Virus record (IMG/VR): IMGVR_UViG_2654587569_000008
Direction: 5' to 3' (one strand)
DNA from: a virus
Lineage: Duplodnaviria; Heunggongvirae; Uroviricota; Caudoviricetes
Length of the DNA: 11,201 bases
Shown: piece by piece, positions 1 to 11,201 of the stretch
How positions within the stretch are numbered: the stretch's first letter is position 1
How the letters are laid out: each line of letters begins with the position of its first letter
The notes under the pieces: generated by a model
What the model was told of the DNA's origin: nothing
What the model saw: the letters and a program-made list of their open reading frames with translations, nothing else
The model's database searches: none
Program-made: the position numbers and the translations under genes

Positions 1-1242
1 ATGGCACGAAAAACCACCCCACTAACCATTACGGAGATCAAAAACGCACGACCAGGGGAAAAGGAATACACCCTGCAAGATGGCGGAGGATTATTTCTTC
101 TGGTGAAGCCCTCCGGATCAAAAATATGGCGTTTTACGTACTACCGCCCGGCAGATAAAAAACGGACTATTATCAGCCTTGGATCGCTGAATGATGTTTC
201 CCTGTCTGATGCCAGAGAGCGACGGAATGAATACAGGTCACTAATAGCAAAGGGAACTGACCCACAGGACCATGAACGCCGGAAACGTGAAGCAGAGAGC
301 CGGAAAAAGGGCAACACGTTCGAAAAAGTTGCCTCGGACTGGTACGAGATGAAAAAAGGCCAGAATCTGGCTTACAACACGATTAAGGATATCTGGCGAT
401 CCCTGGAAAAATACGTATTCCCGTACATCGGAAACACGCCAATAGATACCCTCACCGCTCGCCGCTTTGTTGAGATACTCACACCCATTAAAGCACGCGG
501 CAACCTGGAAACTCTGAAACGCGTTTTACAACGCATCAATGAAGTGATGGATTTTGCTGCCAACAGTGGGCTGATTGACATCAACACCGCCGCGAACGTC
601 CGCAAGGCATTCCCTTCCCCCACTAAAAAGCATATGCCAACCATCCGACCGGAACAGCTACCGCAGCTAATGCACGATTTATCGGTCGCCAGCATAGAAC
701 GGCAAACCAGATTGCTAATCGAGTGGCAACTGCTGACCGTAGCACGCCCAGCCGAAGCAGCCGCCGCACGCTGGGAAGAAATAGATCTCGATGCCGAAAC
801 ATGGACGATTCCAGCCGGACGCATGAAGATGCGCCGTGACCATGTGATCCCCCTTTGCGGTCAGGCTATGGCTGTACTGGAAACCATGAAGCCAATCAGC
901 GCACACAGGGAACACGTTTTTCCCAGCCTTAAAAACCCGATGCTGCCAATGAGCAGCCAGACCGCTAACGCCGCATTGCGCCGGATGGGTTACGCTGGTG
1001 TGCTGGTGTCTCACGGATTACGCGCCATATTCAGCACAGCAGCGAACGAGGAAGGATTCGAGCCGGACGTAATCGAGGCCGCGCTCGCACACGTGGACAC
1101 GAACGAGGTAAGGCGAGCATATAACCGAAGTAACTACCTGGAAAAGCGCGTGGTGCTTATGCGCTGGTGGGGGGAATTTGTAGAGGCCGCAGCAACTGGA
1201 GTGACCATAGCCAGTGGTAAAAGGGGTATCCGTGCCGTGTAA
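1..1242 (+). CDS. int: Tyrosine recombinase/integrase, P4 / CP4-57 (IntA-like) family
   Basis: 413-aa ORF. N-terminal MARKT.PLT..EIK...YTL.DG.GL.L..K.SGSK.W.F.YYRP and C-terminal catalytic region (HVIPL...VSHGLRAI...R..YNRS.YL..R..LM..W) match the P4-type integrase family as recalled. Window starts on its ATG, so attL and the target tRNA/tmRNA would lie upstream, outside the window. Confidence 0.9.
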   Translation: MARKTTPLTITEIKNARPGEKEYTLQDGGGLFLLVKPSGSKIWRFTYYRPADKKRTIISLGSLNDVSLSDARERRNEYRSLIAKGTDPQDHERRKREAESRKKGNTFEKVASDWYEMKKGQNLAYNTIKDIWRSLEKYVFPYIGNTPIDTLTARRFVEILTPIKARGNLETLKRVLQRINEVMDFAANSGLIDINTAANVRKAFPSPTKKHMPTIRPEQLPQLMHDLSVASIERQTRLLIEWQLLTVARPAEAAAARWEEIDLDAETWTIPAGRMKMRRDHVIPLCGQAMAVLETMKPISAHREHVFPSLKNPMLPMSSQTANAALRRMGYAGVLVSHGLRAIFSTAANEEGFEPDVIEAALAHVDTNEVRRAYNRSNYLEKRVVLMRWWGEFVEAAATGVTIASGKRGIRAV

Positions 1243-1340
1243 CTGTGCAAAAAACCAGTAAAAGCGATGCAAACCATGCCAAACCATCGTATAATTGCCA
1301 CAAATTTAACGACAAGGCCGGAGTATATGAAAATTCTATT

Positions 1341-1571
1341 ATGCAAAATACCACCGCCTACGGCGAAGGGCTGCAACTGGCGTTAATGGCAAATCGTGAA
1401 TTCTGGTCAACATACGATCCGGAAGACAAATCAACAGCCCCCACAAAACACGAGGTAGTCAGTTTTTTACGCTCGCGTGGCGCATCGAAAAATCTGGCTG
1501 AAAGCATCGACAAGGTGCTGAGGCCCACCAGCCTTAAATGCGGTGGGCGACCTAAGAAGTGGAAACGGTAA
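1341..1571 (+). CDS. Hypothetical small protein (76 aa from the ATG at 1341; the ORF is open from 1245)
   Basis: ORF sits between int and alpA and its stop is followed directly by a strong intrinsic terminator. No clear Shine-Dalgarno at 1341 and no recognisable domain, so start and reality are uncertain. Confidence 0.3.
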   Translation: MQNTTAYGEGLQLALMANREFWSTYDPEDKSTAPTKHEVVSFLRSRGASKNLAESIDKVLRPTSLKCGGRPKKWKR

Positions 1572-1576
1572 TCACA

Positions 1577-1607
1577 ATAGCGGCCCCTTGCGGTCGCTAT
1601 TTTTTTG
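1577..1607 (+). terminator. Rho-independent terminator
   Basis: Hairpin ATAGCGGCC-(CCTTGC)-GGTCGCTAT (about 9 bp with one G-U) followed by TTTTTTT. Confidence 0.65.
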
Positions 1608-1642
1608 CAGAAAGAAAAGCGTAATCAATGAGATAAAAAACA

Positions 1643-1677
1643 GTGCCCACCGTTTAAAAAGGGTGGGTACTGTTTTT
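1643..1677 (+). terminator. Second tandem rho-independent terminator
   Basis: Hairpin GTGCCCACC-(GTTTAAAAAG)-GGTGGGTAC followed by TGTTTTT. Confidence 0.55.
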
Positions 1678-1741
1678 CCCGCCCTGCCCTGTTTTACCGT
1701 ATTTATCACCGGAATACGCCGGATTAACGAGGTAAAACATA

Positions 1742-1948
1742 GTGGAAGCAATCAGAAAAATACTTACCCGTCAGGAAGTAAAAAATATTCTGCGCATCAA
1801 GGCAGACAGTTCGCTACAGGACATGATCAACGCCGGAAAATTCCCGAAAGGCTTCAAAATCGGTCTGCGTCGTGTTGGCTGGTATGAAGATGAAGTGCTG
1901 GCCTGGCTGAAAGAGCGCGAGGAAGAAGCGCGCGGAACGGCTGCGTAA
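1742..1948 (+). CDS. alpA: AlpA-family (Phage_AlpA / MerR-like HTH) regulator or excisionase
   Basis: 68-aa ORF with GTG start and GAGG about 10 nt upstream. Sequence ...LTRQEVKNILRIKADSSLQDMINAGKFPKGFKIGLRRVGWYEDEVLAWLKERE fits the AlpA/Vis-type HTH pattern (FP...W...W). Position next to a P4-type int is typical. Confidence 0.8.
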   Translation: MEAIRKILTRQEVKNILRIKADSSLQDMINAGKFPKGFKIGLRRVGWYEDEVLAWLKEREEEARGTAA

Positions 1949-2097
1949 TGGTGTGAGGCGTAACGCGATGAACATAACAAAAAGCGCCCCGTTACCGGAG
2001 CGCCCTTGCGAACAATTAACCTGCTGCGAAAAAAATGGATCAGTGCAGGGGAATTATATCAACCGTGTGGCGAAGCGCCACAATTGCCGGATAACAG

Positions 2098-2127
2098 GCA
2101 AAACAAAGGCCACCCGCTACGGTGGCC
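2098..2127 (-). terminator. Rho-independent terminator for the minus-strand two-gene unit
   Basis: Perfect 7-bp GC-rich stem GGCCACC-(CGCTAC)-GGTGGCC; on the minus strand it is followed by TTTGTTTT. Lies about 80 nt beyond the stop at 2207. Confidence 0.6.
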
Positions 2128-2206
2128 CCTCGACACAAGCTACACGTTATCCCCAACGCATGAGCATCACCAACAATGCCACATTTGCGGCTGGTGGGCA
2201 ATGTGA

Positions 2207-2380
2207 TCAGTCAGATTTGGTTCGTTCCAAGGTTTGCAACGAGAGCTTTTTCCTGTGCTCTTTAAGGAATTTCTCAAGAGCAAACGAACAAGGTGCGAAT
2301 CTTTCTGATTCATGTTCTATCTTTCTGCGCCGTCTTTTCCGTGCCGGTGATAATGTTTTGGTCAATTCTTTATCGGTCAT
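2207..2380 (-). CDS. Hypothetical small highly basic protein (57 aa; alternative start at 2395)
   Basis: Second gene of the minus-strand unit. AGGA about 9 nt upstream of the ATG at 2380. Arg/Lys-rich (ARKRRRRK); no recognisable family. Confidence 0.4.
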   Translation of the reverse strand: MTDKELTKTLSPARKRRRRKIEHESERFAPCSFALEKFLKEHRKKLSLQTLERTKSD

Positions 2381-2437
2381 TGTGTTGTCCTGCATAGCAA
2401 TGCGCCGTAGTTACTCACACCACGGCGCTGGTGATGG

Positions 2438-2617
2438 TTACTCCTGCTCTTTGGCCTTGCGCCGCTGGCGGCGTTTGATCTCGCCTTGCATTGACGTAAT
2501 GATGAATTGTGATGTGCTTTCGCCTGATTCTTTCACTGATTCCATGGCGTTTACTATTTCGTGTGGTACACGAGCCTTTAGAGCTTGTGATTTTGCGTTT
2601 GTTGTACCCGTTGCCAT
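2438..2617 (-). CDS. Small putative DNA-binding regulator (ribbon-helix-helix-like pattern), candidate island repressor
   Basis: 59-aa ORF starting at an internal ATG of the listed 2438..2791 frame, with GAGGAA 7 nt upstream. KSQALKARVPHEIVNAMESVKESGESTSQFIITSM resembles the strand-helix-helix layout of CopG/Arc proteins. Divergent from the early operon with operators in between. Function is inferred, not demonstrated. Confidence 0.45.
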   Translation of the reverse strand: MATGTTNAKSQALKARVPHEIVNAMESVKESGESTSQFIITSMQGEIKRRQRRKAKEQE

Positions 2618-2678
2618 TTCTATTCCTCTGGTGGATTGGTGGGGGACAGTATACACAGAAAAAGCACAAATAAAACTC

Positions 2679-2724
2679 TTGACGTGGGCCACACCTAAAA
2701 CATATAGTGGGCCACACCTTAAAA
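2679..2724 (+). promoter_or_regulatory. Sigma70-like early promoter overlapped by two direct-repeat palindromic operators
   Basis: TTGACG (2679-2684), 18-nt spacer, TATAGT (2703-2708). Two copies of GTGGGCCACACCT(T)AAAA at 2684-2700 and 2707-2724, 23 bp apart, one between -35 and -10 and one over the start region. Core GTGG-G-CCAC is itself a palindrome. Confidence 0.45.
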
Positions 2725-2816
2725 TTATCAAGGCGCATAAATGCAAAGCCCCGCAAGTGTCGTTACCACTCGCAGGGCTTCTAACCACCAACGATAGCAG
2801 AAGTATCGAGGTAGCT

Positions 2817-3023
2817 ATGAGAAATTATACCAGACACCCGCAAGGGCGGGACTCGCACAACCTGAATAAATACATCTGGCGTTTTATCGCCCTGAGCACG
2901 GCACAACCGCGCGTGATTACCATTGAGGCCACCAGCGAACAGGAAGCACGCCAGCAATCTCCTGATGGCTGCGTGATGGTATTCGCCGCCCGTATTCGTC
3001 AGGAGGTGCGCCATGTGCAATAA
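2817..3023 (+). CDS. Hypothetical protein (68 aa), possible first gene of the early operon
   Basis: ATG with GAGGT 5-6 nt upstream; its stop overlaps the next gene's start. It is the 3' part of a long, otherwise implausible plus-strand ORF, so confidence is low. Confidence 0.3.
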   Translation: MRNYTRHPQGRDSHNLNKYIWRFIALSTAQPRVITIEATSEQEARQQSPDGCVMVFAARIRQEVRHVQ

Positions 3024-3252
3024 CCCCCGTCCGGACGCAGCCGCCGAAGCTATCAGAACGCTGATGCACGCGCTGATTGATATTTCATGCACGGCAGCAA
3101 CCGCAGAAAAACACATTACCAGAGAGCCGGAATATACAGGGGCAATAATCCCGCATTCGCTGGCCTACGCACAGCTTACCGCTGATATGGCACTGAATGA
3201 GGCCAGGGCTATCCTGATTGCTGATTGTGAAAATGGGGGGGGTTATGCGTGA
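3013..3252 (+). CDS. Hypothetical protein (79 aa)
   Basis: Strong Shine-Dalgarno AGGAGGTG 5 nt upstream of the ATG. Stop overlaps the next start (ATGCGTGA). Confidence 0.55.
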   Translation: MCNNPRPDAAAEAIRTLMHALIDISCTAATAEKHITREPEYTGAIIPHSLAYAQLTADMALNEARAILIADCENGGGYA

Positions 3253-3478
3253 TGATCGTTTTAATGCCCTGAAACAGGAATTTGATGGCGCACCGGAACA
3301 CGAAGCAGACGCATTGTTGGGCGTTGCTGACATGATAAAAGCCGCATTTTTTCTTATCAATACCAGTGGCTACAGGTCAGAGGGTGCGGAGATTCTCAAT
3401 ATTGCGTCGGACTATGCGGAATATGTTGCAGAGGCGCGTTACAGAAGAAAATTCCCGGAGGTGGTGAGCCATGAATGA
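3245..3478 (+). CDS. Hypothetical protein (77 aa)
   Basis: ATG at 3245 preceded by a G-rich SD-like run; translationally coupled upstream and downstream (ATGAATGA overlap at 3471-3478). Confidence 0.5.
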   Translation: MRDDRFNALKQEFDGAPEHEADALLGVADMIKAAFFLINTSGYRSEGAEILNIASDYAEYVAEARYRRKFPEVVSHE

Positions 3479-3698
3479 AATCCCTTTCGATGTTCTTATT
3501 CATTCTGAAAACGCATTAATCCGCGCAAAGGAAATGGAGGCATTATTACTTAAGTTAATGGAAGTGCCGGAAAATGGCGATGAATCATATCCCATGATGT
3601 TTTCTGCCGTGCACACATTATTAACGCCAGTAATTAACGAATTAAATACGGTGATGGCAATTCACGAGAATAATAAAACGCATCACACCGGAGAATAA
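3471..3698 (+). CDS. Hypothetical protein (75 aa)
   Basis: GGAGGTGG 6-8 nt upstream; start overlaps the previous stop. Confidence 0.5.
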   Translation: MNEIPFDVLIHSENALIRAKEMEALLLKLMEVPENGDESYPMMFSAVHTLLTPVINELNTVMAIHENNKTHHTGE

Positions 3699-3703
3699 AA
3701 ACC

Positions 3704-4003
3704 ATGAAACAGAAAAATTCTGGCTTTACTGCCAGCGGCCTCTCTCGGCCTGAAATCCGCCCCGGCGATATTTTCAAAGATAAATACGGCGGCACTGTAA
3801 CGATTAAAAGCGTGGTGGGACGGTGTGTTACTTACCGCCGTGATGGGTACGGCTATGACTGCGTGATGCCTGTTTATCAGTTCCGGCGTGATTTTTCTCT
3901 GGTACAGAACGCAACACGCGGTAAGCCCACCAGCAGGGAAAAAGCACGGGAAAATATTAAGAAAATAAAAAGCATGCTCAGCGCATCCAGAGGTAAAAAA
4001 TGA
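3704..4003 (+). CDS. Hypothetical protein (99 aa), basic C-terminus
   Basis: GGAGAA upstream of the ATG; its stop overlaps the repA start (ATGA at 4000-4003). Confidence 0.55.
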   Translation: MKQKNSGFTASGLSRPEIRPGDIFKDKYGGTVTIKSVVGRCVTYRRDGYGYDCVMPVYQFRRDFSLVQNATRGKPTSREKARENIKKIKSMLSASRGKK

Positions 4004-5406
4004 AACTGGCACCGAACGTAAAACTGTTACCGAAAGATAAACACACTGAGGCGGTTATTTTTGCGGGTGATAATGCTCACTCCTTTGCAGAACATTACAT
4101 GATTGCACAGGCCAAAAAAGCAGGCGATCCCATCCCTCCGGTTTACCTGGGCCGTTATCAGTTAAGCGAACTGGACAATTTACAGATTGTTGATGAAGGA
4201 CGATACAGAGCAAAGGTCATACGCGCCGGAAACCTGGACGATATGCAGATGCTGACCATTGCCACCAAATTGGCGATCGCAGGTGTCCGGGAAGCGCGGT
4301 TACTTTCAGAGAATTTCGAACTACTGGAGGACTGGAGCGAGCAACTACCGCGGCTTAAAGAAACCTGGGAACGCGGGGAAAGTCTGGTCATGAATGGTGG
4401 AAAGCGAAAAATCACACTTCCCATCTCATGGGGTTCTGAGGGATTCGACGCGCAGCAAAGCTACGTAATTAAGGGGCTTATTCCGGCTGAATCATTATGC
4501 AGCACCTACGGGGCCAGCGGTTCTTATAAATCGTTCCTGGCTATTTCCTGGTCGTGTCATGTTGCCACAGGTATAGCATGGGGAGGCCGCAGGGTAAGTA
4601 AGGGCGCGGTTATTTATATCGCTGGCGAAGGCAGCATGGGCGTAAAACGCCGCGTTAAGGCGTGGGAGATAACCCACGACAAGGTGGTTACAGATTTGTG
4701 CATCATTAACGCGCCTGTTTTCCCTGCATCGCCTGACTATGTGGAGCAGGTTATCAGAACTGCCGGACTTGTTAAGAGCAGAACGGGCGAAAATGTGCGG
4801 CTGATTGTGATAGACACGCTGGCCCGTTGCTTTGGTGGGAATGATGAAAATGATTCCCGTGATATGGGCGCATTTATCCAGGGGTGTGACGCGATAAAGC
4901 AGGCCACAGGGGCCACGGTGCTGGTGGTTCACCATTCCGGCAAGGATGAAACAAAGGGGGCGCGTGGTTCCAGCGCATTCCGTGCCGCACTGGATGCAGA
5001 GTACCGAATCAGCCGGGAAAATTCAGACGTTACAGCACTGGTGGCGGCGTGTACGAAGATGAAGGACGCAGAGGAGCCAAAAGAAAGCGCATACGACCTT
5101 AAAAGCGTGGAGGTGTTTACCGATACAGATGGCGAAGAGATTGTGTCCATGGTGGTGATTGACGTTCCCCGCGCCCCTGCTGAACTGGAACGCATCGAGG
5201 AGGCCGGGAACAAGACGGAAAATCACACGGCTTTATGGGGTTGTATCCGATCACGTATACAGCATGGTGATAAATGCACGATCCCGCTGCTACGTGACGA
5301 CATGAAAAAGCTGGGATATGACACAAAACACCTTAAACGATGGTTAGCAAAACTGGAAAAAGACGGCGTGATTTGCGTCGATGGGGATGATGTTCACCCA
5401 CTGTAA
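4000..5406 (+). CDS. Replication initiator/helicase, RepA-like RecA-fold ATPase (AAA_25-like)
   Basis: 468 aa. Walker A-like GASGSYKS, Walker B-like LIVIDTLARCF, a VLVVHHSGKDE motif, and a basic C-terminal tail that could be a DNA-binding domain. No primase domain recognised. Followed immediately by an iteron array. Confidence 0.85.
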   Translation: MKLAPNVKLLPKDKHTEAVIFAGDNAHSFAEHYMIAQAKKAGDPIPPVYLGRYQLSELDNLQIVDEGRYRAKVIRAGNLDDMQMLTIATKLAIAGVREARLLSENFELLEDWSEQLPRLKETWERGESLVMNGGKRKITLPISWGSEGFDAQQSYVIKGLIPAESLCSTYGASGSYKSFLAISWSCHVATGIAWGGRRVSKGAVIYIAGEGSMGVKRRVKAWEITHDKVVTDLCIINAPVFPASPDYVEQVIRTAGLVKSRTGENVRLIVIDTLARCFGGNDENDSRDMGAFIQGCDAIKQATGATVLVVHHSGKDETKGARGSSAFRAALDAEYRISRENSDVTALVAACTKMKDAEEPKESAYDLKSVEVFTDTDGEEIVSMVVIDVPRAPAELERIEEAGNKTENHTALWGCIRSRIQHGDKCTIPLLRDDMKKLGYDTKHLKRWLAKLEKDGVICVDGDDVHPL

Positions 5407-5610
5407 AAAGTGGGCGTTAAAAGTGGGAATAGTGGGTAATTTAACCGAAATTTAACAAAATCGCCCACTTTCCCACGTGTATACATCCAAAAAAGTGGGC
5501 ACTAAAAAAATACTTATGAAACAGTACGATATAAAACCACAAAATCCCAGGTGGGACGAAGTGGGAAACCATGAAAAGTGGGCAGAAAAAGTGGGCACAG
5601 GTGGGCGCAT
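5404..5610. repeat. Iteron array, putative origin of replication
   Basis: Eleven copies of the GTGGG core within about 200 bp, mostly as AAAAGTGGGC(A): nine direct (5410, 5423, 5432, 5495, 5551, 5561, 5578, 5591, 5601) and two inverted CCCAC (5464, 5472), with A-rich spacers. Directly downstream of repA. Confidence 0.6.
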
Positions 5611-5860
5611 GACAAGAAAAACCAGAGATAAGACAGCACCAAAATATAAAGCGTTAGACATGACAGAGCACGCCTTAAAGGTGGCAATCAGAACGATAGA
5701 CCGCCACGCCGGGGAAGGATACGCGAAAGCACATCCCGAACTGATAAGCGCATTCATGACCACGACGGCGGCAAATTTTGCCACGCTGACAGAGCGGGAG
5801 ATTGCCGAAGCGGAACAGGTAACAACAATCAACGTTAAAACCGGAGAGGTGGAATCATGA
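5609..5860 (+). CDS. Hypothetical protein (83 aa from the ATG at 5609; ORF open from 5477)
   Basis: AGGTGG just upstream of the ATG at 5609; the longer version would be translated across the iterons. Stop overlaps the ssb start (ATGA). Confidence 0.4.
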   Translation: MTRKTRDKTAPKYKALDMTEHALKVAIRTIDRHAGEGYAKAHPELISAFMTTTAANFATLTEREIAEAEQVTTINVKTGEVES

Positions 5861-6279
5861 CAGCACAGATAGCGGCTTACGGGCGGCTGGTGGCTGACCC
5901 GCAGTTAAAGACCACCAGCAAAGGGACACAAATGGCGATGGCGAGTATGGCAGTTCCCCTGCCGTGCAGCCAGGCAGATGACGGAACGGCGACGATGTGG
6001 TTATCTGTCCGGGCGTTTGGCAGACAGGCCGACGCACTGGCAAAACACCACAAAGGCGAACTCCTGAGCGTGGCGGGTAACATGCAGGTGAGCCAGTGGA
6101 CAGGCCAGAACGGCGAAACGCGGCAGGGCTGGCAGGTTATCGCAGACAGTGTAATCAGTGCCAGAACGGCGCGACCGGGCGGCAAAAAAGGTCAACAGGG
6201 GCAGGCTACTGACGCACTGAACAGGGCAAAACAACAGGCGGGAAATGATGATCCGTACGGGGATAACATACCGTTTTAA
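5857..6279 (+). CDS. ssb: Single-stranded DNA-binding protein (SSB)
   Basis: 140 aa. OB-fold region aligns by eye with E. coli SSB (GRLVADPQL..., W..V..FG..A......KG......G.....W....G), and the C-terminus ends DDPYGDNIPF, matching the SSB acidic tip D-D-D-I-P-F. GGAGAGGTGG RBS. Confidence 0.8.
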   Translation: MTAQIAAYGRLVADPQLKTTSKGTQMAMASMAVPLPCSQADDGTATMWLSVRAFGRQADALAKHHKGELLSVAGNMQVSQWTGQNGETRQGWQVIADSVISARTARPGGKKGQQGQATDALNRAKQQAGNDDPYGDNIPF

Positions 6280-6295
6280 GCAACGAGTAACAGAG

Positions 6296-6317
6296 GCCGG
6301 AGCAATCCGGCTTTTAT
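6296..6317 (+). terminator. Rho-independent terminator ending the replication operon
   Basis: GCCGGA-(GCAA)-TCCGGC followed by TTTTAT, 17 nt after the ssb stop. Confidence 0.6.
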
Positions 6318-6552
6318 CAGTTGAGTCCGTCACACTACGCAAAAAAAAAGGCCGGAATATTCCGACCCCTTCATCACCAAAGAGAATAATTTATGTCTTT
6401 GAACTTGTAACGCTGTACAGAATGACACGTAACGCCGGATAAATAAACGAAGATTGAAACTTTGCACACTATTGCATAGCAATGCATAAAGATGCCAAAC
6501 AAGGCAGATGATAAAATTAACGCGACACTTTTACTAAGTATTAAGAGGTTAT

Positions 6553-7593
6553 ATGAGTGATTTATATTCGCCAGCCATGTTAATACAGGTTGTTAATGCC
6601 GAAGATATTCAATGGCAGATTAATTCTTTATTTATAAACCTGTTTTTTAAGCGAGTCGTTACATTTGAGACGCGGGATATTGCGCTTGATATTATTGACG
6701 ATCCAGACATCCCGATGGCTGCATTTTGTTCCCCTATGGTTGGTAGTAAAGTCTCACGCGATGAAGGCTACGAATCAAAAGTAATTCGCCCTGGCTATAT
6801 GAAGCCAAAAAGTAGTATCGACCCAAATAAAATAGCCGTTCGTCAACCAGGCGTATCACCTGAACAATTCAATGCATATTCATCACGCAGTTTCAAAATA
6901 AAGCGAGCGTTAGTAAGACAAGCGCAGGCAATTCGTGCGCGTATTGAGTGGCTTGCTGTTCAGGCGGTTACAACGGGGAAAAATATCATTGAAGGCGATG
7001 GAATTGAACGTTATGAACTGGACTGGAATATAAAACCACAAAATATTATCACGCAGTCCGGCGGCACGGAGTGGAGCGGTAGAGATTTATCAACATTTGA
7101 TCCAAACGATGACATCGAAGAGTACGCAGAAATCAGCGAAGGTACTACAAATATCATCGTAATGGGCCGCAACGTATGGAAAAAATACCGCGCCTTTAAA
7201 GCAGTAAAAGATTGCCTTGATACTCGACGGGGATCTAATTCCGTTCTTGAAACGGCCCTGAAAAATCTTGGGGATTCTGTAAGCTTCAAGGGTTACGTTG
7301 GCGATGTTGCTATTGTGGTATATAGCGGACGTTATACCGACGAGGACGGCAAAGAAAAATATTTCCTTGATCCTGATTTGATGGTGCTTGGCAACACATC
7401 ATTACAGGGCATCGTTGCCTACGGTGGCATTCAGGATCCTGAGTTAATCAGAATGGGGCTGACTAAAGCCGAACTTGCGCCGAAAAATTACATCGTACCA
7501 GGTGATCCGGCTATTGAATATGTGCAGACGCACAGCGCACCGCAACCAATACCGGCCCGCATCAATCGTTTTGTTACCGTTCGCATTGGTTAA
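6553..7593 (+). CDS. Major capsid protein, phage lambda gpE family
   Basis: 346 aa (lambda gpE is 341). Long blocks match gpE as recalled: NIITQSGGTEWS, KAVKDCLDTRRGSNSVLETA, GDVAIVVYSGRY, MVLGNT, PGYMKPK, PKNYIVPGDPA. AAGAGG RBS. Confidence 0.9.
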   Translation: MSDLYSPAMLIQVVNAEDIQWQINSLFINLFFKRVVTFETRDIALDIIDDPDIPMAAFCSPMVGSKVSRDEGYESKVIRPGYMKPKSSIDPNKIAVRQPGVSPEQFNAYSSRSFKIKRALVRQAQAIRARIEWLAVQAVTTGKNIIEGDGIERYELDWNIKPQNIITQSGGTEWSGRDLSTFDPNDDIEEYAEISEGTTNIIVMGRNVWKKYRAFKAVKDCLDTRRGSNSVLETALKNLGDSVSFKGYVGDVAIVVYSGRYTDEDGKEKYFLDPDLMVLGNTSLQGIVAYGGIQDPELIRMGLTKAELAPKNYIVPGDPAIEYVQTHSAPQPIPARINRFVTVRIG

Positions 7594-7602
7594 GGGGGAG
7601 CA

Positions 7603-7944
7603 ATGGCTACTCATTACACTGAACTCATGGCTGGCACTGAAGCACTGGTTACTACGTTGGGGATATTTTCAGCTAATAAAGGGGTAATTCCTGCATTTAC
7701 GCCACTGATGCAAGAAGATGCAACTGGTGCACTGGTGGTATGGGATGGAACGAGCGCAGGCAAAGCTGTTTATGTTTCCGCTGTACAAATCGATACAGCG
7801 ACAAAAACGCAGGCTCAGGTTTATAAAACCGGCGTCTTAAATGTTGATGCTCTGAACTGGCCTGAGTCTGTAACACAACTATCAGCAAAAGTTGCTGCGT
7901 TTGTTGGCTCAGGTATTTCTGTTCAGCCGCTGGCACGTGTGTGA
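7603..7944 (+). CDS. Head decoration protein, phage lambda gpD family
   Basis: 113 aa (gpD is 110). TPLMQEDATGALVVWDGTSAGKAV against gpD [24 protein letters not shown], and VYKTGVLNVDALNWPES against FYKSGTFRYEDVLWPEA. AAGGGGGAG RBS. Gene order is E then D, the reverse of lambda. Confidence 0.8.
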   Translation: MATHYTELMAGTEALVTTLGIFSANKGVIPAFTPLMQEDATGALVVWDGTSAGKAVYVSAVQIDTATKTQAQVYKTGVLNVDALNWPESVTQLSAKVAAFVGSGISVQPLARV

Positions 7945-7953
7945 GGTACGAGA

Positions 7954-8298
7954 ATGATTGAAAGAGATAGTCAGCTACGAGAGCTATTAGATATCGATGA
8001 CAAAATGAGTTTAAGCGAGCGCCTTGTTGATATGGATCAGGTAGTGGAGCTTACAACCCTTAGCCGTCGCACATTGCTAAACCTTGAGGCTCGCGGAGAG
8101 TTCCCCGAACGCGTACAGGTTACGAAAGGGCGCAAGGCATGGTATTTAAGCGAGGTTGTTGCGTGGATTAACAACATTCCGCGCGCATCAAATTATTGCC
8201 TTGTTCCCACCCCCGAAAAACCTGATGCGGCGTTATGCCTCAAGATTGAACGCGCCAGGCGTAATGCCCTGAAAGGACGCAATAAGTTGATTGGTTGA
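7954..8298 (+). CDS. Second AlpA-family HTH protein inside the late module
   Basis: 114 aa. VVELTTLSRRTLLNLEARGEFPERVQVTKGRKAWYLSEVVAWINN fits the AlpA/excisionase-type HTH. GAGG RBS. Confidence 0.7.
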   Translation: MIERDSQLRELLDIDDKMSLSERLVDMDQVVELTTLSRRTLLNLEARGEFPERVQVTKGRKAWYLSEVVAWINNIPRASNYCLVPTPEKPDAALCLKIERARRNALKGRNKLIG

Positions 8299-8319
8299 TG
8301 AAATTAGGGCCCGTTCTGG

Positions 8320-8400
8320 CTGGCGGGTCCTTTCCGGCGATCCGGCAGGCTACGGGGCGGCGACCTTGCGTATTTTCGCTATTTATGAGCCTTTTCGGGT
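8320..8400. other. Lambda-like cos site (cosQ, cosN, I2-like segment)
   Basis: GGGTCCTTTCCGGCGATCCGGCAGGCTACGGGGCGGCGACCTTGCGTATTTTCGCTATTTATGAGCCTTTTCGGG is nearly identical to the lambda/cosmid cos sequence as recalled. The 12-nt cohesive-end sequence GGGCGGCGACCT is at 8355-8366. Confidence 0.8.
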
Positions 8401-8499
8401 TGGTGGTGGTGGTTTTGTTTTTCGCTCTATCTCTATGAATAAAAAGGGAAAGATAACACCAACACACCAACCTGAAACCTTAACTAAGTGGGGATATTG

Positions 8500-9042
8500 A
8501 TGAAATCGCACCTGATGAACAAAAAAACTATGGCGCAAAGCTGCCGCGTAAGTGCGACAGCGTTCGACAAGTGGGGAGTAACTCCCGTTGAGCGTAAAGG
8601 CCGTGAGGCGTTTTATGATGTTGCTAGCGTGATAGACAATAGGGTTAACAATGCAATTAACCAGCTTACAAACGACAAAGGCGAGATTGATGATGATGAA
8701 CTTTTACGCGTAAGAATCAGATTAATGACGGCCCAGGCGGAAGCGCAGGAACTTAAAAACGAGCGCGAACGCGGCGAGGTGATTGATACAAAGTTTTGCA
8801 TCTACGCGATTTCAAAACTAGCGAGTCAGATTTCATCAATCATGGACAGCCTCCCGCTCACAATGCAAAGGCGCTTTCCCGATATAAGGCCGTATATGCT
8901 GGATGAACTAAAAAGGGAAATAGCCAAAGCATGTAACGCATGTGCAAGACTTGACGAAAACCTGCCACAGATACTGGCTGATTACCTGATGGAAACTACC
9001 GGAAACGCGCCTGAGAAGTTGCTACAGAACAAAGGCGAGTAA
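8500..9042 (+). CDS. Terminase small subunit, lambda Nu1 family
   Basis: About 180 aa from the ATG at 8500 (ORF listed from the GTG at 8488). C-terminal two-thirds align by eye with Nu1 (RLMTAQAEAQELKNERERGEVIDTKFCIYAISKLASQISSIMDSLPLTMQRRFPDI against Nu1 RLTRAQADAQELKNARDSAEVVETAFCTFVLSRIAGEIASILDGLPLSVQRRFPEL). N-terminal DNA-binding region is related but more diverged. About 135 bp downstream of cosN, as in lambda. Confidence 0.85.
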   Translation: MKSHLMNKKTMAQSCRVSATAFDKWGVTPVERKGREAFYDVASVIDNRVNNAINQLTNDKGEIDDDELLRVRIRLMTAQAEAQELKNERERGEVIDTKFCIYAISKLASQISSIMDSLPLTMQRRFPDIRPYMLDELKREIAKACNACARLDENLPQILADYLMETTGNAPEKLLQNKGE

Positions 9043-9115
9043 CCGCCGCCCCGTAACGGGCCATAATTCCAGGAAGGACCCGACGACACCAGGCTATCAG
9101 AACGATGAGGGCACA

Positions 9116-9397
9116 ATGACTGAAGCCGAACTACTGGGATTAATCCGCCGCGTCGTCGGAATCAGCCAGCAGCATGACGAACAGGCCACACAGCCGGACA
9201 GCGTGACCGCTGAAAATTATGTGCGTGTTGTTGCTGAGGTGATGCGCCGTGATGGTATTGAGCTTAACGGCGTGGATATGCGCAACATACGAACAAGAGT
9301 CCTTGAGTTGCTGGCATACCGTCGCCGTTCTCAACAACGGAGGGAGAGCGCGAAAAATACTTACCAGTGGAAGAAGCCGGAACGGTTGCGGCGGTAG
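9116..9397 (+). CDS. Hypothetical protein (93 aa)
   Basis: GAGGG 5 nt upstream of the ATG. Last gene of the late module; no recognisable family. Confidence 0.45.
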   Translation: MTEAELLGLIRRVVGISQQHDEQATQPDSVTAENYVRVVAEVMRRDGIELNGVDMRNIRTRVLELLAYRRRSQQRRESAKNTYQWKKPERLRR

Positions 9398-9534
9398 ATT
9401 CCTGATATTCAGGAAAACCACGAATCTGTGGGGTTTACTGGCGCGGTTACGGCGGTGACACGCACCGAGGCAGAACGATTACCGTAAGTTAAAGTGACGG
9501 TATTCACACCAAAGGCAGAAATCAGCGGTTAACG

Positions 9535-9705
9535 TAACTGACTGATATTTTCGGGAACAGCCAACGGCTGAGGCCGGAACAACCGACTATCTTTCAGATA
9601 GTCACAAACTACGAAATTTTCGCAGTTTAATTACTCGCCAGCTTAATCGCTAACCCACTGATATTTTCGGAAACCTCGATTTGAGGAGACCGGAACGTCT
9701 ACATA
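9535..9705. repeat. Two imperfect ~50-bp direct repeats with a structure-preserving variable hairpin
   Basis: Copy 1 at 9535-9590 and copy 2 at 9651-9705 share ACTGATATTTTCGG(G/A)AAC and AG(G/A)CCGGAAC. The segment between them differs in sequence but forms a hairpin in both (CAGCC-AAC-GGCTG against CCTC-GATTT-GAGG). Confidence 0.4.
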
Positions 9706-10115
9706 GCTGCATCACCGTAATGATGATTTGGCCCACCAGCAACCATAACGATTTCCGTTACAGTTGATGTGCTTTTTTGCTGGTAAGGAGTAACCTGTTG
9801 ATTGTTCCAGAATCCCCCATTGGGGAAAACTGGAAAACTCACCCTCCAGATTCTGAATGGTGAAAATGACCATTCAGCTTCATGTGTCCATTTTCCCGAA
9901 ACAGGAAAACCCGTTTTCGGGAGAAGGTGCGATTATGTTCGTCATACCTGTTCCGTTGAAACGGAATACCCCATTCCGGCGTAGCTGATGGACGCACAGC
10001 CACATACAACTAACTTTGCGCGTCAGTATTGCTGACCCGCAAACAACAACCAGGCAACAGAACGTTACCCGATTCAGCCGTTCGGTGGCATCACTGGACC
10101 CACTTTCCTGATGCG

Positions 10116-10271
10116 TTTGCGGGTTATTTGGGGGGTGTTTGCGGGTTATTTTGAATGTCTTGCGGGTTACGTTTTGGCTAACATTTAAACACACCATTTT
10201 CCAACACATTGATATTAAAGAATAAAAAATACTTAGCACGCGAAGATAACCCGCTAACCCGCATAACCCGC
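10116..10271. repeat. TGCGGGTTA repeat array: three direct and three inverted copies flanking an AT-rich core
   Basis: Direct copies at about 10116, 10138 and 10158 (roughly 21-22 bp apart). Contiguous inverted copies GATAACCCGC / TAACCCGC / ATAACCCGC at 10245-10271. About 75 bp of AT-rich DNA between the clusters. Confidence 0.5.
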
Positions 10272-10383
10272 ACTGTTTTGTATATATATACGAAAAATTG
10301 CATTCAGGAGGGGGGATCGGAATCCCTACACCCCATTGCTTATGGAACCGCCCGCCCCGTCAAATTTTTACATCCGCGAAATT

Positions 10384-10412
10384 AAAAAAATGCGTCACGC
10401 AGGTGGGCGTGA
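10384..10412 (-). terminator. Rho-independent terminator (minus strand)
   Basis: Stem TCACGC-(AGGTGG)-GCGTGA; on the minus strand it is followed by the complement of AAAAAAA (10384-10390). A perfect 8-bp palindrome CGATACCG-GGATCT-CGGTATCG sits next to it at 10415-10436. Confidence 0.45.
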
Positions 10413-10627
10413 TGTCGATACCGGGATCTCGGTATCGGTTTATCCGTGATCATCCACCAGCTTGATAACGGATAACAGGGAGTCATAACAGTTAAAATTG
10501 TATACTTTTGCAGCAAACATTTTTAGCTACACGTTAAGCTATACGATTTTTGACTTACAAATTTCAACCTTAATTAAATCAAGTAGTTATTGGTGTGTTT
10601 TGAATACTCTCGTGAAAATCCCAAGAA

Positions 10628-10656
10628 AACCAACCTATTGCGGTTGGTTTTTTTAT
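10628..10656. terminator. Bidirectional intrinsic terminator
   Basis: Perfect 8-bp stem AACCAACC-(TATTGC)-GGTTGGTT with TTTTTTT on the plus side and an A-run (T-run on minus) on the other. Lies about 60 nt beyond the stop of the minus-strand gene at 10716. Confidence 0.6.
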
Positions 10657-10715
10657 ATCTGCATTTAATTCGATAAACAGACCGCGACACATCACGGCCT
10701 GTTTATTTTCTGTTA

Positions 10716-11201
10716 TCAGAACGTCCAGACTACACCCGCCTGAGTTGTGCTGCTTTCTTCACAGGAGAAACGACTATCGATACCGAGCGTCAGGCCCGTC
10801 AATGTTTGCTCAAAGCCAGCTCCCGCATCAGTGTTCACGCTGTTGCGGCTGTTAATTGCCGAACTCCACATCGCCGTATCGTAATTAACGCCTTTTACGC
10901 TACCAAGACGCCCACGCACGGTGTCCAGTTCTGCATCAAATACCAGCGGTTGTGCTGCCGCCATATTCAGCACATCCGTGGTTGAAGGGGGCATTTGTAC
11001 GCGATTCTCTGCGAGACTCCAGCTATGGTTGCCATTATCCAGCAAGGTATATTCATACGTACTGATATCAACAACGCTTCCGGCATTGCCCAACGTAAAT
11101 GCCGCATCACCGCGCCCTCCTTTAATCGTGGGATCATTCGCCGCGCCATAAACCTGTAGCACTCCATTATTGATCGTAGTCTGATTTACCGCGCCACCCA
11201 T
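10716..11201 (-). CDS. 3' part of a gene running off the window: autotransporter-like passenger/junction fragment, apparently without the beta-barrel
   Basis: N-terminus lies beyond 11201. Passenger-like repeats (TINNGVLQVYGAAN...), a junction-like motif (TVRGRLGSV...AMWSS...GAGFEQTLTGLTLGIDSRF), then a stop after ...GVVWTF, only about 20 residues into what would be a ~250-aa barrel. Family assignment is pattern-based and tentative. Confidence 0.45.
   Translation of the reverse strand: MGGAVNQTTINNGVLQVYGAANDPTIKGGRGDAAFTLGNAGSVVDISTYEYTLLDNGNHSWSLAENRVQMPPSTTDVLNMAAAQPLVFDAELDTVRGRLGSVKGVNYDTAMWSSAINSRNSVNTDAGAGFEQTLTGLTLGIDSRFSCEESSTTQAGVVWTF

Follow-up and report, generated by a model that had tools for sequence, protein, structure and literature searches.

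A predicted P4-like immunity region in an EcCICFT073-type phage satellite of E. coli, with a candidate ribbon-helix-helix repressor, a SymR-like antisense RNA and an eta-like reading frame

The divergent region that precedes the early operon of an E. coli phage satellite is probably, as judged from the comparison of related loci, a P4-style immunity and maintenance lock, which would combine a protein repressor with an antisense RNA. The region was studied within a stretch of 11,201 nucleotides (IMG/VR record IMGVR_UViG_2654587569_000008), hereafter the window. The candidate repressor is a small protein of the YlcI/YnfO family, the antisense RNA is predicted over the translation start of the first early gene (Icd-like), and both are encoded opposite to a long reading frame of the plus strand. 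On this reading, the switch would be best seen as a means of establishing and maintaining quiescence, for instance once the satellite has entered a new cell, and not as a sensor of the helper.

The element and its genes

The window is, judging from its gene order and scale, an EcCICFT073-type Gram-negative PICI, a phage satellite of E. coli. An integrase gene and alpA are found together with a co-oriented early/replication operon that includes a primase and a late zone with helper-like packaging and capsid genes (Table 1), in an element of about 10 kb with a specific attachment site. A near-identical island is present in E. coli QML220601 at tRNA-Pro, between yejM and yejO. The gene order is the same as that of EcCICFT073, the prototype Gram-negative PICI and, within this type, the only element known to be induced and transferred by a helper phage (PMC6092414). 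The YlcI proteins of both elements are 98% identical and their early promoters and operators are identical; their AlpA alleles differ. Moreover, 1801 of 5426 complete E. coli genomes match a 1.7-kb query running from alpA to the start of the early operon, mostly over its ylcI/icd-like part.

Downstream of ylcI, orf62 is probably co-transcribed with it, and the terminator scan gave two terminator-like hairpins for the common transcript. This gene is not a constant part of the module, tblastn finding it in 67 of about 175 loci. A type II toxin-antitoxin pair made of ylcI and orf62 was considered and is unlikely, given that orf62 is missing from most loci and that two of the three operators lie on the early promoter. 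An earlier, sequence-only reading of the same DNA did not include three features of Table 1, namely O3, the antisense RNA and the long overlapping frame.

Table 1. Coordinates of genes, control sites and predicted transcripts in the window
Feature	Position	Strand	Remarks
Integrase	1-1242	+	
alpA	1742-1948	+	Pfam Phage_AlpA, E 4.5e-8; activator known from EcCICFT073
Long frame, eta-like, 351 aa	1968-3023	+	ATG at 1968; in frame with icd-like
Terminator-like hairpins (two) for the ylcI-orf62 transcript	2130..2105 and 2007..1980	-	Terminator scan
orf62	2207-2395	-	PHROG 21027; downstream of ylcI
ylcI-like, 59 aa	2438-2617	-	Candidate repressor gene, divergent from the early operon
O3, GTGGGGGACAG	2639-2649	+	Overlaps last 2 nt of the ylcI -10 and the predicted +1
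ylcI promoter -10, TATACT	2648-2653	-	-35 weak/poor; T-rich spacer
Early promoter	2679-2708	+	-35 TTGACG 2679-2684, 18-nt spacer, -10 TATAGT 2703-2708
O1, GTGGGCCACAC	2684-2694	+	Fills the -35/-10 spacer; +69 from the ylcI start in all loci
O2, GTGGGCCACAC	2707-2717	+	End of the -10 to about +3
Predicted cis-antisense RNA, about 80 nt, SymR-like	2735-2817	-	Folding, covariation, covariance model
Icd-like, 68 aa	2817-3023	+	NCBIfam phage_ICD_like, 70 bits; first gene of the early operon
Extended -10 of the predicted antisense promoter, TGGTATAAT	2824-2832	-	Inside icd-like codons 3-6; start about 2817
DUF4222	3704-4003	+	
AAA_25 domain protein, primase position	4000-5406	+	Larger counterpart is a DNA primase family protein per PGAP
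SSB	5857-6279	+	
Major head (capsid) protein	6553-7593	+	PHROG 29
Head decoration	7603-7944	+	
Second excisionase-like HTH	7954-8298	+	
TerS	8488-9042	+	

Promoters and operators

The early promoter proposed in the sequence-only reading (TTGACG, 18 nt, TATAGT) is present and its geometry is conserved in relatives. It is the sole sigma-70-like match of the promoter scan within positions 1500-3300, with a start predicted at about 2714-2716. The comparative set was made up of about 170 related loci, drawn from genomes, metagenomes and IMG/VR; in the distinct related intergenic sequences the -35 stands at a fixed distance from the ylcI start (75 of 79) and is followed after 17-18 nt by a TAnnnT -10 (77 of 79). 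The divergent promoter of ylcI is marked by a plus-strand 8-mer, AnTATAC-, at +33 to +40 in nearly all of the 79, which gives TATAnT on the minus strand.

The same reading had described two repeats, 23 bp apart, over the early promoter, and these were recovered as a direct repeat (2684-2705 and 2707-2728, 23 bp from start to start) whose exact common 13-mer, GTGGGCCACACCT, begins at 2684 and 2707; the window has no further copy. The 11-mer GTGGGCCACAC, which defines O1 and O2, has exactly two copies in the 11.2 kb; when up to two mismatches are allowed, five occurrences are found against 2.8 expected, the three extras (1518, 2561 and 9726) being at chance level. The operators had been called paired, which describes the two exact copies well but leaves out O3, since each locus has three sites. 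O3 differs at two positions from the cognate GTGGGCCACAG of loci L002 and L003, and is degenerate in the window and in EcCICFT073 and exact in relatives. They had also been called palindromic, which is right for the 9-mer GTGGnCCAC of the class to which the window belongs, but does not extend to the family: the frame GTG-N5-CA(C), constant in 86 distinct loci, often has an asymmetric centre.

The positions of the three sites follow a common plan in every class. A site at +24 from the ylcI start adjoins the conserved TATAnT -10 of ylcI, a site at +69 directly follows the -35 TTGA[CAG]G of the early promoter, and a third is found at +91 to +105, direct or inverted; in classes other than that of the window, O2 is 22-36 bp from O1, again direct or inverted. 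The N5 centre varies between loci, and the three sites of any one locus agree in it fully or to within 1-2 nt, the +24 site carrying the locus-specific centre in most classes. With about 3 kb searched on either side, the cognate 11-mer was found only at offsets +24, +69 and +91 to +105. No operator was found near alpA or int in the window, and the relatives gave no consistent extra sites. The location of O1 in the spacer and of O2 over the -10/+1 argues for repression, and O3, which mirrors O2 on the ylcI promoter, argues for autoregulation. On this arrangement of sites, YlcI is likely to be a repressor of the early promoter rather than an activator.

The YlcI protein and its pairing with the operators

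The small gene reported on the minus strand was confirmed as a 59-aa ORF. Its product belongs to the YlcI/YnfO family (NCBIfam NF041551, 68 bits against a cut-off of 30, residues 9-50), the name that PGAP also gives to its orthologues. The corresponding PHROG 949 is labelled 'unknown function', and Pfam gave only a spurious Lyase_1 match. The AlphaFold2 model, built with 47 homologues (pLDDT 90), has an extended N-terminus, with a beta-strand at about residues 9-17, and helices at 19-28 and 35-58; the basic tail EIKRRQR is invariant. With an N-terminal strand, two helices and similarity to solved ribbon-helix-helix (RHH) proteins, the modelled YlcI is an RHH protein of the MetJ/Arc/CopG kind by fold. 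No Pfam RHH family matched its sequence at E values up to 0.1, and nothing relevant was retrieved from the PDB by sequence, either with the protein or with the 47-sequence profile.

The strand has the pattern S10-Q11-x12-h13-x14-h15-R16-h17-P18, where h is hydrophobic and faces the core, so that residues 10, 12, 14 and 16 would form its outward-facing side. Two of them, 12 and 14, map one to one to the operator centre in ten classes and 86 distinct loci, with no exception. Thus, A or S with K is found with the centre GGCCA, S and T with TAAGA, M and T with TATTT, Q and N with CGATT, Q and V with GCATT, Q and S with GTGTT, Q and A with CTAAC, K and Q with GAnTC (TACTC in one locus), and K and S with TCCGT. 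The class S12/T14, which relative to the window corresponds to A12S/K14T, has the operator GTGTAAGACAC. This covariation suggests, indirectly, that a YlcI dimer binds DNA via paired beta-strands. The earlier proposal that the small protein binds DNA at operators overlapping the early promoter gains in substance from the modelled fold and from the covariation of the predicted DNA-reading residues.

Operator class is, moreover, independent of the flanking genes: the same AlpA allele occurs with three classes, an Icd-like allele with four and an orf62 allele with two, and near-identical YlcI proteins stand beside AlpA alleles of 40-98% identity. Such shuffling of the neighbours relative to the YlcI-operator pairing is the signature of a repressor/operator specificity pair. 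As ylcI adjoins the operators, linkage alone gives some co-variation, a concern that decoupling from the flanks reduces but does not remove; the decoupling from genes on both sides, together with the confinement of the variation to two residues and five bases, argues for function. From these patterns it is very likely that YlcI pairs with the GTG-N5-CA(C) operators.

The predicted antisense RNA

Between the early promoter and the icd-like gene, the leader (2714-2822) folds much better as the minus strand (-51 kcal/mol, z -7.4) than as the plus strand (-27.5 kcal/mol, z -2.1). The same preference was found in all of 45 diverse loci, with median z values of -4.1 against -2.4. The minus-strand folds contain 260 G-U pairs, which would be C-A mismatches if the plus strand were the structured one, and G-U is the commonest pair at three positions. 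An RNAalifold consensus of 31 sequences gave a closing helix, a hairpin with an anti-Shine-Dalgarno loop and a terminator hairpin, in which pairing holds in 98.2% of the cells and compensatory double changes support 11 of the 22 pairs, a result equalled by none of 500 shuffles. In the window, the predicted RNA would have its 5' end at the icd-like start codon, its first hairpin over the Shine-Dalgarno and its terminator hairpin at 2780..2746, followed by a U-rich tail. The U-tract is interrupted and the terminator was not called by the terminator scan.

The putative promoter of this RNA lies inside the target gene. In 42 of 43 diverse loci, a TAnnnT motif is separated from the complement of the start codon by exactly 4 or 10 nt, against a background of 3% per position, and its position is kept across six unrelated N-terminal coding contexts; the TGn extension is present in all 17 loci of the gap-4 type, to which the window belongs. 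The -10 of the gap-10 group overlaps the conserved protein motif QHTQT, and part of its conservation could come from coding constraint. The two-hexamer promoter scan did not call the antisense promoter.

The closest known RNA is SymR: its Rfam model, applied to 11 relatives, hits 7 of them where the RNA is predicted and on the same strand, at 25-43 bits against a gathering score of 61. On locus L004 the model aligns at full length (E 2e-5) and begins at the start-codon complement, and the terminator apex, GUGUUGGCGCAC, is near-identical between SymR and the relatives. In the window itself, Rfam gave no C4, isrK, sar or SymR match (E up to 1 over the whole window, up to 10 over 2600-2900), and the only hits were weak and unrelated, including isrJ at E 6.4. 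A covariance model, R1, was built only from loci of other Icd N-terminal types; it finds positions 2816-2735 of the window on the minus strand only (47 bits, E 7e-10, against 10 bits on the plus strand), and it also finds EcCICFT073 and gives no P4 match. At the level of prediction, the architecture is that of SymR: about 77 nt of cis-antisense RNA, transcribed from a promoter within the target ORF, that covers the Shine-Dalgarno and AUG and consists of two hairpins and a terminator. A structure in the plus-strand leader, or a CI/C4-like tRNA mimic ending in ACCA, was rejected on two grounds: the R1 scores, and pairs that read as G-U on the minus strand but as C-A on the other. On these grounds the antisense RNA may with good probability be taken as real and expressed, and it would block Icd-like translation from leaky early transcripts, probably with polar effects on the downstream genes.

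The long plus-strand reading frame

The frame that ends with the icd-like gene is open from 1863 to 3023, with a GTG at 1953 and, after a GAGG, an ATG at 1968. It overlaps orf62 and ylcI in antisense as well as the operators, and the Icd-like protein is its short nested product. The sequence-only reading had described the segment as a divergent promoter region; the divergent promoters are indeed there, but the DNA between them is not simply intergenic, being part of this frame. Of 108 distinct loci, 90 have at least 380 nt of open icd frame before the ATG (median 694 nt), whereas each of the other two frames reaches this length in 2; these meet a stop after a median of 18 and 3 nt. An open frame through ylcI is lacking in 18 of the 108. 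Usually it begins -8 to +11 nt from the stop of the upstream gene on the same strand (alpA or a Bro/ANT-like gene), and EcCICFT073 has a 428-aa version. No recognisable domain was found in the long ORF upstream of its icd-like part.

That the frame is a shadow-ORF artefact was rejected, as it is one base off the exact antiparallel register of ylcI and, furthermore, stays open across non-coding promoter DNA. The hairpins between alpA and orf62 carry T-runs on the minus strand only, so that nothing obvious would stop alpA transcripts from entering the long frame.

Proposed mechanism and alternative explanations

In the proposed mechanism, YlcI would bind the three cognate sites. Occupation of O1 and O2 would keep the early operon (Icd-like, small ORFs, primase-helicase and SSB) switched off, and binding at O3, over the -10/+1 of ylcI, would provide autoregulation. 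The antisense RNA, covering the Shine-Dalgarno and start codon of icd-like, would act as a second lock that mops up leak. In a naive cell that has just received the satellite, the early promoter would be active for as long as YlcI has not built up.

Release of the lock would start at alpA. In EcCICFT073, helpers induce alpA transcription, the expression of 'ORF3' needs AlpA, and over-expression of AlpA alone leads to excision and replication without a helper (PMC6092414). By analogy with vis-eta/kil of P4, transcription from the alpA promoter, which the helper induces and AlpA itself activates, would continue into the long frame and also run over the antisense promoter. The long ORF would then be translated across the antisense target, YlcI would be displaced and ylcI transcription opposed, and the early genes would be expressed; as they are translated, the read-through transcripts would escape both the antisense RNA and polarity. 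This bypass by read-through and translation of the long ORF is the weakest link of the mechanism, and its chances are put just short of even.

Other explanations can be offered for the same anatomy. Regulators of the MerR type can act from promoter spacers. The repeats might likewise be sites from which AlpA, or another regulator of the satellite or helper, activates the early promoter, YlcI being unrelated to them, and AlpA does activate gene expression in EcCICFT073 (PMC6092414). This is highly improbable, however, when one AlpA allele goes with three operator classes, one class goes with AlpA alleles of 40-98% identity and the class follows YlcI residues 12 and 14 throughout; the spacer of 17-18 bp is also unlike the long one typical of MerR-type activation, and AlpA was rejected as the operator-binding protein on the decoupling of alleles. 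A different proposal, and that of the sequence-only reading, is that a helper protein inactivates YlcI as master repressor, in the manner of Stl, so that derepression of the early promoter would be the primary event of induction and the place where the helper is sensed. The divergent layout of repressor and early operon does match that of SaPI stl/str (PMC6092414), YlcI looks like an operator-binding protein, and that work had not yet identified the phage-encoded inducer of EcCICFT073. Nevertheless, the EcCICFT073 data place helper sensing at alpA, whose transcription the helper raises and whose product is enough without a helper protein (PMC6092414), and an Stl-type switch is unlikely here. 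YlcI is a minimal RHH protein with no extra domain, its 59 residues leaving no room for a sensor domain, and no cognate operator lies near alpA, so that the induction of alpA would not follow from the inactivation of YlcI. A bypass route is suggested instead by the long ORF and its coupling to alpA, and helper inactivation is left unsupported because the anatomy matches that of P4, with an eta-like ORF coupled to alpA, terminators on the minus strand only and a bypass from an upstream promoter.

The region could also be a toxin-control cassette following type I logic, in which a toxic Icd-like protein is held by the repressor and a SymR-like antisense RNA for the purposes of stabilisation or abortive infection. 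In favour of this, the sequence, structure and placement of the antisense RNA are all reminiscent of SymR, the Icd family carries the annotation of cell-division inhibitor, and repression at several levels mirrors that exerted by LexA, SymR and Lon on symE. Against this, Icd-like is the first cistron of an operon that runs gap-free into the primase-helicase and SSB, so that any block is likely to be polar on the replication genes, and the same position in P4 is the immunity region. The toxicity of Icd-like is only putative, and the cassette reading largely overlaps with the immunity lock preferred here. A toxin-control function is judged improbable, and there is little likelihood that the control of the downstream replication genes is incidental to it. 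The immunity and maintenance lock remains the preferred reading.

Significance

It can be suggested tentatively, the balance being somewhat against it, that the best-studied Gram-negative PICIs (EcCICFT073 and its relatives, with matches in about a third of complete E. coli genomes) have an unrecognised P4-like immunity region, formed by an RHH repressor in at least ten specificity classes, a SymR-like RNA and an eta-like ORF. The same reading holds, with equal reserve, that the eta-like ORF lies antisense to the repressor gene and would be translated only from AlpA-driven transcripts. If this is true, the three parts would be the missing 'master repressor' layer, and AlpA would act as an activator by driving read-through that overrides the lock. 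No report on the function of YlcI/YnfO, or on a repressor of EcCICFT073, was found in the literature searched; such a repressor would have been overlooked because the small genes are absent from older annotation, as the high RefSeq locus-tag numbers suggest. RHH repressor switches, antisense RNAs of the SymR type and the nested-gene immunity region of P4 are each known already; their combination, in a model Gram-negative PICI without a recognised repressor, is not described in the literature searched.

If confirmed, this reading would mean that Gram-negative PICIs and P4 are built on a common regulatory plan, into which different immunity effectors can be fitted (the CI RNA for P4, an RHH protein and antisense RNA for the PICIs), and the ten classes would define satellite immunity groups. 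The same classes would also supply a small natural collection of orthogonal repressor/operator pairs whose specificity appears to depend on two residues. The existing EcCICFT073 system would allow a direct test of each step.

Comparison with known systems

The layout has points in common with the Stl and Rpr systems of SaPIs and Gram-positive PICIs, where a divergent repressor gene faces the excision/replication operon of the satellite (PMC6092414). However, Stl and Rpr are large proteins of the helix-turn-helix kind that helper proteins inactivate, whereas YlcI, also divergent from its early operon, is predicted to be a single-domain RHH protein of 59 aa with neither a helix-turn-helix nor a separate helper-binding domain. 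Among RHH systems, the Omega repressor of pSM19035 acts on direct and inverted repeats, but these are contiguous 7-bp heptads, in contrast with the sites of 10-11 bp, 22-45 bp apart, described here. The immI region of P22 (Mnt/Arc, Pant/Pmnt, sar RNA) differs in that it controls an antirepressor, uses two RHH proteins and has operators of another form; YlcI, for its part, has no Pfam Arc or Mnt match.

As regards the RNA, SymR is a validated antisense RNA with its promoter inside symE, and it represses SymE translation beside the LexA control of symE transcription. Likewise, the predicted RNA of the window belongs to the size range of 77-80 nt, has its promoter in the first codons of the target and covers Shine-Dalgarno and start codon, and its target would also be repressed transcriptionally. 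The difference lies in the partners: the target is an Icd-like gene heading a replication operon, not the AbrB-fold SymE, and the repressor would be YlcI, not LexA.

Finally, P4 offers the closest overall match. Both elements have an AlpA/Vis-family gene, a long ORF starting at its end, an internal early promoter, a nested in-frame short product ending Icd-like, small ORFs and a primase, in the same order. The 'cI ORF' of P4 (P4p10), which follows the alpA homologue vis, ends in the same Icd-like domain (E 8e-21) and contains the CI RNA (Rfam C4, 74.9 bits), with an isrK match just upstream of the ORF (60.8 bits); neither C4 nor isrK was found in the window or in the 14 YlcI-type loci searched. 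The similarity between Icd-like and the P4 ORF is not significant by BLASTP (E 0.17), only the NCBIfam domain being common, and direct BLAST homology of Icd-like to P4 or P1 was discarded, tblastn against phages having returned one unrelated prophage record. According to the summary in PMC10111431, transcripts from the internal promoter of P4 are terminated under CI immunity, and the long Eta protein is translated only from the upstream late promoter, and in translational coupling with the alpA homologue, its translation preventing termination and so bypassing immunity. In both elements an RNA factor acts, or in the window would act, on the leader of the nested gene; P4 uses a CI RNA processed from the sense strand, whereas the window would use a protein repressor with operators and a predicted cis-antisense RNA, the repressor gene itself lying antisense inside the long ORF. 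As far as its gene arrangement allows one to judge, the window is the P4 ground plan with another immunity effector in the same slot.

Operators and early leader

The third operator of the regulatory region, O3, which lies at the promoter of the putative repressor gene ylcI (window 2639-2649; 8677-8687 in the related locus L174), no longer has two of the five centre bases specific to its class in the E. coli lineage to which EcCICFT073 belongs, whereas a cognate O3 is retained in the Enterobacter and Pseudocitrobacter relatives (L002 and L003). This decay suggests that ylcI autoregulation has been relaxed in that lineage. The right flank of the early-promoter operator O2 forms an inverted repeat, the downstream arm of which reads AAGGTG in the relatives where the window has AAGGCG; in the classes with a distant O2, its flanks are arranged as AAGGTG-N5-CACCTT instead. 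This repeat could form a stem-loop at the 5' end of the early transcript; alternatively, it could be what remains of a half-site, or a weak fourth site.

Additional features of the window
Feature	Position	Strand	Remarks
Two terminator-like hairpins with T-runs	1576-1608, 1641-1680	+	between the int-side ORF and alpA
Open frame, 356 aa	1953-3023	+	in frame with the Icd-like gene; antisense to ylcI and orf62
Inverted repeat, O2 right flank	2714-2735	+	CACCTT with AAGGCG about 10 nt downstream
GC-rich hairpin	2834-2849	+	CCCGC-AAGG-GCGGG, within the Icd-like coding region
Long imperfect palindrome, about 85 nt	8392-8478		separates the TerS gene from the second HTH gene
Truncated autotransporter ORF	10716-11201	-	matches yejO pseudogene

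Hairpins and the long open frame

Upstream of the activator gene alpA, the second hairpin consists of CAGTGCCCACC-N9-GGTGGGTACTG followed by TTTTT, and the alpA start is only about 60 bp downstream of it. If the alpA promoter were located upstream of both hairpins, antitermination could be part of the helper-dependent induction of alpA. Three related loci (L005, L007 and L008) carry the Rfam int-alpA RNA motif RF02996 in place of these hairpins, and no match to this motif was found in the window.

The 356-aa frame stays open in 90 of the 108 related loci, and PGAP sometimes calls an 'Icd-like protein' of 160 aa within it, overlapping ylcI (L001, 9993-10472). The hairpin within the Icd-like gene is directly upstream, in the minus-strand sense, of the extended -10 of the predicted SymR-like antisense RNA. 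The 8-mer CCCGCAAG from this hairpin region recurs in the terminator hairpin at 2750, but one repeated 8-mer in a stretch of 500 nt may well be due to chance.

Packaging genes and right end of the island

The palindrome preceding the TerS gene drew spurious miRNA-precursor matches on both strands in Rfam, and could serve as a site for packaging or regulation. In E. coli QML220601 the island is bordered by a yejO pseudogene, which the truncated autotransporter ORF further downstream matches; the right end of the island therefore lies near 9.5-10.7 kb. No portal, protease or TerL gene was present among the genes within the window. Among the satellite's own products are a major head protein (PHROG 29) and a head-decoration protein (6553-7944), as well as TerS (8488-9042), the capsid and decoration pair being the same as that of EcCICFT073, the prototype Gram-negative PICI.

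Follow-up and report, generated by a model that had tools for sequence, protein, structure and literature searches.

Our results show that the five small genes upstream of repA in the window, the 11,201-nt stretch of viral DNA analysed here, form the conserved early operon of an Escherichia coli phage satellite (PICI). It is probable that this early operon, located close to the replication genes of an enterobacterial satellite of the PICI type, resembles the P4 left operon and P1 immI, and that it is governed by the mechanism set out below. The operon is mostly ordinary, yet it yields a testable idea of satellite silencing.

A coupled early operon and its satellite

ORF1 to ORF5 (68, 79, 77, 75 and 99 aa) lie on the plus strand at 2817-3023, 3013-3252, 3245-3478, 3471-3698 and 3704-4003, and are followed on the same strand by repA (4000-5406), which codes for a helicase-type replicase (AAA_25) and is the final cistron of the coupled chain that ORF1 leads. 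ORF1 overlaps ORF2 by 11 nt, the ORF2/ORF3 and ORF3/ORF4 junctions are 8-nt overlaps (ATGCGTGA and ATGAATGA, respectively), a gap of 5 nt separates ORF4 from ORF5, and ORF5 overlaps repA by 4 nt (ATGA). Shine-Dalgarno-like motifs were found for ORF1 (GAGG), ORF2 (AGGAGG), ORF4 (GGAGG), ORF5 (GGAG) and repA (GAGG), and upstream of ORF3 a G8 run alone stands in place of such a motif. No plus-strand terminator-like site was found in 2817-4200, and a consensus scan gave a sole plus-strand promoter-like site, upstream of ORF1. All five ORFs are under purifying selection (dN/dS 0.20-0.38; medians of 0.28, 0.38, 0.31, 0.20 and 0.37 for ORF1 to ORF5) and these values, together with the conserved gene order, indicate that the ORFs are more than chance open frames.

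The original prediction was correct in the coordinates and sizes of the five ORFs and in the coupling of their stops and starts, and its view that they are real, coupled and co-oriented with repA is supported by the junctions, the dN/dS values and the lack of a terminator in between. All five frames exist, but they represent four genes, one of which is split (ORF2/ORF3). The statement that none of them matches a family did not hold, since ORF1 is Icd-like (NF033153), ORF5 has the DUF4222 domain and each of the five matches a PHROG family; the sensitive profile searches that had been proposed gave a known family for ORF1 and ORF5, and PHROG families only for ORF2-4. Sequence searches of PDB returned nothing useful for ORF1, ORF5, ORF2+3, ORF4 or the YlcI-like protein described below.

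That the element is a phage satellite, as had been supposed, is confirmed by its int, alpA, replicase and capsid E/D/Nu1-like genes. The window has the four-zone layout of PICIs (Fillol-Salom 2018; PMC10111431): int (1-1242), co-oriented with alpA, and alpA itself (1742-1948, plus strand; Pfam Phage_AlpA, E 4.5e-8) at the left end, a regulatory zone, the replicase gene with an SSB gene (ssb, 5857-6279) beyond it, and late genes for capsid E, decoration D and a Nu1-like protein. The AlpA-family regulator is the activator of E. coli PICIs, where it switches on the downstream PICI genes (PMC6092414). RepA matches PF13481 (E 4e-42) and phrog_2850, and its N-terminal ~120 aa recur in PICI replicases of the primase type with 45% identity.

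A total of 80 IMG/VR contigs preserve this gene order, and the region is partly matched in 1,894 of 5,426 complete E. coli genomes (35%); the module is not rare in this species. Among 50,697 phage records a megablast with 2400-4100 gave no match, nor did a tblastn of ORF5 against phages, and tblastn of ORF1 against phages gave a single record, itself a cf-PICI-like 'induced prophage'. Since the searches of phage records were empty or returned only this cf-PICI-like record, the module is satellite-specific. A contig scan with the DUF4222 alignment recovered 2 loci only; the peptide patterns derived from it were too narrow.

The Icd-like leader cistron and its predicted control

ORF1 matches the NCBIfam Icd-like family NF033153 over residues 19-62 (E 9.9e-20, 70.3 bits, cut-off 25) as well as phrog_6196 (E 7e-44), and by BLASTP it is 35% identical to residues 11-56 of P1 Icd (E 8e-8), with the WRF, E-x-EAR, PDG and F-x-AR motifs of the P1 Icd core kept. 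Residues 12-51 of P1 Icd bind FtsZ (PMC11897509). The 'cI ORF' of P4, between vis and epsilon, also carries an Icd-like domain (NF033153, E 8e-21, 73.9 bits), and a pairwise comparison of ORF1 with this P4 protein was not significant (E 0.17). Judged from sequence, ORF1 is a protein of the Icd/Kil family, to which the P1 FtsZ inhibitor Icd and P4 Kil/Eta belong; because identity to Icd is 35% and the P4 pairwise E is 0.17, FtsZ as its target would be an extrapolation.

ORF1, corresponding to the Kil-like short form, makes up the last 68 codons of a 356-codon 'Eta-like' plus-strand frame (1953-3023) with a GTG start 5 nt past the alpA stop, which covers the internal promoter and, in antisense, two minus-strand genes. 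Because this frame begins beside the alpA stop, the translationally continuous unit would start at alpA and not at 2817. Across 60 distinct relatives, the median open stretch upstream in the ORF1 frame is 283 codons, compared with 7 and 10 in the other two frames, and at least 150 codons are open in 38 of the 60 loci, against none of 60 in either control frame. The long form is not universal, since in 22 of the 60 relatives, Sakai Sp7 included, the open stretch upstream in this frame is shorter than 150 codons. Over 354 of the 1,071 nt, the long frame shares its third codon positions with the two antisense genes, which by itself lowers the stop frequency there. ORF1 itself is constrained in its own frame (dN/dS 0.19 vs 1.46 and 0.74 in the other two), and the extension at 1953-2204 has no frame-specific amino-acid constraint (dN/dS 0.68 vs 0.58 and 0.70). 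In the published model of P4, the nested eta/kil genes are coupled to the alpA homologue and their translation prevents termination (PMC10111431); an extension that is stop-free yet unconstrained matches P4 eta/kil. Translation of the long frame is a prediction, and these findings account for the very different lengths that annotation pipelines give for Icd-like proteins.

The leader of ORF1 contains a hairpin (2746-2780) that reads as the terminator of a minus-strand transcript. In 48 of 51 variants the minus strand gives the more stable fold (-24.6 vs -17.8 kcal/mol), and a T-rich tract lies past the minus-strand stem in the variants printed (mean T fraction 0.50 over 10 nt). Compensatory changes occur in 8 of the 13 pairs of the stem and 96.9% of cells pair, a level that none of 500 shuffles reached; 44 G.U cells would become C.A mismatches on the plus strand. 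On the same strand, an extended -10 element, TGGTATAAT (2824-2832), lies inside ORF1 codons 3-6 and matches twice in the window, where 0.39 matches would be expected. Of 51 leader variants, 47 keep the -10 element (TATGAT or TATAAT) at the same offset, a conservation that could partly come from the protein because the element sits in coding sequence; its variable positions are those tolerated by the promoter consensus yet protein-changing (H/Y, T/I). The covarying minus-strand terminator and the conserved antisense -10 therefore lead us to predict a cis-antisense RNA of ~80 nt (2737-2818, minus strand), which would cover the Shine-Dalgarno motif and start codon of ORF1, would be fully complementary to the ORF1 leader because it is cis-encoded, and folds at -40.8 kcal/mol (z = -6.6).

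No Rfam family matches the predicted RNA, and no RNA feature is annotated there in the 25 E. coli matches listed. A search of 1940-3030 at E up to 10 returned neither C4/CI (RF01695) nor isrK/seqA (RF01394) RNAs, nor were C4/CI and isrK RNAs found in the related PICIs Sakai Sp7, H1 and vB_KppS-Ant, whereas the P4 positive control scored 74.9 bits (C4) and 60.8 bits (isrK). A 111-aa minus-strand ORF (2781-3116) that ends right before the hairpin was also considered as an antisense gene and rejected: stops close this frame in other leader types, and selection there fits the ORF1 plus frame.

Divergent from the early operon is a minus-strand gene (2438-2617) for a 59-aa protein of the YlcI/YnfO family (NF041551, E 2.8e-18), and downstream of it lies a small conserved gene (2207-2380, minus strand) for a basic 57-aa protein that was called in loci L002 and L006, has minus-strand homologues in most loci and a dN/dS of 0.37; a family search with this protein gave no match. 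The sigma-70-like early promoter (2679-2708, plus strand; TTGACG-18-TATAGT, 10 of 12 consensus matches) is located inside the long frame, and relatives have a TTGAC-type -35 followed by repeats at the equivalent position. Two 22-nt direct repeats (GTGGGCCACACCT..., 2684-2728, 23 nt apart, repeat family D1) overlap the -35 and -10 elements; other elements bear different repeat pairs there, and the repeats are putative operators specific to each element type. The YlcI allele co-segregates with the promoter/operator region, which is common to 99 of 99 same-allele pairs (rho 0.51); for the ORF1 allele rho is 0.07. We regard the YlcI/YnfO-family protein as the candidate cognate repressor of the early promoter. 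A ribbon-helix-helix fold for this protein was dropped as a claim after the PDB search returned nothing useful. AlpA is unlikely to be the operator-binding protein: a 99% identical AlpA accompanies unrelated operator repeats.

These elements suggest how the island could be kept silent and then released. In the quiescent island, the YlcI-like protein would repress the internal early promoter, and the ~80-nt antisense RNA would mask the ribosome-binding site of the Icd-like cistron; since the downstream cistrons are translationally coupled to the masked ORF1, the whole chain, including repA, would stay untranslated. When a helper phage turns on alpA, transcripts from the alpA promoter would be translated without interruption, and translation running from alpA through the Eta-like frame could bypass the masked start and enter ORF2-5 and repA. 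The Icd-like product would block FtsZ-dependent division, RepA would replicate the island, and the RgdR-like protein may partner DNA or RNA polymerase with low specificity. The antisense RNA, the translation of the long frame and the repression by the YlcI-like protein are all predictions. We propose, only tentatively, that they belong to an undescribed silencing unit in a large Gram-negative PICI/cf-PICI lineage, made up of a YlcI/YnfO repressor with element-specific operators, the ~80-nt cis-antisense RNA and the alpA-coupled translate-through frame, with the G tract of ORF2/ORF3 as a contingency switch between fused and split forms.

The Icd-like protein could also be seen as the effector of an operon that is mainly an abortive-infection or superinfection-exclusion module, in which a phage protein is the trigger, the Icd-like protein arrests or kills the cell with the assistance of the small proteins and the replicase, and the population is protected. 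Strain ECOR61 is reported to stop growing upon expression of phage orf24, with suppressor insertions that map to an Icd-like gene and two small genes downstream of it, and removal of the Icd-like gene abolished the effect (Silas et al., bioRxiv 10.1101/2023.04.06.535777). In their sizes and in the overlaps of 8 nt and 1 nt, the ECOR61 small genes agree with ECs1577-1579 of Sakai Sp7, and defence functions are common in satellites (PMC13612085). However, the ECOR61 locus was equated by gene sizes and overlaps, not by sequence, and its middle genes are an allele set other than the ORF2-4 found here. The arrest may reflect nothing more than induction of the satellite, as uncontrolled replication of EcCICFT073 harms growth too (PMC6092414), and in PADLOC-DB 2.0, at E up to 1, there was no match for ORF1, fused ORF2/3, ORF4 or ORF5, nor for RepA, the YlcI-like protein or the 57-aa protein. 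A defence role as the main function of the operon is therefore somewhat unlikely.

The functions of ORF2 to ORF5

ORF5 matches Pfam PF13973 (DUF4222) over the full 53-position profile (E 6e-24, 83.9 bits vs a threshold of 27) and is 66.7% identical over residues 1-99 to RgdR/ECs1581 of EHEC CP-933C (E 1e-44), a known member of the family that activates LEE1/T3S and represses motility. The source strain of the window may lack LEE. The RGD tripeptide that gave RgdR its name, and whose role in that protein has been described (PMC3378721), is absent at residues 20-22 of ORF5, which are P20-G21-D22. The structure model of ORF5 consists of an SH3/Tudor-like barrel (residues 23-68) and a basic C-terminal helix, with fold matches found, and RgdR binds DNA without sequence specificity (PMC3378721).

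This DNA binding would also suit a role of ORF2-5 as replication accessory proteins, for instance as cofactors of the initiator or, like P4 Cnr, as regulators of copy number, which would explain the tight coupling to the replicase gene. ORF5 overlaps repA by ATGA, a DUF4222 gene precedes the replicase in Sakai Sp7 and in every locus that extends that far, the equivalent position in P4 holds cnr, and the N-terminal domain of ~120 aa, common to all replicase types of these elements, could be the partner. Nevertheless, an accessory role in replication is unlikely, as identical ORF1-5 alleles pair with helicase-type, primase-type and DUF927-type replicases, and RgdR alone in trans, without the replicase, alters LEE1, motility and Congo-red binding (PMC3378721). 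ORF5 was rejected as a homologue of P4 Cnr (hhalign probability 0.1%).

ORF4, which reads as helical, matches phrog_2196 (E 1e-9) and fills a conserved one-gene slot: exactly one small ORF lies between ORF3 and ORF5 in 69 of 73 loci, with three allele families. ORF2, a helical hairpin, matches phrog_5146 and the N-half of phrog_2512, and ORF3 matches phrog_24341 and the C-half of phrog_2512. The two ORFs are the N-terminal and C-terminal modules of one protein, split in the window by a slippage-prone G8 homopolymer at the module junction (3235-3242, plus strand); the ATGCGTGA overlap is a by-product, because the tract shifts the frame. In many relatives ORF2+ORF3 are fused as one gene of 154-155 aa, with the ORF3 ATG as an internal Met and the junction reading ...CENGG-VMRDDR.... 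The tract ranges from G7 to G13 in relatives, and the fused proteins are the G7, G10 and G13 alleles. Among 81 IMG/VR matches there were 23 G7, 34 G8, 18 G9, 4 G10 and 2 G11 tracts, and in six groups the 250-nt flanks were identical and the tract lengths differed. Distant relatives have stand-alone N-halves as well as stand-alone C-halves, which begin exactly at profile position 78. The structure model of the fused protein has a pLDDT of 60. The outcome for ORF2-4 is sobering: they form a narrow group of small helical proteins, specific to satellites, and nothing points to what they do.

It could be argued that ORF2/3 and ORF4 act on the helper phage as anti-repressors or in interference, like P1 Ant or P4 epsilon (Ash). 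In P1, ant1/ant2 come after icd, in P4 epsilon comes after the Icd-like ORF, and some E. coli elements have the same leader and hairpin as here followed by an 'ash family protein'; Enterobacter PICIs and cf-PICIs also join Icd with AntA/AntB, BRO or Ash proteins (PMC13612085). The ORF2-4 slot holds several unrelated allele families, as expected if the proteins were matched to particular helpers. On the other hand, no similarity of ORF2-4 to ANT, Bro, KilA-N, Ash or Rha domains was detected (Pfam, PHROG), the ORF2/ORF3 family is narrow, with 63 clusters among 1.84 billion representatives, and the helper phage of this element is not known, so that we consider targeting of the helper distinctly unlikely. 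Decay of ORF2/ORF3 into a pseudogene, in an operon that is partly non-functional cargo of a degenerate island, is very improbable: although out-of-frame tracts (54 of 81, or two thirds) are near the random-drift expectation and a second G tract in another ORF4 allele yields truncated variants, purifying selection acts on each half (dN/dS 0.38 and 0.31), the ORF3 ATG is conserved directly after the G run, which can act as a Shine-Dalgarno, the halves occur in distant relatives as separate genes with the break exactly at 77/78, and the G8 allele is present in at least 5 independent assemblies.

Comparison with known systems

If true, the silencing unit proposed here would answer the question of what represses these islands, in a lineage that would include model elements related to CP-933C, and would amount to the P4 eta/kil logic rebuilt around a different RNA. 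What is added here is the Icd/Kil domain as a fourth shared component, strong comparative evidence for the Eta-like read-through frame, a candidate repressor-operator cassette and a candidate antisense RNA, all of which can be put to the test in available model strains (EDL933/Sakai, CFT073) by means of simple constructs. The P4 left operon has the order vis(orf88) - eta/kil - epsilon - orf151 - cnr(orf106) - alpha. As in the window, after an AlpA/Vis-type gene comes an ORF whose C-terminal domain is Icd-like (NF033153), then small overlapping ORFs and finally a replicase, which in P4 is the alpha primase; in both, a long form (Eta) lies beside the alpA homologue with a nested short form (Kil) and a promoter inside the long gene (PMC10111431). 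The C4-type CI RNA and isrK-type seqA (Rfam) of P4 were not found in the window, which instead has the divergent YlcI/YnfO-family gene with its linked operators and a predicted true cis-antisense RNA. The window also has no homologue of epsilon/Ash, ORF5 is unrelated to Cnr, and its replicase is a RepA-type helicase whereas P4 alpha is a primase-helicase.

The P1 immI operon (c4 RNA - icd - ant1/ant2) likewise has an Icd-family first cistron whose stop overlaps the next start (ATGA with ant1 in P1), and the control of P1 icd by the C4 RNA would have its counterpart in the small RNA proposed here to target the icd cistron at its ribosome-binding site. However, C4 is encoded upstream on the same strand and processed from the operon transcript, whereas the predicted RNA comes from the opposite strand; the downstream genes of the window are not Ant homologues and its operon ends in a replicase. 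A further parallel in the type of RNA may be found in P22 immI sar and in hok/sok. In these systems, a short cis-antisense RNA starts inside or beside its target, covers the ribosome-binding site and ends in a strong terminator, and the target harms the cell or unlocks lytic functions. The RNA predicted here would have its own promoter, complementarity to the ribosome-binding site and a covarying intrinsic terminator, but it has no sequence or Rfam relationship to these RNAs, the cistron it would target heads a long coupled chain with a replicase at its end, and the upstream translated frame is proposed to offer a route round the block.

The six linked genes of the ECOR61 'prophage-encoded superinfection exclusion system' (Silas et al. 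2023) include an Icd-like gene, small overlapping genes and a primase, with two small-gene sizes and overlaps that match the Sakai-type operon. Compared by gene sizes and product names alone, this locus appears to be a sister allele of the operon in the window; its reported phenotype differs, being growth arrest upon expression of a phage accessory gene. The Sakai operon itself, ECs1577-ECs1582 of Sp7/CP-933C (O-island 51) in EHEC O157:H7, contains RgdR (ECs1581) and shares with the window an Icd-like gene, small ORFs, a 99-aa DUF4222 protein and a replicase with ATGA overlap, as well as the same leader hairpin; identity is 67% for ORF5 and 51% for ORF1. In Sakai Sp7, the middle genes code for 61, 63 and 80 aa, in contrast to the two-module ORF2/3 and ORF4 here, RGD is found at residues 20-22 where ORF5 has PGD, and the Icd-like gene is not fused in frame to an upstream ORF. 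The replicase there is of the primase type and the late module is an HK97-type capsid set, compared with the lambda E/D/Nu1-like genes of the window. This comparison places RgdR, a virulence regulator of EHEC, where it natively belongs: it is a core early gene of the satellite, and its translation is coupled to that of the replicase.

A conserved early operon of E. coli satellites

The DNA is that of an integrated phage satellite of 11 kb, and several E. coli assemblies hold identical copies of the element between yejM and narP. The element starts with int (1-1242) and alpA (1742-1948); next come a pair of small genes on the minus strand (2207-2380 and 2438-2617), the five small plus-strand ORFs and repA, coding for a RepA-type helicase (4000-5406). 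To the right of repA lie ssb and the genes for lambda E-like capsid, D-like decoration and Nu1-like small terminase proteins. The coordinates and sizes originally predicted for ORF1 (2817-3023), ORF2 (3013-3252), ORF3 (3245-3478), ORF4 (3471-3698) and ORF5 (3704-4003) were correct. Successive reading frames meet in an 11-nt overlap (ORF1/ORF2), in ATGCGTGA (ORF2/ORF3), in ATGAATGA (ORF3/ORF4), across a 5-nt gap (ORF4/ORF5) and in ATGA (ORF5/repA); Shine-Dalgarno motifs are clear for four of the five ORFs, and no plus-strand terminator-like site was found within the series. Median dN/dS in homologous loci was 0.28 for ORF1, 0.38 for ORF2, 0.31 for ORF3, 0.20 for ORF4 and 0.37 for ORF5, and selection on ORF1 was seen in its own frame only (0.19, vs 1.46 and 0.74 in the other frames). 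This range of 0.20-0.38, together with the frame-limited selection on ORF1, shows that the five ORFs are genes and not chance open frames.

Parts of a 1.7-kb query over the region were matched in 1,894 of 5,426 complete E. coli genomes, the closest full-length relative (82.7% identical) being located in a capsid-forming PICI adjoining the ilv operon, and the module was present in no bona fide phage of the INPHARED set. The order ORF1-ORF2-ORF3-(one small ORF)-ORF5-replicase was kept in 80 IMG/VR contigs as far as each contig reaches, with several discrete alleles per gene, freely recombined. The series is an early operon conserved among the PICIs and cf-PICIs of E. coli. It is not a set of orphan genes: the claim that none of the ORFs belongs to a recognised family was refuted by matches of ORF1 to the NCBIfam family NF033153, 'Icd-like' (E 1e-19), and of ORF5 to Pfam DUF4222 (E 6e-24).

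The late module has three genes only, coding for a lambda gpE-like major capsid protein (PF03864, 6553-7593), a gpD-like decoration protein (PF02924, 7603-7944) and a Nu1-like small terminase (PF07471, 8488-9042); portal, protease and large terminase genes are absent from 6553-9042. The E-type capsid gene resembles that of the ~11-kb 'capE' helper-embedded PICIs (PMC10111431), but the present element is chromosomal, between yejM and narP. A second AlpA-family gene (114 aa, PF05930, 7954-8298), between the decoration and small terminase genes, may code for a regulator of the late module. It is followed, still ahead of the small terminase gene, by a near-perfect GGTGG/CCACC-rich palindrome of ~85 nt (8392-8478), a possible packaging site, origin or terminator that gave rise to spurious microRNA matches in Rfam. 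A truncated pertactin/autotransporter-like ORF (PF03212, 10716-11201, minus strand) past the element's right end probably belongs to flanking chromosomal or remnant DNA. At the N-terminus of the replicase, ~120 residues (RepA 1-122, window 4000-4365) share ~45% identity with primase-type replicases of other PICIs and are covered by no Pfam family. This segment is present in all loci whatever the catalytic domain (for example at 4601-4980 in L008 and 9938-10300 in L007, two comparison loci), and it may serve in binding to the origin or to a partner protein.

ORF2 to ORF5: a divided gene, an allelic slot and an RgdR relative

Coordinates, coupling and selection bear out the prediction of five coupled ORFs except in one respect, since ORF2 and ORF3 are best described as two modules of one protein. 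The first half of PHROG 2512 (154 positions) matches ORF2 and the second half ORF3, and a search with the concatenated sequences recovered at least 120 E. coli protein clusters of 150-156 aa with 71-97% identity and ~99% coverage. Fused proteins read CENGG-VMRDDR (58 clusters), CENGGG-VMRDDR (49) or CENGGGG-V (1) at the junction, corresponding to G7, G10 and G13, and the window has a G8 tract there (3235-3242, plus strand). Tract lengths in 81 IMG/VR occurrences were G7 (23), G8 (34), G9 (18), G10 (4) and G11 (2), only one third of them in frame, and six groups hold different lengths between identical 250-nt flanks. The ORF3 ATG comes directly after the G run, and fused alleles have it as an internal Met codon. 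Relatives are few, with 63 clusters (50% identity) among 1.84 billion representatives, and many of the distant ones are lone N-halves (profile positions 1-77) or C-halves starting exactly at 78. Purifying selection on both halves, the placement of the ORF3 ATG and the stand-alone halves make the split unlike decay. A low-confidence structure model (pLDDT 60) has two helical hairpins with a disordered linker at the junction. We conclude from these sequence patterns that ORF2/ORF3 is a two-module protein, probably able to work fused or split, whose linker contains the slippage-prone tract.

ORF4 matches only PHROG 2196, a family without known function. The interval from ORF3 to ORF5 contains exactly one small ORF in 69 of 73 loci, and three allele families occupy this slot: the 77-aa and 68-69-aa alleles resemble ORF4, with HSENAL, LLxPVIxEL and a C-terminal HTGE in common, and the third is an unrelated 66-aa type. 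The 68-69-aa allele has an internal G tract of variable length (…HAEQG(G)DLF…), which yields shortened variants of 47-52 aa in several contigs; homopolymer slippage thus affects more than one gene of the operon.

ORF5 shares 67% identity over all 99 residues with ECs1581 of the Sakai Sp7/CP-933C element, which has the same position and shares an ATGA overlap with the primase gene there. ECs1581 is RgdR, which activates LEE1 and type III secretion, represses motility, alters Congo-red binding and binds DNA without sequence specificity (PMC3378721). Residues 20-22 are PGD in ORF5, as opposed to RGD in RgdR. Viral structure matches of ORF5 were DUF1653-like proteins without known function, with scores generic for small barrels. 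Contact of ORF5 with RNA polymerase or DNA is a possible lead. ORF5 was also considered as a homologue of P4 Cnr, to which it is unrelated.

Predicted control sequences and the long frame upstream of ORF1

The early promoter-like site (TTGACG-18-TATAGT, 2679-2708, plus strand) has its -35 and -10 elements overlapped by two 22-nt direct repeats (2684-2705 and 2707-2728), and other elements have repeats of their own there, direct or inverted. The intergenic region segregates strictly with the allele of the divergent YlcI-like gene (YlcI/YnfO family, 2438-2617): it was shared by 99 of 99 pairs with the same YlcI allele vs 0 of 1,381 pairs with different alleles (Spearman rho 0.51). The ORF1 allele, although just as adjacent, did not co-segregate with it (rho 0.07), and the region was still shared by 40 pairs with the same YlcI allele and different ORF1 alleles. 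Such a pattern is expected of a repressor-operator immunity cassette, for which the YlcI-like gene and the intergenic region are candidates. AlpA is an unlikely binder of the repeats, because AlpA proteins 99% identical accompany unrelated repeats. The leader from hairpin to ATG (2781-2816, CTAACCACCAACGATAGC...GAGG) is nearly invariant although operators and ORF alleles differ, and the conserved hairpin and CTAACCACCAACG leader appear to be a recombination joint between immunity cassette and operon.

The hairpin itself is an inverted repeat with 14-bp arms (2746-2780) between the early promoter-like site and the ORF1 start. In 48 of 51 variants its minus-strand form is the more stable (mean -24.6 vs -17.8 kcal/mol). 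On the minus strand, a tract rich in T comes after it in the variants displayed; T makes up on average 0.50 of the 10 nt beyond the stem. When 25 diverse variants were aligned, 8 of the 13 predicted pairs had compensatory double changes, and pairing was kept in 96.9% of cells, vs 85.6% in shuffles (0 of 500 reaching 96.9%) and 38-57% with partner columns slid. The 44 G.U cells become C.A mismatches when read on the plus strand, where pairing is 83.2%. Minus-strand stability, T tract, covariation and G.U pairs all mark the hairpin as the predicted terminator of a leftward transcript. A perfect extended -10 element, TGGTATAAT, lies on the minus strand (2832-2824) in ORF1 codons 3-6, ~44 nt upstream of the hairpin, and is one of two such matches in the window (0.39 expected). 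Its TATGAT/TATAAT hexamer is at a fixed offset from the ORF1 ATG in 47 of 51 leader variants; variation is confined to the free 'n' of TGn and to position 4 of the hexamer, where the consensus tolerates changes, and these changes alter the ORF1 protein (T/I and H/Y). The predicted antisense RNA of about 80-82 nt (2818 to 2737, minus strand) would be complementary to the ORF1 Shine-Dalgarno sequence and start codon, and its computed folding energy is -40.8 kcal/mol (z = -6.6). It matches no Rfam family, and no RNA features are annotated under the 25 E. coli matches listed. C4 and isrK were found by Rfam in the P4 control and in neither the window nor three related PICIs, which suggests that any immunity RNA used by this lineage would differ in type from those of P4.

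Upstream, the reading frame of ORF1 stays open as far as 1953, 5 nt past the alpA stop, giving 356 codons with ORF1 as the last 68. An artefact was initially suspected, because third codon positions coincide with those of the two antisense genes, with fewer stops over 354 nt, but comparison of 60 distinct relatives overturned this reading: the frame had a median upstream open length of 283 codons vs 7 and 10 in the other frames, and was open for at least 150 codons in 38 of 60 loci vs 0 of 60 in each control frame. The first start codon is at most about 20 nt from the alpA stop in elements with the window-type AlpA and 65-85 nt from it in several others. Promoter/operator DNA inside the frame is unrelated between element types, and the extension (1953-2204) has a dN/dS of 0.68 vs 0.58 and 0.70, without frame-specific amino-acid constraint. 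Such a stop-free frame without sequence conservation fits the published P4 eta/kil model.

As ORF1 is nested in this long frame, annotated Icd-like proteins range from 65 to more than 350 aa. Gene calls over 1953-3023 are inconsistent: some assemblies have 351 aa, RefSeq has 68 aa and vB_KppS-Ant 324 aa, and Sakai has a separate ORF of 247 aa; the corresponding stretches are 7969-9024 in L002 (a third comparison locus), 8578-9552 in L007 and 2732-3475 in L008. One cluster (P0081, 219 aa) has the Icd-like part fused with ORF2/3. Antisense within the long frame, downstream of the YlcI-like gene, lies a conserved basic 57-aa gene (2207-2380, minus strand; dN/dS 0.37) whose product matches no family, together with two minus-strand terminator-like hairpins beyond it (2130-2105 and 2007-1980) and the second extended -10 match, TGATATAAT (2061-2053, minus strand).

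The Icd-like leader cistron and the P1 and P4 operons

A preprint reports that growth of E. coli ECOR61 stops upon expression of a phage accessory gene, that suppressor insertions fall in an Icd-like gene and the next two small genes, and that the effect is abolished without the Icd-like gene. The two downstream genes have 61 and 63 codons with overlaps of 8 nt and 1 nt, the same values as in ECs1577-1579 of Sakai Sp7, and by these gene sizes and overlaps the ECOR61 locus, on contig QOYT01000045.1 at 8940-9675, is very probably a sister allele of the operon described here. The growth arrest could be a defence, and could equally reflect satellite induction, since uncontrolled PICI replication harms growth too.

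ORF1 shares 35% identity with residues 11-56 of phage P1 Icd, a stretch that includes the core (12-51) that binds FtsZ and blocks Z-ring formation (PMC11897509). In P1 immI, icd is the first cistron, has an ATGA overlap with ant1 and is repressed at its ribosome-binding site by C4 RNA. The ORF that vis and epsilon flank in satellite P4, for which the historical label is 'cI gene product', also carries the NF033153 Icd-like domain (E 8e-21); it is the eta/kil gene pair, with Kil as the nested short form (PMC10111431). In design the present operon is homologous to the immI operon of P1 and the left operon of P4, with a leader cistron of Icd/Kil type that would gate a translationally coupled chain with the replicase last. 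P4-like immunity functions between alpA and the replicase had already been suggested in general terms (PMC10111431). The new points are comparative and predictive: an Eta-like read-through frame, a YlcI-operator cassette, an antisense RNA and a G-tract polymorphism.

Follow-up and report, generated by a model that had tools for sequence, protein, structure and literature searches.

A conserved array of short GTGGG iterons directly downstream of repA as the likely replication origin of a Gram-negative PICI

The region 5407-5608 of the DNA analysed here is very likely the replication origin (oriPICI) of an EcCICFT073-type Gram-negative PICI, and its short iterons with the core GTGGG are the predicted sites for a winged-helix domain at the C-terminus of the initiator RepA. 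The window is the whole stretch of 11,201 nucleotides that was analysed (IMG/VR record IMGVR_UViG_2654587569_000008, Caudoviricetes), and all positions refer to it. Origins of this kind have been published, and the region, as another allele, is very probably an ordinary but cleanly supported example. What appears to be new is the conserved fine architecture of the array, a specificity that is assigned to the C-terminal winged helix and seems to follow a one-residue code, and a motor that is predicted to be of the RecA-fold and not of the AAA+ type. For a widespread class of E. coli phage satellites, the analysis would pinpoint the cis-acting origin; it also names the domain that most likely reads this origin.

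The host element

Judged by its genes and their order, the element is an EcCICFT073-type Gram-negative PICI. It agrees with what defines a PICI in general, an integrase, an operon running in one direction, some of the phage morphogenesis genes and a size of about 10-12 kb. Apart from RepA, the window codes for a tyrosine integrase (1-1242), DUF4222 and SSB (5857-6279) proteins, the lambda-type major capsid protein E, decoration protein D and the small terminase terS. The gene order of the island is that of the published E. coli PICIs EcCICFT073, EcCIRM12579 and EcCI042 (Table S1, PMC6092414); the order common to all of them runs int, alpA-like, icd-like, DUF4222, rep, ori, 83-aa gene, ssb, major capsid E, decoration D and terS. 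The island is also present in strain HNSQ2209 (L001), where it is inserted between gcd and hpt. Classification as a cf-PICI (capsid-forming PICI) was dropped: capsid E, decoration D and terS were present, but a portal, a protease and a large terminase were not detected in the island, and the gene order was that of EcCICFT073.

Composition and anatomy of the array

Counting over 5404-5610 yielded 11 GTGGG cores, all of them within 5410-5605, nine on the plus strand (5410, 5423, 5432, 5495 and the five cores of the right set in Table 1) and two on the minus strand (5464 and 5472). Outside this stretch the window has 30 copies in about 11 kb; at that rate 0.56 copies would be expected per 207 bp, giving a Poisson P of about 3e-11 for the 11 observed. 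The maximum in any other 207-bp stretch of the window was four. The original prediction of eleven cores within some 200 bp was therefore accurate, as was its placement of the start of the array at the stop codon of repA: the TAA at 5404-5406 runs into, and overlaps with, the first iteron, AAAAGTGGGC at 5406-5415. From there the array extends over the 202 bp that separate the stop codon from the ATG at 5609. That most of the copies take the full form of the repeat was an overstatement, because exact AAAAGTGGGC, the best extended form of the iteron, accounted for only 4 of the 11 copies; two further copies were one mismatch away from it. The conserved unit is not longer than 10 nt. Start-to-start spacings of 13, 9, 10, 17, 13 and 10 bp were irregular within a range of 9-17 bp.

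The iterons are arranged as two sets around an AT-rich region, with six copies in 5406-5500 and five in 5548-5606 (Table 1). They occur in opposite orientations, the inverted copies lying inside the left set and not being mirrored across the AT-rich region. The GC content was 29% over 5500-5550 versus 49% for the window. Within 5381-5620, neither a DnaA box nor an IHF consensus was found at up to one mismatch. An Rfam scan of the whole window gave no family match, and AAGTGGGC used as a search string for the literature returned irrelevant matches only. It was also observed that the two inverted copies matter for the architecture of the array, and that the last iteron (GGTGGG, 5600-5605) occupies the Shine-Dalgarno position 3 nt before the ATG at 5609.

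Table 1. Features of repA, the downstream spacer and the following gene (positions in the window)
Feature	Position	Strand	Remarks
repA, 468-aa initiator/helicase	4000-5406	+	Pfam AAA_25; PGAP 'helicase RepA family protein' in homologues
Coding region of the predicted RepA C-terminal winged-helix domain (aa 396-468)	5185-5403	+	AF2 model, Foldseek, covariation with iteron class
Left direct iterons 1-3: AAAAGTGGGC, AAAAGTGGGA, AATAGTGGGT	5406-5437	+	Sites positionally conserved in relatives
AT-rich stretch of 25 nt			Between left direct iterons and inverted iterons
Two inverted iterons: GCCCACTTT (reverse complement of AAAGTGGGC) and CCCAC	5463-5476	-	Inverted repeats I4 and I8
Palindromic TGTATACA centre	5478-5485		Flanked by the convergent iterons, 5463-5476 (-) and 5491-5500 (+)
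Iteron 6, AAAAGTGGGC	5491-5500	+	Right arm of the convergent pair
Iteron-free AT-rich spacer, candidate DNA-unwinding region	5501-5547		Low GC; sequence kept between alleles with differing iterons
Right set of five direct iterons	5548-5606	+	Cores at 5551, 5561, 5578, 5591 and 5601
83-aa gene	5609-5860	+	Start at ATG 5609; outside the origin

Conservation among relatives of RepA

The array was compared among 240 loci that encode relatives of RepA and were drawn from genomes, metagenomes and viral contigs. Nearly all of these loci had a repeat array that starts at the stop codon. Relatives from Enterobacterales, whose RepA was 50-63% identical to that of the window, nearly all carried such an array behind the stop codon with the same architecture and a different core. 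Among 80 homologous loci from other genera, a clear array was absent in 16. The allele of the window itself occurs in 23 of 5,426 complete E. coli genomes; one strain that carries the island, NZ_CP016546.1, has an ori 100% identical to it.

The architecture was examined in those homologous spacers that had six or more cores, 144 distinct ones in all. In their common layout, direct iterons are followed by a convergent pair around TGTATAYA, a GC-poor gap of about 50 bp that is free of iterons, and another four to five direct iterons. A minus/plus pair of iterons flanking a TGTATAYA-like centre was present in 141 of these spacers. In the relatives, the largest iteron-free gap had a median length of 56 bp and began about 88 nt past the stop codon.

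The core itself varied between lineages. GTGGGC is the core of the present allele; GTGAGG was found in EcCI042, EcCIRM12579 and Xenorhabdus, GTGGGGA in Pantoea and many E. coli, TGGGGGA in Serratia, Pectobacterium and Morganella, and GTGCGGC or GTGCGCG in Kosakonia, Enterobacter, Kluyvera and Salmonella-like loci. A further type of core among the lineages was GTGGGGGC. In alleles with a RepA 97% identical to that of the window, all 11 repeat sites fell into the same alignment columns. Between such close alleles every core had switched in concert, from GTGGG to GTGAG or to GTGGGG, and the sequence between the repeats was conserved, e.g. gtatacatcc and aaaaatacttatgaaaca.

Domains of RepA

RepA has an N-terminal domain (aa 1 to about 130), followed by an AAA_25 core that spans about aa 146-320 and extends further, and by a predicted winged-helix domain at the C-terminus (about aa 396-468). 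The core was assigned to Pfam AAA_25 (PF13481) with an E-value of 3.6e-42. By sequence, the closest solved structure was RSF1010 RepA (1g8y; E-value of 4.8e-5 over aa 155-320), the Foldseek matches of RepA included RadA/Rad51 and T7 gp4, and NCBIfam models yielded weak RadA/RadB matches to the core only. From these similarities the motor of RepA is predicted to be a RecA-fold, SF4-like one, unlike the SF3 or SF6 Reps of SaPIs. Pfam detected no primase domain in RepA and gave no match for its N-terminal 140 aa.

The AF2 model of aa 396-468 had a pLDDT of 87.8 and the topology H-H-H-b-b. Its top Foldseek match in the PDB was DtxR with a TMq of 0.66, an rmsd of 2.0 A and a probability of 1.0; IclR, LexA, MarR and the MCM8 WH were among the other top matches, and all of them are wHTH folds. 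Despite the probability of 1.0, the Foldseek E-values were weak (0.065) for this 73-aa domain. Pfam analysis of the isolated C-terminal 74 aa returned a sub-threshold match to MCM5_C only (E-value 0.18). In the model, helix 3 (aa 445-454), the one that usually serves for recognition in such folds, is the predicted recognition helix with K443-H444 (encoded by 5326-5331) at its N-cap. The helicase core was poorly modelled, with pLDDT below 50 over much of aa 130-396, and a Foldseek search with full-length RepA produced mainly RecA-fold matches together with spurious matches to periplasmic binding proteins. Because of the poorly modelled core, the full-length search was uninformative on the terminal domains.

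Covariation of the iterons with the C-terminal domain of RepA

Two loci, L088 and L090, encode a RepA whose N-terminal domain and helicase core were 98-100% and 99.6% identical to those of the window. The C-terminal domain of L088 was 85% identical and its iterons were GTGAG; that of L090 was 78% identical and its iterons were GTGGGGA. In a third locus, L186, the core of RepA was just 68% and the C-terminal domain 93% identical, and the iterons were GTGGGC as in the window. In 201 of 201 loci the iteron class went with the C-terminal domain of RepA. It followed neither the N-terminal domain and the helicase core of RepA nor DUF4222, the 83-aa protein or SSB. When helicase cores were clustered at 95% identity or more, 7 of 24 clusters contained more than one iteron class.

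The C-terminal domain carries the conserved motif K443-x-[FLM]-x-R-W-L-x-K. In all of 201 loci, base 4 of GTG[N]G could be predicted from the residue following the invariant K443: H went with G (90 loci), N with A (71 loci), K with G in iterons of the TGGGGG type (27 loci), and S or G with C (13 loci). Asn to A and Lys or His to G are common protein-base contacts. Because the codons of the C-terminal domain lie less than 100 bp from the array, a part of the covariation could be due to physical linkage in one recombination cassette. Yet the concerted change of about ten dispersed sites is not explained by linkage alone and points to selection for matching one binding protein. Most likely, the specificity of the origin is set by the C-terminal domain of RepA, with H444 reading base 4 of the iteron, presumably by direct contact.

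Comparison with known origins

The origin of Gram-negative PICIs was described as being located immediately 3' of rep and as consisting of two iteron sets that flank an AT-rich region (Fillol-Salom et al. 2018, PMC6092414). In that study the rep-ori segment of EcCICFT073 maintained a temperature-sensitive plasmid; a rep mutant yielded no colonies and an ori deletion significantly fewer. EcCICFT073 is the sole functionally tested member of the family, and its Rep differs in type from RepA (PMC6092414): it is an unrelated 584-aa protein of the primase type that has only the first 125 or so residues in common with RepA (45% identity), and its iterons are GGTAGA(C/T) as compared with GTGGGC in the window. 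EcCI042 and EcCIRM12579 are closer. They possess the same type of RepA (63% identity), a 200-bp spacer with the same architecture and partly identical spacer sequence, the difference being iterons of GTGAGG. The proposal that the repeats are the iterons of the initiator and form a PICI-type origin is therefore supported by synteny with the E. coli PICIs, by the published layout (PMC6092414) and by the covariation of core and C-terminal domain in 201 of 201 loci. By analogy with the family, the present allele would be expected to confer autonomous replication after induction.

A second parallel is provided by the SaPIs. SaPI Rep is a self-loading helicase with a C-terminal winged helix that reads penta- or hexanucleotide iterons (Qiao et al. 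2022, PMC9371898); 6-12 of these iterons follow directly on rep and surround an AT-rich centre (PMC9371898). The window resembles this arrangement in having 11 short iterons directly 3' of rep, in both orientations and with an AT-rich gap, and a predicted C-terminal wHTH in the initiator. In contrast to SaPIs, the inverted copies belong to the left set, where they take part in a convergent pair around TGTATACA; the right set consists of direct iterons throughout. The motors differ as well, SaPI Reps being SF3 or SF6 (AAA+) helicases with 3'-5' polarity, whereas RepA has a predicted AAA_25 RecA-fold like RSF1010 RepA and T7 gp4. From such an SF4-like core a polarity of 5'-3' would be expected for RepA.

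The likeness to RSF1010 (IncQ) RepA concerns this core: from its sequence, RepA is predicted to share the RecA-fold of a hexameric helicase. To our knowledge RSF1010 RepA has no origin-binding domain. The iterons of the RSF1010 oriV are bound by a separate protein, RepC. In RepA, by contrast, a winged-helix domain is predicted to be fused to the helicase.

Classical iteron origins of plasmids with initiators of the Rep_3/pi/TrfA kind (pPS10, R6K, RK2, F, P1) have helically phased iterons of 17-22 bp. Their Rep proteins (WH1-WH2) are not helicases, and DnaA boxes are usual. The region in the window has in common with them repeated initiator sites beside an AT-rich region and an adjacent initiator gene. 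It differs by cores of 5-10 nt, an irregular spacing of 9-17 bp, a helicase as the initiator, and the lack of DnaA and IHF consensus sites in 5381-5620. A classical origin was rejected in view of a unit of not more than 10 nt instead of 17-22 bp, the AAA_25 helicase as initiator and the missing DnaA box in 5381-5620.

With satellite P4 the element shares an initiator helicase and short iterons directly 3' of the initiator gene. P4 alpha combines helicase activity with a C-terminal DNA-binding domain. It is a 777-aa primase-helicase, whereas RepA is devoid of a primase domain. The P4 iterons are octamers, TGTTCAC(C/A), that differ from the GTGGG iterons; in the stretch around the array the P4 octamer TGTTCACC, present at 5390-5397, was at chance level. 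P4 uses a bipartite set of cis elements, which lie about 4.7 kb apart in the P4 record (ori, 9086-9809; crr, 4291-4590), whereas the island has a single cluster. The layout in the window had originally been called standard for P4 and PICI modules alike. The PICI part of this statement holds; the P4 part does so only partially, since in P4 it is crr that directly follows the alpha gene on its 3' side, about 4.7 kb from the annotated ori. A P4-type ori/crr system was rejected on account of the single conserved cluster, the missing primase domain of RepA and the chance-level occurrence of TGTTCACC.

The position of crr in P4 nevertheless raises an alternative reading, in which the array binds RepA but serves as a cis-acting control region, either crr-like or for copy control by 'handcuffing', while replication is initiated elsewhere in the island. 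A second, crr-like iteron cluster was not found in the island. The minor GTGGG groups at 1440-1543 and 2639-2707 were absent from the island of strain HNSQ2209, whose ori is identical. In addition, the array comprises the parts of a start site, i.e. the convergent pair, the TGTATACA centre and the AT-rich gap, and deletion of the equivalent region of EcCICFT073 lowered replication (PMC6092414). Because there is a single conserved cluster, we consider a control site unlikely and favor the view that the array is the origin itself.

A model of initiation

RepA binding, the melting site, self-loading and the polarity of the helicase are features that we infer, and initiation at the array would proceed as follows. 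RepA would be produced after induction of the island, and its C-terminal domains would bind to both sets of iterons. The duplex would open at the convergent pair around TGTATACA (5463-5500) and in the adjoining AT-rich stretch 5501-5547. RepA hexamers might then load themselves onto the opened site with no need for a separate loader. The SSB of the island would coat the opened strands, and primase and polymerase of the host would copy the excised circle.

This can be extended to a more general proposal: initiators of the RepA type in PICIs may be RecA-fold (SF4-like) helicases that load themselves by virtue of a fused winged helix, in which an N-cap residue of the H444-type reads base 4 and in which C-terminal domain and ori are swapped as a cassette. 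We regard this as a serious possibility that falls just short of being probable. If true, near-identical islands would have orthogonal replicon specificities, and the specificity of an origin could be predicted and re-programmed from sequence. A code of one residue for one base would explain how co-resident islands avoid cross-talk of their replicons, and would make small, mutually orthogonal rep-ori modules available.

Boundaries of the array and the downstream gene

The small ORF downstream of repA had been listed with two possible starts, 5477 and 5609, and had been thought to overlap the array. The start at ATG 5609 was confirmed, while the GTG at 5477 and the overlap were not. PHROG 1231 (phrog_1231) aligned with all positions 1-83 of 83 from ATG 5609 onwards, and the PGAP annotation in homologues is the 252-nt form of the gene. 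Of 113 loci, 100 had an ATG aligned to M1 of the 83-aa protein and 105 had a spacer of 199-203 nt. Upstream of ATG 5609 the frame was open for a variable 3-396 nt across the loci and for only 3 nt in 23 of them. With this start of the next gene, the whole array is intergenic. A longer coding ORF at 5477-5860 across the array was discarded because of the variable upstream frame and of the PHROG profile and PGAP annotation that begin at ATG 5609.

The location just upstream of a gene, with the last copy overlapping the ribosome-binding position, would also suit operators at which a regulator other than RepA controls the 83-aa gene, ssb and the later operon. Yet a scan of 5250-5750 for sigma-70-like promoters was negative, and the sole terminator-like hairpin, a weak one, was on the minus strand and not on the coding strand. 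Moreover, the core follows the C-terminal domain of RepA and none of the proteins encoded around it (DUF4222, the 83-aa protein, SSB), and EcCICFT073 combines unrelated iterons (GGTAGA) with an 83-aa protein of 74% identity. Operators are thus very improbable, and binding sites for RepA are the preferred reading. That the cluster is due to chance, to base composition or to the coding sequence of ORF 5477-5860, a GTG-initiated frame that does exist mechanically, is ruled out for practical purposes by the Poisson P of the cluster, by the positional conservation of the repeats in the 144 distinct spacers and, for coding, by the variable frame and the annotated start described above.

At the other end of the array a twelfth GTGGG is present at 5397 on the minus strand, inside the last codons of repA (His-Pro). 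It was left out of the array because other alleles end in different residues at this place.

The start of the 83-aa gene and its product

The array downstream of repA ends in the iteron GGTGGG, which sits where the Shine-Dalgarno sequence of the 83-aa gene would be expected (Table). The same overlap was seen in alleles with other iteron cores, i.e. ggtgagcaATG and ggtggggaATG. Because the overlap recurs in alleles with differing cores, a single sequence seems to double as iteron and ribosome-binding site at the start of this gene. The 83-aa protein itself, encoded immediately downstream of the probable origin, is 74% identical between islands whose Reps and iterons are unrelated, and in the islands compared its gene always precedes ssb. 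The protein may be a replication accessory.

Table. Features of the window and their counterparts in the homologous locus L083
Feature	Window	Strand	L083	Remarks
Terminator-like hairpin	2569-2589
Sigma-70-like promoter with overlapping GTGGGCCACACCT copies	2679-2719			TTGACG, 18 nt, TATAGT; 10/12 matches
RepA N-terminal domain	4000-4390	+	9241-9630	aa 1 to about 130
Last iteron GGTGGG and start codon	5600-5611			iteron 3 nt before ATG 5609
83-aa protein gene	5609-5860	+	11284-11538
ORF leaving window at right end	10716-11201	-		partial PHROG 21473 match

The N-terminal domain of RepA

Over its N-terminal domain, RepA shares 45% identity with the N-terminus of the primase-type Rep of EcCICFT073, a published E. 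coli PICI, while the two Reps are otherwise unrelated. In a structure model this domain was predicted with a pLDDT of around 90. RepA homologues of other genera, with lengths of about 350, 455 and 700 aa, carry different N-termini in its place, and in the comparison across loci the domain did not track the iteron type. The domain seems to be modular.

Sequences at the end of repA

The octamer TGTTCACC, which is the type I iteron of the ori and crr regions of satellite phage P4, is located at 5390-5397 within the final codons of repA and abuts the array. Since a sequence as long as the window would hold about 0.3 copies by chance alone, the presence of the octamer here is probably a coincidence. 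Among the homologous loci, L018, L023, L048, L065, L069, L072, L075-L078 and L080 displayed few or no recognisable iterons in the first 320 nt after repA; these are some of the RepA homologues from other genera. They may represent decayed islands, truncated arrays or another origin arrangement.

Further open reading frames

The mechanical ORF 1953-3023 contains both the sigma-70-like promoter and the terminator-like hairpin, and a 'transcriptional repressor' PHROG matches only its last ~83 aa. Thus, the ORF probably comprises two genes and a regulatory region. Two copies of GTGGGCCACACCT with a spacing of 23 bp overlap the promoter, an arrangement that looks like an operator.

The ORF at the right edge probably represents a gene that is truncated or lies in the flank and that is unconnected with the replication module; its PHROG match covers positions 645-728 of 947.

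Follow-up and report, generated by a model that had tools for sequence, protein, structure and literature searches.

The 11,201 nt of viral DNA that we analysed (the window) carry a PICI (phage-inducible chromosomal island) of the classical Gram-negative type, in the family of EcCICFT073 and EcCIIHE3034. It is probably packaged as a concatemer, with its capsid and decoration gene pair as an accessory. This satellite family has been described before (Fillol-Salom 2018, 2019) and the island is an ordinary further member of it. The island is about 10.6 kb in size. Its late module (6553-9042) has the order gpE-like capsid protein, gpD-like decoration protein, AlpA-like regulator, lambda-type cos and Nu1-like small terminase, and the other content is int, alpA, DUF4222, RepA/AAA_25, ori iterons, ssb, small ORFs and attR (Table 1). 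The features expected of a PICI are present. These are int at the left end (1-1242) with every assigned gene on the + strand, an AlpA-type regulator downstream of int (Phage_AlpA, 4.5e-8), an island-encoded RepA/AAA_25 gene with iterons immediately 3' of it (5405-5600), and a size within about 10-15 kb together with an att repeat at a specific site. Searches of the window with Pfam and by tblastn with lambda head genes found no portal, TerL, protease, tail or lysis genes, and homologues of lambda A, W, B, C, FI and FII were absent from all of it (tblastn E > 0.3). A contiguous run of Nu1-A-W-B-C-D-E head genes followed by tail genes was found neither in the window nor around the island in the closest complete genome. 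We place the island in the EcCICFT073/IHE3034 family because its architecture and sequence match, because it has att repeats and ori iterons, and because other phage structural genes are lacking in the window and around its relatives. Helper-dependent induction, packaging, high-frequency transfer and interference have been shown for EcCICFT073 only (PMC6092414).

Table 1. Features of the island and their positions in the window.
Feature	Position	Strand	Evidence
Tyrosine integrase	1..1242	+	Pfam Phage_integrase 9e-27, Arm-DNA-bind_3, Phage_int_M
AlpA regulator	1742..1948	+	Pfam Phage_AlpA 4.5e-8
DUF4222 protein	3704..4003	+	Pfam DUF4222 5.6e-24
RepA-type replicative helicase (AAA_25)	4000..5406	+	Pfam AAA_25 3.6e-42
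Putative replication origin	5405..5600	.	At least 7 iteron copies AAAGTGGGC, both orientations, immediately 3' of repA
Single-strand DNA-binding protein	5857..6279	+	Pfam SSB 6.9e-16
Satellite-clade major capsid protein (MCP), gpE/HK97 fold, 346 aa	6553..7593	+	Pfam Phage_cap_E 2.7e-41, BLAST
gpD-like head decoration protein (Dec), 113 aa	7603..7944	+	Pfam HDPD 2.6e-16
Second AlpA/excisionase-type winged-HTH protein, 114 aa	7954..8298	+	Pfam Phage_AlpA 8.7e-8
cosQ-like motif and cosN	8320..8380	+	GGGTCCT 8325-8331; cohesive-end 12-mer GGGCGGCGACCT 8355-8366
Island-specific cosB, ~85-bp imperfect palindrome	8393..8477	.	Arms TTTCGGGTTGGTG / CACCAACCTGAAA; inverted repeat
Full-length Nu1-type small terminase (TerS), 180 aa	8500..9042	+	Pfam Phage_Nu1 9.3e-24
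Conserved 93-aa protein	9116..9397	+	phrog_1561 1.2e-56 (function unknown)
ORF-poor right arm, empty accessory slot	9398..10519	.	No Pfam/Rfam match
attR, 26-bp direct repeat of attL core	10520..10545	+	blastn-short 96% over 26 nt to L001 3910-3935

The window begins at the integrase ATG, and attL lies outside it, about 90 bp upstream. The integrase is 100% identical in amino acid sequence to that of the TW11681 island, which adjoins tRNA-Pro. L001, the closest relative, carries the same 26-bp repeat at 14291-14316 and its attL core sits between tRNA-Pro and int. The first AlpA protein would be the PICI activator, as its counterpart is in the EcCICFT073 model (PMC6092414). The DUF4222 gene is directly upstream of the replication gene and has the same place in L001, L004, L005 and L012; the counterpart of the replication protein in relatives is annotated 'helicase RepA family protein'. 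The placement of the putative origin agrees with that of the PICI ori in PMC6092414. The second AlpA-like protein (PDB 8C3T, 5e-10; phrog_2790, 1.3e-37) fills the slot held by c1501 in the CFT073, O157 and IHE3034 islands and has no similarity to c1501. The gene for the 93-aa protein, which is 78% identical to its CFT073 homologue, closes the late module in TerS-type and Rpp-type islands alike. The right arm varies relative to TW11681, and according to annotation some relatives have PerC or Panacea-domain genes there.

The closest complete genome has the island between tRNA-Pro and yejO, with no phage head or tail genes nearby, and the integration site of the window island is probably the 26-bp site between tRNA-Pro (proL) and yejO. 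A search of other genomes for the same arrangement, which the original prediction had put forward as a check, found the late module at three E. coli chromosomal sites and, in other genera, inside genes of lambda-like prophages. The embedded modules interrupt gene E (Kosakonia) and the portal gene (Edwardsiella), as described for helper-embedded PICIs (PMC10111431), and they speak for a lambda-like helper. About 20% of complete E. coli genomes carry the island family, and the exact proteins of the window occur in RefSeq on hundreds to thousands of contigs. L013 contains a possible lambda-E::PICI-MCP hybrid gene.

These data bear on several claims that had been made from the letters of the window. 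The gpE-like, gpD-like and Nu1-like proteins and the cos site were all recovered by Pfam, BLAST and pattern searches, and the absence of portal, TerL, protease, tail and lysis genes from the window was confirmed by Pfam and tblastn. The reading of the element as a satellite of lambda-type cos phages is backed by the att repeats, the intact int/alpA/rep/ori set and the several integration sites. Adjoining portal, TerL, protease and tail genes had been named as the mark of an ordinary prophage, and the closest complete genome has no such head or tail genes near the island. That the element is not a lambda prophage remnant is supported by the att repeats, the intact replicon, the E-then-D gene order and purifying selection. 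The alternative, in which the late module is a piece of the head gene region of a lambda-like prophage in decay and not part of a functional element, draws on the homology of three genes and cos to lambda and has virtually no probability. It is refuted by the att repeats, by the intact int and replicon with its ori iterons, by an identical architecture that recurs at a number of unrelated sites and across six further genera, by dN/dS values of about 0.1 and by a clade that is separate from all phage gpE; the reversed gene order and the interposed AlpA gene also count against it.

The packaging module combines a lambda-like cutting site with a cosB of its own. The 12-nt cohesive-end sequence GGGCGGCGACCT is that of lambda. 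The 24-nt cosN pattern has one match in the window as opposed to none in 200 shuffles. In alignment A1, the PICI and prophage cos sites show no variation in cosQ and cosN, where they agree with lambda and with the CFT073 helper prophage. The cosB dyad is strong (z = -4.8). Its palindrome is common to four TerS-type islands and is absent from Rpp-type cos1, from the cosB of the CFT073 prophage and from lambda. The arms of cosB are candidate TerS binding sites.

The TerS gene, for which GTG 8488 is an alternative start, encodes a protein with 37% identity to lambda Nu1; the alignment runs over residues 3-180 and takes in the C-terminal segment, the part that binds gpA in lambda Nu1. The protein covers Phage_Nu1 profile positions 35-162 of 164, matches the PHROG 'terminase small subunit' at 5.6e-53 and is 48% identical to N15 gp1 and 87% identical to EcCIIHE3034 TerS, and its gene has a dN/dS of 0.15-0.17. 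Homology and covariation suggest that TerS may contact both cosB and TerL. We also considered whether this protein is an Rpp, a class made up of 144-153 aa proteins related to RppA, RppB or RppC. This was rejected, as BLAST gave no alignment to RppA and there was no PDB match to RppC 6HLK; in a control search RppA finds RppC 6HLK at 5e-31. The original prediction had overlooked both the existing description of the family and that the Nu1-like gene is a complete TerS and not the Rpp of the model island. The TerS-type islands IHE3034 and 18098 were barely mobilised by resident prophages in a 2018 study, so no helper is known for islands of this type. We found no helper, mechanism or binding data for TerS-type E. 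coli PICIs in the published literature.

The MCP is 43% identical to lambda gpE over 336 aa (BLAST). Dec aligns with gpD over 78 aa at 41% identity; the alignment starts at residue 30, and the N-terminus before it cannot be aligned. These alignments had been suggested with the original prediction, as had a structure prediction for the MCP. Pfam scores are well above the gathering cutoffs (Phage_cap_E 142.2 bits vs 22.9; HDPD 60.2 vs 29.1). The AF2 model of the MCP has a TM of 0.94 to 3BQW and 0.91 to lambda gpE 7SJ5, and the fold is predicted to be essentially identical to that of gpE with no domain gained or lost. This agrees with homology to gpE, but the differences between the two proteins are indels of 1-3 residues only with no extra domain, which speaks against a role in making small heads. 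The MCP gene has a good RBS (AAGAGG). As had been noted, the E-then-D order is the reverse of that in lambda (D 5747-6079, E 6135-7160) and an AlpA-like gene precedes cos. The MCP of the window is 55% identical to EcCICFT073 c1499 and Dec is 54% identical to c1500.

All late genes are under purifying selection. For the capsid and decoration pair this is strong (dN/dS about 0.06-0.16; MCP 0.09, Dec 0.056). The MCP falls in a satellite-only clade of 51 members that excludes phage gpE and, with Dec, spans at least 7 enterobacterial genera. The Dec gene is co-inherited with the capsid gene, and the contexts that we examined were all satellites (12 of 12). The pair has a real function, given these dN/dS values, the satellite-only clade, the satellite contexts and the intact gpE-like fold. 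The two proteins are a co-adapted pair confined to satellites, and most likely both go into capsids, where they would be an accessory. As part of the explanation that we favour, the pair probably neither sets head size nor is needed for transfer in the laboratory.

The idea that E. coli PICIs redirect capsid size is not new. It was stated and tested in 2018 on EcCICFT073, where deletion of c1499 or c1500 left transfer and lambda interference unchanged, replacement of c1499 by cat gave 'no phenotype', and the DNA packaged with lambda was all phage-sized (PMC6092414). Later papers take it that full-size heads receive such islands as concatemers of roughly three copies (Alqurainy 2023). Capsid genes are found in 21 of 29 reference PICIs and are dispensable for transfer (PMC10111431). 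By contrast, PmCI172, a Pasteurella PICI that encodes a capsid homologue, does make small capsids (PMC6092414). The original prediction was right about the satellite identity of the element, but its proposal that the island builds its own smaller head was not upheld in the relative EcCICFT073 (MCP 55% identical), where the deletions had no effect and DNA was phage-sized. Its premise, that a cos element of about 10 kb is unpackageable in a T=7 head, also fails, because concatemer packaging solves the size problem and allows a 10-kb cos element to fill such a head. Normal-size heads and a dispensable capsid gene had been named in advance as evidence against the proposal, and this is essentially what was observed, in EcCICFT073 as a relative.

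It is unlikely that, in the manner of Ccm, the island MCP and Dec assemble on the portal, scaffold and protease of a helper to give a smaller head, with room for one or two copies of the island but not for the helper genome. Such a role would suit a satellite-specific, co-adapted pair under strong purifying selection. Clade-specific divergence from lambda is seen in the N-terminus of Dec and in what are probably the N-arm and E-loop of the MCP, which suggests that the two proteins recognise one another and not those of the helper. There are precedents in SaPIbov5 Ccm (PMC8569155) and in PmCI172, with its capsid homologue and small heads, and the published E. coli deletions concern EcCICFT073, which represents neither the window allele nor a TerS-type island. 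However, this closest studied relative gave phage-sized DNA and deletions without effect on transfer or interference, the view in the field is that large heads take up these islands as concatemers, the predicted structure can be superposed on gpE (TM 0.91, indels of 1-3 residues, no extra domain) and the size argument behind the idea does not apply to concatemeric cos substrates.

A second possibility is that the MCP and Dec co-assemble with, or poison, the capsid lattice of particular non-laboratory lambdoid phages and so cut the yield of helper or competitor. It is common for a satellite to have more than one interference mechanism, with redundancy among them; the pair is kept by selection yet has no transfer phenotype, and the MCP clade is distinct from helper gpE. 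We regard this as very unlikely, since lambda interference was not relieved by loss of c1499 or c1500, interference was mapped to rpp in a 2019 study, and a decoration protein is hard to fit into a pure poisoning model. Islands that insert in helper late genes, most often E, could instead bring their own E homologue so that heads still form as long as the helper copies are disrupted. The modules inside gene E and the portal gene, the possible hybrid gene in L013, and the fact that E is the commonest target and capsid the commonest late gene in these PICIs (PMC10111431) are in line with this. We regard such a supply of subunits as very unlikely too: the window island and most E. coli copies have chromosomal sites and disrupt no helper gene, and the pair is also found in islands embedded in genes other than E.

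Concatemer packaging with an accessory capsid pair is still the explanation that we favour, and some observations fit it less well. The capsid-gene tests stem from the Rpp-type EcCICFT073, with a c1499 that is only 55% identical to the window MCP, the strong purifying selection on the two genes sits uneasily with their being 'dispensable', and PmCI172 makes small capsids. The use of lambda, phi80 and CFT073 phage 4 as laboratory helpers may hide the function of the pair. It seems improbable that, with a natural lambdoid helper, the lineage with the 346-aa MCP, 113-aa Dec and its own TerS builds its own shell, either sub-T=7 or a satellite-private T=7, on the portal, scaffold and protease of the helper. 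If it did, these islands would stand midway between classical PICIs, which take over complete heads, and capsid-forming PICIs, which take tails only; lambda and phi80 as laboratory helpers would simply fail to reveal it, and the L013 hybrid would mark a real interchange of shell proteins between helper and satellite.

Under the favoured explanation, a lambdoid cos helper would turn on AlpA, as in the model island. Excision by the integrase and replication from the AAAGTGGGC iteron origin with RepA and SSB would follow, all of which have their parts in the window, and the co-oriented late module would then be expressed. The full-length Nu1-type TerS of the island would bind the dyad-symmetric island cosB, with which it covaries, and could recruit the helper large terminase through its Nu1-like C-terminal segment. 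The helper enzyme would cut a cosN identical to that of lambda. The concatemer would be packaged until a helper-size T=7 head is full, and not as one copy in a small head; judging from the phage-sized DNA of EcCICFT073, the load would be about four 10.6-kb copies (~42 kb).

Purifying selection on the satellite-only capsid and decoration pair matches that on the terminase gene in strength, but published experiments show no phenotype. This contrast poses the question of what satellites gain from shell genes. The TerS-type islands, which combine a complete Nu1 homologue with a palindromic cosB to match it, have a packaging solution different from the characterised Rpp mechanism. Resolving the role of the capsid pair or TerS packaging would sharpen the picture of competition between cos satellites and lambdoid phages, among them Stx-converting and other medically relevant ones.

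As a comparison, EcCICFT073 shares with the window island the int-alpA-rep-ori-(ssb) backbone, a late module of MCP, Dec, one variable gene, cos, packaging protein and 93-aa protein, and a lambda-type cosQ and cosN, and it likewise has no portal, TerL, protease or tail genes. It differs in that RppA (144 aa) hijacks the TerS of the helper, whereas the window has a 180-aa Nu1-type TerS with no detectable similarity to RppA. The two also differ in cosB, in the variable slot (AlpA-like HTH in the window, c1501 in EcCICFT073), in the number of cos sites (one and two, respectively) and in the integration site (proL/yejO and roxA/phoQ). EcCIIHE3034 and the O157:H7 island (roxA/phoQ), noted as TerS-encoding E. 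coli PICIs by Fillol-Salom 2018, are like the window in their Nu1-type TerS (87%), cosB palindrome, 93-aa gene and MCP/Dec pair. They have CFT073-type MCP and Dec (351/111 aa) and c1501, whereas the window has the 346/113-aa alleles and an AlpA-like gene.

SaPIbov5 (Carpena 2016; Hawkins 2021) is also a cos-type satellite with a homologue of the helper major capsid protein. Its Ccm occupies pentamers and makes phi12 heads, which are otherwise prolate, small and isometric (T=4; PMC8569155), whereas the equivalent test in EcCICFT073 gave phage-sized DNA and no phenotype. SaPIbov5 has no sequence relationship to the window, and it has neither a decoration gene nor a TerS. Capsid-forming PICIs (EcCIEDL933; Alqurainy 2023) share the int/alpA/rep backbone, a capsid gene and TerS with the window, but they encode portal, protease, TerL, HNH and connectors, all five of which are absent from the window, and build their own small heads. 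Helper-embedded PICIs (11capE; PMC10111431) belong to the same satellite family and have the same late module, but sit inside prophages, whereas the window island is at a chromosomal site adjoining tRNA-Pro. In lambda, as proposed for the window, a site beside cosN is read by a small terminase that has a winged HTH at its N-terminus and that then passes the DNA to TerL. The lambda cosB is R3-I1-R2-R1, whereas that of the window is a single long palindrome, inside which we found no canonical IHF site. The pac SaPIs also substitute their own TerS (TerS-S logic); the TerS of the window is likewise encoded by the satellite, but in a cos system.

The ORF list, Pfam matches and BLAST comparisons bore out the original description of the gene content. 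A gpE-like major capsid protein, a gpD-like decoration protein, a Nu1-like small terminase (TerS) and a cos site lie in an element that otherwise carries int, alpA, repA, ssb and small ORFs. In BLAST against lambda, the capsid protein is 43% identical to gpE over 336 residues, the decoration protein 41% identical to gpD over 78 residues and TerS 37% identical to Nu1 over residues 3-180 of 181. As had also been predicted, the capsid gene precedes the decoration gene, which reverses the D-then-E order of lambda, an AlpA-like gene stands ahead of cos, and the other head genes are absent: no homologue of lambda A, W, B, C, FI or FII was detectable across the whole window. When the nine small ORFs and the ORF-poor right arm were compared with Pfam, DUF4222 was the sole match. 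Rfam yielded no real RNA family in the whole window; its sub-threshold miRNA-type matches occurred only at the cosB palindrome and are explained by it. Between 5400 and 10700, promoter-like sites were fewer than in shuffles in the promoter/terminator scan. A 69-codon ORF at 8291-8500 covers cosQ, cosN and cosB, matches no family and is unlikely to be a gene. Its counterpart is a RefSeq hypothetical protein in relatives such as the WP9-S17-ESBL-11 island (L004, 11338-11547), and it is probably an annotation artefact.

Features of the island and of its right flank, in window coordinates
Feature	Position	Strand	Evidence
int	1-1242	+	ORF list and Pfam
alpA	1742-1948	+	ORF list and Pfam
DUF4222 gene	3704-4003	+	Pfam
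RepA/AAA_25 helicase	4000-5406	+	Pfam
At least seven AAAGTGGGC iterons, clustered directly 3' of the helicase gene	5405-5600		Repeat search
ssb	5857-6279	+	Pfam
gpE-type major capsid protein	6553-7593	+	Phage_cap_E, 2.7e-41 (Pfam scan)
gpD-type decoration protein	7603-7944	+	HDPD, 2.6e-16 (Pfam scan)
Second AlpA-type HTH	7954-8298	+	Phage_AlpA-type (Pfam scan)
GGGTCCT	8325-8331		
Lambda cohesive-end 12-mer GGGCGGCGACCT	8355-8366		
cosB palindrome	8393-8477		Dyad strength z = -4.8
Nu1-type protein (TerS)	8488/8500-9042	+	Phage_Nu1, 9.3e-24 (Pfam scan)
Right arm	9398-10519		
attR	10520-10545		26-bp repeat
Degraded yejO	10716-11201	-	

The complete genome closest to the window is that of ETEC TW11681, where the matching element lies between tRNA-Pro and yejO with narP and the ccm genes beyond, and no phage head or tail genes lie near the island. 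A 26-bp sequence between the tRNA and int of TW11681 recurs at the right end of that island and in the window, where it marks attR; the window element is therefore about 10.6 kb long. The final 1.1 kb before attR contained no convincing ORF, Pfam or Rfam match. Because PerC-family or Panacea-domain genes occupy this position in some relatives, the right arm appears to be an accessory or hot-spot slot that stands empty here. In the flank, the yejO autotransporter gene of the window genome is a degraded copy. Its frame ends after about 45 residues of the beta-barrel domain, and internal stretches of about 630 bp and 1.15 kb are missing from window 10395-11201 by comparison with TW11681.

The element has the same architecture as the Gram-negative PICIs that Fillol-Salom et al. 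reported (PMC6092414, PMC6739421). The right end of the model member, EcCICFT073, consists of capsid (c1499), decoration (c1500), c1501, cos1, RppA, cos2 and a 93-aa gene, followed by phoQ. Identity to the window is 55% for its capsid protein, 54% for its decoration protein and 78% for its 93-aa protein; c1501 shows no similarity to the window AlpA-like protein. We also considered whether the Nu1-like protein might be an Rpp, but it had no detectable similarity to RppA and, unlike RppA, the positive control, which matched the RppC crystal structure 6HLK at 5e-31 in a PDB sequence search, it did not match that structure. The same search gave the window protein no match at all, the lambda Nu1 N-terminal domain included, and its assignment as a TerS is based on BLAST, Pfam and PHROG. 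Islands in strains IHE3034 and 18098 have been reported to 'encode TerS' (PMC6092414), and EcCIIHE3034 has the same cos region as the window and a 180-aa terminase small subunit 87% identical to its TerS.

An O157:H7 island at the roxA/phoQ site joins CFT073-type capsid, decoration and c1501 genes with a window-type TerS. Modules are thus exchanged within this PICI family: the capsid/decoration alleles come in two groups, an AlpA-like gene may stand in place of c1501, and the packaging protein is an Rpp or a TerS. In the combination present in the window, the capsid and decoration genes match those of strain M7424 at 100% identity, and the HTH-cos-TerS block matches that of WP9-S17-ESBL-11, whose island sits at cspD/clpS, at 99.8%. 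TerS/Rpp and c1501/HTH recombine independently, and the capsid and decoration alleles diverge together across islands. The 137-aa c1501 (2084-2497 of L002, the EcCICFT073 right end) fills the slot of the window AlpA-like gene. It matched C-terminal positions 495-567 of 583 of PHROG 53 'head maturation protease' at 1e-8, a similarity that hints at a scaffold-like domain; it had no BLAST similarity to lambda gpC/Nu3 and no Pfam match. The WP9-S17-ESBL-11 island is otherwise near-identical but has an internal stop in ssb (L004, 8904-9326), with capsid, decoration and TerS genes intact.

The original prediction suggested looking for the same arrangement elsewhere, and it proved to be common. A collinear capsid-then-decoration match was found in 1,084 of 5,426 complete E. 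coli genomes and the HTH-cos-TerS block in 1,025 of the 5,426; public contigs with the exact window capsid protein number at least 1,000, and 256 have the exact TerS. Homologues of the capsid protein in a large protein database fell into two groups with a sharp score gap between them, one at 51-98% identity (Escherichia, Cedecea, Scandinavium, Serratia, Edwardsiella, Salmonella and Lelliottia) and the other, at about 40-43% identity, made up of lambda-type phage capsid proteins. A neighbour-joining tree placed 51 sequences, including the window and CFT073, in one clade, with lambda gpE and all phage-type sequences outside it. All 12 genomic contexts examined for members of this clade were satellites: six in E. 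coli (window, TW11681, WP9, O157, CFT073 and IHE3034) and one each in Superficieibacter, Kluyvera, Kosakonia, Serratia, Edwardsiella and Salmonella. A contig scan with the capsid alignment, in which the peptide patterns were narrow, returned only three loci. The 19.8-kb vB_EcoM-569R10 'phage' records, which were the top capsid matches, were rejected as satellites; with D-then-E order and TerL, portal and protease genes, they are ordinary partial phages. Two single-contig gene calls, P0002 (463 aa, Logan assembly) and P0064 (470 aa), have Phage_cap_E and HDPD in one protein; they could be true fusions, or could come from read-through or a sequencing error in the 9-nt gap between the genes.

Two islands lie inside late genes of lambda-like prophages. 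In Kosakonia sp. S29 (L009, 2659-14519), the island of a window-type capsid/decoration module is inserted in gene E, and in Edwardsiella tarda (L015, 765-12681) a relative with this type of module is inserted in the portal gene. This is the published arrangement of helper-embedded PICIs (PMC10111431), and these insertions are independent evidence that the module is tied to lambda-type helpers. A 4432-nt metagenome contig (L013; ENA ERZ28600228 scaffold_2787) carries a hybrid capsid gene at 2801-3829 in the order lambda-like portal', C, D, hybrid E, then PICI decoration gene and AlpA-like gene. Its product (P0046) is identical to lambda gpE over the first ~235 residues and to the TW11681-type PICI capsid protein over the last ~110, and the switch between parents falls within a 17-nt stretch common to both (CTGGATACCCGTCGTGG). 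Since the two halves are 97.5% and 93.9% identical to the references, this is not a laboratory lambda spike. Either helper and satellite have truly recombined here, or the gene is a chimera produced by metagenome assembly.

The shell genes are under tight constraint. Between the window and TW11681, dN/dS was 0.09 for capsid (dS 1.23) and 0.056 for decoration; values were 0.13-0.15 for capsid and decoration between CFT073 and O157, and 0.15-0.17 for TerS in several pairs. Good ribosome-binding sites precede both shell genes. The AlphaFold model of the window capsid protein (pLDDT 82, pTM 0.83) superimposed on 3BQW, a crystal structure of the capsid protein from the CFT073 'prophage', which is the EcCICFT073 homologue, with TM 0.94 and 1.9 A, and on lambda gpE (7SJ5) with TM 0.91 and 2.1 A. 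Taken together, these results mark the two proteins as a functional, mutually adapted shell/decoration pair. Why a satellite-only pair is so tightly conserved is a worthwhile question, though not a new one.

It had been proposed that structure prediction of the capsid protein might reveal regions that set curvature. The model upheld a fold nearly identical to that of gpE, but a size determinant was not apparent. Satellite and phage clades are separated by only 12 fixed substitutions and by indels of 1-3 residues, none of which can be read as such a determinant. Divergence between the clades is concentrated at residues 41-60, 121-160 and 321-340, and the first ~30 residues of the decoration protein cannot be aligned with gpD.

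The original prediction went further, holding that a cos element of about 10 kb cannot fill a T=7 head and that the island builds a smaller head from its own shell proteins, on the model of SaPIbov5, in which Ccm takes the pentamer positions of T=4 heads (PMC8569155). The size premise is unsound because four 10.6-kb copies of the island (42 kb) should, by established lambda packaging rules, fall within lambda packaging limits. The small head itself is unsupported for the nearest tested relative. In lambda/EcCICFT073 lysates, virion DNA was all phage-sized, 'ruling out' size redirection, and lambda was still blocked by delta-c1499 and delta-c1500 islands, whose transfer frequencies (3.8e3 and 8.7e3, respectively, compared with 8e3) were at the wild-type level (PMC6092414). 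With c1499 replaced by cat, the island could be transferred by lambda, by phi80 and by the resident helper, and no phenotype was reported for the gene (PMC6092414). Of 29 reference PICIs, 21 have capsid genes, which are not needed for transfer (PMC10111431). What keeps the small-head reading alive, at low probability, for the allele group of the window and for TerS-type islands is the precedent of PmCI172, which has small heads and encodes a capsid homologue (PMC6092414). In the literature after the Fillol-Salom papers, we found no study giving a function to PICI capsid/decoration genes. Together, these data indicate that the find is real and was correctly described, that it is of a known kind, and that its headline hypothesis had already been tested and is unsupported in EcCICFT073.

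Part of the cos site is shared with the phages. The cohesive-end 12-mer lies between the AlpA-like and terminase genes, with GGGTCCT ahead of it, and the 24-nt cosN pattern matched once in the window and in 0 of 200 shuffles. In an alignment of cos regions to which lambda and IHE3034 were added, cosQ, cosN and the left flank hardly vary between the islands, lambda and the helper prophage of CFT073. Only the four TerS-type islands have the cosB side in common, and it is unrelated to EcCICFT073 cos1 or to phage cosB. In the window it is an imperfect palindrome of ~85 bp with arms TTTCGGGTTGGTG and CACCAACCTGAAA. No canonical IHF site was found inside cosB, and matches to the IHF consensus were at chance level (15 compared with 11.6 expected). 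An inverted second cosN core lies between Rpp/TerS and the 93-aa gene in EcCICFT073 (L002, 3299) and O157 (L005, 11873). The window (9043-9115), TW11681 and WP9 have just 73 bp at this place and lack a second cos. Within EcCICFT073 cos1 (L002, 2598-2625), CACCACCACCAC is the reverse complement of GGTGGTGGTGG in TerS-type cosB (window 8398-8415), and the Rpp-type and TerS-type recognition sites may have one core motif in common, oriented in opposite directions.

The BLAST alignment showed that the window TerS keeps the entire Nu1 layout, including the C-terminal segment; in lambda Nu1, this segment contacts gpA. Its closest phage relative is N15 gp1 (48%). The most economical reading of these sequences is that the island TerS would recognise its own cosB, as the covariation observed between TerS and cosB suggests, and would couple through a predicted contact to the TerL of the helper, which would then cut the shared cosN. 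How TerS-type islands are mobilised, and by which helper, is likewise worthwhile to ask and not new. As a comparison, packaging of this kind would be the cos-phage counterpart of the TerS-S strategy of SaPIs and an alternative solution to Rpp, which the authors of the Rpp study suggested evolved from a TerS (Fillol-Salom 2019).

Follow-up and report, generated by a model that had tools for sequence, protein, structure and literature searches.

A candidate cos site joining a lambda-like cosN to a cosB of probable N15/Monarch class beside the small terminase gene of an Escherichia coli phage satellite

The analysis of the window, i.e., the whole stretch of 11,201 nucleotides under study, suggests that the region spanning positions 8325-8497 is a functional cos of a PICI that exploits lambda-like cos phages, and that it is read by the small terminase (TerS) of the island itself together with the large terminase (TerL) of the helper; from the comparison of sequences we consider this reading rather probable. 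The left part (cosQ, cosN, and I2) would represent a helper-type substrate, at which the large terminase of the helper nicks, with cleavage predicted at 8355-8366, and terminates. The right part would represent a cosB of the N15/Monarch class, with R3 spaced from cosN in the canonical way, R2 lying some 59 bp away in inverted orientation, and a weak R1, the A+T-rich spacer between R3 and R2 being probably bent. A TerS dimer of the island would bind the R sites and read cosB via a winged-helix domain of the N15 type, whereas its C-terminal half most likely anchors the helper TerL at the island cosN; indeed, since the island encodes no TerL, TerS most likely recruits that of the helper. Such a strategy would be the cos-phage version of the "bring your own TerS" of SaPIs and not the Rpp route of EcCICFT073.

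The element and the lambda-like half of its cos

The element, a small phage satellite of E. coli, belongs to the Gram-negative PICIs of the EcCICFT073 type. Its gene content, according to Pfam, comprises only an integrase, an AAA_25 helicase, SSB, AlpA, the capsid protein E, the decoration protein D, and Nu1, and the hallmarks of Gram-negative PICIs are found in it (an integrase, an AlpA-type regulator, a unidirectional replication module, a size of about 10 kb, and the absence of lysis and tail genes); relatives of the island adjoin a tRNA-Pro gene (yejM/yejO interval). Neither an ORF of the size of a TerL nor a Pfam match to it was found in the 11.2-kb window, and portal and protease were likewise found neither among the ORFs nor among the Pfam matches of the element. 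A capsid-forming (cf-PICI) or P4-like identity was rejected on the basis of these three absences, the cf-PICIs of the EcCIEDL933 type being a family separate from the element, and an Rpp-type identity was rejected because no Rpp is present. A second cos site, like that of EcCICFT073, was sought in the window without result, so that the cos is single. The exact mosaic of the window was found, at a coverage of at least 80%, in no complete E. coli genome, and no report on the cosB or the TerS of this type of island was found in the literature covered, which did not extend to subscription journals.

The features of the cos region are listed in Table 1. The lambda comparison was ungapped and anchored on the cohesive end, and this base-by-base alignment, which the preliminary description of this DNA had proposed as a check, revealed a conserved left part and a divergence from position 8397 onward. 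The coordinates and strings given in that description (GGGCGGCGACCT at 8355-8366, GGTTGGTGGTGGTGG at 8398-8412, and CACCAACACACCAACC at 8457-8472) all proved to be exact; it had also called the DNA near-identical to lambda cos, a slightly generous wording for 63 matches out of 72 positions (88%) over 8325-8396, correct in its substance. The matches amount to 27/30 from cosQ to the nick, to 12/12 in the cohesive end, and to 24/30 over bp 13-42. The cosQ heptamer was found in all the related satellites examined, and the core of the I2-like segment (GCGCTATTTATGA) is kept in satellites, with the breakpoint of a cassette lying immediately to its right. Independent support for the boundary came from BLAST, in which the matches of thousands of E. 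coli genomes and of 74 phage records are confined to approximately 8323-8401 of the window. The lambdoid nature attributed to the cosQ/cosN/I2 part was borne out, its allelic variants being common to satellites and to true lambda-cosB phages; this is the case of the cohesive-end variant GGGCGTCAGGCG, an allele found in both, and the cosN alleles correspond to alleles of living phage classes.

Table 1. Coordinates of the cos region and of the adjacent genes in the window
Feature	Coordinates	Strand	Remarks
AlpA-like HTH gene	7954..8298	+	Directly upstream of cos; Pfam Phage_AlpA; gene order kept in relatives
cosQ heptamer GGGTCCT	8325..8331	+	From the lambda right-end alignment; distance from the nick as in lambda (~30 bp)
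cosN, 22-bp lambda-defined site	8349..8370	+	20/22 vs lambda; sole match in the window
I2-like segment TTTTCGCTATTTATGAGCCTTTT	8373..8395	+	Aligns with lambda bp 19-41
R3-like putative TerS site GGTTGGTGGTGGTGGTTTTGTTTT	8398..8421	+	Position bp 48-67; core 8404-8418 = bp 50-64, counted from the cohesive end
A+T-rich spacer	8422..8456	.	Position of lambda I1; conserved block TATCTCTATGAAT at 8428-8441
R2-like site, inverted	8457..8477	-	Bottom strand GGTTGGTGTGTTGGTG; core CAAYACACCMAC at 8458-8470
Possible R1-like element AAGTGGGGATATTG	8484..8497	+	Overlaps the terS ribosome-binding site; weak in the window
terS, full-length Nu1-family small terminase	8500..9042	+	180 aa; Pfam Phage_Nu1, E 8.6e-24
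Parts of TerS			N15-type wHTH DBD (residues 1-46); helical core; variable C-terminal region

The replaced cosB and the small terminase of the island

Over positions 8397-8474, i.e., in the register of the lambda R3, I1, and R2, only 33 of 78 positions (42%) match lambda, and the lambda R sequence (CGTTTCC...; CGTTTCCnTTCT) was not found as R3, R2, or R1 where the lambda cosB lies. The inverted repeat previously noticed in this region was recovered by a repeat tool as two 13-nt arms (8393-8405 and 8465-8477), 92% complementary and 59 nt apart; the same arms hold the only two exact GGTTGGTG octamers of the 11.2-kb window, both strands included, with a chance expectation, by our own calculation, of about 0.3. 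In an alignment of nine satellites, the identity between the Escherichia and the Enterobacter/Citrobacter copies was 85% at the R3-like site (8402-8421, with 13 of 20 invariant columns) and 67% at the R2-like one (8457-8470), the flanks being at 41-49%. This conservation above the flanks argues that the repeats are more than chance.

The R3 of N15 is GAGGTTGTTGTT, at bp 48-59 (PMC4669245). The corresponding sequence of the window, GGTGGTGGTGGT, matches it at 7/12 positions in register and at 9/12 with a 1-bp offset; the same offset is shown by L009, a Monarch-like prophage provided with both TerS and TerL, whose R3 (GGTTGTTGTTTT) the R3-like site resembles. The T-to-G differences from the N15 R3 are systematic and co-occur with changes in the recognition helix of TerS, and they may correspond to a sub-specificity within the N15/Monarch class. 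The spacer has kept its length, with a sequence identity of 49% in the satellite alignment and of 66% in the block TATCTCTATGAAT. A scan for the IHF consensus with at most one mismatch gave no site in the R3-R2 spacer, the best match recognized there by eye having three mismatches versus two for the lambda I1; since the scan was empty, the I1-like assignment is based only on the position, the A+T richness, and the conserved block. The R2-like site, kept in nine of nine satellites, lies at bp 103-118 (approximately bp 108-123 for the lambda R2) and pairs with 8393-8405, the R3 and R2 cores being only about 70% alike. The R1-like element is not present in the Enterobacter copies, in which R3 and R2 are kept, and at its position loci L007 and L008 carry GTTGGTGTATTA, corresponding to their R2 core GTTGGTGTATT; among the items of the Monarch layout (R3, IHF site, inverted R2, and R1), R3 and R2 are conserved, and R1 is weak in the window and clear in these two loci. 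As far as its sequence goes, this cosB is probably of the N15/Monarch class, with R3, an A+T-rich spacer, an inverted R2, and a weak R1. The idea that different repeats lie here holds in that they differ from those of the lambda cosB; they are not novel, being most likely R sequences of the N15/Monarch class.

The protein encoded next to cos can be described, on the basis of alignments and of a structural model, as a Nu1-family TerS with a predicted N-terminal winged-helix DBD, a helical core, and a putative C-terminal TerL-binding region. The Pfam Phage_Nu1 match spans residues 33-148, the protein is collinear with lambda Nu1 over its full length (37% identity), and 170 homologues were retrieved at E <= 0.001, dozens of which, the closest ones, have an identity of 80-99% over the full length. 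A sequence search against all PDB chains returned no true match, neither Rpp/RppC nor the gpNu1 DBD, and for this reason the relationships of TerS were set by alignment with the TerS of lambda, N15, and prophages; with RppA, no BLAST alignment was obtained at E <= 100. The AlphaFold model of the full-length protein was of low confidence (pLDDT 56.6) and was left out of the fold search. The model of the DBD only (pLDDT 79) has the succession strand-a1-a2-wing-a3, and the best-scoring folds for it in the PDB belong to TerS DBDs (7lwr_A, 6hn7_B, and 1j9i), none of them at E <= 0.001; 6hn7_B, which is the lambda TerS, has an rmsd of 2.0 A to the model.

The DBD is identical to that of N15 gp1 and to that of L009 at 27/45 residues (60%), versus 42% for lambda, and its indels follow the N15 pattern, with three deletions relative to lambda/21. 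The recognition helix is SATAFDKWGV, versus SVQAFDKWGV in phages, with AFDKWGV shared; the two differing positions are occupied by A19-T20 here, by V-T or L-T in relatives, and by V-Q in phages. As regards the opposite end of the protein, it is the C-terminal region of lambda Nu1 that binds gpA. The C-terminal 42 residues of TerS are 43% identical to those of lambda Nu1 (31% for the tail of the PKF11 satellite), the identity to any phage of the collection being 54% at the most in this region, and an attempt to recognize the helper from the tail by tblastn identified none, the best phage matches reaching only about 48-55% (PhiR5_1, lambda). When the TerS of the satellite family are compared, conservation is highest in the DBD (72-93%) and lowest in the C-terminal 42 residues (24-71%), a pattern that would be expected if the former served the site of the island and the latter adapted to the TerLs of different helpers.

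N15 DNA is not a packaging substrate of the lambda terminase, and therefore the TerS of a helper with a lambda cosB should not recognize the cosB described here; the TerS of the helper probably cannot select the satellite DNA, and that of the satellite would have to do so. Conversely, a terminase of the N15 type is able to package lambda DNA (PMC4669245), and the helper need not, therefore, be excluded; what the island would gain is a preference over it.

Cassette exchange, natural pairs, and competing explanations

The type of cosB tracks the type of DBD in all of the 11 TerS-bearing satellite loci scanned. The preliminary description had coupled the replaced cosB to a diverged N-terminus of the element's own TerS; the two are indeed paired, and the part to be amended is that the DBD is of the N15 type and not a diverged lambda one. 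Two loci, L030 and L025, are 100% identical through the decoration gene, alpA, cosQ, cosN, and I2 and about 47% identical right after I2, the lambda cosB of the former going with a DBD that is 98% lambda and the N15-like cosB of the latter with an N15-type DBD. cosB and the DBD travel as one cassette, whose left edge falls just past I2, and its exchange, between backbones otherwise 100% identical, is recent. The core/oligomerization half of TerS is a satellite-lineage sequence and is retained even in association with the 98%-lambda DBD. It can be tentatively proposed, as an idea that we hold a little short of probable, that TerS is modular: its satellite C-terminal half would take the helper TerL without the helper TerS, and in competition with it, and cosB and DBD would be swappable as cassettes at a fixed I2/R3 breakpoint. 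If this were true, the modular TerS would represent a second, Rpp-independent reprogramming of a lambda-type terminase, and a natural system for exchanging the packaging specificity as one unit.

The whole of cos and cosB is present in 759 of 5426 complete E. coli genomes (about 1 in 7), and the carriers of the cos/TerS module include O157:H7 and neonatal-meningitis strains; the R3 and R2 footprints are conserved in satellites of Escherichia, Enterobacter, and Citrobacter. A chimeric query against the E. coli genomes detected satellites embedded in prophages, namely, within the capsid gene E of a lambdoid prophage, in 45 genomes. In E. coli PKF11, the only composite examined, the embedding prophage possesses lambda's own cos and cosB and a Nu1 differing from the lambda one at 2 of 181 residues, and the cohesive ends of the embedded satellite, which is the variant GGGCGTCAGGCG, and of the prophage differ at 6 of 12 positions. 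The distinct cosB/TerS specificity types that had been envisaged for satellite and helper thus find in PKF11 a natural pair. Helper-embedded copies also occur in Enterobacter, in loci that extend for at most 10 kb and stop short of the cos of the helper. Several observations weigh against the reading that we prefer: the failure of resident prophages to mobilize the IHE3034 relative (PMC6092414), the low identity of the TerS tail to those of lambda and other phages, the unlike cohesive ends in PKF11, the lack of a good IHF consensus, the limited likeness of the R3 and R2 cores, and the ability of an N15-type terminase to package lambda DNA.

A different way of exploiting the helper might be imagined, in which the island TerS behaves like Rpp and forms mixed complexes with the helper TerS, DBD to DBD or via the helical core, the helper protein giving the TerL-binding tail and the island protein the recognition of cosB, with the packaging of the helper being blocked meanwhile. 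This mechanism has been demonstrated in the sibling EcCICFT073, an island of the same architecture whose identical slot is occupied by an Rpp gene (PMC6739421), and it would be in agreement with both the poor conservation of the island TerS tail with respect to the gpA-binding tail of lambda and the occurrence of the same (GGT/ACC)4 motif, on the opposite strand, at the R3 position of the EcCICFT073 cos1. However, we regard it as unlikely: the island TerS has no detectable similarity to RppA, it is full length and aligns with the whole gpA-binding tail of lambda, which is absent from Rpp proteins (PMC9026076), and the conservation of the satellite-lineage core even with a 98%-lambda DBD suggests self-assembly over mixing.

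We give still less credit to the possibility that TerS is chiefly a decoy titrating the helper TerL or poisoning the helper terminase, with the repeats acting as operators for the self-regulation of terS. The overlap between the R1-like element and the ribosome-binding site of terS might be read in this sense, as might the fact that satellites commonly block helper packaging (PMC6739421) and the existence of satellites with a lambda cosB and a chimeric TerS, in which a specificity switch is not obvious. Nevertheless, R3 is placed at the canonical, distance-critical spacing from cosN and R2 is inverted at a lambda-like spacing (PMC4669245), a geometry that fits a packaging initiation complex and not an operator, and the Enterobacter copies without the R1-like element yet keep R3 and R2. 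Lastly, the region might be an inactive relic, that is, the captured left end (cos plus gene 1) of an N15/Monarch-like phage, nonfunctional in a defective island. A relative in IHE3034, whose TerS protein is the same as that of L007, was in fact not mobilized by the resident prophages in the one test published for a relative (PMC6092414), and the exact mosaic of the window is missing from complete E. coli genomes at the coverage given above. This hypothesis appears very improbable to us, since hundreds of genomes have kept terS as an intact ORF, which has 170 homologues, the R3/R2 footprints are conserved across genera, cassettes have been exchanged recently between otherwise identical backbones, and the cosN alleles equal those of living phage classes.

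Significance and comparison with known systems

Textbooks use the lambda terminase as their model for the selection by a virus of its own DNA, and Rpp is, to our knowledge, so far the only explained way by which Gram-negative satellites subvert a terminase of the lambda type. A cos read by the island TerS with the TerL of the helper, which is the reading that we prefer, would make the module an alternative to Rpp, present in about one seventh of the complete E. coli genomes. The comparative map marks its key sites and residues (R3, R2, and the helix positions with A-T versus V-Q), the composite of the PKF11 type is a natural helper-satellite pair, and the natural cassette swaps represent ready-made specificity-exchange experiments; in addition, the module could supply engineered transducing particles with a cos/TerS pair that is orthogonal.

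The cos1/Rpp system of EcCICFT073 was described by Fillol-Salom (2018, 2019) and by Murialdo & Feiss (2022). Its packaging device is a heterocomplex between Rpp and the helper TerS (PMC6739421). The two elements share a capsid E-like gene, a decoration D-like gene, cos, a packaging gene, and a conserved 93-aa ORF (78% identical), as well as a lambda-like cosQ/cosN/I2 followed by a non-lambda cosB, in which a G/T-rich run of triplets, (ACC)4 or (GGT)4, occupies the R3 position in both, on opposite strands. However, the slot of the packaging gene holds here a 180-aa Nu1-family TerS with an N15-type DBD, starting at bp 146, instead of a 135-153-aa Rpp, to which it shows no similarity, starting at bp 102; moreover, the cosB of the island includes an inverted R2 together with a spacer, whereas the Rpp-type cosB has been described as R3-only, and the cos is one here and two there.

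With the N15/Monarch class (Feiss et al. 2015, PMC4669245), the island shares the DBD (60% identity, same indels, and the AFDKWGV helix), an R3-like site at bp ~48-60 with the core GGTkGTkGTT, and a layout that resembles that of Monarch, i.e., R3, A+T-rich spacer, inverted R2, and (R1), as in prophage L009. It differs in the R cores (GGTGGTGG or GTTGGTGT here and GGTTGTTGT there), in the absence of an adjacent TerL, in the satellite-lineage C-terminal half of TerS, and in the carrier, which is a 10-kb island and not a phage. With the lambda cos, it has in common cosQ, cosN, and I2 (88%), the positions and orientations of R3 and R2, and the Pfam family of TerS; unlike lambda, it lacks the lambda R sequences, the three insertions of the lambda DBD, and a good IHF consensus in the spacer, and its cosB is about 45 bp shorter. 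By analogy, the island may also be compared with the TerS (pac) of SaPI1 and SaPIbov1, in which a small terminase and a site belonging to the satellite are used with the large terminase of the helper (PMC6739421). The SaPI TerS is of the headful (pac) kind, belongs to an unrelated TerS family, and is accompanied by a separate inhibitor, Ppi, whereas the system of the island is of the cos type and retains the cosN and cosQ of its helpers' type.

The island and its cos site

The window is a phage-inducible chromosomal island, whose genes and cos elements are listed in the table; related islands of E. coli lie between a tRNA-Pro gene and yejO. Two of its ORFs, 1953-3023 (356 aa) and 5477-5860 (127 aa), are without a Pfam match, and in the place where close relatives carry a D5/primase-type gene, its replication gene codes for a helicase of the AAA_25 (RepA-like) type. 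The ORF-poor right end (9535-10589) harbors five sites that fit the IHF consensus perfectly, a direct repeat of 46 nt (at 9535 and 9651) and two exact copies of GTTTGCGGGTTATTT (10115 and 10137), a motif that also recurs in inverted orientation within 10035-10272. These features suggest integrase arm sites or an origin.

Features of the island and of the PKF11 composite (bp counted from the cohesive end, 8355 = lambda bp 1)
Record	Feature	Coordinates	Remarks
window	integrase	1-1242	
window	AAA_25 helicase	4000-5406	
window	SSB	5857-6279	
window	lambda E-like capsid protein	6553-7593	
window	lambda D-like decoration protein	7603-7944	
window	AlpA-like regulator	7954-8298	followed by cos
window	R3-like conserved core, candidate TerS site	8402-8421 (bp 48-67)	9/12 versus R3-N15 with a 1-bp offset also shown by the prophage L009
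window	inverted R2-like site, candidate	8457-8472 (bp 103-118)	lambda R2 at about bp 108-123
window	weak R1-like element, candidate	8484-8497	overlaps terS ribosome-binding site and start codon
window	Phage_Nu1 protein (TerS)	8500-9042	180 aa
window	93-aa ORF	9116-9397	no Pfam match
L021 (NZ_CP156706.1)	PKF11, helper cos	~4940-5130	
L021 (NZ_CP156706.1)	PKF11, satellite cos	~20025-20200	

In an ungapped comparison anchored on the cohesive end, 63 of the 72 positions of the stretch 8325-8396 (88%) are identical to lambda, that is, 27/30 from cosQ to the nick, 12/12 in the cohesive end and 24/30 over bp 13-42, whereas identity falls to 42% over 8397-8474 (78 bp), where lambda has R3, I1 and R2 and where none of the lambda R sequences is present. 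This base-by-base alignment bears out the preliminary description, according to which a lambda-like cosQ, cosN and I2 are followed by a different sequence at cosB, and whose strings and coordinates were all exact. The same boundary was independently placed by BLAST: of 5426 complete E. coli genomes, 4677 matched the cos query, as did 74 phage records; 759 of the genomes carry the whole region queried, and in the other matches listed the similarity stops at about window positions 8323-8401. The inverted partner of the cosB repeat was also recovered by the repeat tool, as 13-nt arms (8393-8405 and 8465-8477) that are 92% complementary and 59 nt apart; on either strand of the window, the exact octamer GGTTGGTG occurs only in the two repeat copies.

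The small terminase and the probable class of the R-like sequences

Along its full length, the region aligned with the gpA-binding tail of Nu1 included, the island TerS shares 37% identity with lambda Nu1. Aligned with lambda Nu1, the 21-type TerS of CFT073 prophage 4, N15 gp1 and the TerS of L009 (an E. coli lambdoid prophage encoding TerS and TerL), its N-terminal DBD is, by sequence, of the N15 type: it shares 60% identity with N15 and L009, 42% with lambda and 35% with the 21-type protein, shows the three deletions relative to lambda and 21 that occur in N15 and L009, and carries the recognition helix SATAFDKWGV, versus SVQAFDKWGV in those phages. Among satellite TerS proteins, conservation is highest in the DBD (72-93%) and lowest in the last 42 residues (24-71%); this tail shares 43% identity with that of lambda and no more than 54% with that of any phage TerS in the collection. 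No PDB chain was detectably similar to TerS in sequence. The model of the whole protein was poor (pLDDT 56.6), and the DBD modeled alone (pLDDT 78.9) shows the order strand-a1-a2-wing-a3; its best PDB folds are terminase small-subunit DBDs, namely 7lwr_A (rmsd 1.9 A), 6hn7_B (TM 0.62, rmsd 2.0 A), which is lambda TerS in its complex with RppC, and 1j9i, all of which miss E <= 0.001, the domain being very small.

N15 R3 was mapped at bp 48-59, GAGGTTGTTGTT (Feiss et al., PMC4669245), and the "Monarch" prophage group combines the R sequence and helix of N15 with a lambda-like cosB comprising R3, an IHF site, an inverted R2 and R1 (PMC4669245). L009 fits this description, with R3 GGTTGTTGTTTT, inverted R2 GGTTGTTGTGTTT and R1 GGTTGTTGTATTG. 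Since the island DBD is of the N15 type, the R3-like core lies where N15 has R3 and matches it at 9/12, and an inverted R2-like site follows, the repeats, described at first only as different ones, do differ from lambda and are probably R sequences of the N15/Monarch class. The window sites show systematic T-to-G differences from N15/Monarch, co-occurring with A-T (or V-T, L-T) instead of V-Q in the helix. At the R1-like position, two satellite loci (L007 and L008) have an exact copy of their own R2 core, and by binding at this position TerS might repress the translation or transcription of its own gene. The R3-R2 spacer, in the place of lambda I1, had no match to the IHF consensus with at most one mismatch. 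A perfect match, AATCAACTTATTG, is located at 8280-8292 (minus strand), 33 bp upstream of cosQ and within the alpA-like gene, at its 3' end.

The conservation of the sites, the cassette exchange, the natural pairing with a prophage and the domain pattern of TerS all point to a joint action of the repeats and TerS. For the first of these, nine satellites were aligned, drawn from Escherichia, Enterobacter, Citrobacter and one metagenome. Between the Escherichia copies and those of Enterobacter/Citrobacter, R3 is 85% identical, that is, as conserved as cosN (82%), and R2 67%; flanks and spacer are 32-49% identical, and the spacer length is kept.

Joint exchange of cosB and the DBD, and embedding in prophages

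Viral contigs were scanned for GGGCGTCAGGCG, a cohesive-end variant present in one relative, and 18 loci were retrieved. The true phages have lambda cosB and a full lambda Nu1, with a 641-aa gpA where the contig reaches far enough. Eight satellites combine an N15-like cosB with an N15-type DBD, three have lambda cosB and a chimeric TerS, and two have lambda cosB without TerS; two further contigs with lambda cosB, L026 (phage-type flank) and L035 (satellite-type flank), end before terS. L030 and L025, two of the satellites, show 100% identity over the stretch that runs from the decoration gene via alpA, cosQ and cosN to I2, and ~47% from just after I2, so that cosB and the 5' half of terS are passed on together as a single cassette, whose left breakpoint coincides with the boundary first seen against lambda. 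In the chimeric proteins (L030:8171-8722, also L031 and L037; IMG/VR contigs), which adjoin lambda cosB, identity to lambda Nu1 is 98% over residues 1-100, and the rest is of the satellite lineage; in L030, residues 101-183 are 39% identical to lambda and resemble the C-terminal half of the Enterobacter satellite TerS. A satellite-type C-terminal half is thus kept whatever the DBD.

A chimeric query, joining the island cos-terS to lambda E'-FI-FII-Z, revealed 45 E. coli genomes in which the satellite lies inside the capsid gene E of a lambdoid prophage, and Enterobacter copies are embedded in the same way; this helper-embedded configuration is also on record for other PICIs (PMC10111431). In the one composite examined, PKF11, the embedding prophage has lambda's own cos with R3/I1/R2/R1 and a Nu1 differing from lambda's at 2/181 residues, and the satellite has an N15-like cosB and an N15-type DBD. 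Their cohesive ends differ at 6/12 positions (GGGCGTCAGGCG in the satellite, GGGCGGCGACCT in the helper); either a TerL of the lambda type accepts both, or the packaging helper is a phage other than the embedding one. Cohesive ends also vary among the satellite loci L006, L016 and L018 and the window (GGGCGGCGACCT, GGGCGTCAGGCG, GGGCGTCAGCGT and AGGCGGCAGCGT), while cosQ, the nick-flanking bases and I2 are conserved. This variation suggests several helper TerL classes.

Proposed packaging mechanism and comparison with EcCICFT073

The preliminary description had assigned cutting and termination to the helper's large terminase and specificity to the island's own TerS. This interpretation is largely right, in that cosN/cosQ are lambdoid and the replaced cosB is paired with a diverged TerS N-terminus and exchanged with it as a cassette, but needs the N15/Monarch attribution. 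Helper TerL would nick at cosN (8355 and 8366) and terminate at cosQ because these are of the helper's own type; their alleles are common to satellites and living phages. A TerS dimer might bind R3 and the inverted R2 across the A+T-rich and probably bent spacer, as proposed for lambda and Monarch, and position TerL, recruited through the TerS C-terminal half. The TerS of a lambda-type helper is expected not to act on the island cosB, given that N15 DNA is not packaged by lambda terminase (PMC4669245); N15-type terminase does package lambda DNA (PMC4669245), so that a preference for island over helper need not follow. The main rival explanation is an Rpp-like hetero-complex of the island TerS with the helper TerS. 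In EcCICFT073, where cosQ and cosN are lambda-like and cosB is not, Rpp bound to helper TerS reads that cosB (PMC6092414, PMC6739421, PMC9026076); the island TerS shows no detectable similarity to RppA.

The two islands share the gene order capsid, decoration, cos, packaging gene and 93-aa ORF (78% identical in the EcCICFT073 sequence taken from the CFT073 genome), but the packaging slot holds rppA (144 aa, starting at bp 102) in EcCICFT073 and a full-length small terminase, starting at bp 146, in the window. The 93-aa ORF, directly downstream of rppA or terS, accompanies both kinds of packaging gene as a conserved neighbor. Where R3-PICI has been proposed, EcCICFT073 cos1 (L004:2612-2623, bp 54-65) has CACCACCACCAC, which is the reverse complement of the (GGT)4 run seen in the window at 8401-8412 (bp 47-58); the two runs lie on opposite strands, at near-equal distances from cosN. 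An inversion may link the two types of cosB, or the triplets may matter in themselves.

Islands of strains IHE3034 and 18098 were reported in 2018 to "encode TerS" and not to be mobilised (PMC6092414). The IHE3034 island belongs to the same family as ours, its TerS accession being that of L007, and no paper analyzing the cos or TerS of this family was found in the literature searched. Already known are, then, a satellite cos with helper-type cosQ/cosN and foreign cosB (EcCICFT073), the listing of this family as TerS-encoding, and the N15/Monarch R sequences. According to the same literature, the new points are the combination, in a widespread island type, of a cosB of the N15/Monarch class with a full-length TerS of the island's own instead of Rpp, the joint movement of cosB and DBD as a cassette on a TerS body specific to satellites, the occurrence of the island within lambda-cosB prophages, and a variation of cosN alleles that is independent of cosB.

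Follow-up and report, generated by a model that had tools for sequence, protein, structure and literature searches.

A Nu1-family small terminase beside its own putative cosB in an Escherichia coli phage-inducible chromosomal island

Introduction

How does a chromosomal island that carries a gene for a small terminase, and none for a large one, bring its DNA into phage particles, and where did that small terminase come from? The question is posed by a stretch of DNA of 11,201 nucleotides (the window), in which a Nu1-family protein is encoded directly behind a lambda-type cos site. The modular design of the lambdoid small terminase (TerS), with a DNA-binding domain (DBD) and a segment that binds the large terminase (TerL), is classical, and two routes by which satellites redirect packaging have been studied experimentally, namely SaPI TerS (headful phages) and Rpp (lambdoid cos phages). 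Our literature searches found no experiment on a Nu1-type TerS of a phage-inducible chromosomal island (PICI); reviews of satellite packaging list the carriage of a helper cos, SaPI TerS with Ppi, and Rpp, and no Nu1-type TerS in cos PICIs. A first-pass annotation of this DNA read the protein as a mosaic, with a Nu1-like C-terminal region that still docks onto the large terminase of a helper and a diverged N-terminal region that reads a different DNA site.

The island and its gene content

Gene content and order indicate that the window is an EcCICFT073-like PICI from E. coli. The PICI core set is present (integrase, alpA-type regulator, primase/replicase, capsid homologue and small terminase), as are the further marks of such islands: no other virion or lysis genes, a size of about 10 kb and a specific att site. 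Pfam identifies an integrase (1-1242), AlpA (1742-1948), a RepA-type helicase (AAA_25; 4000-5406), SSB (5857-6279), a lambda gpE-like capsid protein (Phage_cap_E, 2.7e-41; 6553-7593) and a gpD-like decoration protein (HDPD, 2.6e-16; 7603-7944); a DUF4222 protein (3704-4003) is assigned from its open reading frame and Pfam. The layout int-alpA-rep-SSB-capsid-decoration has the same order as EcCICFT073, the helper-dependent induction, replication and packaging of which have been put to the test (PMC6092414, PMC6739421). For the EcCICFT073 capsid homologue no phenotype was found, and loss of the capsid or the decoration gene left lambda interference unrelieved (PMC6092414). That a small terminase belongs to the PICI core components is already known (PMC10085698), and so is the PGAP annotation of terS. 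An ORF scan of the whole window detected no frame of the size of a lambda-type TerL gene.

The RefSeq context of a closely related E. coli genome places the element between tRNA-Pro/yejM and yejO. A 16-nt repeat, TTTTTAGCTACACGTT, lies at 10520-10535 and equals the sequence between tRNA-Pro and int in the related genome; we regard 10520-10535 as a candidate attR core and the right end of the island.

Islands differ in the gene that separates the decoration gene from cos. It encodes here a 114-aa AlpA-like HTH protein (7954-8298; similar to PDB 8C3T, E 5e-10), and in EcCICFT073 (L007 2084-2497) and the O145 island a 137-aa protein, residues 46-119 of which align with the C-terminal portion of profiles for head maturation proteases (phrog_53); this 137-aa protein may be scaffold-like, its position being that of the lambda scaffold Nu3. 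No similarity was found between the two proteins. To the right of the terS cassette lies a conserved 93-aa gene (9116-9397, plus strand; phrog_1561, function unknown), the product of which is 78% identical to its EcCICFT073 counterpart and has no Pfam or NCBIfam match; this gene adjoins the second cos (cos2) in TerS-type and Rpp-type islands alike. The ~1.1 kb from there to the island end holds no convincing ORF. A promoter and terminator scan gave nothing beyond shuffled expectation. Some RefSeq genomes list a 69-aa ORF (8291-8500, plus strand), which overlies cosQ, cosN and cosB, as a hypothetical protein; in other alleles it is unannotated, and it is probably no gene.

The terS gene and its product

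The terS gene (8500..9042, plus strand) encodes a Nu1-family small terminase of 180 aa and has a Shine-Dalgarno sequence, GGGGA, 6-7 nt before its ATG. Its product matches Pfam Phage_Nu1 (PF07471) at 84.4 bits (cut-off 30; E 8.6e-24) over residues 33-148 only, and the PHROG small-terminase family phrog_57 at 5.6e-53 over residues 1-173; NCBIfam has no matching model. The identical 543-bp CDS is annotated as terminase small subunit in RefSeq/PGAP, and the coordinates and identity given by the first-pass annotation were right on all these counts. Like Phage_Nu1 genes, terS stands directly downstream of cosQ-cosN-cosB. Its 3' end is followed by the truncated cos2 and then the 93-aa gene, with no overlapping large-terminase gene, a lack that marks terS as a satellite copy.

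Alignment divides the protein into three parts. Residues 1-62 (8500..8685, plus strand) form, judged by identity to N15 gp1 and to the TerS of the DEC5D prophage and by shared indels, a DBD of the N15 type, presumably a winged helix, with SATAFDKW in the recognition helix region. Residues 63-127 (8686..8880, plus strand), a helical linker and the central segment corresponding to lambda 100-140, are the most conserved across the family, with 51-61% identity to phage TerS proteins; a role of the central segment in oligomerisation comes from the lambda literature (PMC9026076). Residues 128-180 (8881..9039, plus strand) comprise the presumed TerL-docking segment (lambda 141-181) and an island-specific tail, TTGNAPEKLLQNKGE. 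Their identity is 33-51% to phage TerS proteins and 62% to P0123, a TerS from another PICI-like island. The tail runs 12-13 residues past the phage C-termini and is absent from every phage TerS compared. The C-terminal motif LPxxLxxY(L/I), common to the lambda, N15, PhiR5_1 and PhiR12_5 TerS proteins, is kept, and TerL contact has been assigned to the last ~40 residues of TerS (PMC9026076). An AlphaFold2 model from a 28-sequence alignment (pLDDT 56.9, pTM 0.28) is too poor to confirm the folds; its DBD region has a helix-helix-loop-helix pattern, but at pLDDT below 50.

The cos site upstream of terS

Upstream of terS, cos1 begins with the packaging-termination element cosQ, GGGTCCTTTCCGG (8325..8337, plus strand), located by pattern search and by alignment to lambda, PhiR5_1 and EcCICFT073. 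The cosN cohesive end, GGGCGGCGACCT (8355..8366, plus strand), agrees with lambda at 12/12 positions and is preceded by ACG, as in lambda; both cosQ and cosN are identical to those of lambda. The spacer from cosN to R3, TTTTCGCTATTTATGA (8367..8392, plus strand), consists of invariant columns in an alignment of the window, EcCICFT073, N15 and lambda. By blastn, 8323-8401 aligns with lambdoid phage cos regions at 87-89%; outside this cos stretch, nothing in 8300-9100 has a DNA match in phage genomes. From about bp 40 past cosN the cosB is unrelated to that of lambda. The terS ATG lies at bp 146 from cosN, compared with 191 in lambda and 89 in N15, and the 146-bp spacing is fixed in every E. coli allele examined.

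Two elements stand out in this cosB. The putative R3 (8393..8419, plus strand), a presumed binding site with a constant distance to cosN across the relatives, contains (GGT)4 at 8402-8413, that is bp 48-59 from cosN, where the sequence is GGTGGTGGTGGTT; it is the one site in the window with an exact (GGT)n run. The R3 of N15 at the corresponding position is GAGGTTGTTGTT, and that of DEC5D, an intact E. coli lambdoid prophage, is GGTGGTTGTTGTT at bp 48-60. The second element, AACACACCAACCTGAAA (reverse complement TTTCAGGTTGGTGTGTT; 8461..8477, minus strand; bp 107-123 from cosN), is an inverted R2-like element and corresponds to the DEC5D inverted R2, AATACAACAACCTTACG. The two are joined by the inverted repeat I4 (8393-8405/8465-8477, 13 nt, 92% complementary). 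Both are kept in the E. coli alleles and in Kosakonia and Superficieibacter islands at constant distances from cosN, while the surrounding sequence drifts. The DEC5D cosB has R3, inverted R2 and R1, the architecture that Feiss and colleagues described for the Monarch group (PMC4669245). An R1 was not found in the window cosB, nor a remote rR2 inside terS, nor an IHF consensus between the two R-like elements with up to 1 mismatch allowed.

The island R core (GGTGGTGGT / GGTGGTGGTT) occupies the position of the Monarch/N15 core (GGTTGTTGT / GGTTGTTGTT; bp ~48-60 from cosN) but differs from it by two T-to-G changes, and the recognition helix SATAFDKW differs by two residues from the SVQAFDKW of the Monarch/N15 type. 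Taken together, these changes suggest that the DNA specificity may be related but shifted. Discrimination against helpers of the same DBD class may be weak, since the R3 core differs at two positions only. As a separate observation, (ACC)4, the reverse complement of (GGT)4, occurs in the Rpp-type EcCICFT073 (L007 2612-2623) at bp 54-65, within the stretch proposed as R3-PICI.

With moderate confidence, we propose that the product of terS is a satellite small terminase that would bind the island cosB and recruit a helper TerL to cut the lambda-type cosN. The presumed winged helix of the N15/Monarch class would bind this cosB at the (GGT)4 R3-like tract (bp 48-59) together with the inverted R2-like element ~55 bp further; the central helical region would oligomerise, and the C-terminal ~50 residues would dock on the N-terminus of the TerL of a lambdoid helper. 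This TerL would then cut the lambda-type cosN of island concatemers and package the island DNA. The first-pass annotation had also taken the element for a satellite in need of a helper-type large terminase, and its own lambda-identical cosQ and cosN, its full-length TerS and the missing TerL bear that out. We infer DNA binding at the named sites, docking on TerL, the identity of the helper and interference with it from sequence comparison.

The inverted second cos and the Rpp-type islands

Abutting the terS stop codon is a truncated, inverted cos2 (9044..9082, minus strand; inverted repeat I1), made up of a cosQ-like GGGTCCTTCCTGG and bp 1-9 of cosN. Relatives have a complete inverted phage-type cos with a cosB2 of ~177 bp (L016 3728-3942, L018 ~3700-3883, L007 3265-3340), which resembles 21/PhiR5_1 in the Nissle-type island; for the O145 and L008 islands it belongs to a GTCAGATCC-repeat type. 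The window island has probably lost the cos that a helper TerS would read. On the minus strand, the codons of the TerS tail contain a lambda R3-like CGTTTCCG, which was considered as the cosB of cos2 and rejected, because the cos2 of the relatives lies ~177 bp further out with a phage-type cosB of its own, the window copy being a deletion remnant.

EcCICFT073 has rppA (144 aa) in the slot held by terS. The O145 island and EcCICFT073 share 93.8% identity between the capsid gene and about bp 42 past cosN and are unrelated across cosB, terS/rppA and cosB2; identity resumes, at 89.6%, with the core of the second, inverted cos and extends to the end of the 93-aa gene. We also note that the sole unrelated stretch, L016 3075-3867 versus L007 2601-3264 (window ~8397-9043), lies in islands that are otherwise 90-94% identical. 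Bounded by inverted cos cores, the unit of cosB1, terS/rppA and cosB2 looks like an exchangeable packaging-specificity cassette.

The exact rppA position of terS raises another explanation, in which TerS acts as an adaptor or poison in the manner of Rpp: through the DBD interface or the central domain it would form mixed dimers or oligomers with the helper TerS, which would provide the contact to TerL, and would thereby retarget or block the terminase. The N-terminus of RppA matches the same PHROG family (phrog_57, 3.9e-8), and the central segment is the part of TerS best conserved with phage TerS proteins. However, Rpp proteins (139-154 aa) are without a TerL-binding tail and need the TerS of the helper (PMC6739421, PMC9026076), whereas the island TerS has a full C-terminus that includes LPxxLxxYL and is under purifying selection. 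TerS and RppA (L007:2660-3091) moreover give no BLASTP alignment at E<=100, and the DBD class of TerS differs from the lambda/21 type, which makes mimicry of a dimer interface less likely. We consider an Rpp-like mode rather unlikely and prefer a TerS that would itself read the island cosB and contact TerL.

Relatives of TerS and the origin of its domains

Whether the small terminase looks like a mosaic depends on the relative with which it is compared. Against lambda Nu1 it is 37% identical overall (BLASTP). Identity is 33% in the DBD (17/52; lambda 1-68), where there are three indels, one of them an 11-residue deletion, 37% in the linker (lambda 69-99), 51% in lambda 100-140 and 39-41% in lambda 141-181. 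The N/C asymmetry noticed in the first-pass annotation is thus present, with 33% in the DBD and 51% in residues 100-140, but it is weak: Fisher's test of DBD versus C-terminal identity gives p = 0.15 on aligned columns, and significance (p = 0.01) is reached only by scoring indels as mismatches. Conservation is highest in the central residues 100-140, not in the segment that contacts gpA. Good conservation of the gpA-contact region was not borne out, as the last ~40 residues have ~40% identity, near the 32% of lambda versus phage 21 in the TerL-contact segment. Lambda and phage 21 terminase subunits are each specific for their own partner and are not interchangeable.

The DBD lies far from that of lambda, as had been claimed: phmmer with the single TerS sequence found no Nu1 DBD in PDB at E<=10, and a profile of N15-type DBDs has 1J9I, 7LW0 and 6HN7_B as top PDB matches at E~0.1 only. 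Profile-profile alignment by hhalign (82.5% probability, E 9.8e-6) suggests that N15-type DBDs are distantly but specifically related to lambda-type DBDs. The domain is one of a known N15 class rather than a novelty; its identity is 56% to N15 gp1 and 52% to the DEC5D TerS, and every indel relative to lambda is shared. N15 gp1 is also the closest phage protein overall (48%). A tblastn search with residues 1-87 hit only N15, one Enterobacter phage, one Alteromonas phage and Pseudomonas phages, with no lambda- or 21-type phage among them, and the full-length protein matches PhiR12_5 over residues 61-167 only (51%). The C-terminal half of the allelic TerS of island L016, which is 83% (CTD1) and 72% (CTD2) identical to that of the window, finds E. 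coli lambdoid phages by tblastn, the best being PhiR5_1 (57%) and the PhiR12 group (51%). The closest C-terminal domains are of the PhiR12_5/PhiR5_1 type, and nothing points to lambda gpA in particular as the docking partner. In the TerL-contact segment, identity to the phage TerS proteins compared is 38-51%.

Two halves with different phage relatives are what one would see had a helper-matched Nu1 C-terminus been joined to a newly diverged head after capture by the island, the interpretation first given to this gene. The DBD is indeed far less similar than the C-terminus when the comparison is with lambda, PhiR5_1, PhiR12_5 or P0123 (Fisher p 0.01 to <0.0001). Across the family, for which a search of 1.8 billion proteins yielded 150 representatives, many members share the DBD only and others the C-terminus only; P0124 is 60% identical to the window TerS in the DBD versus 28% in the C-terminus, and N15 gp1 is 25-29% identical to lambda in the DBD and 76-80% in the C-terminus. 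These alignments indicate that mosaicism is real across the Nu1 family, and island L008 shows that such joins occur. Its TerS, the above P0123, comes without a TerL; over the C-terminal 82 residues, P0123 and the window protein have 68% identity and the same tail. The P0123 DBD and linker are 79-87% identical to PhiR5_1 (21-type), and the cosB before it is nearly the same DNA as the PhiR5_1 cosB. A DBD and a cosB both of the 21/PhiR5_1 type in L008 imply that the two move as one module, and this co-movement is the strongest computational evidence for the DBD reading the adjacent cosB. The idea that the element recognises a different DNA site holds in this respect, the cosB being unlike that of lambda and the DBD and cosB types changing together between islands.

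For the window protein the picture is different. In DEC5D, where TerL, W and portal genes come next, TerS already has a DBD of the N15 type together with a linker and C-terminus of the PhiR12_5 type, and the window TerS is about evenly diverged from it (DBD 52%, linker 46%, CTD1 54%, CTD2 44% identity). A diverged N-terminus on a Nu1-like C-terminus had been claimed; uniform divergence along the protein, the observation named in advance as refuting it, is what this comparator gives. No phage C-terminus is close enough to be called helper-matched, and the DBD is the conserved part among island alleles. We judge a satellite-specific mosaic improbable; terS seems instead to have descended in full, and long ago, from a Monarch-type terminase gene. 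Lambda Nu1 as the sole reference misleads, and the apparent mosaic vanishes against the right relative.

Variation among island alleles

The cos-terS module occurs in 761/5426 complete E. coli genomes (~14%; counted as present at >=80% query coverage), O157, O145 and Nissle-type genomes included. Among island alleles all TerS segments are under purifying selection, with dN/dS of 0.1-0.26 throughout and of 0.16-0.24 for the window versus the alleles. The dS is uneven, 0.15-0.25 in the DBD versus 0.9-1.4 in residues 128-166. Per-site entropy over 70 cluster representatives of island TerS is 0.22 bits in the DBD, 0.08 bits in the linker, 0.18 bits in CTD1, 0.60 bits in CTD2 and 0.76 bits in the tail. 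The DNA-binding head is fixed in the island lineage, and the presumed TerL-docking end is variable and recombining; by both dS and entropy, the expected pattern of a conserved C-terminus and a diverged N-terminus is reversed here. That terS and cos are functionless leftovers of a decaying prophage, as the truncated cos2 and the missing terL beside terS might suggest, is very improbable given an intact ORF with low dN/dS in every segment, a cosN-to-ATG spacing fixed at 146 bp in a module of 761 genomes, a stable place within a complete set of PICI genes and the standing of the small terminase as a recognised PICI core component (PMC10085698).

Helper range and proposed role of the cassette

Returning to a satellite terminase that would recruit the TerL of a helper, we compared the two presumed contact regions in five phages. 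The identity in TerS 141-181 tracks that in TerL 1-48 (r = 0.87; TerL body, r = 0.58), which fits the C-terminus as a TerL-docking module. The likeliest helpers would have a TerL N-terminus of the PhiR12_5/DEC5D/PhiR5_1 type, the identity of the docking segment there, 44-51%, being a lead and not a result. As the C-terminal 40 residues are 33-51% identical to those of the phage TerS proteins compared, and lambda and 21, with 32%, do not substitute for each other, no single helper can be named.

A wider scheme may be sketched tentatively, and we hold it to be possible but doubtful. The TerS cassette would bypass the helper TerS and take TerL directly; the variable C-terminal ~50 residues and the island tail would set, and keep shifting, the range of TerL proteins used; the DBD/cosB pair would hide the island DNA from the helper TerS; and the cassette would be exchangeable among enterobacterial PICIs. 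If the proposal is true, transfer of the island is predicted to be independent of the helper TerS, and specific residues and bases would decide the helper range. This would bear on the spread of virulence and defence genes by islands and on the engineering of PICI-based delivery particles.

Comparison with known packaging systems

[quoted passage not shown] The window protein has a shorter wing and the 11-residue deletion in helix 3. Unlike lambda, the window is without the lambda R sequences and an overlapping gene A, and its TerS has a C-terminus 12-13 residues longer. N15 gp1 and the Monarch-type TerS of DEC5D share with it the DBD class, and their R3 has the distance from cosN of the putative island R3 and a related GNT-repeat sequence; the inverted R2-like element is shared with the Monarch/DEC5D type, and in linker and C-terminus the protein is closest in kind to DEC5D/PhiR12_5. 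Relative to the TerS proteins of N15, Monarch and DEC5D, the window protein is ~50% diverged throughout and is encoded by a satellite without terL.

The Rpp proteins (RppA/B/C of EcCICFT073-type PICIs) are found in the same islands and in the same slot between cos1 and inverted cos2. They also have a TerS-like winged helix at the N-terminus and the same presumed aim, which is to redirect lambdoid packaging to a PICI-specific cosB. Unlike TerS, they measure 139-154 aa, have a coiled-coil domain for dimerisation and lack a tail that binds TerL, whereas the window protein, at 180 aa, has the full Nu1 C-terminus.

P4 and SaPIbov5 carry cosQ and cosN of the helper type, as does the window; the difference is that its cosB would be island-specific and accompanied by a matching TerS, recognition by the helper TerS not being assumed. 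The pac-type SaPI TerS_S is also a satellite TerS thought to pair with the helper TerL at the satellite's own packaging site. SaPI TerS_S belongs to headful (pac) packaging in Gram-positive hosts and is assisted by Ppi, whereas the window system is of the cos type with no Ppi equivalent identified, and the two are likened by function only. By this analogy the island TerS would be the cos-phage counterpart of SaPI TerS, and its cassette would stand in for that of Rpp. Packaging redirection would then have a third route beside SaPI TerS and Rpp, in which a complete TerS of the Nu1 family works with a cosB of its own; the module is found in ~14% of complete E. coli genomes.

What the first reader, a model, noticed from the sequence alone, without database searches (positions are those of the whole stretch)
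9400..10000. ORF-free, hairpin-dense segment with covarying repeated hairpins: candidate structured RNA or protein-binding array
After the last late gene there is about 600 bp with no credible ORF but many short perfect stems: GACTATCT-TTC-AGATAGTC (around 9584-9602), CTGAATGGT-GAAAATG-ACCATTCAG (around 9850-9875), CCCCA-T-TGGGG, CCCGAAAC...GTTTTCGGG, GGAAT-ACCCC-ATTCC. The two ~50-bp direct repeats at 9535-9590 and 9651-9705 keep their flanks but change their internal hairpin in a way that preserves pairing. Compensatory change of that kind suggests selection on structure rather than sequence. Candidates include a regulatory or immunity RNA (as the CI RNA of P4), recombinase/IHF arm sites, or a packaging or partition element.
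Basis: seen in the sequence. Interest (0 to 1): 0.55.

Follow-up and report, generated by a model that had tools for sequence, protein, structure and literature searches.

The report
IHF-box hairpin repeats in satellite tail
The non-coding tail of this E. coli phage satellite (a PICI) carries three copies of a conserved element, a binding-site consensus for the host protein IHF joined to a hairpin whose pairing is kept by compensatory changes, and the same element is embedded in phage roi/rha genes, which suggests an undescribed point of contact between satellites, phages and the host.

Summary
Window 9398-10000 has no credible ORF and folds far better than shuffles (z = -6.0 and -9.0). The two reported repeats belong to a family of ~60-nt units with three copies here (9530-9589, 9646-9705, 9786-9845). 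Each unit has an exact IHF consensus box (YAANNNNYTGATW) followed by a two-tier palindrome. Across 38 distinct units 91% of pair cells are paired and all five inner pairs show double changes (0 of 500 shuffles match). The other listed hairpins have no comparative support.

The window is an EcCICFT073-type PICI at tRNA-Pro. Its cos sites, ori and Int arm sites all lie outside the segment, and no P4 CI/C4-type RNA is detected. Arrays of 1-4 co-oriented units follow the last gene in 53 of 65 related satellites, including EcCICFT073 itself. They also occur in Xenorhabdus, Gilliamella, Yersinia and Nitrincola.

The same unit sits antisense inside phage roi/rha genes, which are linked to IHF in the literature.

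Best reading (about 0.45): DNA sites that bind IHF, probably with a Roi/Rha-type protein. An RNA role is not excluded. Papers on these PICIs do not mention the array.

The parts
9530..9589 (+). Unit 1: IHF-consensus box TAACTGACTGATA (9535-9547), outer stem TTTCGG/CCGGAA, inner hairpin CAGCC-AAC-GGCTG (stems 9549-9579)
   Evidence: Covariance model R1 65.6 bits, E 4e-17; IHF pattern hit at 9535-9547
9646..9705 (+). Unit 2: box TAACCCACTGATA (9651-9663), outer stem TTTCGG/CCGGAA, inner hairpin CCTC-GATTT-GAGG. About 92% identical over 36 nt to the element inside a phage roi gene
   Evidence: R1 70.2 bits; IHF pattern hit; BLAST to the PhiR49_2 Roi gene, 91.7% over query positions 20-55; the most widely conserved non-coding piece of the tail
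9786..9845 (+). Unit 3: box TAACCTGTTGATT (9791-9803), outer stem TTCCAG/CTGGAA (compensatory relative to units 1 and 2), inner hairpin CCCC(C)-ATT-GGGG
   Evidence: R1 66.8 bits; IHF pattern hit
9585..9630 (.). Inter-unit spacer with two small hairpins (GACTATCT-TTC-AGATAGTC and CTACGAAA-TTTTCGCAG). Conserved in a subset of relatives, with no compensatory changes
9853..9978 (.). The first is not conserved in most relatives, the second is broken in three relatives, and the third is invariant among close relatives. There is no evidence of selection on their structure
   Evidence: Alignment of nine relatives
9116..9397 (+). orf93 (phrog_1561, function unknown), the last gene of the late operon. 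It directly precedes the array in most relatives, and in some the unit's TAA is its stop codon
10117..10272 (.). Context, not part of the units: three direct TTGCGGGTTA and three inverted TAACCCGC repeats flanking an AT-rich centre that holds an IHF consensus (10202-10214)
10513..10614 (+). Context: right arm of the attachment site. Doubled Int arm-type motif AGCTACACG-TTA-AGCTATACG (10513-10537), IHF consensus (10577-10589), and a degenerate attR core at about 10603-10614 (ACTCTCGTG, compare the 3' end of tRNA-Pro)
8325..8478 (+). Context: cos1 (lambda-like cosQ-cosN, with the cosN 12-mer at 8355-8366) followed by a long hairpin at 8392-8478 in the cosB position, upstream of the terS/rpp-like gene
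9040..9062 (-). Context: second, inverted cosN-like core (CCGTTACG|GGGCGGCGGTTA) overlapping the stop codon of the terS/rpp-like gene
   Evidence: the same layout is seen in EcCICFT073

Best explanation
The flagged segment holds an array of three co-oriented copies of a conserved cis element. Each copy is an IHF binding-site consensus fused to a two-tier palindrome: a 4-6 bp outer stem, a purine-rich 3x3 internal loop, and a 5-bp inner stem with a 3-nt loop. The element is homologous to one embedded antisense in codons ~37-57 of phage roi/rha ('Bro-network') genes, whose toxicity to the phage is known to be held in check by IHF. The most likely mode of action is at the DNA level. Host IHF binds and bends each box. 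The adjacent palindrome, read as a structure (a small cruciform or hairpin) or bound by a Roi/Rha-type protein supplied in trans, completes a nucleoprotein complex at the int-distal end of the satellite. In the satellite this array would capture or sense Roi/Rha-type regulators of helper or competing phages, or organise that end of the element. Shown here: the anatomy, the conservation, the covariation, the IHF consensus and the homology to roi/rha. Inferred: IHF binding, any second protein, and the biological role.
For: The family is real: iterative nhmmer gave 121 hits and 39 distinct units in related satellite loci, and the pooled set has 92 distinct units. Pairing is selected. In the box, T6 A7 A8 and T14 G15 A16 T17 are invariant, column 18 is A or T, column 13 is T or C, and variation sits at the four N positions of YAANNNNTTGATW. 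The IHF pattern occurs 6 times in the window against 0.95 expected (0 of 200 shuffles), and the other three hits are beside cos, in the AT-rich centre of the iteron block, and next to the attR core. Homology to phage genes: R1 scores 59.6 bits inside PhiR49_2 roi and 26.7 bits inside P22 rha, where an exact IHF consensus adjoins a hairpin. HK022 roi has an exact IHF consensus plus a palindrome at the same codons. In viral contigs 89 of 146 units are embedded antisense in Rha-like ORFs. The encoded peptide varies there (PQIE, PPLE, PAMQ, PALQ) while the palindrome is kept. Literature: P22/phi80 rha is detrimental without IHF, and IHF regulates rha (PMC4936722; note in the phi80 record). [quoted passage not shown] From my own memory of Clerget & Boccard 1996 (PMID 8763934, not held): Roi binds a site inside roi next to an IHF site, and IHF stabilises that binding. 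For DNA rather than RNA: there is no strand preference in the covarying pairs (inner stem G.U 8 against A.C 15); the same element works in opposite orientation relative to transcription in roi/rha genes and in satellites; and in two Xenorhabdus islands the units lie at the int-distal end pointing outward although the neighbouring genes run the other way.
Against: There is no binding data of any kind. If a single protein read the palindrome by sequence, the three different inner stems within one array would be hard to explain, so pairing itself seems to matter, and a 13-bp inner palindrome is short for cruciform extrusion in vivo. This PICI encodes no Rha/Roi-type protein detectable by Pfam or PHROGs. 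The proven helpers of EcCICFT073 do not carry the unit where I could search: none in the ~37 kb of CFT073 phage 4 held in L296, none in the phi80 rha gene, and only the first 800 bp of lambda were searched. Mobilisation by those helpers therefore does not require a helper roi gene bearing the unit. All 107 units in E. coli-type satellites are co-oriented with the upstream operon, which equally fits a transcribed RNA element. The key statement about Roi's binding site rests on memory.
Confidence: 0.45

Rival explanations
1. RNA element. The units are transcribed as the 3' untranslated tail of the late operon and act as structured RNA. One version is a stabiliser or protein-binding hairpin. A more specific version is an antisense RNA against the 5' part of roi/rha mRNAs of helper or competing phages, with different units matching different phage alleles.
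For: No + strand terminator or promoter is predicted between orf93 and the units, so read-through is expected. All 107 units are co-oriented with orf93, which makes the transcript antisense to roi/rha. Unit 2 is about 92% identical over 36 nt to the antisense strand of a phage roi. Hairpin pairing is under selection, and unpaired A27, A34 and A42 are invariant or nearly so.
Against: The covarying pairs show no G.U excess on the + strand. The apparent excess (65 against 12) comes from the T-tract columns 20-22, where pairing is weak. The box shows the conservation pattern of a DNA IHF site. In Xenorhabdus islands no co-oriented operon precedes the units. Loops of 3 nt are poor for kissing interactions. 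There is no Rfam family match and no expression data.
Confidence: 0.25
2. Recombination linker or hot spot. The units are conserved boundary sequences, possibly cruciform-prone and IHF-bent, at which modules are exchanged between satellites and phages, marking the cargo-insertion zone of the tail.
For: Conservation of the tail is mosaic, and BLAST match boundaries fall at unit 2 (window ~9650 and ~9687). Relatives carry accessory genes (PerC-type regulator, hypothetical proteins) between two units (L003 units at +224 and +1391; L292-L295). In roi/rha the element lies just after the N-terminal DNA-binding domain of proteins known for domain shuffling (PMC10111431).
Against: This does not explain why pairing of otherwise free positions is maintained. 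A conserved functional site embedded in variable DNA would give the same BLAST pattern. No dedicated recombinase is evident.
Confidence: 0.12
3. Single-strand DNA signal. The hairpins form on one DNA strand during satellite replication and serve as priming or primosome-assembly sites, working with the satellite's own SSB and helicase/primase.
For: Orientation is fixed relative to the element rather than to local transcription. The satellite encodes SSB and a RepA-type helicase. Small triloop hairpins are stable in ssDNA.
Against: The array is shared by satellites with different replication proteins (RepA helicase or DNA primase family). The covarying pairs show no strand bias. The element also sits inside phage roi/rha genes that have no such replication context. 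The ori iterons lie 4 kb away at 5405-5600.
Confidence: 0.06
4. Decaying relics. The units are non-functional leftovers of 5' fragments of roi/rha genes captured from phages.
For: On the minus strand each unit still reads like the Roi segment (FRSPQIEVSENISGLA against Roi's VRSPQIEVSERINNLG).
Against: Only the ~60-nt element is retained, in 1-4 tandem co-oriented copies, across E. coli, Xenorhabdus and Nitrincola islands. Pairing is kept with 34 different inner sequences. The three window units fall in three different frames bounded by stops. Conservation follows the box and stem pattern, not codon periodicity.
Confidence: 0.05

Closest known systems
The IHF site and adjacent Roi-binding site inside the roi gene of phage HK022, and the IHF-regulated rha genes of P22 and phi80 (Clerget & Boccard 1996, PMID 8763934; Henthorn & Friedman 1995, PMID 7768817)
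   Same: Both have an exact IHF consensus next to a small palindrome. Direct sequence and structure homology was shown here: 59.6 bits in a phage roi, 26.7 bits in P22 rha, and a weak match in HK022 roi.
   Different: Here the element is free-standing and non-coding, repeated 1-4 times, at the int-distal end of a satellite that has no roi/rha gene of its own. Its inner stems are more diverse than in phage genes. Binding by IHF or Roi has not been tested for these copies.
BIME-1 / RIP (RIB) elements of E. coli: an IHF site flanked by REP palindromes in extragenic 3' regions (own knowledge)
   Same: Both combine an IHF consensus with a structure-forming palindrome, lie downstream of operons, and have an uncertain function.
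   Different: The sequence bears no resemblance to REP that I could see (a visual comparison from memory, not a formal test). There is one palindrome per IHF site. The units are not dispersed in the chromosome: the pattern scan of one representative genome per species found a single hit in E. coli. They are confined to satellites and phage roi/rha genes.
P4 CI RNA and the C4/isrK immunity RNAs (Rfam RF01695, RF01394)
   Same: Both are small structured elements of satellites or phages linked to Bro-network genes, and C4/isrK lie next to roi in phage PhiR49_2.
   Different: There is no model match in the window, the position is different (tail rather than Bro zone; PMC10111431), and the architecture differs.
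IHF sites of lambda attP (H1, H2, H') and cosB (I1)
   Same: They share the same consensus, and the window has such sites at the expected places near attR (10577) and beside cos (8280).
   Different: The units are 760-1080 bp from the att core and more than 1.1 kb from cosN. They are also shared between satellites that use different att sites.

Membership tests
roi/rha-internal IHF + palindrome element | Exact IHF consensus (YAANNNNTTGATW / WATCAANNNNTTR) with an A/T-rich flank | tested here: met
   All three units match WATCARNNNNTTR. In 43 units the consensus positions are invariant and the N positions vary.
roi/rha-internal IHF + palindrome element | Sequence and structure homology to the element inside phage roi/rha genes | tested here: met
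   A model built only from satellite units scores 59.6 bits in PhiR49_2 roi, 26.7 bits in P22 rha and 13.1 bits in HK022 roi. In viral contigs 89 of 146 units are embedded in Rha-like ORFs.
roi/rha-internal IHF + palindrome element | Located within the coding sequence of a roi/rha gene | tested here: not met
   The window units are intergenic. Minus-strand frames are interrupted and differ between units, and no Rha/Roi gene is found in the window.
roi/rha-internal IHF + palindrome element | Bound by IHF and by Roi/Rha protein | not testable with these tools
   This needs gel shift, footprinting or ChIP. The published Roi data are recalled from memory only.
P4 CI / C4 / isrK immunity RNA | Match to the Rfam covariance models RF01695 or RF01394 | tested here: not met
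   No hit in the window at E <= 1, nor in the tail at E <= 10. Positive control: C4 at 75.1 bits and isrK at 61.2 bits in L170.
attP arm-type Int/IHF sites | Within about 150-250 bp of the crossover core and specific to the integrase and att site | tested here: not met
   The units lie 760-1080 bp from the core. The arm motif is at 10513-10537. The units are shared by satellites at proL/yejO, next to phoQ, and inside a prophage portal gene.
lambda-type cos site | cosQ-cosN similarity to the helper phage cos | tested here: not met
   The cosN cores are at 8355-8366 (+) and 9040-9051 (-), and there is none in 9400-10000.
REP/BIME dispersed repeats | Many copies dispersed through the host chromosome | tested here: not met
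   The genome contigs pattern scan found one hit in the representative E. coli genome. The window has no unit outside the tail.
Type III toxin-antitoxin antitoxin repeats | Regular tandem repeats immediately upstream of a toxin ORF | tested here: not met
   Spacings are irregular (53-54, 99, 114-116, 141 nt and longer), and no downstream ORF has any family match.
Integron attC sites | Paired inverse-core and core sites (RYYYAAC ... GTTRRRY) and an integron integrase | tested here: not met
   The box resembles RYYYAAC, but visual inspection found no GTTRRRY partner after the units in the tandem array of L008 (sequences). This was not a formal pattern search. The only integrase is a P4-type tyrosine recombinase.
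EcCICFT073-type Gram-negative PICI (the host element) | P4-type int, AlpA, rep gene followed by iteron ori, capsid E and decoration D homologs, Rpp/TerS-like gene, and two lambda-like cos sites | tested here: met
   the layout is the same as in CFT073 itself, matching the published description (PMC6092414, PMC6739421).

The most novel reading that the evidence does not exclude
The array is a multi-allele decoy or sensor aimed at phages. Each unit mimics the internal IHF/Roi operator of a different allele of phage roi/rha, or is antisense to it. A replicating satellite would then titrate or silence these Bro-family regulators of helper or competitor phages. That would make it a non-coding, sequence-programmable interference module sitting in the satellite's accessory hot spot.
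Probability: 0.2. Interest if true: 0.8.

Novelty: new variant of a known kind. Interest (0 to 1): 0.58.

Why it matters
EcCICFT073-type PICIs are the model for Gram-negative phage satellites and are being engineered as delivery vehicles. Their ~0.5-1.2 kb non-coding tail has been treated as empty. This work shows that the tail holds a conserved, structure-constrained element that is present in the prototype itself. About 18% of complete E. coli genomes match at least part of the segment, though that count was not restricted to the units. The element links satellites to two old, poorly understood phage genes (roi and rha) and to the host factor IHF. That gives concrete, cheap experiments: IHF and Roi gel shifts, deletion of a 200-bp array in CFT073, and tests in ihf mutants. 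These could reveal a new layer of satellite-helper-host interaction and clarify what Roi/Rha proteins do. It also warns annotators that apparent RNA covariation can arise from DNA palindromes.

Tried and rejected
1. Sense-strand RNA inferred from a G.U excess (65 against 12). Withdrawn: the excess comes from T-tract columns 20-22, which pair poorly, and the covarying pairs show none.
2. P4 CI/C4/isrK RNA. No Rfam hit, with a positive control.
3. cos or packaging site. The cos sites are located elsewhere.
4. Int arm sites. These are located at 10513-10537.
5. Origin of replication. The Rep iterons AAAGTGGGC are at 5405-5600.
6. Minus-strand gene through the units. Stops occur in all frames, and the units are in different frames.
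7. Inverted relic of a phage 'rha...cos' right end. orf93 has essentially no phage homologs.
8. orf93 as the binding protein. The AlphaFold model is too poor to use (pLDDT 62.5), so no fold search was run. Pfam gives nothing and PHROGs gives a family of unknown function.
9. attC-like, REP/BIME and type III antitoxin readings (see the membership tests).
10. Promoter and terminator scans of three tails gave counts at or below chance.
11. The original Roi paper could not be read.
12. Most hits of the genome-wide pattern scan were chance matches in AT-rich genomes and were filtered out with the model.

Full report
CONTEXT

The window is a phage satellite of the EcCICFT073 type (a Gram-negative PICI) integrated at tRNA-Pro between yejM and yejO.
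- Its genes all read rightward. They are a P4-type integrase (1-1242), an AlpA homolog (1742-1948), DUF4222, a RepA-type helicase (4000-5406), SSB, homologs of lambda capsid protein E and decoration protein D, a second AlpA-like protein, a Nu1/TerS-like protein (8488-9042) and a 93-aa protein, orf93 (9116-9397).
- Close relatives sit at the same chromosomal site.
- Conserved chromosome resumes at about 10615.
- A degenerate copy of the 3' end of tRNA-Pro marks the attR core at about 10603-10614.
- The non-coding tail is therefore 9398-10614, and RefSeq leaves it unannotated in relatives.

WHERE THE KNOWN CIS SITES ARE

- A near copy of lambda cosQ-cosN lies at 8325-8389, followed by a long hairpin in the cosB position, upstream of the TerS/Rpp-like gene.
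- A second, inverted cosN core overlaps that gene's stop codon at 9040-9062.
- This is the published two-cos layout of EcCICFT073 (PMC6092414 and PMC6739421), and I see the same layout in CFT073 itself.
- Iterons of the ori type (AAAGTGGGC, in direct and inverted copies) follow the helicase gene at 5405-5600, where PICI origins were mapped.
- The doubled Int arm-type motif is at 10513-10537. Its second copy on the attL side is in L001. The distances from the core (about 81-90 and about 133 bp) agree with those reported for a related integrase clade.
- None of these sites lies in 9400-10000.

THE OBSERVATION

- The segment has no credible ORF.
- It folds much better than dinucleotide shuffles on both strands, z = -6.0 and -9.0.
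- The two direct repeats are real.
- Using about 90 related loci fetched through orf93, an iterative nhmmer search showed that they belong to a family of units with 121 hits and 39 distinct sequences.
- A covariance model built from 38 distinct units finds exactly three copies in the window, all on the + strand: 9530-9589, 9646-9705 and 9786-9845.

ANATOMY OF A UNIT (60-nt frame)

- Columns 6-18 are TAA-NNNN-YTGAT-W. T6, A7, A8, T14, G15, A16 and T17 are invariant in the 43 distinct units counted.
- Next comes a T-rich run.
- The outer stem is TTYCRG/CYGGAA.
- The internal loop is purine-rich on both sides, with A27 invariant and A42 nearly so.
- The inner stem has 5 bp and a 3-nt loop that starts with an invariant A34.
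- On 38 distinct units 91.1% of pair cells are standard pairs.
- All five inner pairs and two outer pairs show changes on both sides.
- There are 57 double-change cells against 18.1 +/- 3.0 in column shuffles (0 of 500 reach the observed value).
- The signal collapses when the 3' partners are slid by 1-3 columns.
- In the pooled set of 92 distinct units there are 34 different inner sequences, and 92.6% of inner-stem cells are Watson-Crick.

THE OTHER HAIRPINS

- Among nine relatives, the 9-bp stem at 9853-9877 is not conserved: its 3' arm differs in most of them.
- The stem at 9896-9922 is broken in three relatives without compensation.
- The stems at 9951-9978 are invariant among the close relatives.
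- The stem at 9585-9603 is conserved but shows only one-sided changes.
- They add to the folding z-score but carry no evidence of selection on structure.

THE BOX IS AN IHF CONSENSUS

- TAANNNNYTGATW is the classical IHF consensus (YAANNNNTTGATW, or WATCAANNNNTTR on the other strand; established knowledge).
- The invariant columns coincide with the specified positions, and the variable columns with the N positions.
- WATCARNNNNTTR occurs six times in the window against 0.95 expected (0 of 200 shuffles).
- The three hits outside the units are beside cos (8280), in the AT-rich centre of the tail iteron block (10202) and next to the attR core (10577). These are all places where IHF sites are expected.

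DISTRIBUTION

- Part of the segment matches 976 of 5426 complete E. coli genomes, in a mosaic fashion.
- Units occur in satellites at three different integration sites: proL/yejO, beside phoQ, and inside a prophage portal gene.
- Among 65 distinct orf93-bearing loci with at least 500 nt of downstream sequence, 53 have 1-4 units.
- All 107 of those units are co-oriented with orf93. Spacings cluster at 53-54, 99, 114-116 and 141 nt.
- One element lacks orf93 but keeps the array.
- The prototype EcCICFT073 has three units at NC_004431 1388647-1388859, and the first overlaps the stop codon of its orf93 homolog.
- Three papers on that element do not mention IHF, hairpins or palindromes in this region.
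- A pattern scan of one genome per species, filtered with the model, finds strong units in six Xenorhabdus species, Gilliamella, Yersinia pekkanenii and Nitrincola. The inner stems differ but still pair.
- Several of these lie in islands with integrases 56-58% identical to the window's, or with a RepA-type helicase.

THE LINK TO PHAGE ROI/RHA GENES

- In Gilliamella and in one Xenorhabdus locus the unit lies inside the 5' part of Rha/ANT genes, on the antisense strand.
- The same holds for the roi gene of Escherichia phage PhiR49_2, at 59.6 bits over codons 37-57.
- P22 rha has the box and outer stem, with an exact IHF consensus beside a GCGCA-TTTT-TGCG hairpin.
- HK022 roi has an exact IHF consensus plus a CTGCA/TGCAG palindrome at the same codons.
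- In IMG/VR contigs 89 of 146 units are embedded antisense in Rha-like ORFs, mostly in phage-sized contigs. Another 39 are free-standing in satellite-sized contigs and show more inner-stem types.
- In the genes, the peptide encoded across the palindrome varies while the palindrome persists. The nucleic-acid feature is therefore selected even within coding sequence.
- rha and roi are the phage genes whose products block lytic growth when IHF is missing, and IHF regulates rha (PMC4936722; note in the phi80 record).
- From memory of Clerget & Boccard 1996, which I could not open: Roi binds a site within its own gene close to an IHF site, and IHF stabilises the complex.
- C4 and isrK RNAs lie next to roi in PhiR49_2, but they do not overlap the unit.

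DNA OR RNA?

- I first read a G.U excess on the + strand (65 against 12) as evidence for a sense-strand RNA. That was wrong.
- With 92 units the excess is confined to columns 20-22, whose partners pair poorly: pair 20-50 is Watson-Crick in only 35 of 92 units.
- The truly covarying pairs show no preference. The inner stem has G.U 8 against A.C 15, and pairs 23-25 have 22 against 16.
- The T's in columns 20-22 are better explained as the A/T-rich flank of the IHF core.
- Three things favour a DNA-level role. The box has the signature of a protein-binding DNA site. The element is used in opposite orientation relative to transcription in phage genes and in satellites. In two Xenorhabdus islands the units sit at the int-distal end pointing outward although the neighbouring operon runs the other way.
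- Three things favour RNA. Orientation is perfectly consistent with the late operon in E. coli-type satellites. No terminator is predicted before the array. The resulting transcript would be antisense to roi/rha mRNA.
- Pairing of positions that vary freely, with three different inner stems within one array, argues that an intrastrand structure matters (a hairpin or small cruciform) rather than simple sequence reading by a dimer.

WHAT IT IS NOT REQUIRED FOR

- The part of CFT073's helper prophage that I could search has no unit.
- The phi80 rha gene has none either. For lambda, only the first 800 bp were searched.
- Lambda, phi80 and phage 4 all mobilise EcCICFT073 (PMC6092414). The array therefore cannot depend on a helper roi gene that carries the unit.
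- It may instead concern other phages, or IHF alone.

VERDICT

- The finding is a real, conserved and apparently undescribed cis-element array.
- Identification as an IHF-box plus two-tier palindrome that is homologous to the element inside roi/rha genes is secure (about 0.85).
- The mode of action is inferred. IHF-centred nucleoprotein sites at the DNA level are favoured (about 0.45). An RNA role comes next (about 0.25). Recombination linker, single-strand priming signal and relic readings are less likely.
- orf93 could not be characterised: the structure model was poor.

Noticed in passing
window 10117-10272: Three direct TTGCGGGTTA repeats (spacing 22 and 21 nt) and three inverted TAACCCGC repeats flank a ~70-bp AT-rich centre that holds an IHF consensus (10202-10214). 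The block looks like an origin but is not the Rep ori, which is at 5405-5600. It is conserved in relatives that diverge in the att-proximal region (L294, L269, L095). TAACCCG is also the commonest form of the unit box.
   Followed up: partly
window 10416-10437; also L296 about 3975-3996: A second palindrome family occurs in satellite tails, with consensus CGATATGGGGATCCCCATATCG and a central GATC. The window variant is CGATACCGGGATCTCGGTATCG. Another variant, CGATATGGTGATCACCATATCG, differs on both arms. L294 has mismatched arms, as if recombinant.
   Followed up: partly
window 8392-8478: An ~85-nt near-perfect hairpin (GGTTGGTGGTGGTGG...CCAACACACCAACC) lies between cosN and the TerS/Rpp-like gene, in the cosB position. 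It gave spurious miRNA-precursor Rfam hits on both strands. It may be the satellite-specific cosB recognised by Rpp-TerS.
   Followed up: no
window 9040-9062 (- strand) and 10345-10365 (- strand): An inverted second cosN core overlaps the stop codon of the TerS/Rpp-like gene, as cos2 does in EcCICFT073. A third, degenerate cosN-like string (GACGGGGCGGGCGGTTC) lies in the tail.
   Followed up: partly
L003 3093-4530; L292, L293 and L295 about 400-1500: Relatives carry accessory genes (a PerC-family regulator and a small minus-strand hypothetical protein, and a Panacea-domain protein in one strain) in the tail. In L003 these lie between two units. The array zone may therefore be the cargo-insertion hot spot.
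   Followed up: partly
window 9386-9397: The end of orf93 reads GGCGGTAGATTC, 11 of 12 matches to the RfaH ops consensus GGCGGTAGNNTG (recalled from memory). It is probably a coincidence of the Arg-Arg-stop codons.
   Followed up: no
window 1953-3116: The 356-aa + strand ORF 1953-3023 has no family match. AT skew turns negative over about 2100-2700, where minus-strand ORFs lie (2415-2756, 2781-3116). The long + ORF may therefore be spurious, and this part of the 'Bro zone' may be transcribed leftward. No Rha, Bro or Ant domain was detected in this satellite.
   Followed up: partly
L170 1099-2444 (phage PhiR49_2): Here roi directly follows cro, where cII usually sits, and it is followed by isrK and C4 RNAs at the start of the next gene. 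This forms a compact cro-roi-isrK/C4 regulatory block.
   Followed up: no
window 9521-9547: Unit 1 is preceded by an inverted partial copy of the box (AAATCAGCGGTTAA), head-to-head with TAACTGACTGATA. This makes a near-palindrome around TTAACGTAA. It is seen in the subfamily of units with the CAGCC inner stem.
   Followed up: no

Follow-up and report, generated by a model that had tools for sequence, protein, structure and literature searches.

A repeat array beside the cos site of a PICI-type phage satellite: probably a detached second origin unit of the DUF927 replicase class

The window, that is, the whole stretch of 11,201 nucleotides analysed here (IMG/VR record IMGVR_UViG_2654587569_000008), carries a PICI-type phage satellite of ~10.8 kb between tRNA-Pro and yejO, and related E. 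coli islands sit between tRNA-Pro/yejM and yejO. Pfam and PHROGs scans covered 22 larger ORFs, namely all those of ≥100 aa without overlap to a larger ORF, and the genes that they identified are listed with the other features in Table 1. In the left part of the satellite, an ORF of 356 aa (1953-3023) matches phage transcriptional-repressor families with its last ~85 residues (phrog_6196, E = 4e-52); it has no Pfam match, and its N-terminal 270 aa are uncharacterised. The same regulatory region holds a near-perfect palindrome with 20-nt arms (AAAAACAGTGCCCACCGTTT/AAAGGGTGGGTACTGTTTTT) and a tandem 22-nt repeat (GTGGGCCACACCTAAAA…), at 1636-1677 and 2684-2728, which may be operators or terminators. 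Further to the right, a conserved 93-aa gene (9116-9397, phrog_1561) is followed by two 46-nt direct repeats (9535-9580 and 9651-9696), which are 74% identical and each contain a short stem-loop (CAGCCAACGGCTG, CCTCGATTTGAGG). These repeats are also found in the islands L002, L026 and L027, and have no match in Rfam.

Table 1. Coordinates of genes and sequence features in the window
Feature	Position	Strand	Remarks
Integrase with arm-binding domain	1-1242		Pfam/PHROGs scans
DUF4222 protein	3704-4003		Pfam/PHROGs scans
RepA-family helicase (AAA_25)	4000-5406	+	Pfam/PHROGs scans
RepA-proximal origin	5396-5606	+	12 GTGGGM/KCCCAC units around two AT-rich stretches, directly 3' of repA
SSB	5857-6279		Pfam/PHROGs scans
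Lambda-E-like major capsid protein	6553-7593		Pfam/PHROGs scans
D-like decoration protein	7603-7944		Pfam/PHROGs scans
AlpA-like protein	7954-8298		Pfam/PHROGs scans
Nu1-like small terminase (TerS)	8488-9042		Pfam/PHROGs scans
Shuffled right-end module (unknown DNA, origin unit, cos)	9710-10420	+	blastn; common to islands at other att sites
Degenerate seventh unit	10033-10041	-	TGACCCGCA on the + strand; 76 bp upstream of the array
Direct iterons TGCGGGTTA x3	10118-10126, 10140-10148, 10161-10169	+	Exact; start-to-start 22 and 21 bp
AT-rich core, presumed melting region	10170-10246		77 bp, 31% GC against 48.7% window-wide
IHF consensus TATCAATGTGTTG (WATCAANNNNTTR)	10202-10214	-	Exact; mid-core
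Tandem inverted iterons x3	10247-10272	-	+ strand reads TAACCCGC-TAACCCGCA-TAACCCGCA
Constant linker ACTGTTTTGTATATATATACGAAAAATTG	10273-10301	+	Travels with the origin unit; also in L007
phiP27-like cos core	10307-10390	+	84.5% identity with the cos-site region annotated in phage phiP27
10-nt cos end CGCCCGCCCC	10349-10358		77 bp from the array
Integrase-type repeats TAGCTACAC, AAGCTATAC	10524-10544	+	Right att arm; arm-type candidates
Probable attR core, tRNA-Pro 3'-end remnant	10601-10614	+	AATaCTCTCGTG against AATCCTCTCGTG; putative core assignment

The subject of this study is an array of three direct and three inverted repeat units around an AT-rich core near the right end of the satellite. 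On the minus strand, TGCGGGTTA is exact at 10255-10263 and 10264-10272, and a third copy, at 10247-10255, departs from the 9-mer at one position (TAACCCGCT on the plus strand), while the 8-nt core GCGGGTTA is exact in six of six copies. The inverted copies are contiguous with periods of 8 and 9 bp. The pattern GYGGGTTA has eight matches in the window against 0.80 expected, a number reached in 0 of 200 shuffles, and the IHF consensus has four matches against 0.63 expected. A preliminary description, made from the sequence alone, had reported a six-copy array with direct copies about two helical turns apart and an AT-rich middle of ~75 bp. The array is real and its copies lie at the positions first given; the measured spacings are 22 and 21 bp and the middle is 77 bp at 31% GC. 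Its end falls at 10272 instead of 10271. No Rfam match was found in 9300-10720 at E<=1, and a sigma-70 scan of 9400-10720 gave no promoter-like site.

The same unit also occurs next to replicase genes. Scanning IMG/VR for the tandem unit gave 71 loci, and ~40 of these encode a DUF927 replicase with GCGGGTTA iterons directly 3' of it. The origins of these loci occur in two layouts. In composite origins (12 loci: L025, L027, L030, L042, L055, L060, L062, L063, L071, L073, L085 and L088), a second block adjoins the rep-proximal block: two direct units are followed by an AT-rich core and then by three tandem inverted units, with the linker ACTGTTTTGTATATATATACGAAAAATTG behind them. Next comes a gene, here called gene X, homologous to window 5609-5860. 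L003, L008 and L017 have the composite layout built of GTGGGTTA units. In split origins (L005, L035, L040, L044, L046, L047, L064 and L072), there are three direct units in the second block, which lies 5-9 kb away and is joined to cos by the linker ACTGTTTTGTATATATATACGAAAAATTG. Every split-type array is cos-linked, and the distance from array to cos is constant at 77 bp. L005 illustrates this layout: directly 3' of its DUF927 rep are two tandem TGCGGGTTA units, an AT-rich stretch and four TAACCCGCA units spaced 21 bp, and the island also holds the 3+3 array plus cos, 4.6 kb from the rep-proximal block. The L005 replicase is encoded at 1785814-1787937 of NZ_CP128926.1.

The fully sampled GCGGGTTA-type DUF927 islands have two units each, adjacent or split, which hints that the distal unit might be needed in cis. 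For composite L027, sampling of 0.9 kb at the right end, behind the p93 gene, showed no array; the contigs of L020, L026 and L036 stop before the island end, and their right ends are not informative on a distal unit. In DUF927 loci of ten further genera, de novo analysis revealed mostly a 2/5/2/3 composite origin, in which each locus has its own unit (TGGGTTA, CGTGGTTCA, TTGGTTCA, TGAACCG, GGGATAA) in both halves. In the window, the degenerate unit at 10033-10041, which is kept in L004, L005 and L006, may be what is left of the adjacent block of a composite origin.

Among solved structures, the DUF927 Rep matches 8tch, a 'Pathogenicity island protein' (E = 1.7e-15), and has a weaker match to 5dgk. 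A cognate replicase supplied by a helper phage was considered and rejected: when the C-terminal domain of the GCGGGTTA class was compared by tblastn with 50,697 phage records, nothing was found beyond the L003 lysate contig and one match of 49% in a Klebsiella phage. L003 (OR845527.1, 2,183 bp), deposited as an unverified 'Escherichia phage' lysate contig, is a satellite fragment with the 3' part of a DUF927 replicase gene and the GTGGGTTA composite origin, and its presence in a lysate suggests that DUF927 satellites get packaged in phage lysates.

A comparison of replicases with their iterons indicates which protein the unit belongs to. The E. albertii island L007 encodes a DUF927 replicase with rep-proximal iterons TTGTCCCA/GGGACAAG. 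Its cos-proximal block has the 3+3 architecture, the linker and the cos type of the window, and its units are three copies of CTTGTCCCA and three of GGGACAGG, which match its own rep-proximal iterons. More generally, the iteron of the cos-proximal block matches the in-cis Rep in L005, L007, L035, L040, L044, L046, L047 and L072. Among users of GCGGGTTA, the C-terminal ~110 aa of the replicase are 88-100% identical. Between L007 and L005, the centre of the protein is 90-100% identical, whereas the C-terminal domain is only 27-56% identical. Iteron class is not reflected in the N-terminal ~130 residues. Judged from these identities, iteron class follows the C-terminal ~110 aa of the replicase. 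The T/C position of the unit is exactly that separating the DUF927 specificity classes.

The other end of these proteins behaves differently. An N-terminal domain of ~140 aa is 67% identical between the RepA/AAA_25 helicase of the window (4000-4416) and the DUF927 replicase of L005 (2258-2675), and DUF927 replicases differ in this domain independently of their other parts. The domain is a shuffled module, always preceded by an overlapping DUF4222 gene.

The satellite in the window has an origin of its own. Its RepA-proximal origin is placed as DUF927 origins are, between rep and gene X/ssb, and the small gene that comes after it (5609-5860) is homologous to the gene after DUF927 composite origins. 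A stretch of this origin, aaaaaaatactta, resembles aataaaaaatacttagca in the core of the array, a likeness that hints at a shared ancestral origin scaffold. The RepA of the window resembles DUF927 Rep in the N-terminal 140 aa only, and a search of the window for the DUF927 C-terminal domain gave no match even at E<=10. The array lies 4.7 kb downstream of repA instead of directly after it, and its iterons do not match the specificity of the in-cis RepA (GTGGGM). Since RepA uses GTGGGM iterons and a DUF927 C-terminal domain is missing, the array is an orphan here. The arrays of L004, L006, L059 and L061 are orphans as well. About half of the classifiable cos-linked units belong to this group. 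Islands of the RepA type and of the D5-primase type show only one cluster of their own iterons; the primase of L006, for instance, has its own CTGTCTACC iterons.

A comparison of 29 unique cos-linked arrays shows no change in 44 of 48 columns of the units, against 52 of 107 columns of the spacers (Fisher p = 1e-7). All 29 arrays retain the IHF consensus with variation at its four N positions, and the core keeps a length of 76-78 bp and a GC fraction of 0.27-0.32. From this column pattern, the units and the IHF site are judged to be under purifying selection. Cognate arrays differ at 2 of 336 unit positions and 66 of 749 spacer positions, and orphan arrays at 1 of 240 and 36 of 535, respectively. 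The orphans show no sign of decay, and their lineages may have been orphaned only recently. An absence of relaxed constraint in orphans is not predicted by pure hitchhiking, unless the transfers are recent.

The array does not move alone. In blastn comparisons, the segment shared by the window with L004 and L005 covers 9710-10420, and that shared with L006 covers 9835-10408; the whole segment of 9710-10420 is 91-94% identical and its array-plus-cos core 93-98% identical in these three islands. The three islands differ in other respects: L004 sits at yejO and has a divergent RepA, a DUF1441 protein and another TerS; L005 sits at thiM and has a DUF927 replicase, while capsid and TerS genes were not found there by the reference-protein scan; and L006 sits at clpS and has a D5-type primase and a ClpP-capsid fusion protein. 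Compared with the integrase of the window, those of L005 and L006 reach only 22-24% identity, and the AlpA-like protein of the window has no match in L004, L005 or L006. The reverse case is L002, the TW11681 island, whose TerS, integrase and RepA are 98%, 99% and 94% identical to those of the window. There, unrelated DNA replaces window ~9700-10395, array included, and its AlpA-like protein is 79% identical overall with a near-identical helix-turn-helix stretch. Taken together, the comparisons with L002 and with L004-L006 mean that the array follows neither the integrase, TerS, the AlpA-like protein nor the in-cis replicase.

Moreover, array and linker are joined to at least three cos variants, and L007 joins a different array to a phiP27-like cos variant, which argues for recombination on both sides of the linker. 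The array of the window has probably arrived together with its neighbouring cos segment by recombination, most likely as part of the cos-end module (~9710-10420). A search of the phage genome collection for the array matched only the phiP27 cos core and L003. The identity of 84.5% with the phiP27 cos spans window 10307-10388, and the phiP27 cos region shows no such repeats.

Several further observations concern packaging functions. phiP27 has a packaging set of HNH protein, P27-type TerS and TerL, and the window combines a lambda-type capsid, decoration protein and Nu1-like TerS with a phiP27-like cos core (10307-10390), which is a mismatch. L002 carries a different cos-like segment at 12370-12450 (…GGACCGCCGCCTGACCC…) despite its 98% identical TerS; hence, TerS does not covary with the cos module. 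Four GTGAC(A/G) direct repeats with 10-bp spacing occur in L002 upstream of this segment (12197-12227) and in L004 in the middle of the island (6315-6346), and they are unrelated to any replicase iteron found.

These data are best accounted for, with a probability that we put at about 0.8, by an orphan second origin unit of the DUF927/SaPI-Rep-like class that became detached and lies beside cos. At first, another reading was favoured, in which the array serves packaging in the manner of cosB, with R-type repeats bound by the Nu1-like TerS of the island or the TerS of a helper and an IHF site that, like lambda I1, would direct terminase to the adjacent cosN. In its favour, the island encodes a Nu1-like TerS, its cos is phiP27-like with its end 77 bp from the array, all split-type arrays are cos-linked, and opposed repeats around a conserved IHF site resemble the R3-I1-R2-R1 arrangement of lambda (PMC6739421, PMC9026076). 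A satellite with its own packaging-specificity protein would also resemble PICIs whose cosB is recognised by Rpp-TerS. The array is indeed adjacent to cosN with an IHF site between its repeats, which is also compatible with an origin. L002, in which the N-terminal DNA-binding region of TerS is identical, has completely different DNA at the array position, and L007, with the same cos type and linker, has another unit that follows its replicase. On these two points, L002 and the covariation with the replicase, the packaging reading was dropped. The repeats of lambda and PICI cosB differ from the array in that the array units covary with the replicase and not with TerS or cos type, one array being linked to at least three cos variants, and in that the homologous block of composite islands occurs away from cos, adjoining rep and a gene. 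L005 has the array although TerS was not found there in the reference-protein scan, and the cos region of phiP27 lacks such repeats. A TerS-binding cosB is therefore unlikely.

It is also improbable, to a similar or slightly greater degree, that RepA, the helicase of the island itself, fires the array as a functional second origin. Its design is that of a canonical origin, the N-terminal ~140-aa domain of RepA is 67% identical to that of DUF927 replicases, and the GTGGGM and GCGGGTTA units are one base apart within a GNGGG core. However, iteron type tracks the C-terminal domain and not this shared N-terminal one, and the differing base is the T/C position that separates the DUF927 specificity classes. 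L002, with its 94% identical RepA, has no array, and islands of the RepA and D5-primase types show a single cluster of own iterons. The preliminary description had separated the array from the GTGGG iterons beside repA and assigned it to a different protein. This distinction agrees with our comparisons, in which the unit corresponds to an iteron of the DUF927 class.

As the protein in question, that description had proposed the integrase or an AlpA-like protein, with the array as an arm site of att. Oriented repeats around an IHF site, an integrase with an arm-binding domain and a position near the right end, ~330 bp from the probable core, are what arm-type integrase/excisionase sites of attP would offer. 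Against them, the 93-98% identical array occurs at thiM and clpS with integrases of only 22-24% identity and other att sites, while the island with the 99% identical integrase (L002) has no array. The left arm has no copies of the unit. The repeats common to both arms are instead TAGCTAYACG, with four copies between tRNA-Pro and int (L002 2410-2470) and two in the right arm (window 10520-10544), and the left (L002) and right att arms have a 16-nt identity, TTTTTAGCTACACGTT, in common. Arm sites were rejected on this integrase comparison and att-arm repeat analysis, and we regard them as very improbable. AlpA-like binders fare no better, as L004-L006 have the array with no match to that AlpA-like protein and L002 has the protein and no array.

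The preliminary description had put the right boundary just downstream of the array if the array were an arm site; the boundary does lie there, though not for that reason. From position 10615 on, the sequence is conserved across ~2,400 E. coli genomes. Since 10601-10614 resembles the 3' end of tRNA-Pro and abuts this conserved chromosomal DNA, the element probably ends at ~10614, roughly 340 bp past the array. Between cos and the att arm, an inverted repeat TTATCCGTGATCA…TGATAACGGATAA lies at 10440-10475, and in L002 its two arms both differ (TTATCTGT…ACAGATAA) and yet still pair. This palindrome may serve the integration module as a protein-binding site.

A centromere-like partition site, likewise suggested earlier, has only the clustered and oriented repeats in its favour. 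The Pfam and PHROGs scans of the 22 larger ORFs found no gene of the ParA, ParB or ParM type, and the unit covaries with a replicase, which makes partition the least credible of these readings. Thus, from the earlier list of candidates, the second origin is the one retained, with a canonical satellite-origin design and a unit that is a replicase-family iteron.

The detached origin unit can be compared with several known systems. In satellite phage P4, ori and crr are two clusters of type I iterons of the alpha protein, ~4.5 kb apart and both needed in cis. Cognate split islands (L005, L007, L035 and others) are similar in having two clusters of the same iteron 2-9 kb apart and in being cos-packaged satellites of ~10 kb. 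Unlike P4, they use a DUF927/SaPI-Rep-like replicase and not alpha, and each of their clusters is a full iteron/AT-rich/iteron unit; the window differs further in having the distal cluster only, with no such replicase. In iteron plasmids, clusters apart from the origin, such as those of the incA/incC type in P1 and F, can bind the initiator without being the origin that fires. The array likewise is an iteron cluster apart from the origin proper, but its initiator is not encoded in cis, and it keeps a full origin architecture with AT-rich core and IHF site.

In architecture, the array resembles the origins of SaPIs and Gram-negative PICIs. SaPI Reps are self-loading helicases whose C-terminal winged-helix domain reads opposed iteron sets around an AT-rich region (PMC9371898). 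Opposed iteron sets flanking an AT-rich region, as described there and in the legend to Fig. 2 of PMC6092414, correspond to the 3+3 GCGGGTTA units flanking the 77-bp core of the window, and the DUF927 Rep is a sequence homologue of the solved pathogenicity-island Rep 8tch. In contrast to these origins, the array is 4.7 kb from rep and beside cos, not directly downstream of rep, and it would be the second unit of a two-unit mirrored origin whose cognate Rep is absent.

According to our reading, the array would be a complete PICI/SaPI-type origin unit, in which opposed iteron sets flank an AT-rich melting core bent by IHF, and GCGGGTTA would be read by the C-terminal domain of a DUF927-family replicase. 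Such replicases usually come with a two-unit mirrored origin immediately after rep; a group of islands in E. coli and E. albertii has this second unit detached and beside cos at the right end, and the array of the window would be one of these. By analogy, Rep C-terminal domains would bind the spaced and tandem units and IHF would bend the 77-bp core, which would then melt and allow helicase hexamers to load. We infer that a DUF927 Rep binds and melts the array and that the island's own RepA does not. For any activity of the array in this island, a co-resident satellite would then have to provide DUF927 Rep in trans.

With no cognate replicase and a distance of 4.7 kb from rep, the array may have no replication role here. 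The constant 77 bp to cos in split islands could point to an extra role related to packaging. The array may therefore be inert in this island, be fired in trans by the Rep of a co-resident satellite, or also serve as a packaging aid. More tentatively, the orphan cos-linked unit might be selected to exploit co-resident DUF927-type satellites through replication in trans, or to compete with them through titration of Rep, which would be a form of satellite-on-satellite parasitism or incompatibility; or a unit organised by Rep and IHF at 77 bp from cos might couple the initiation of replication to the loading of terminase. We consider this group of proposals possible but rather doubtful.

Our results assign the array to a replicase family and not to the integrase, AlpA or TerS, and they correct the att arm sites and the boundary of the island. 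In the satellite literature searched, we found no description of the two-unit mirrored origin of DUF927-type replicons, which is conserved across many enterobacterial genera, of a detached second unit that, in certain islands of E. coli and E. albertii, moves together with the cos module, or of the shuffling of this cos module into islands with unrelated replicases. For annotation, this means that an iteron/AT-rich/iteron block cannot safely be assigned to the replicase on the same element. Moreover, if orphan units are used in trans, satellites would interact with each other via replication, and not only via their helpers.
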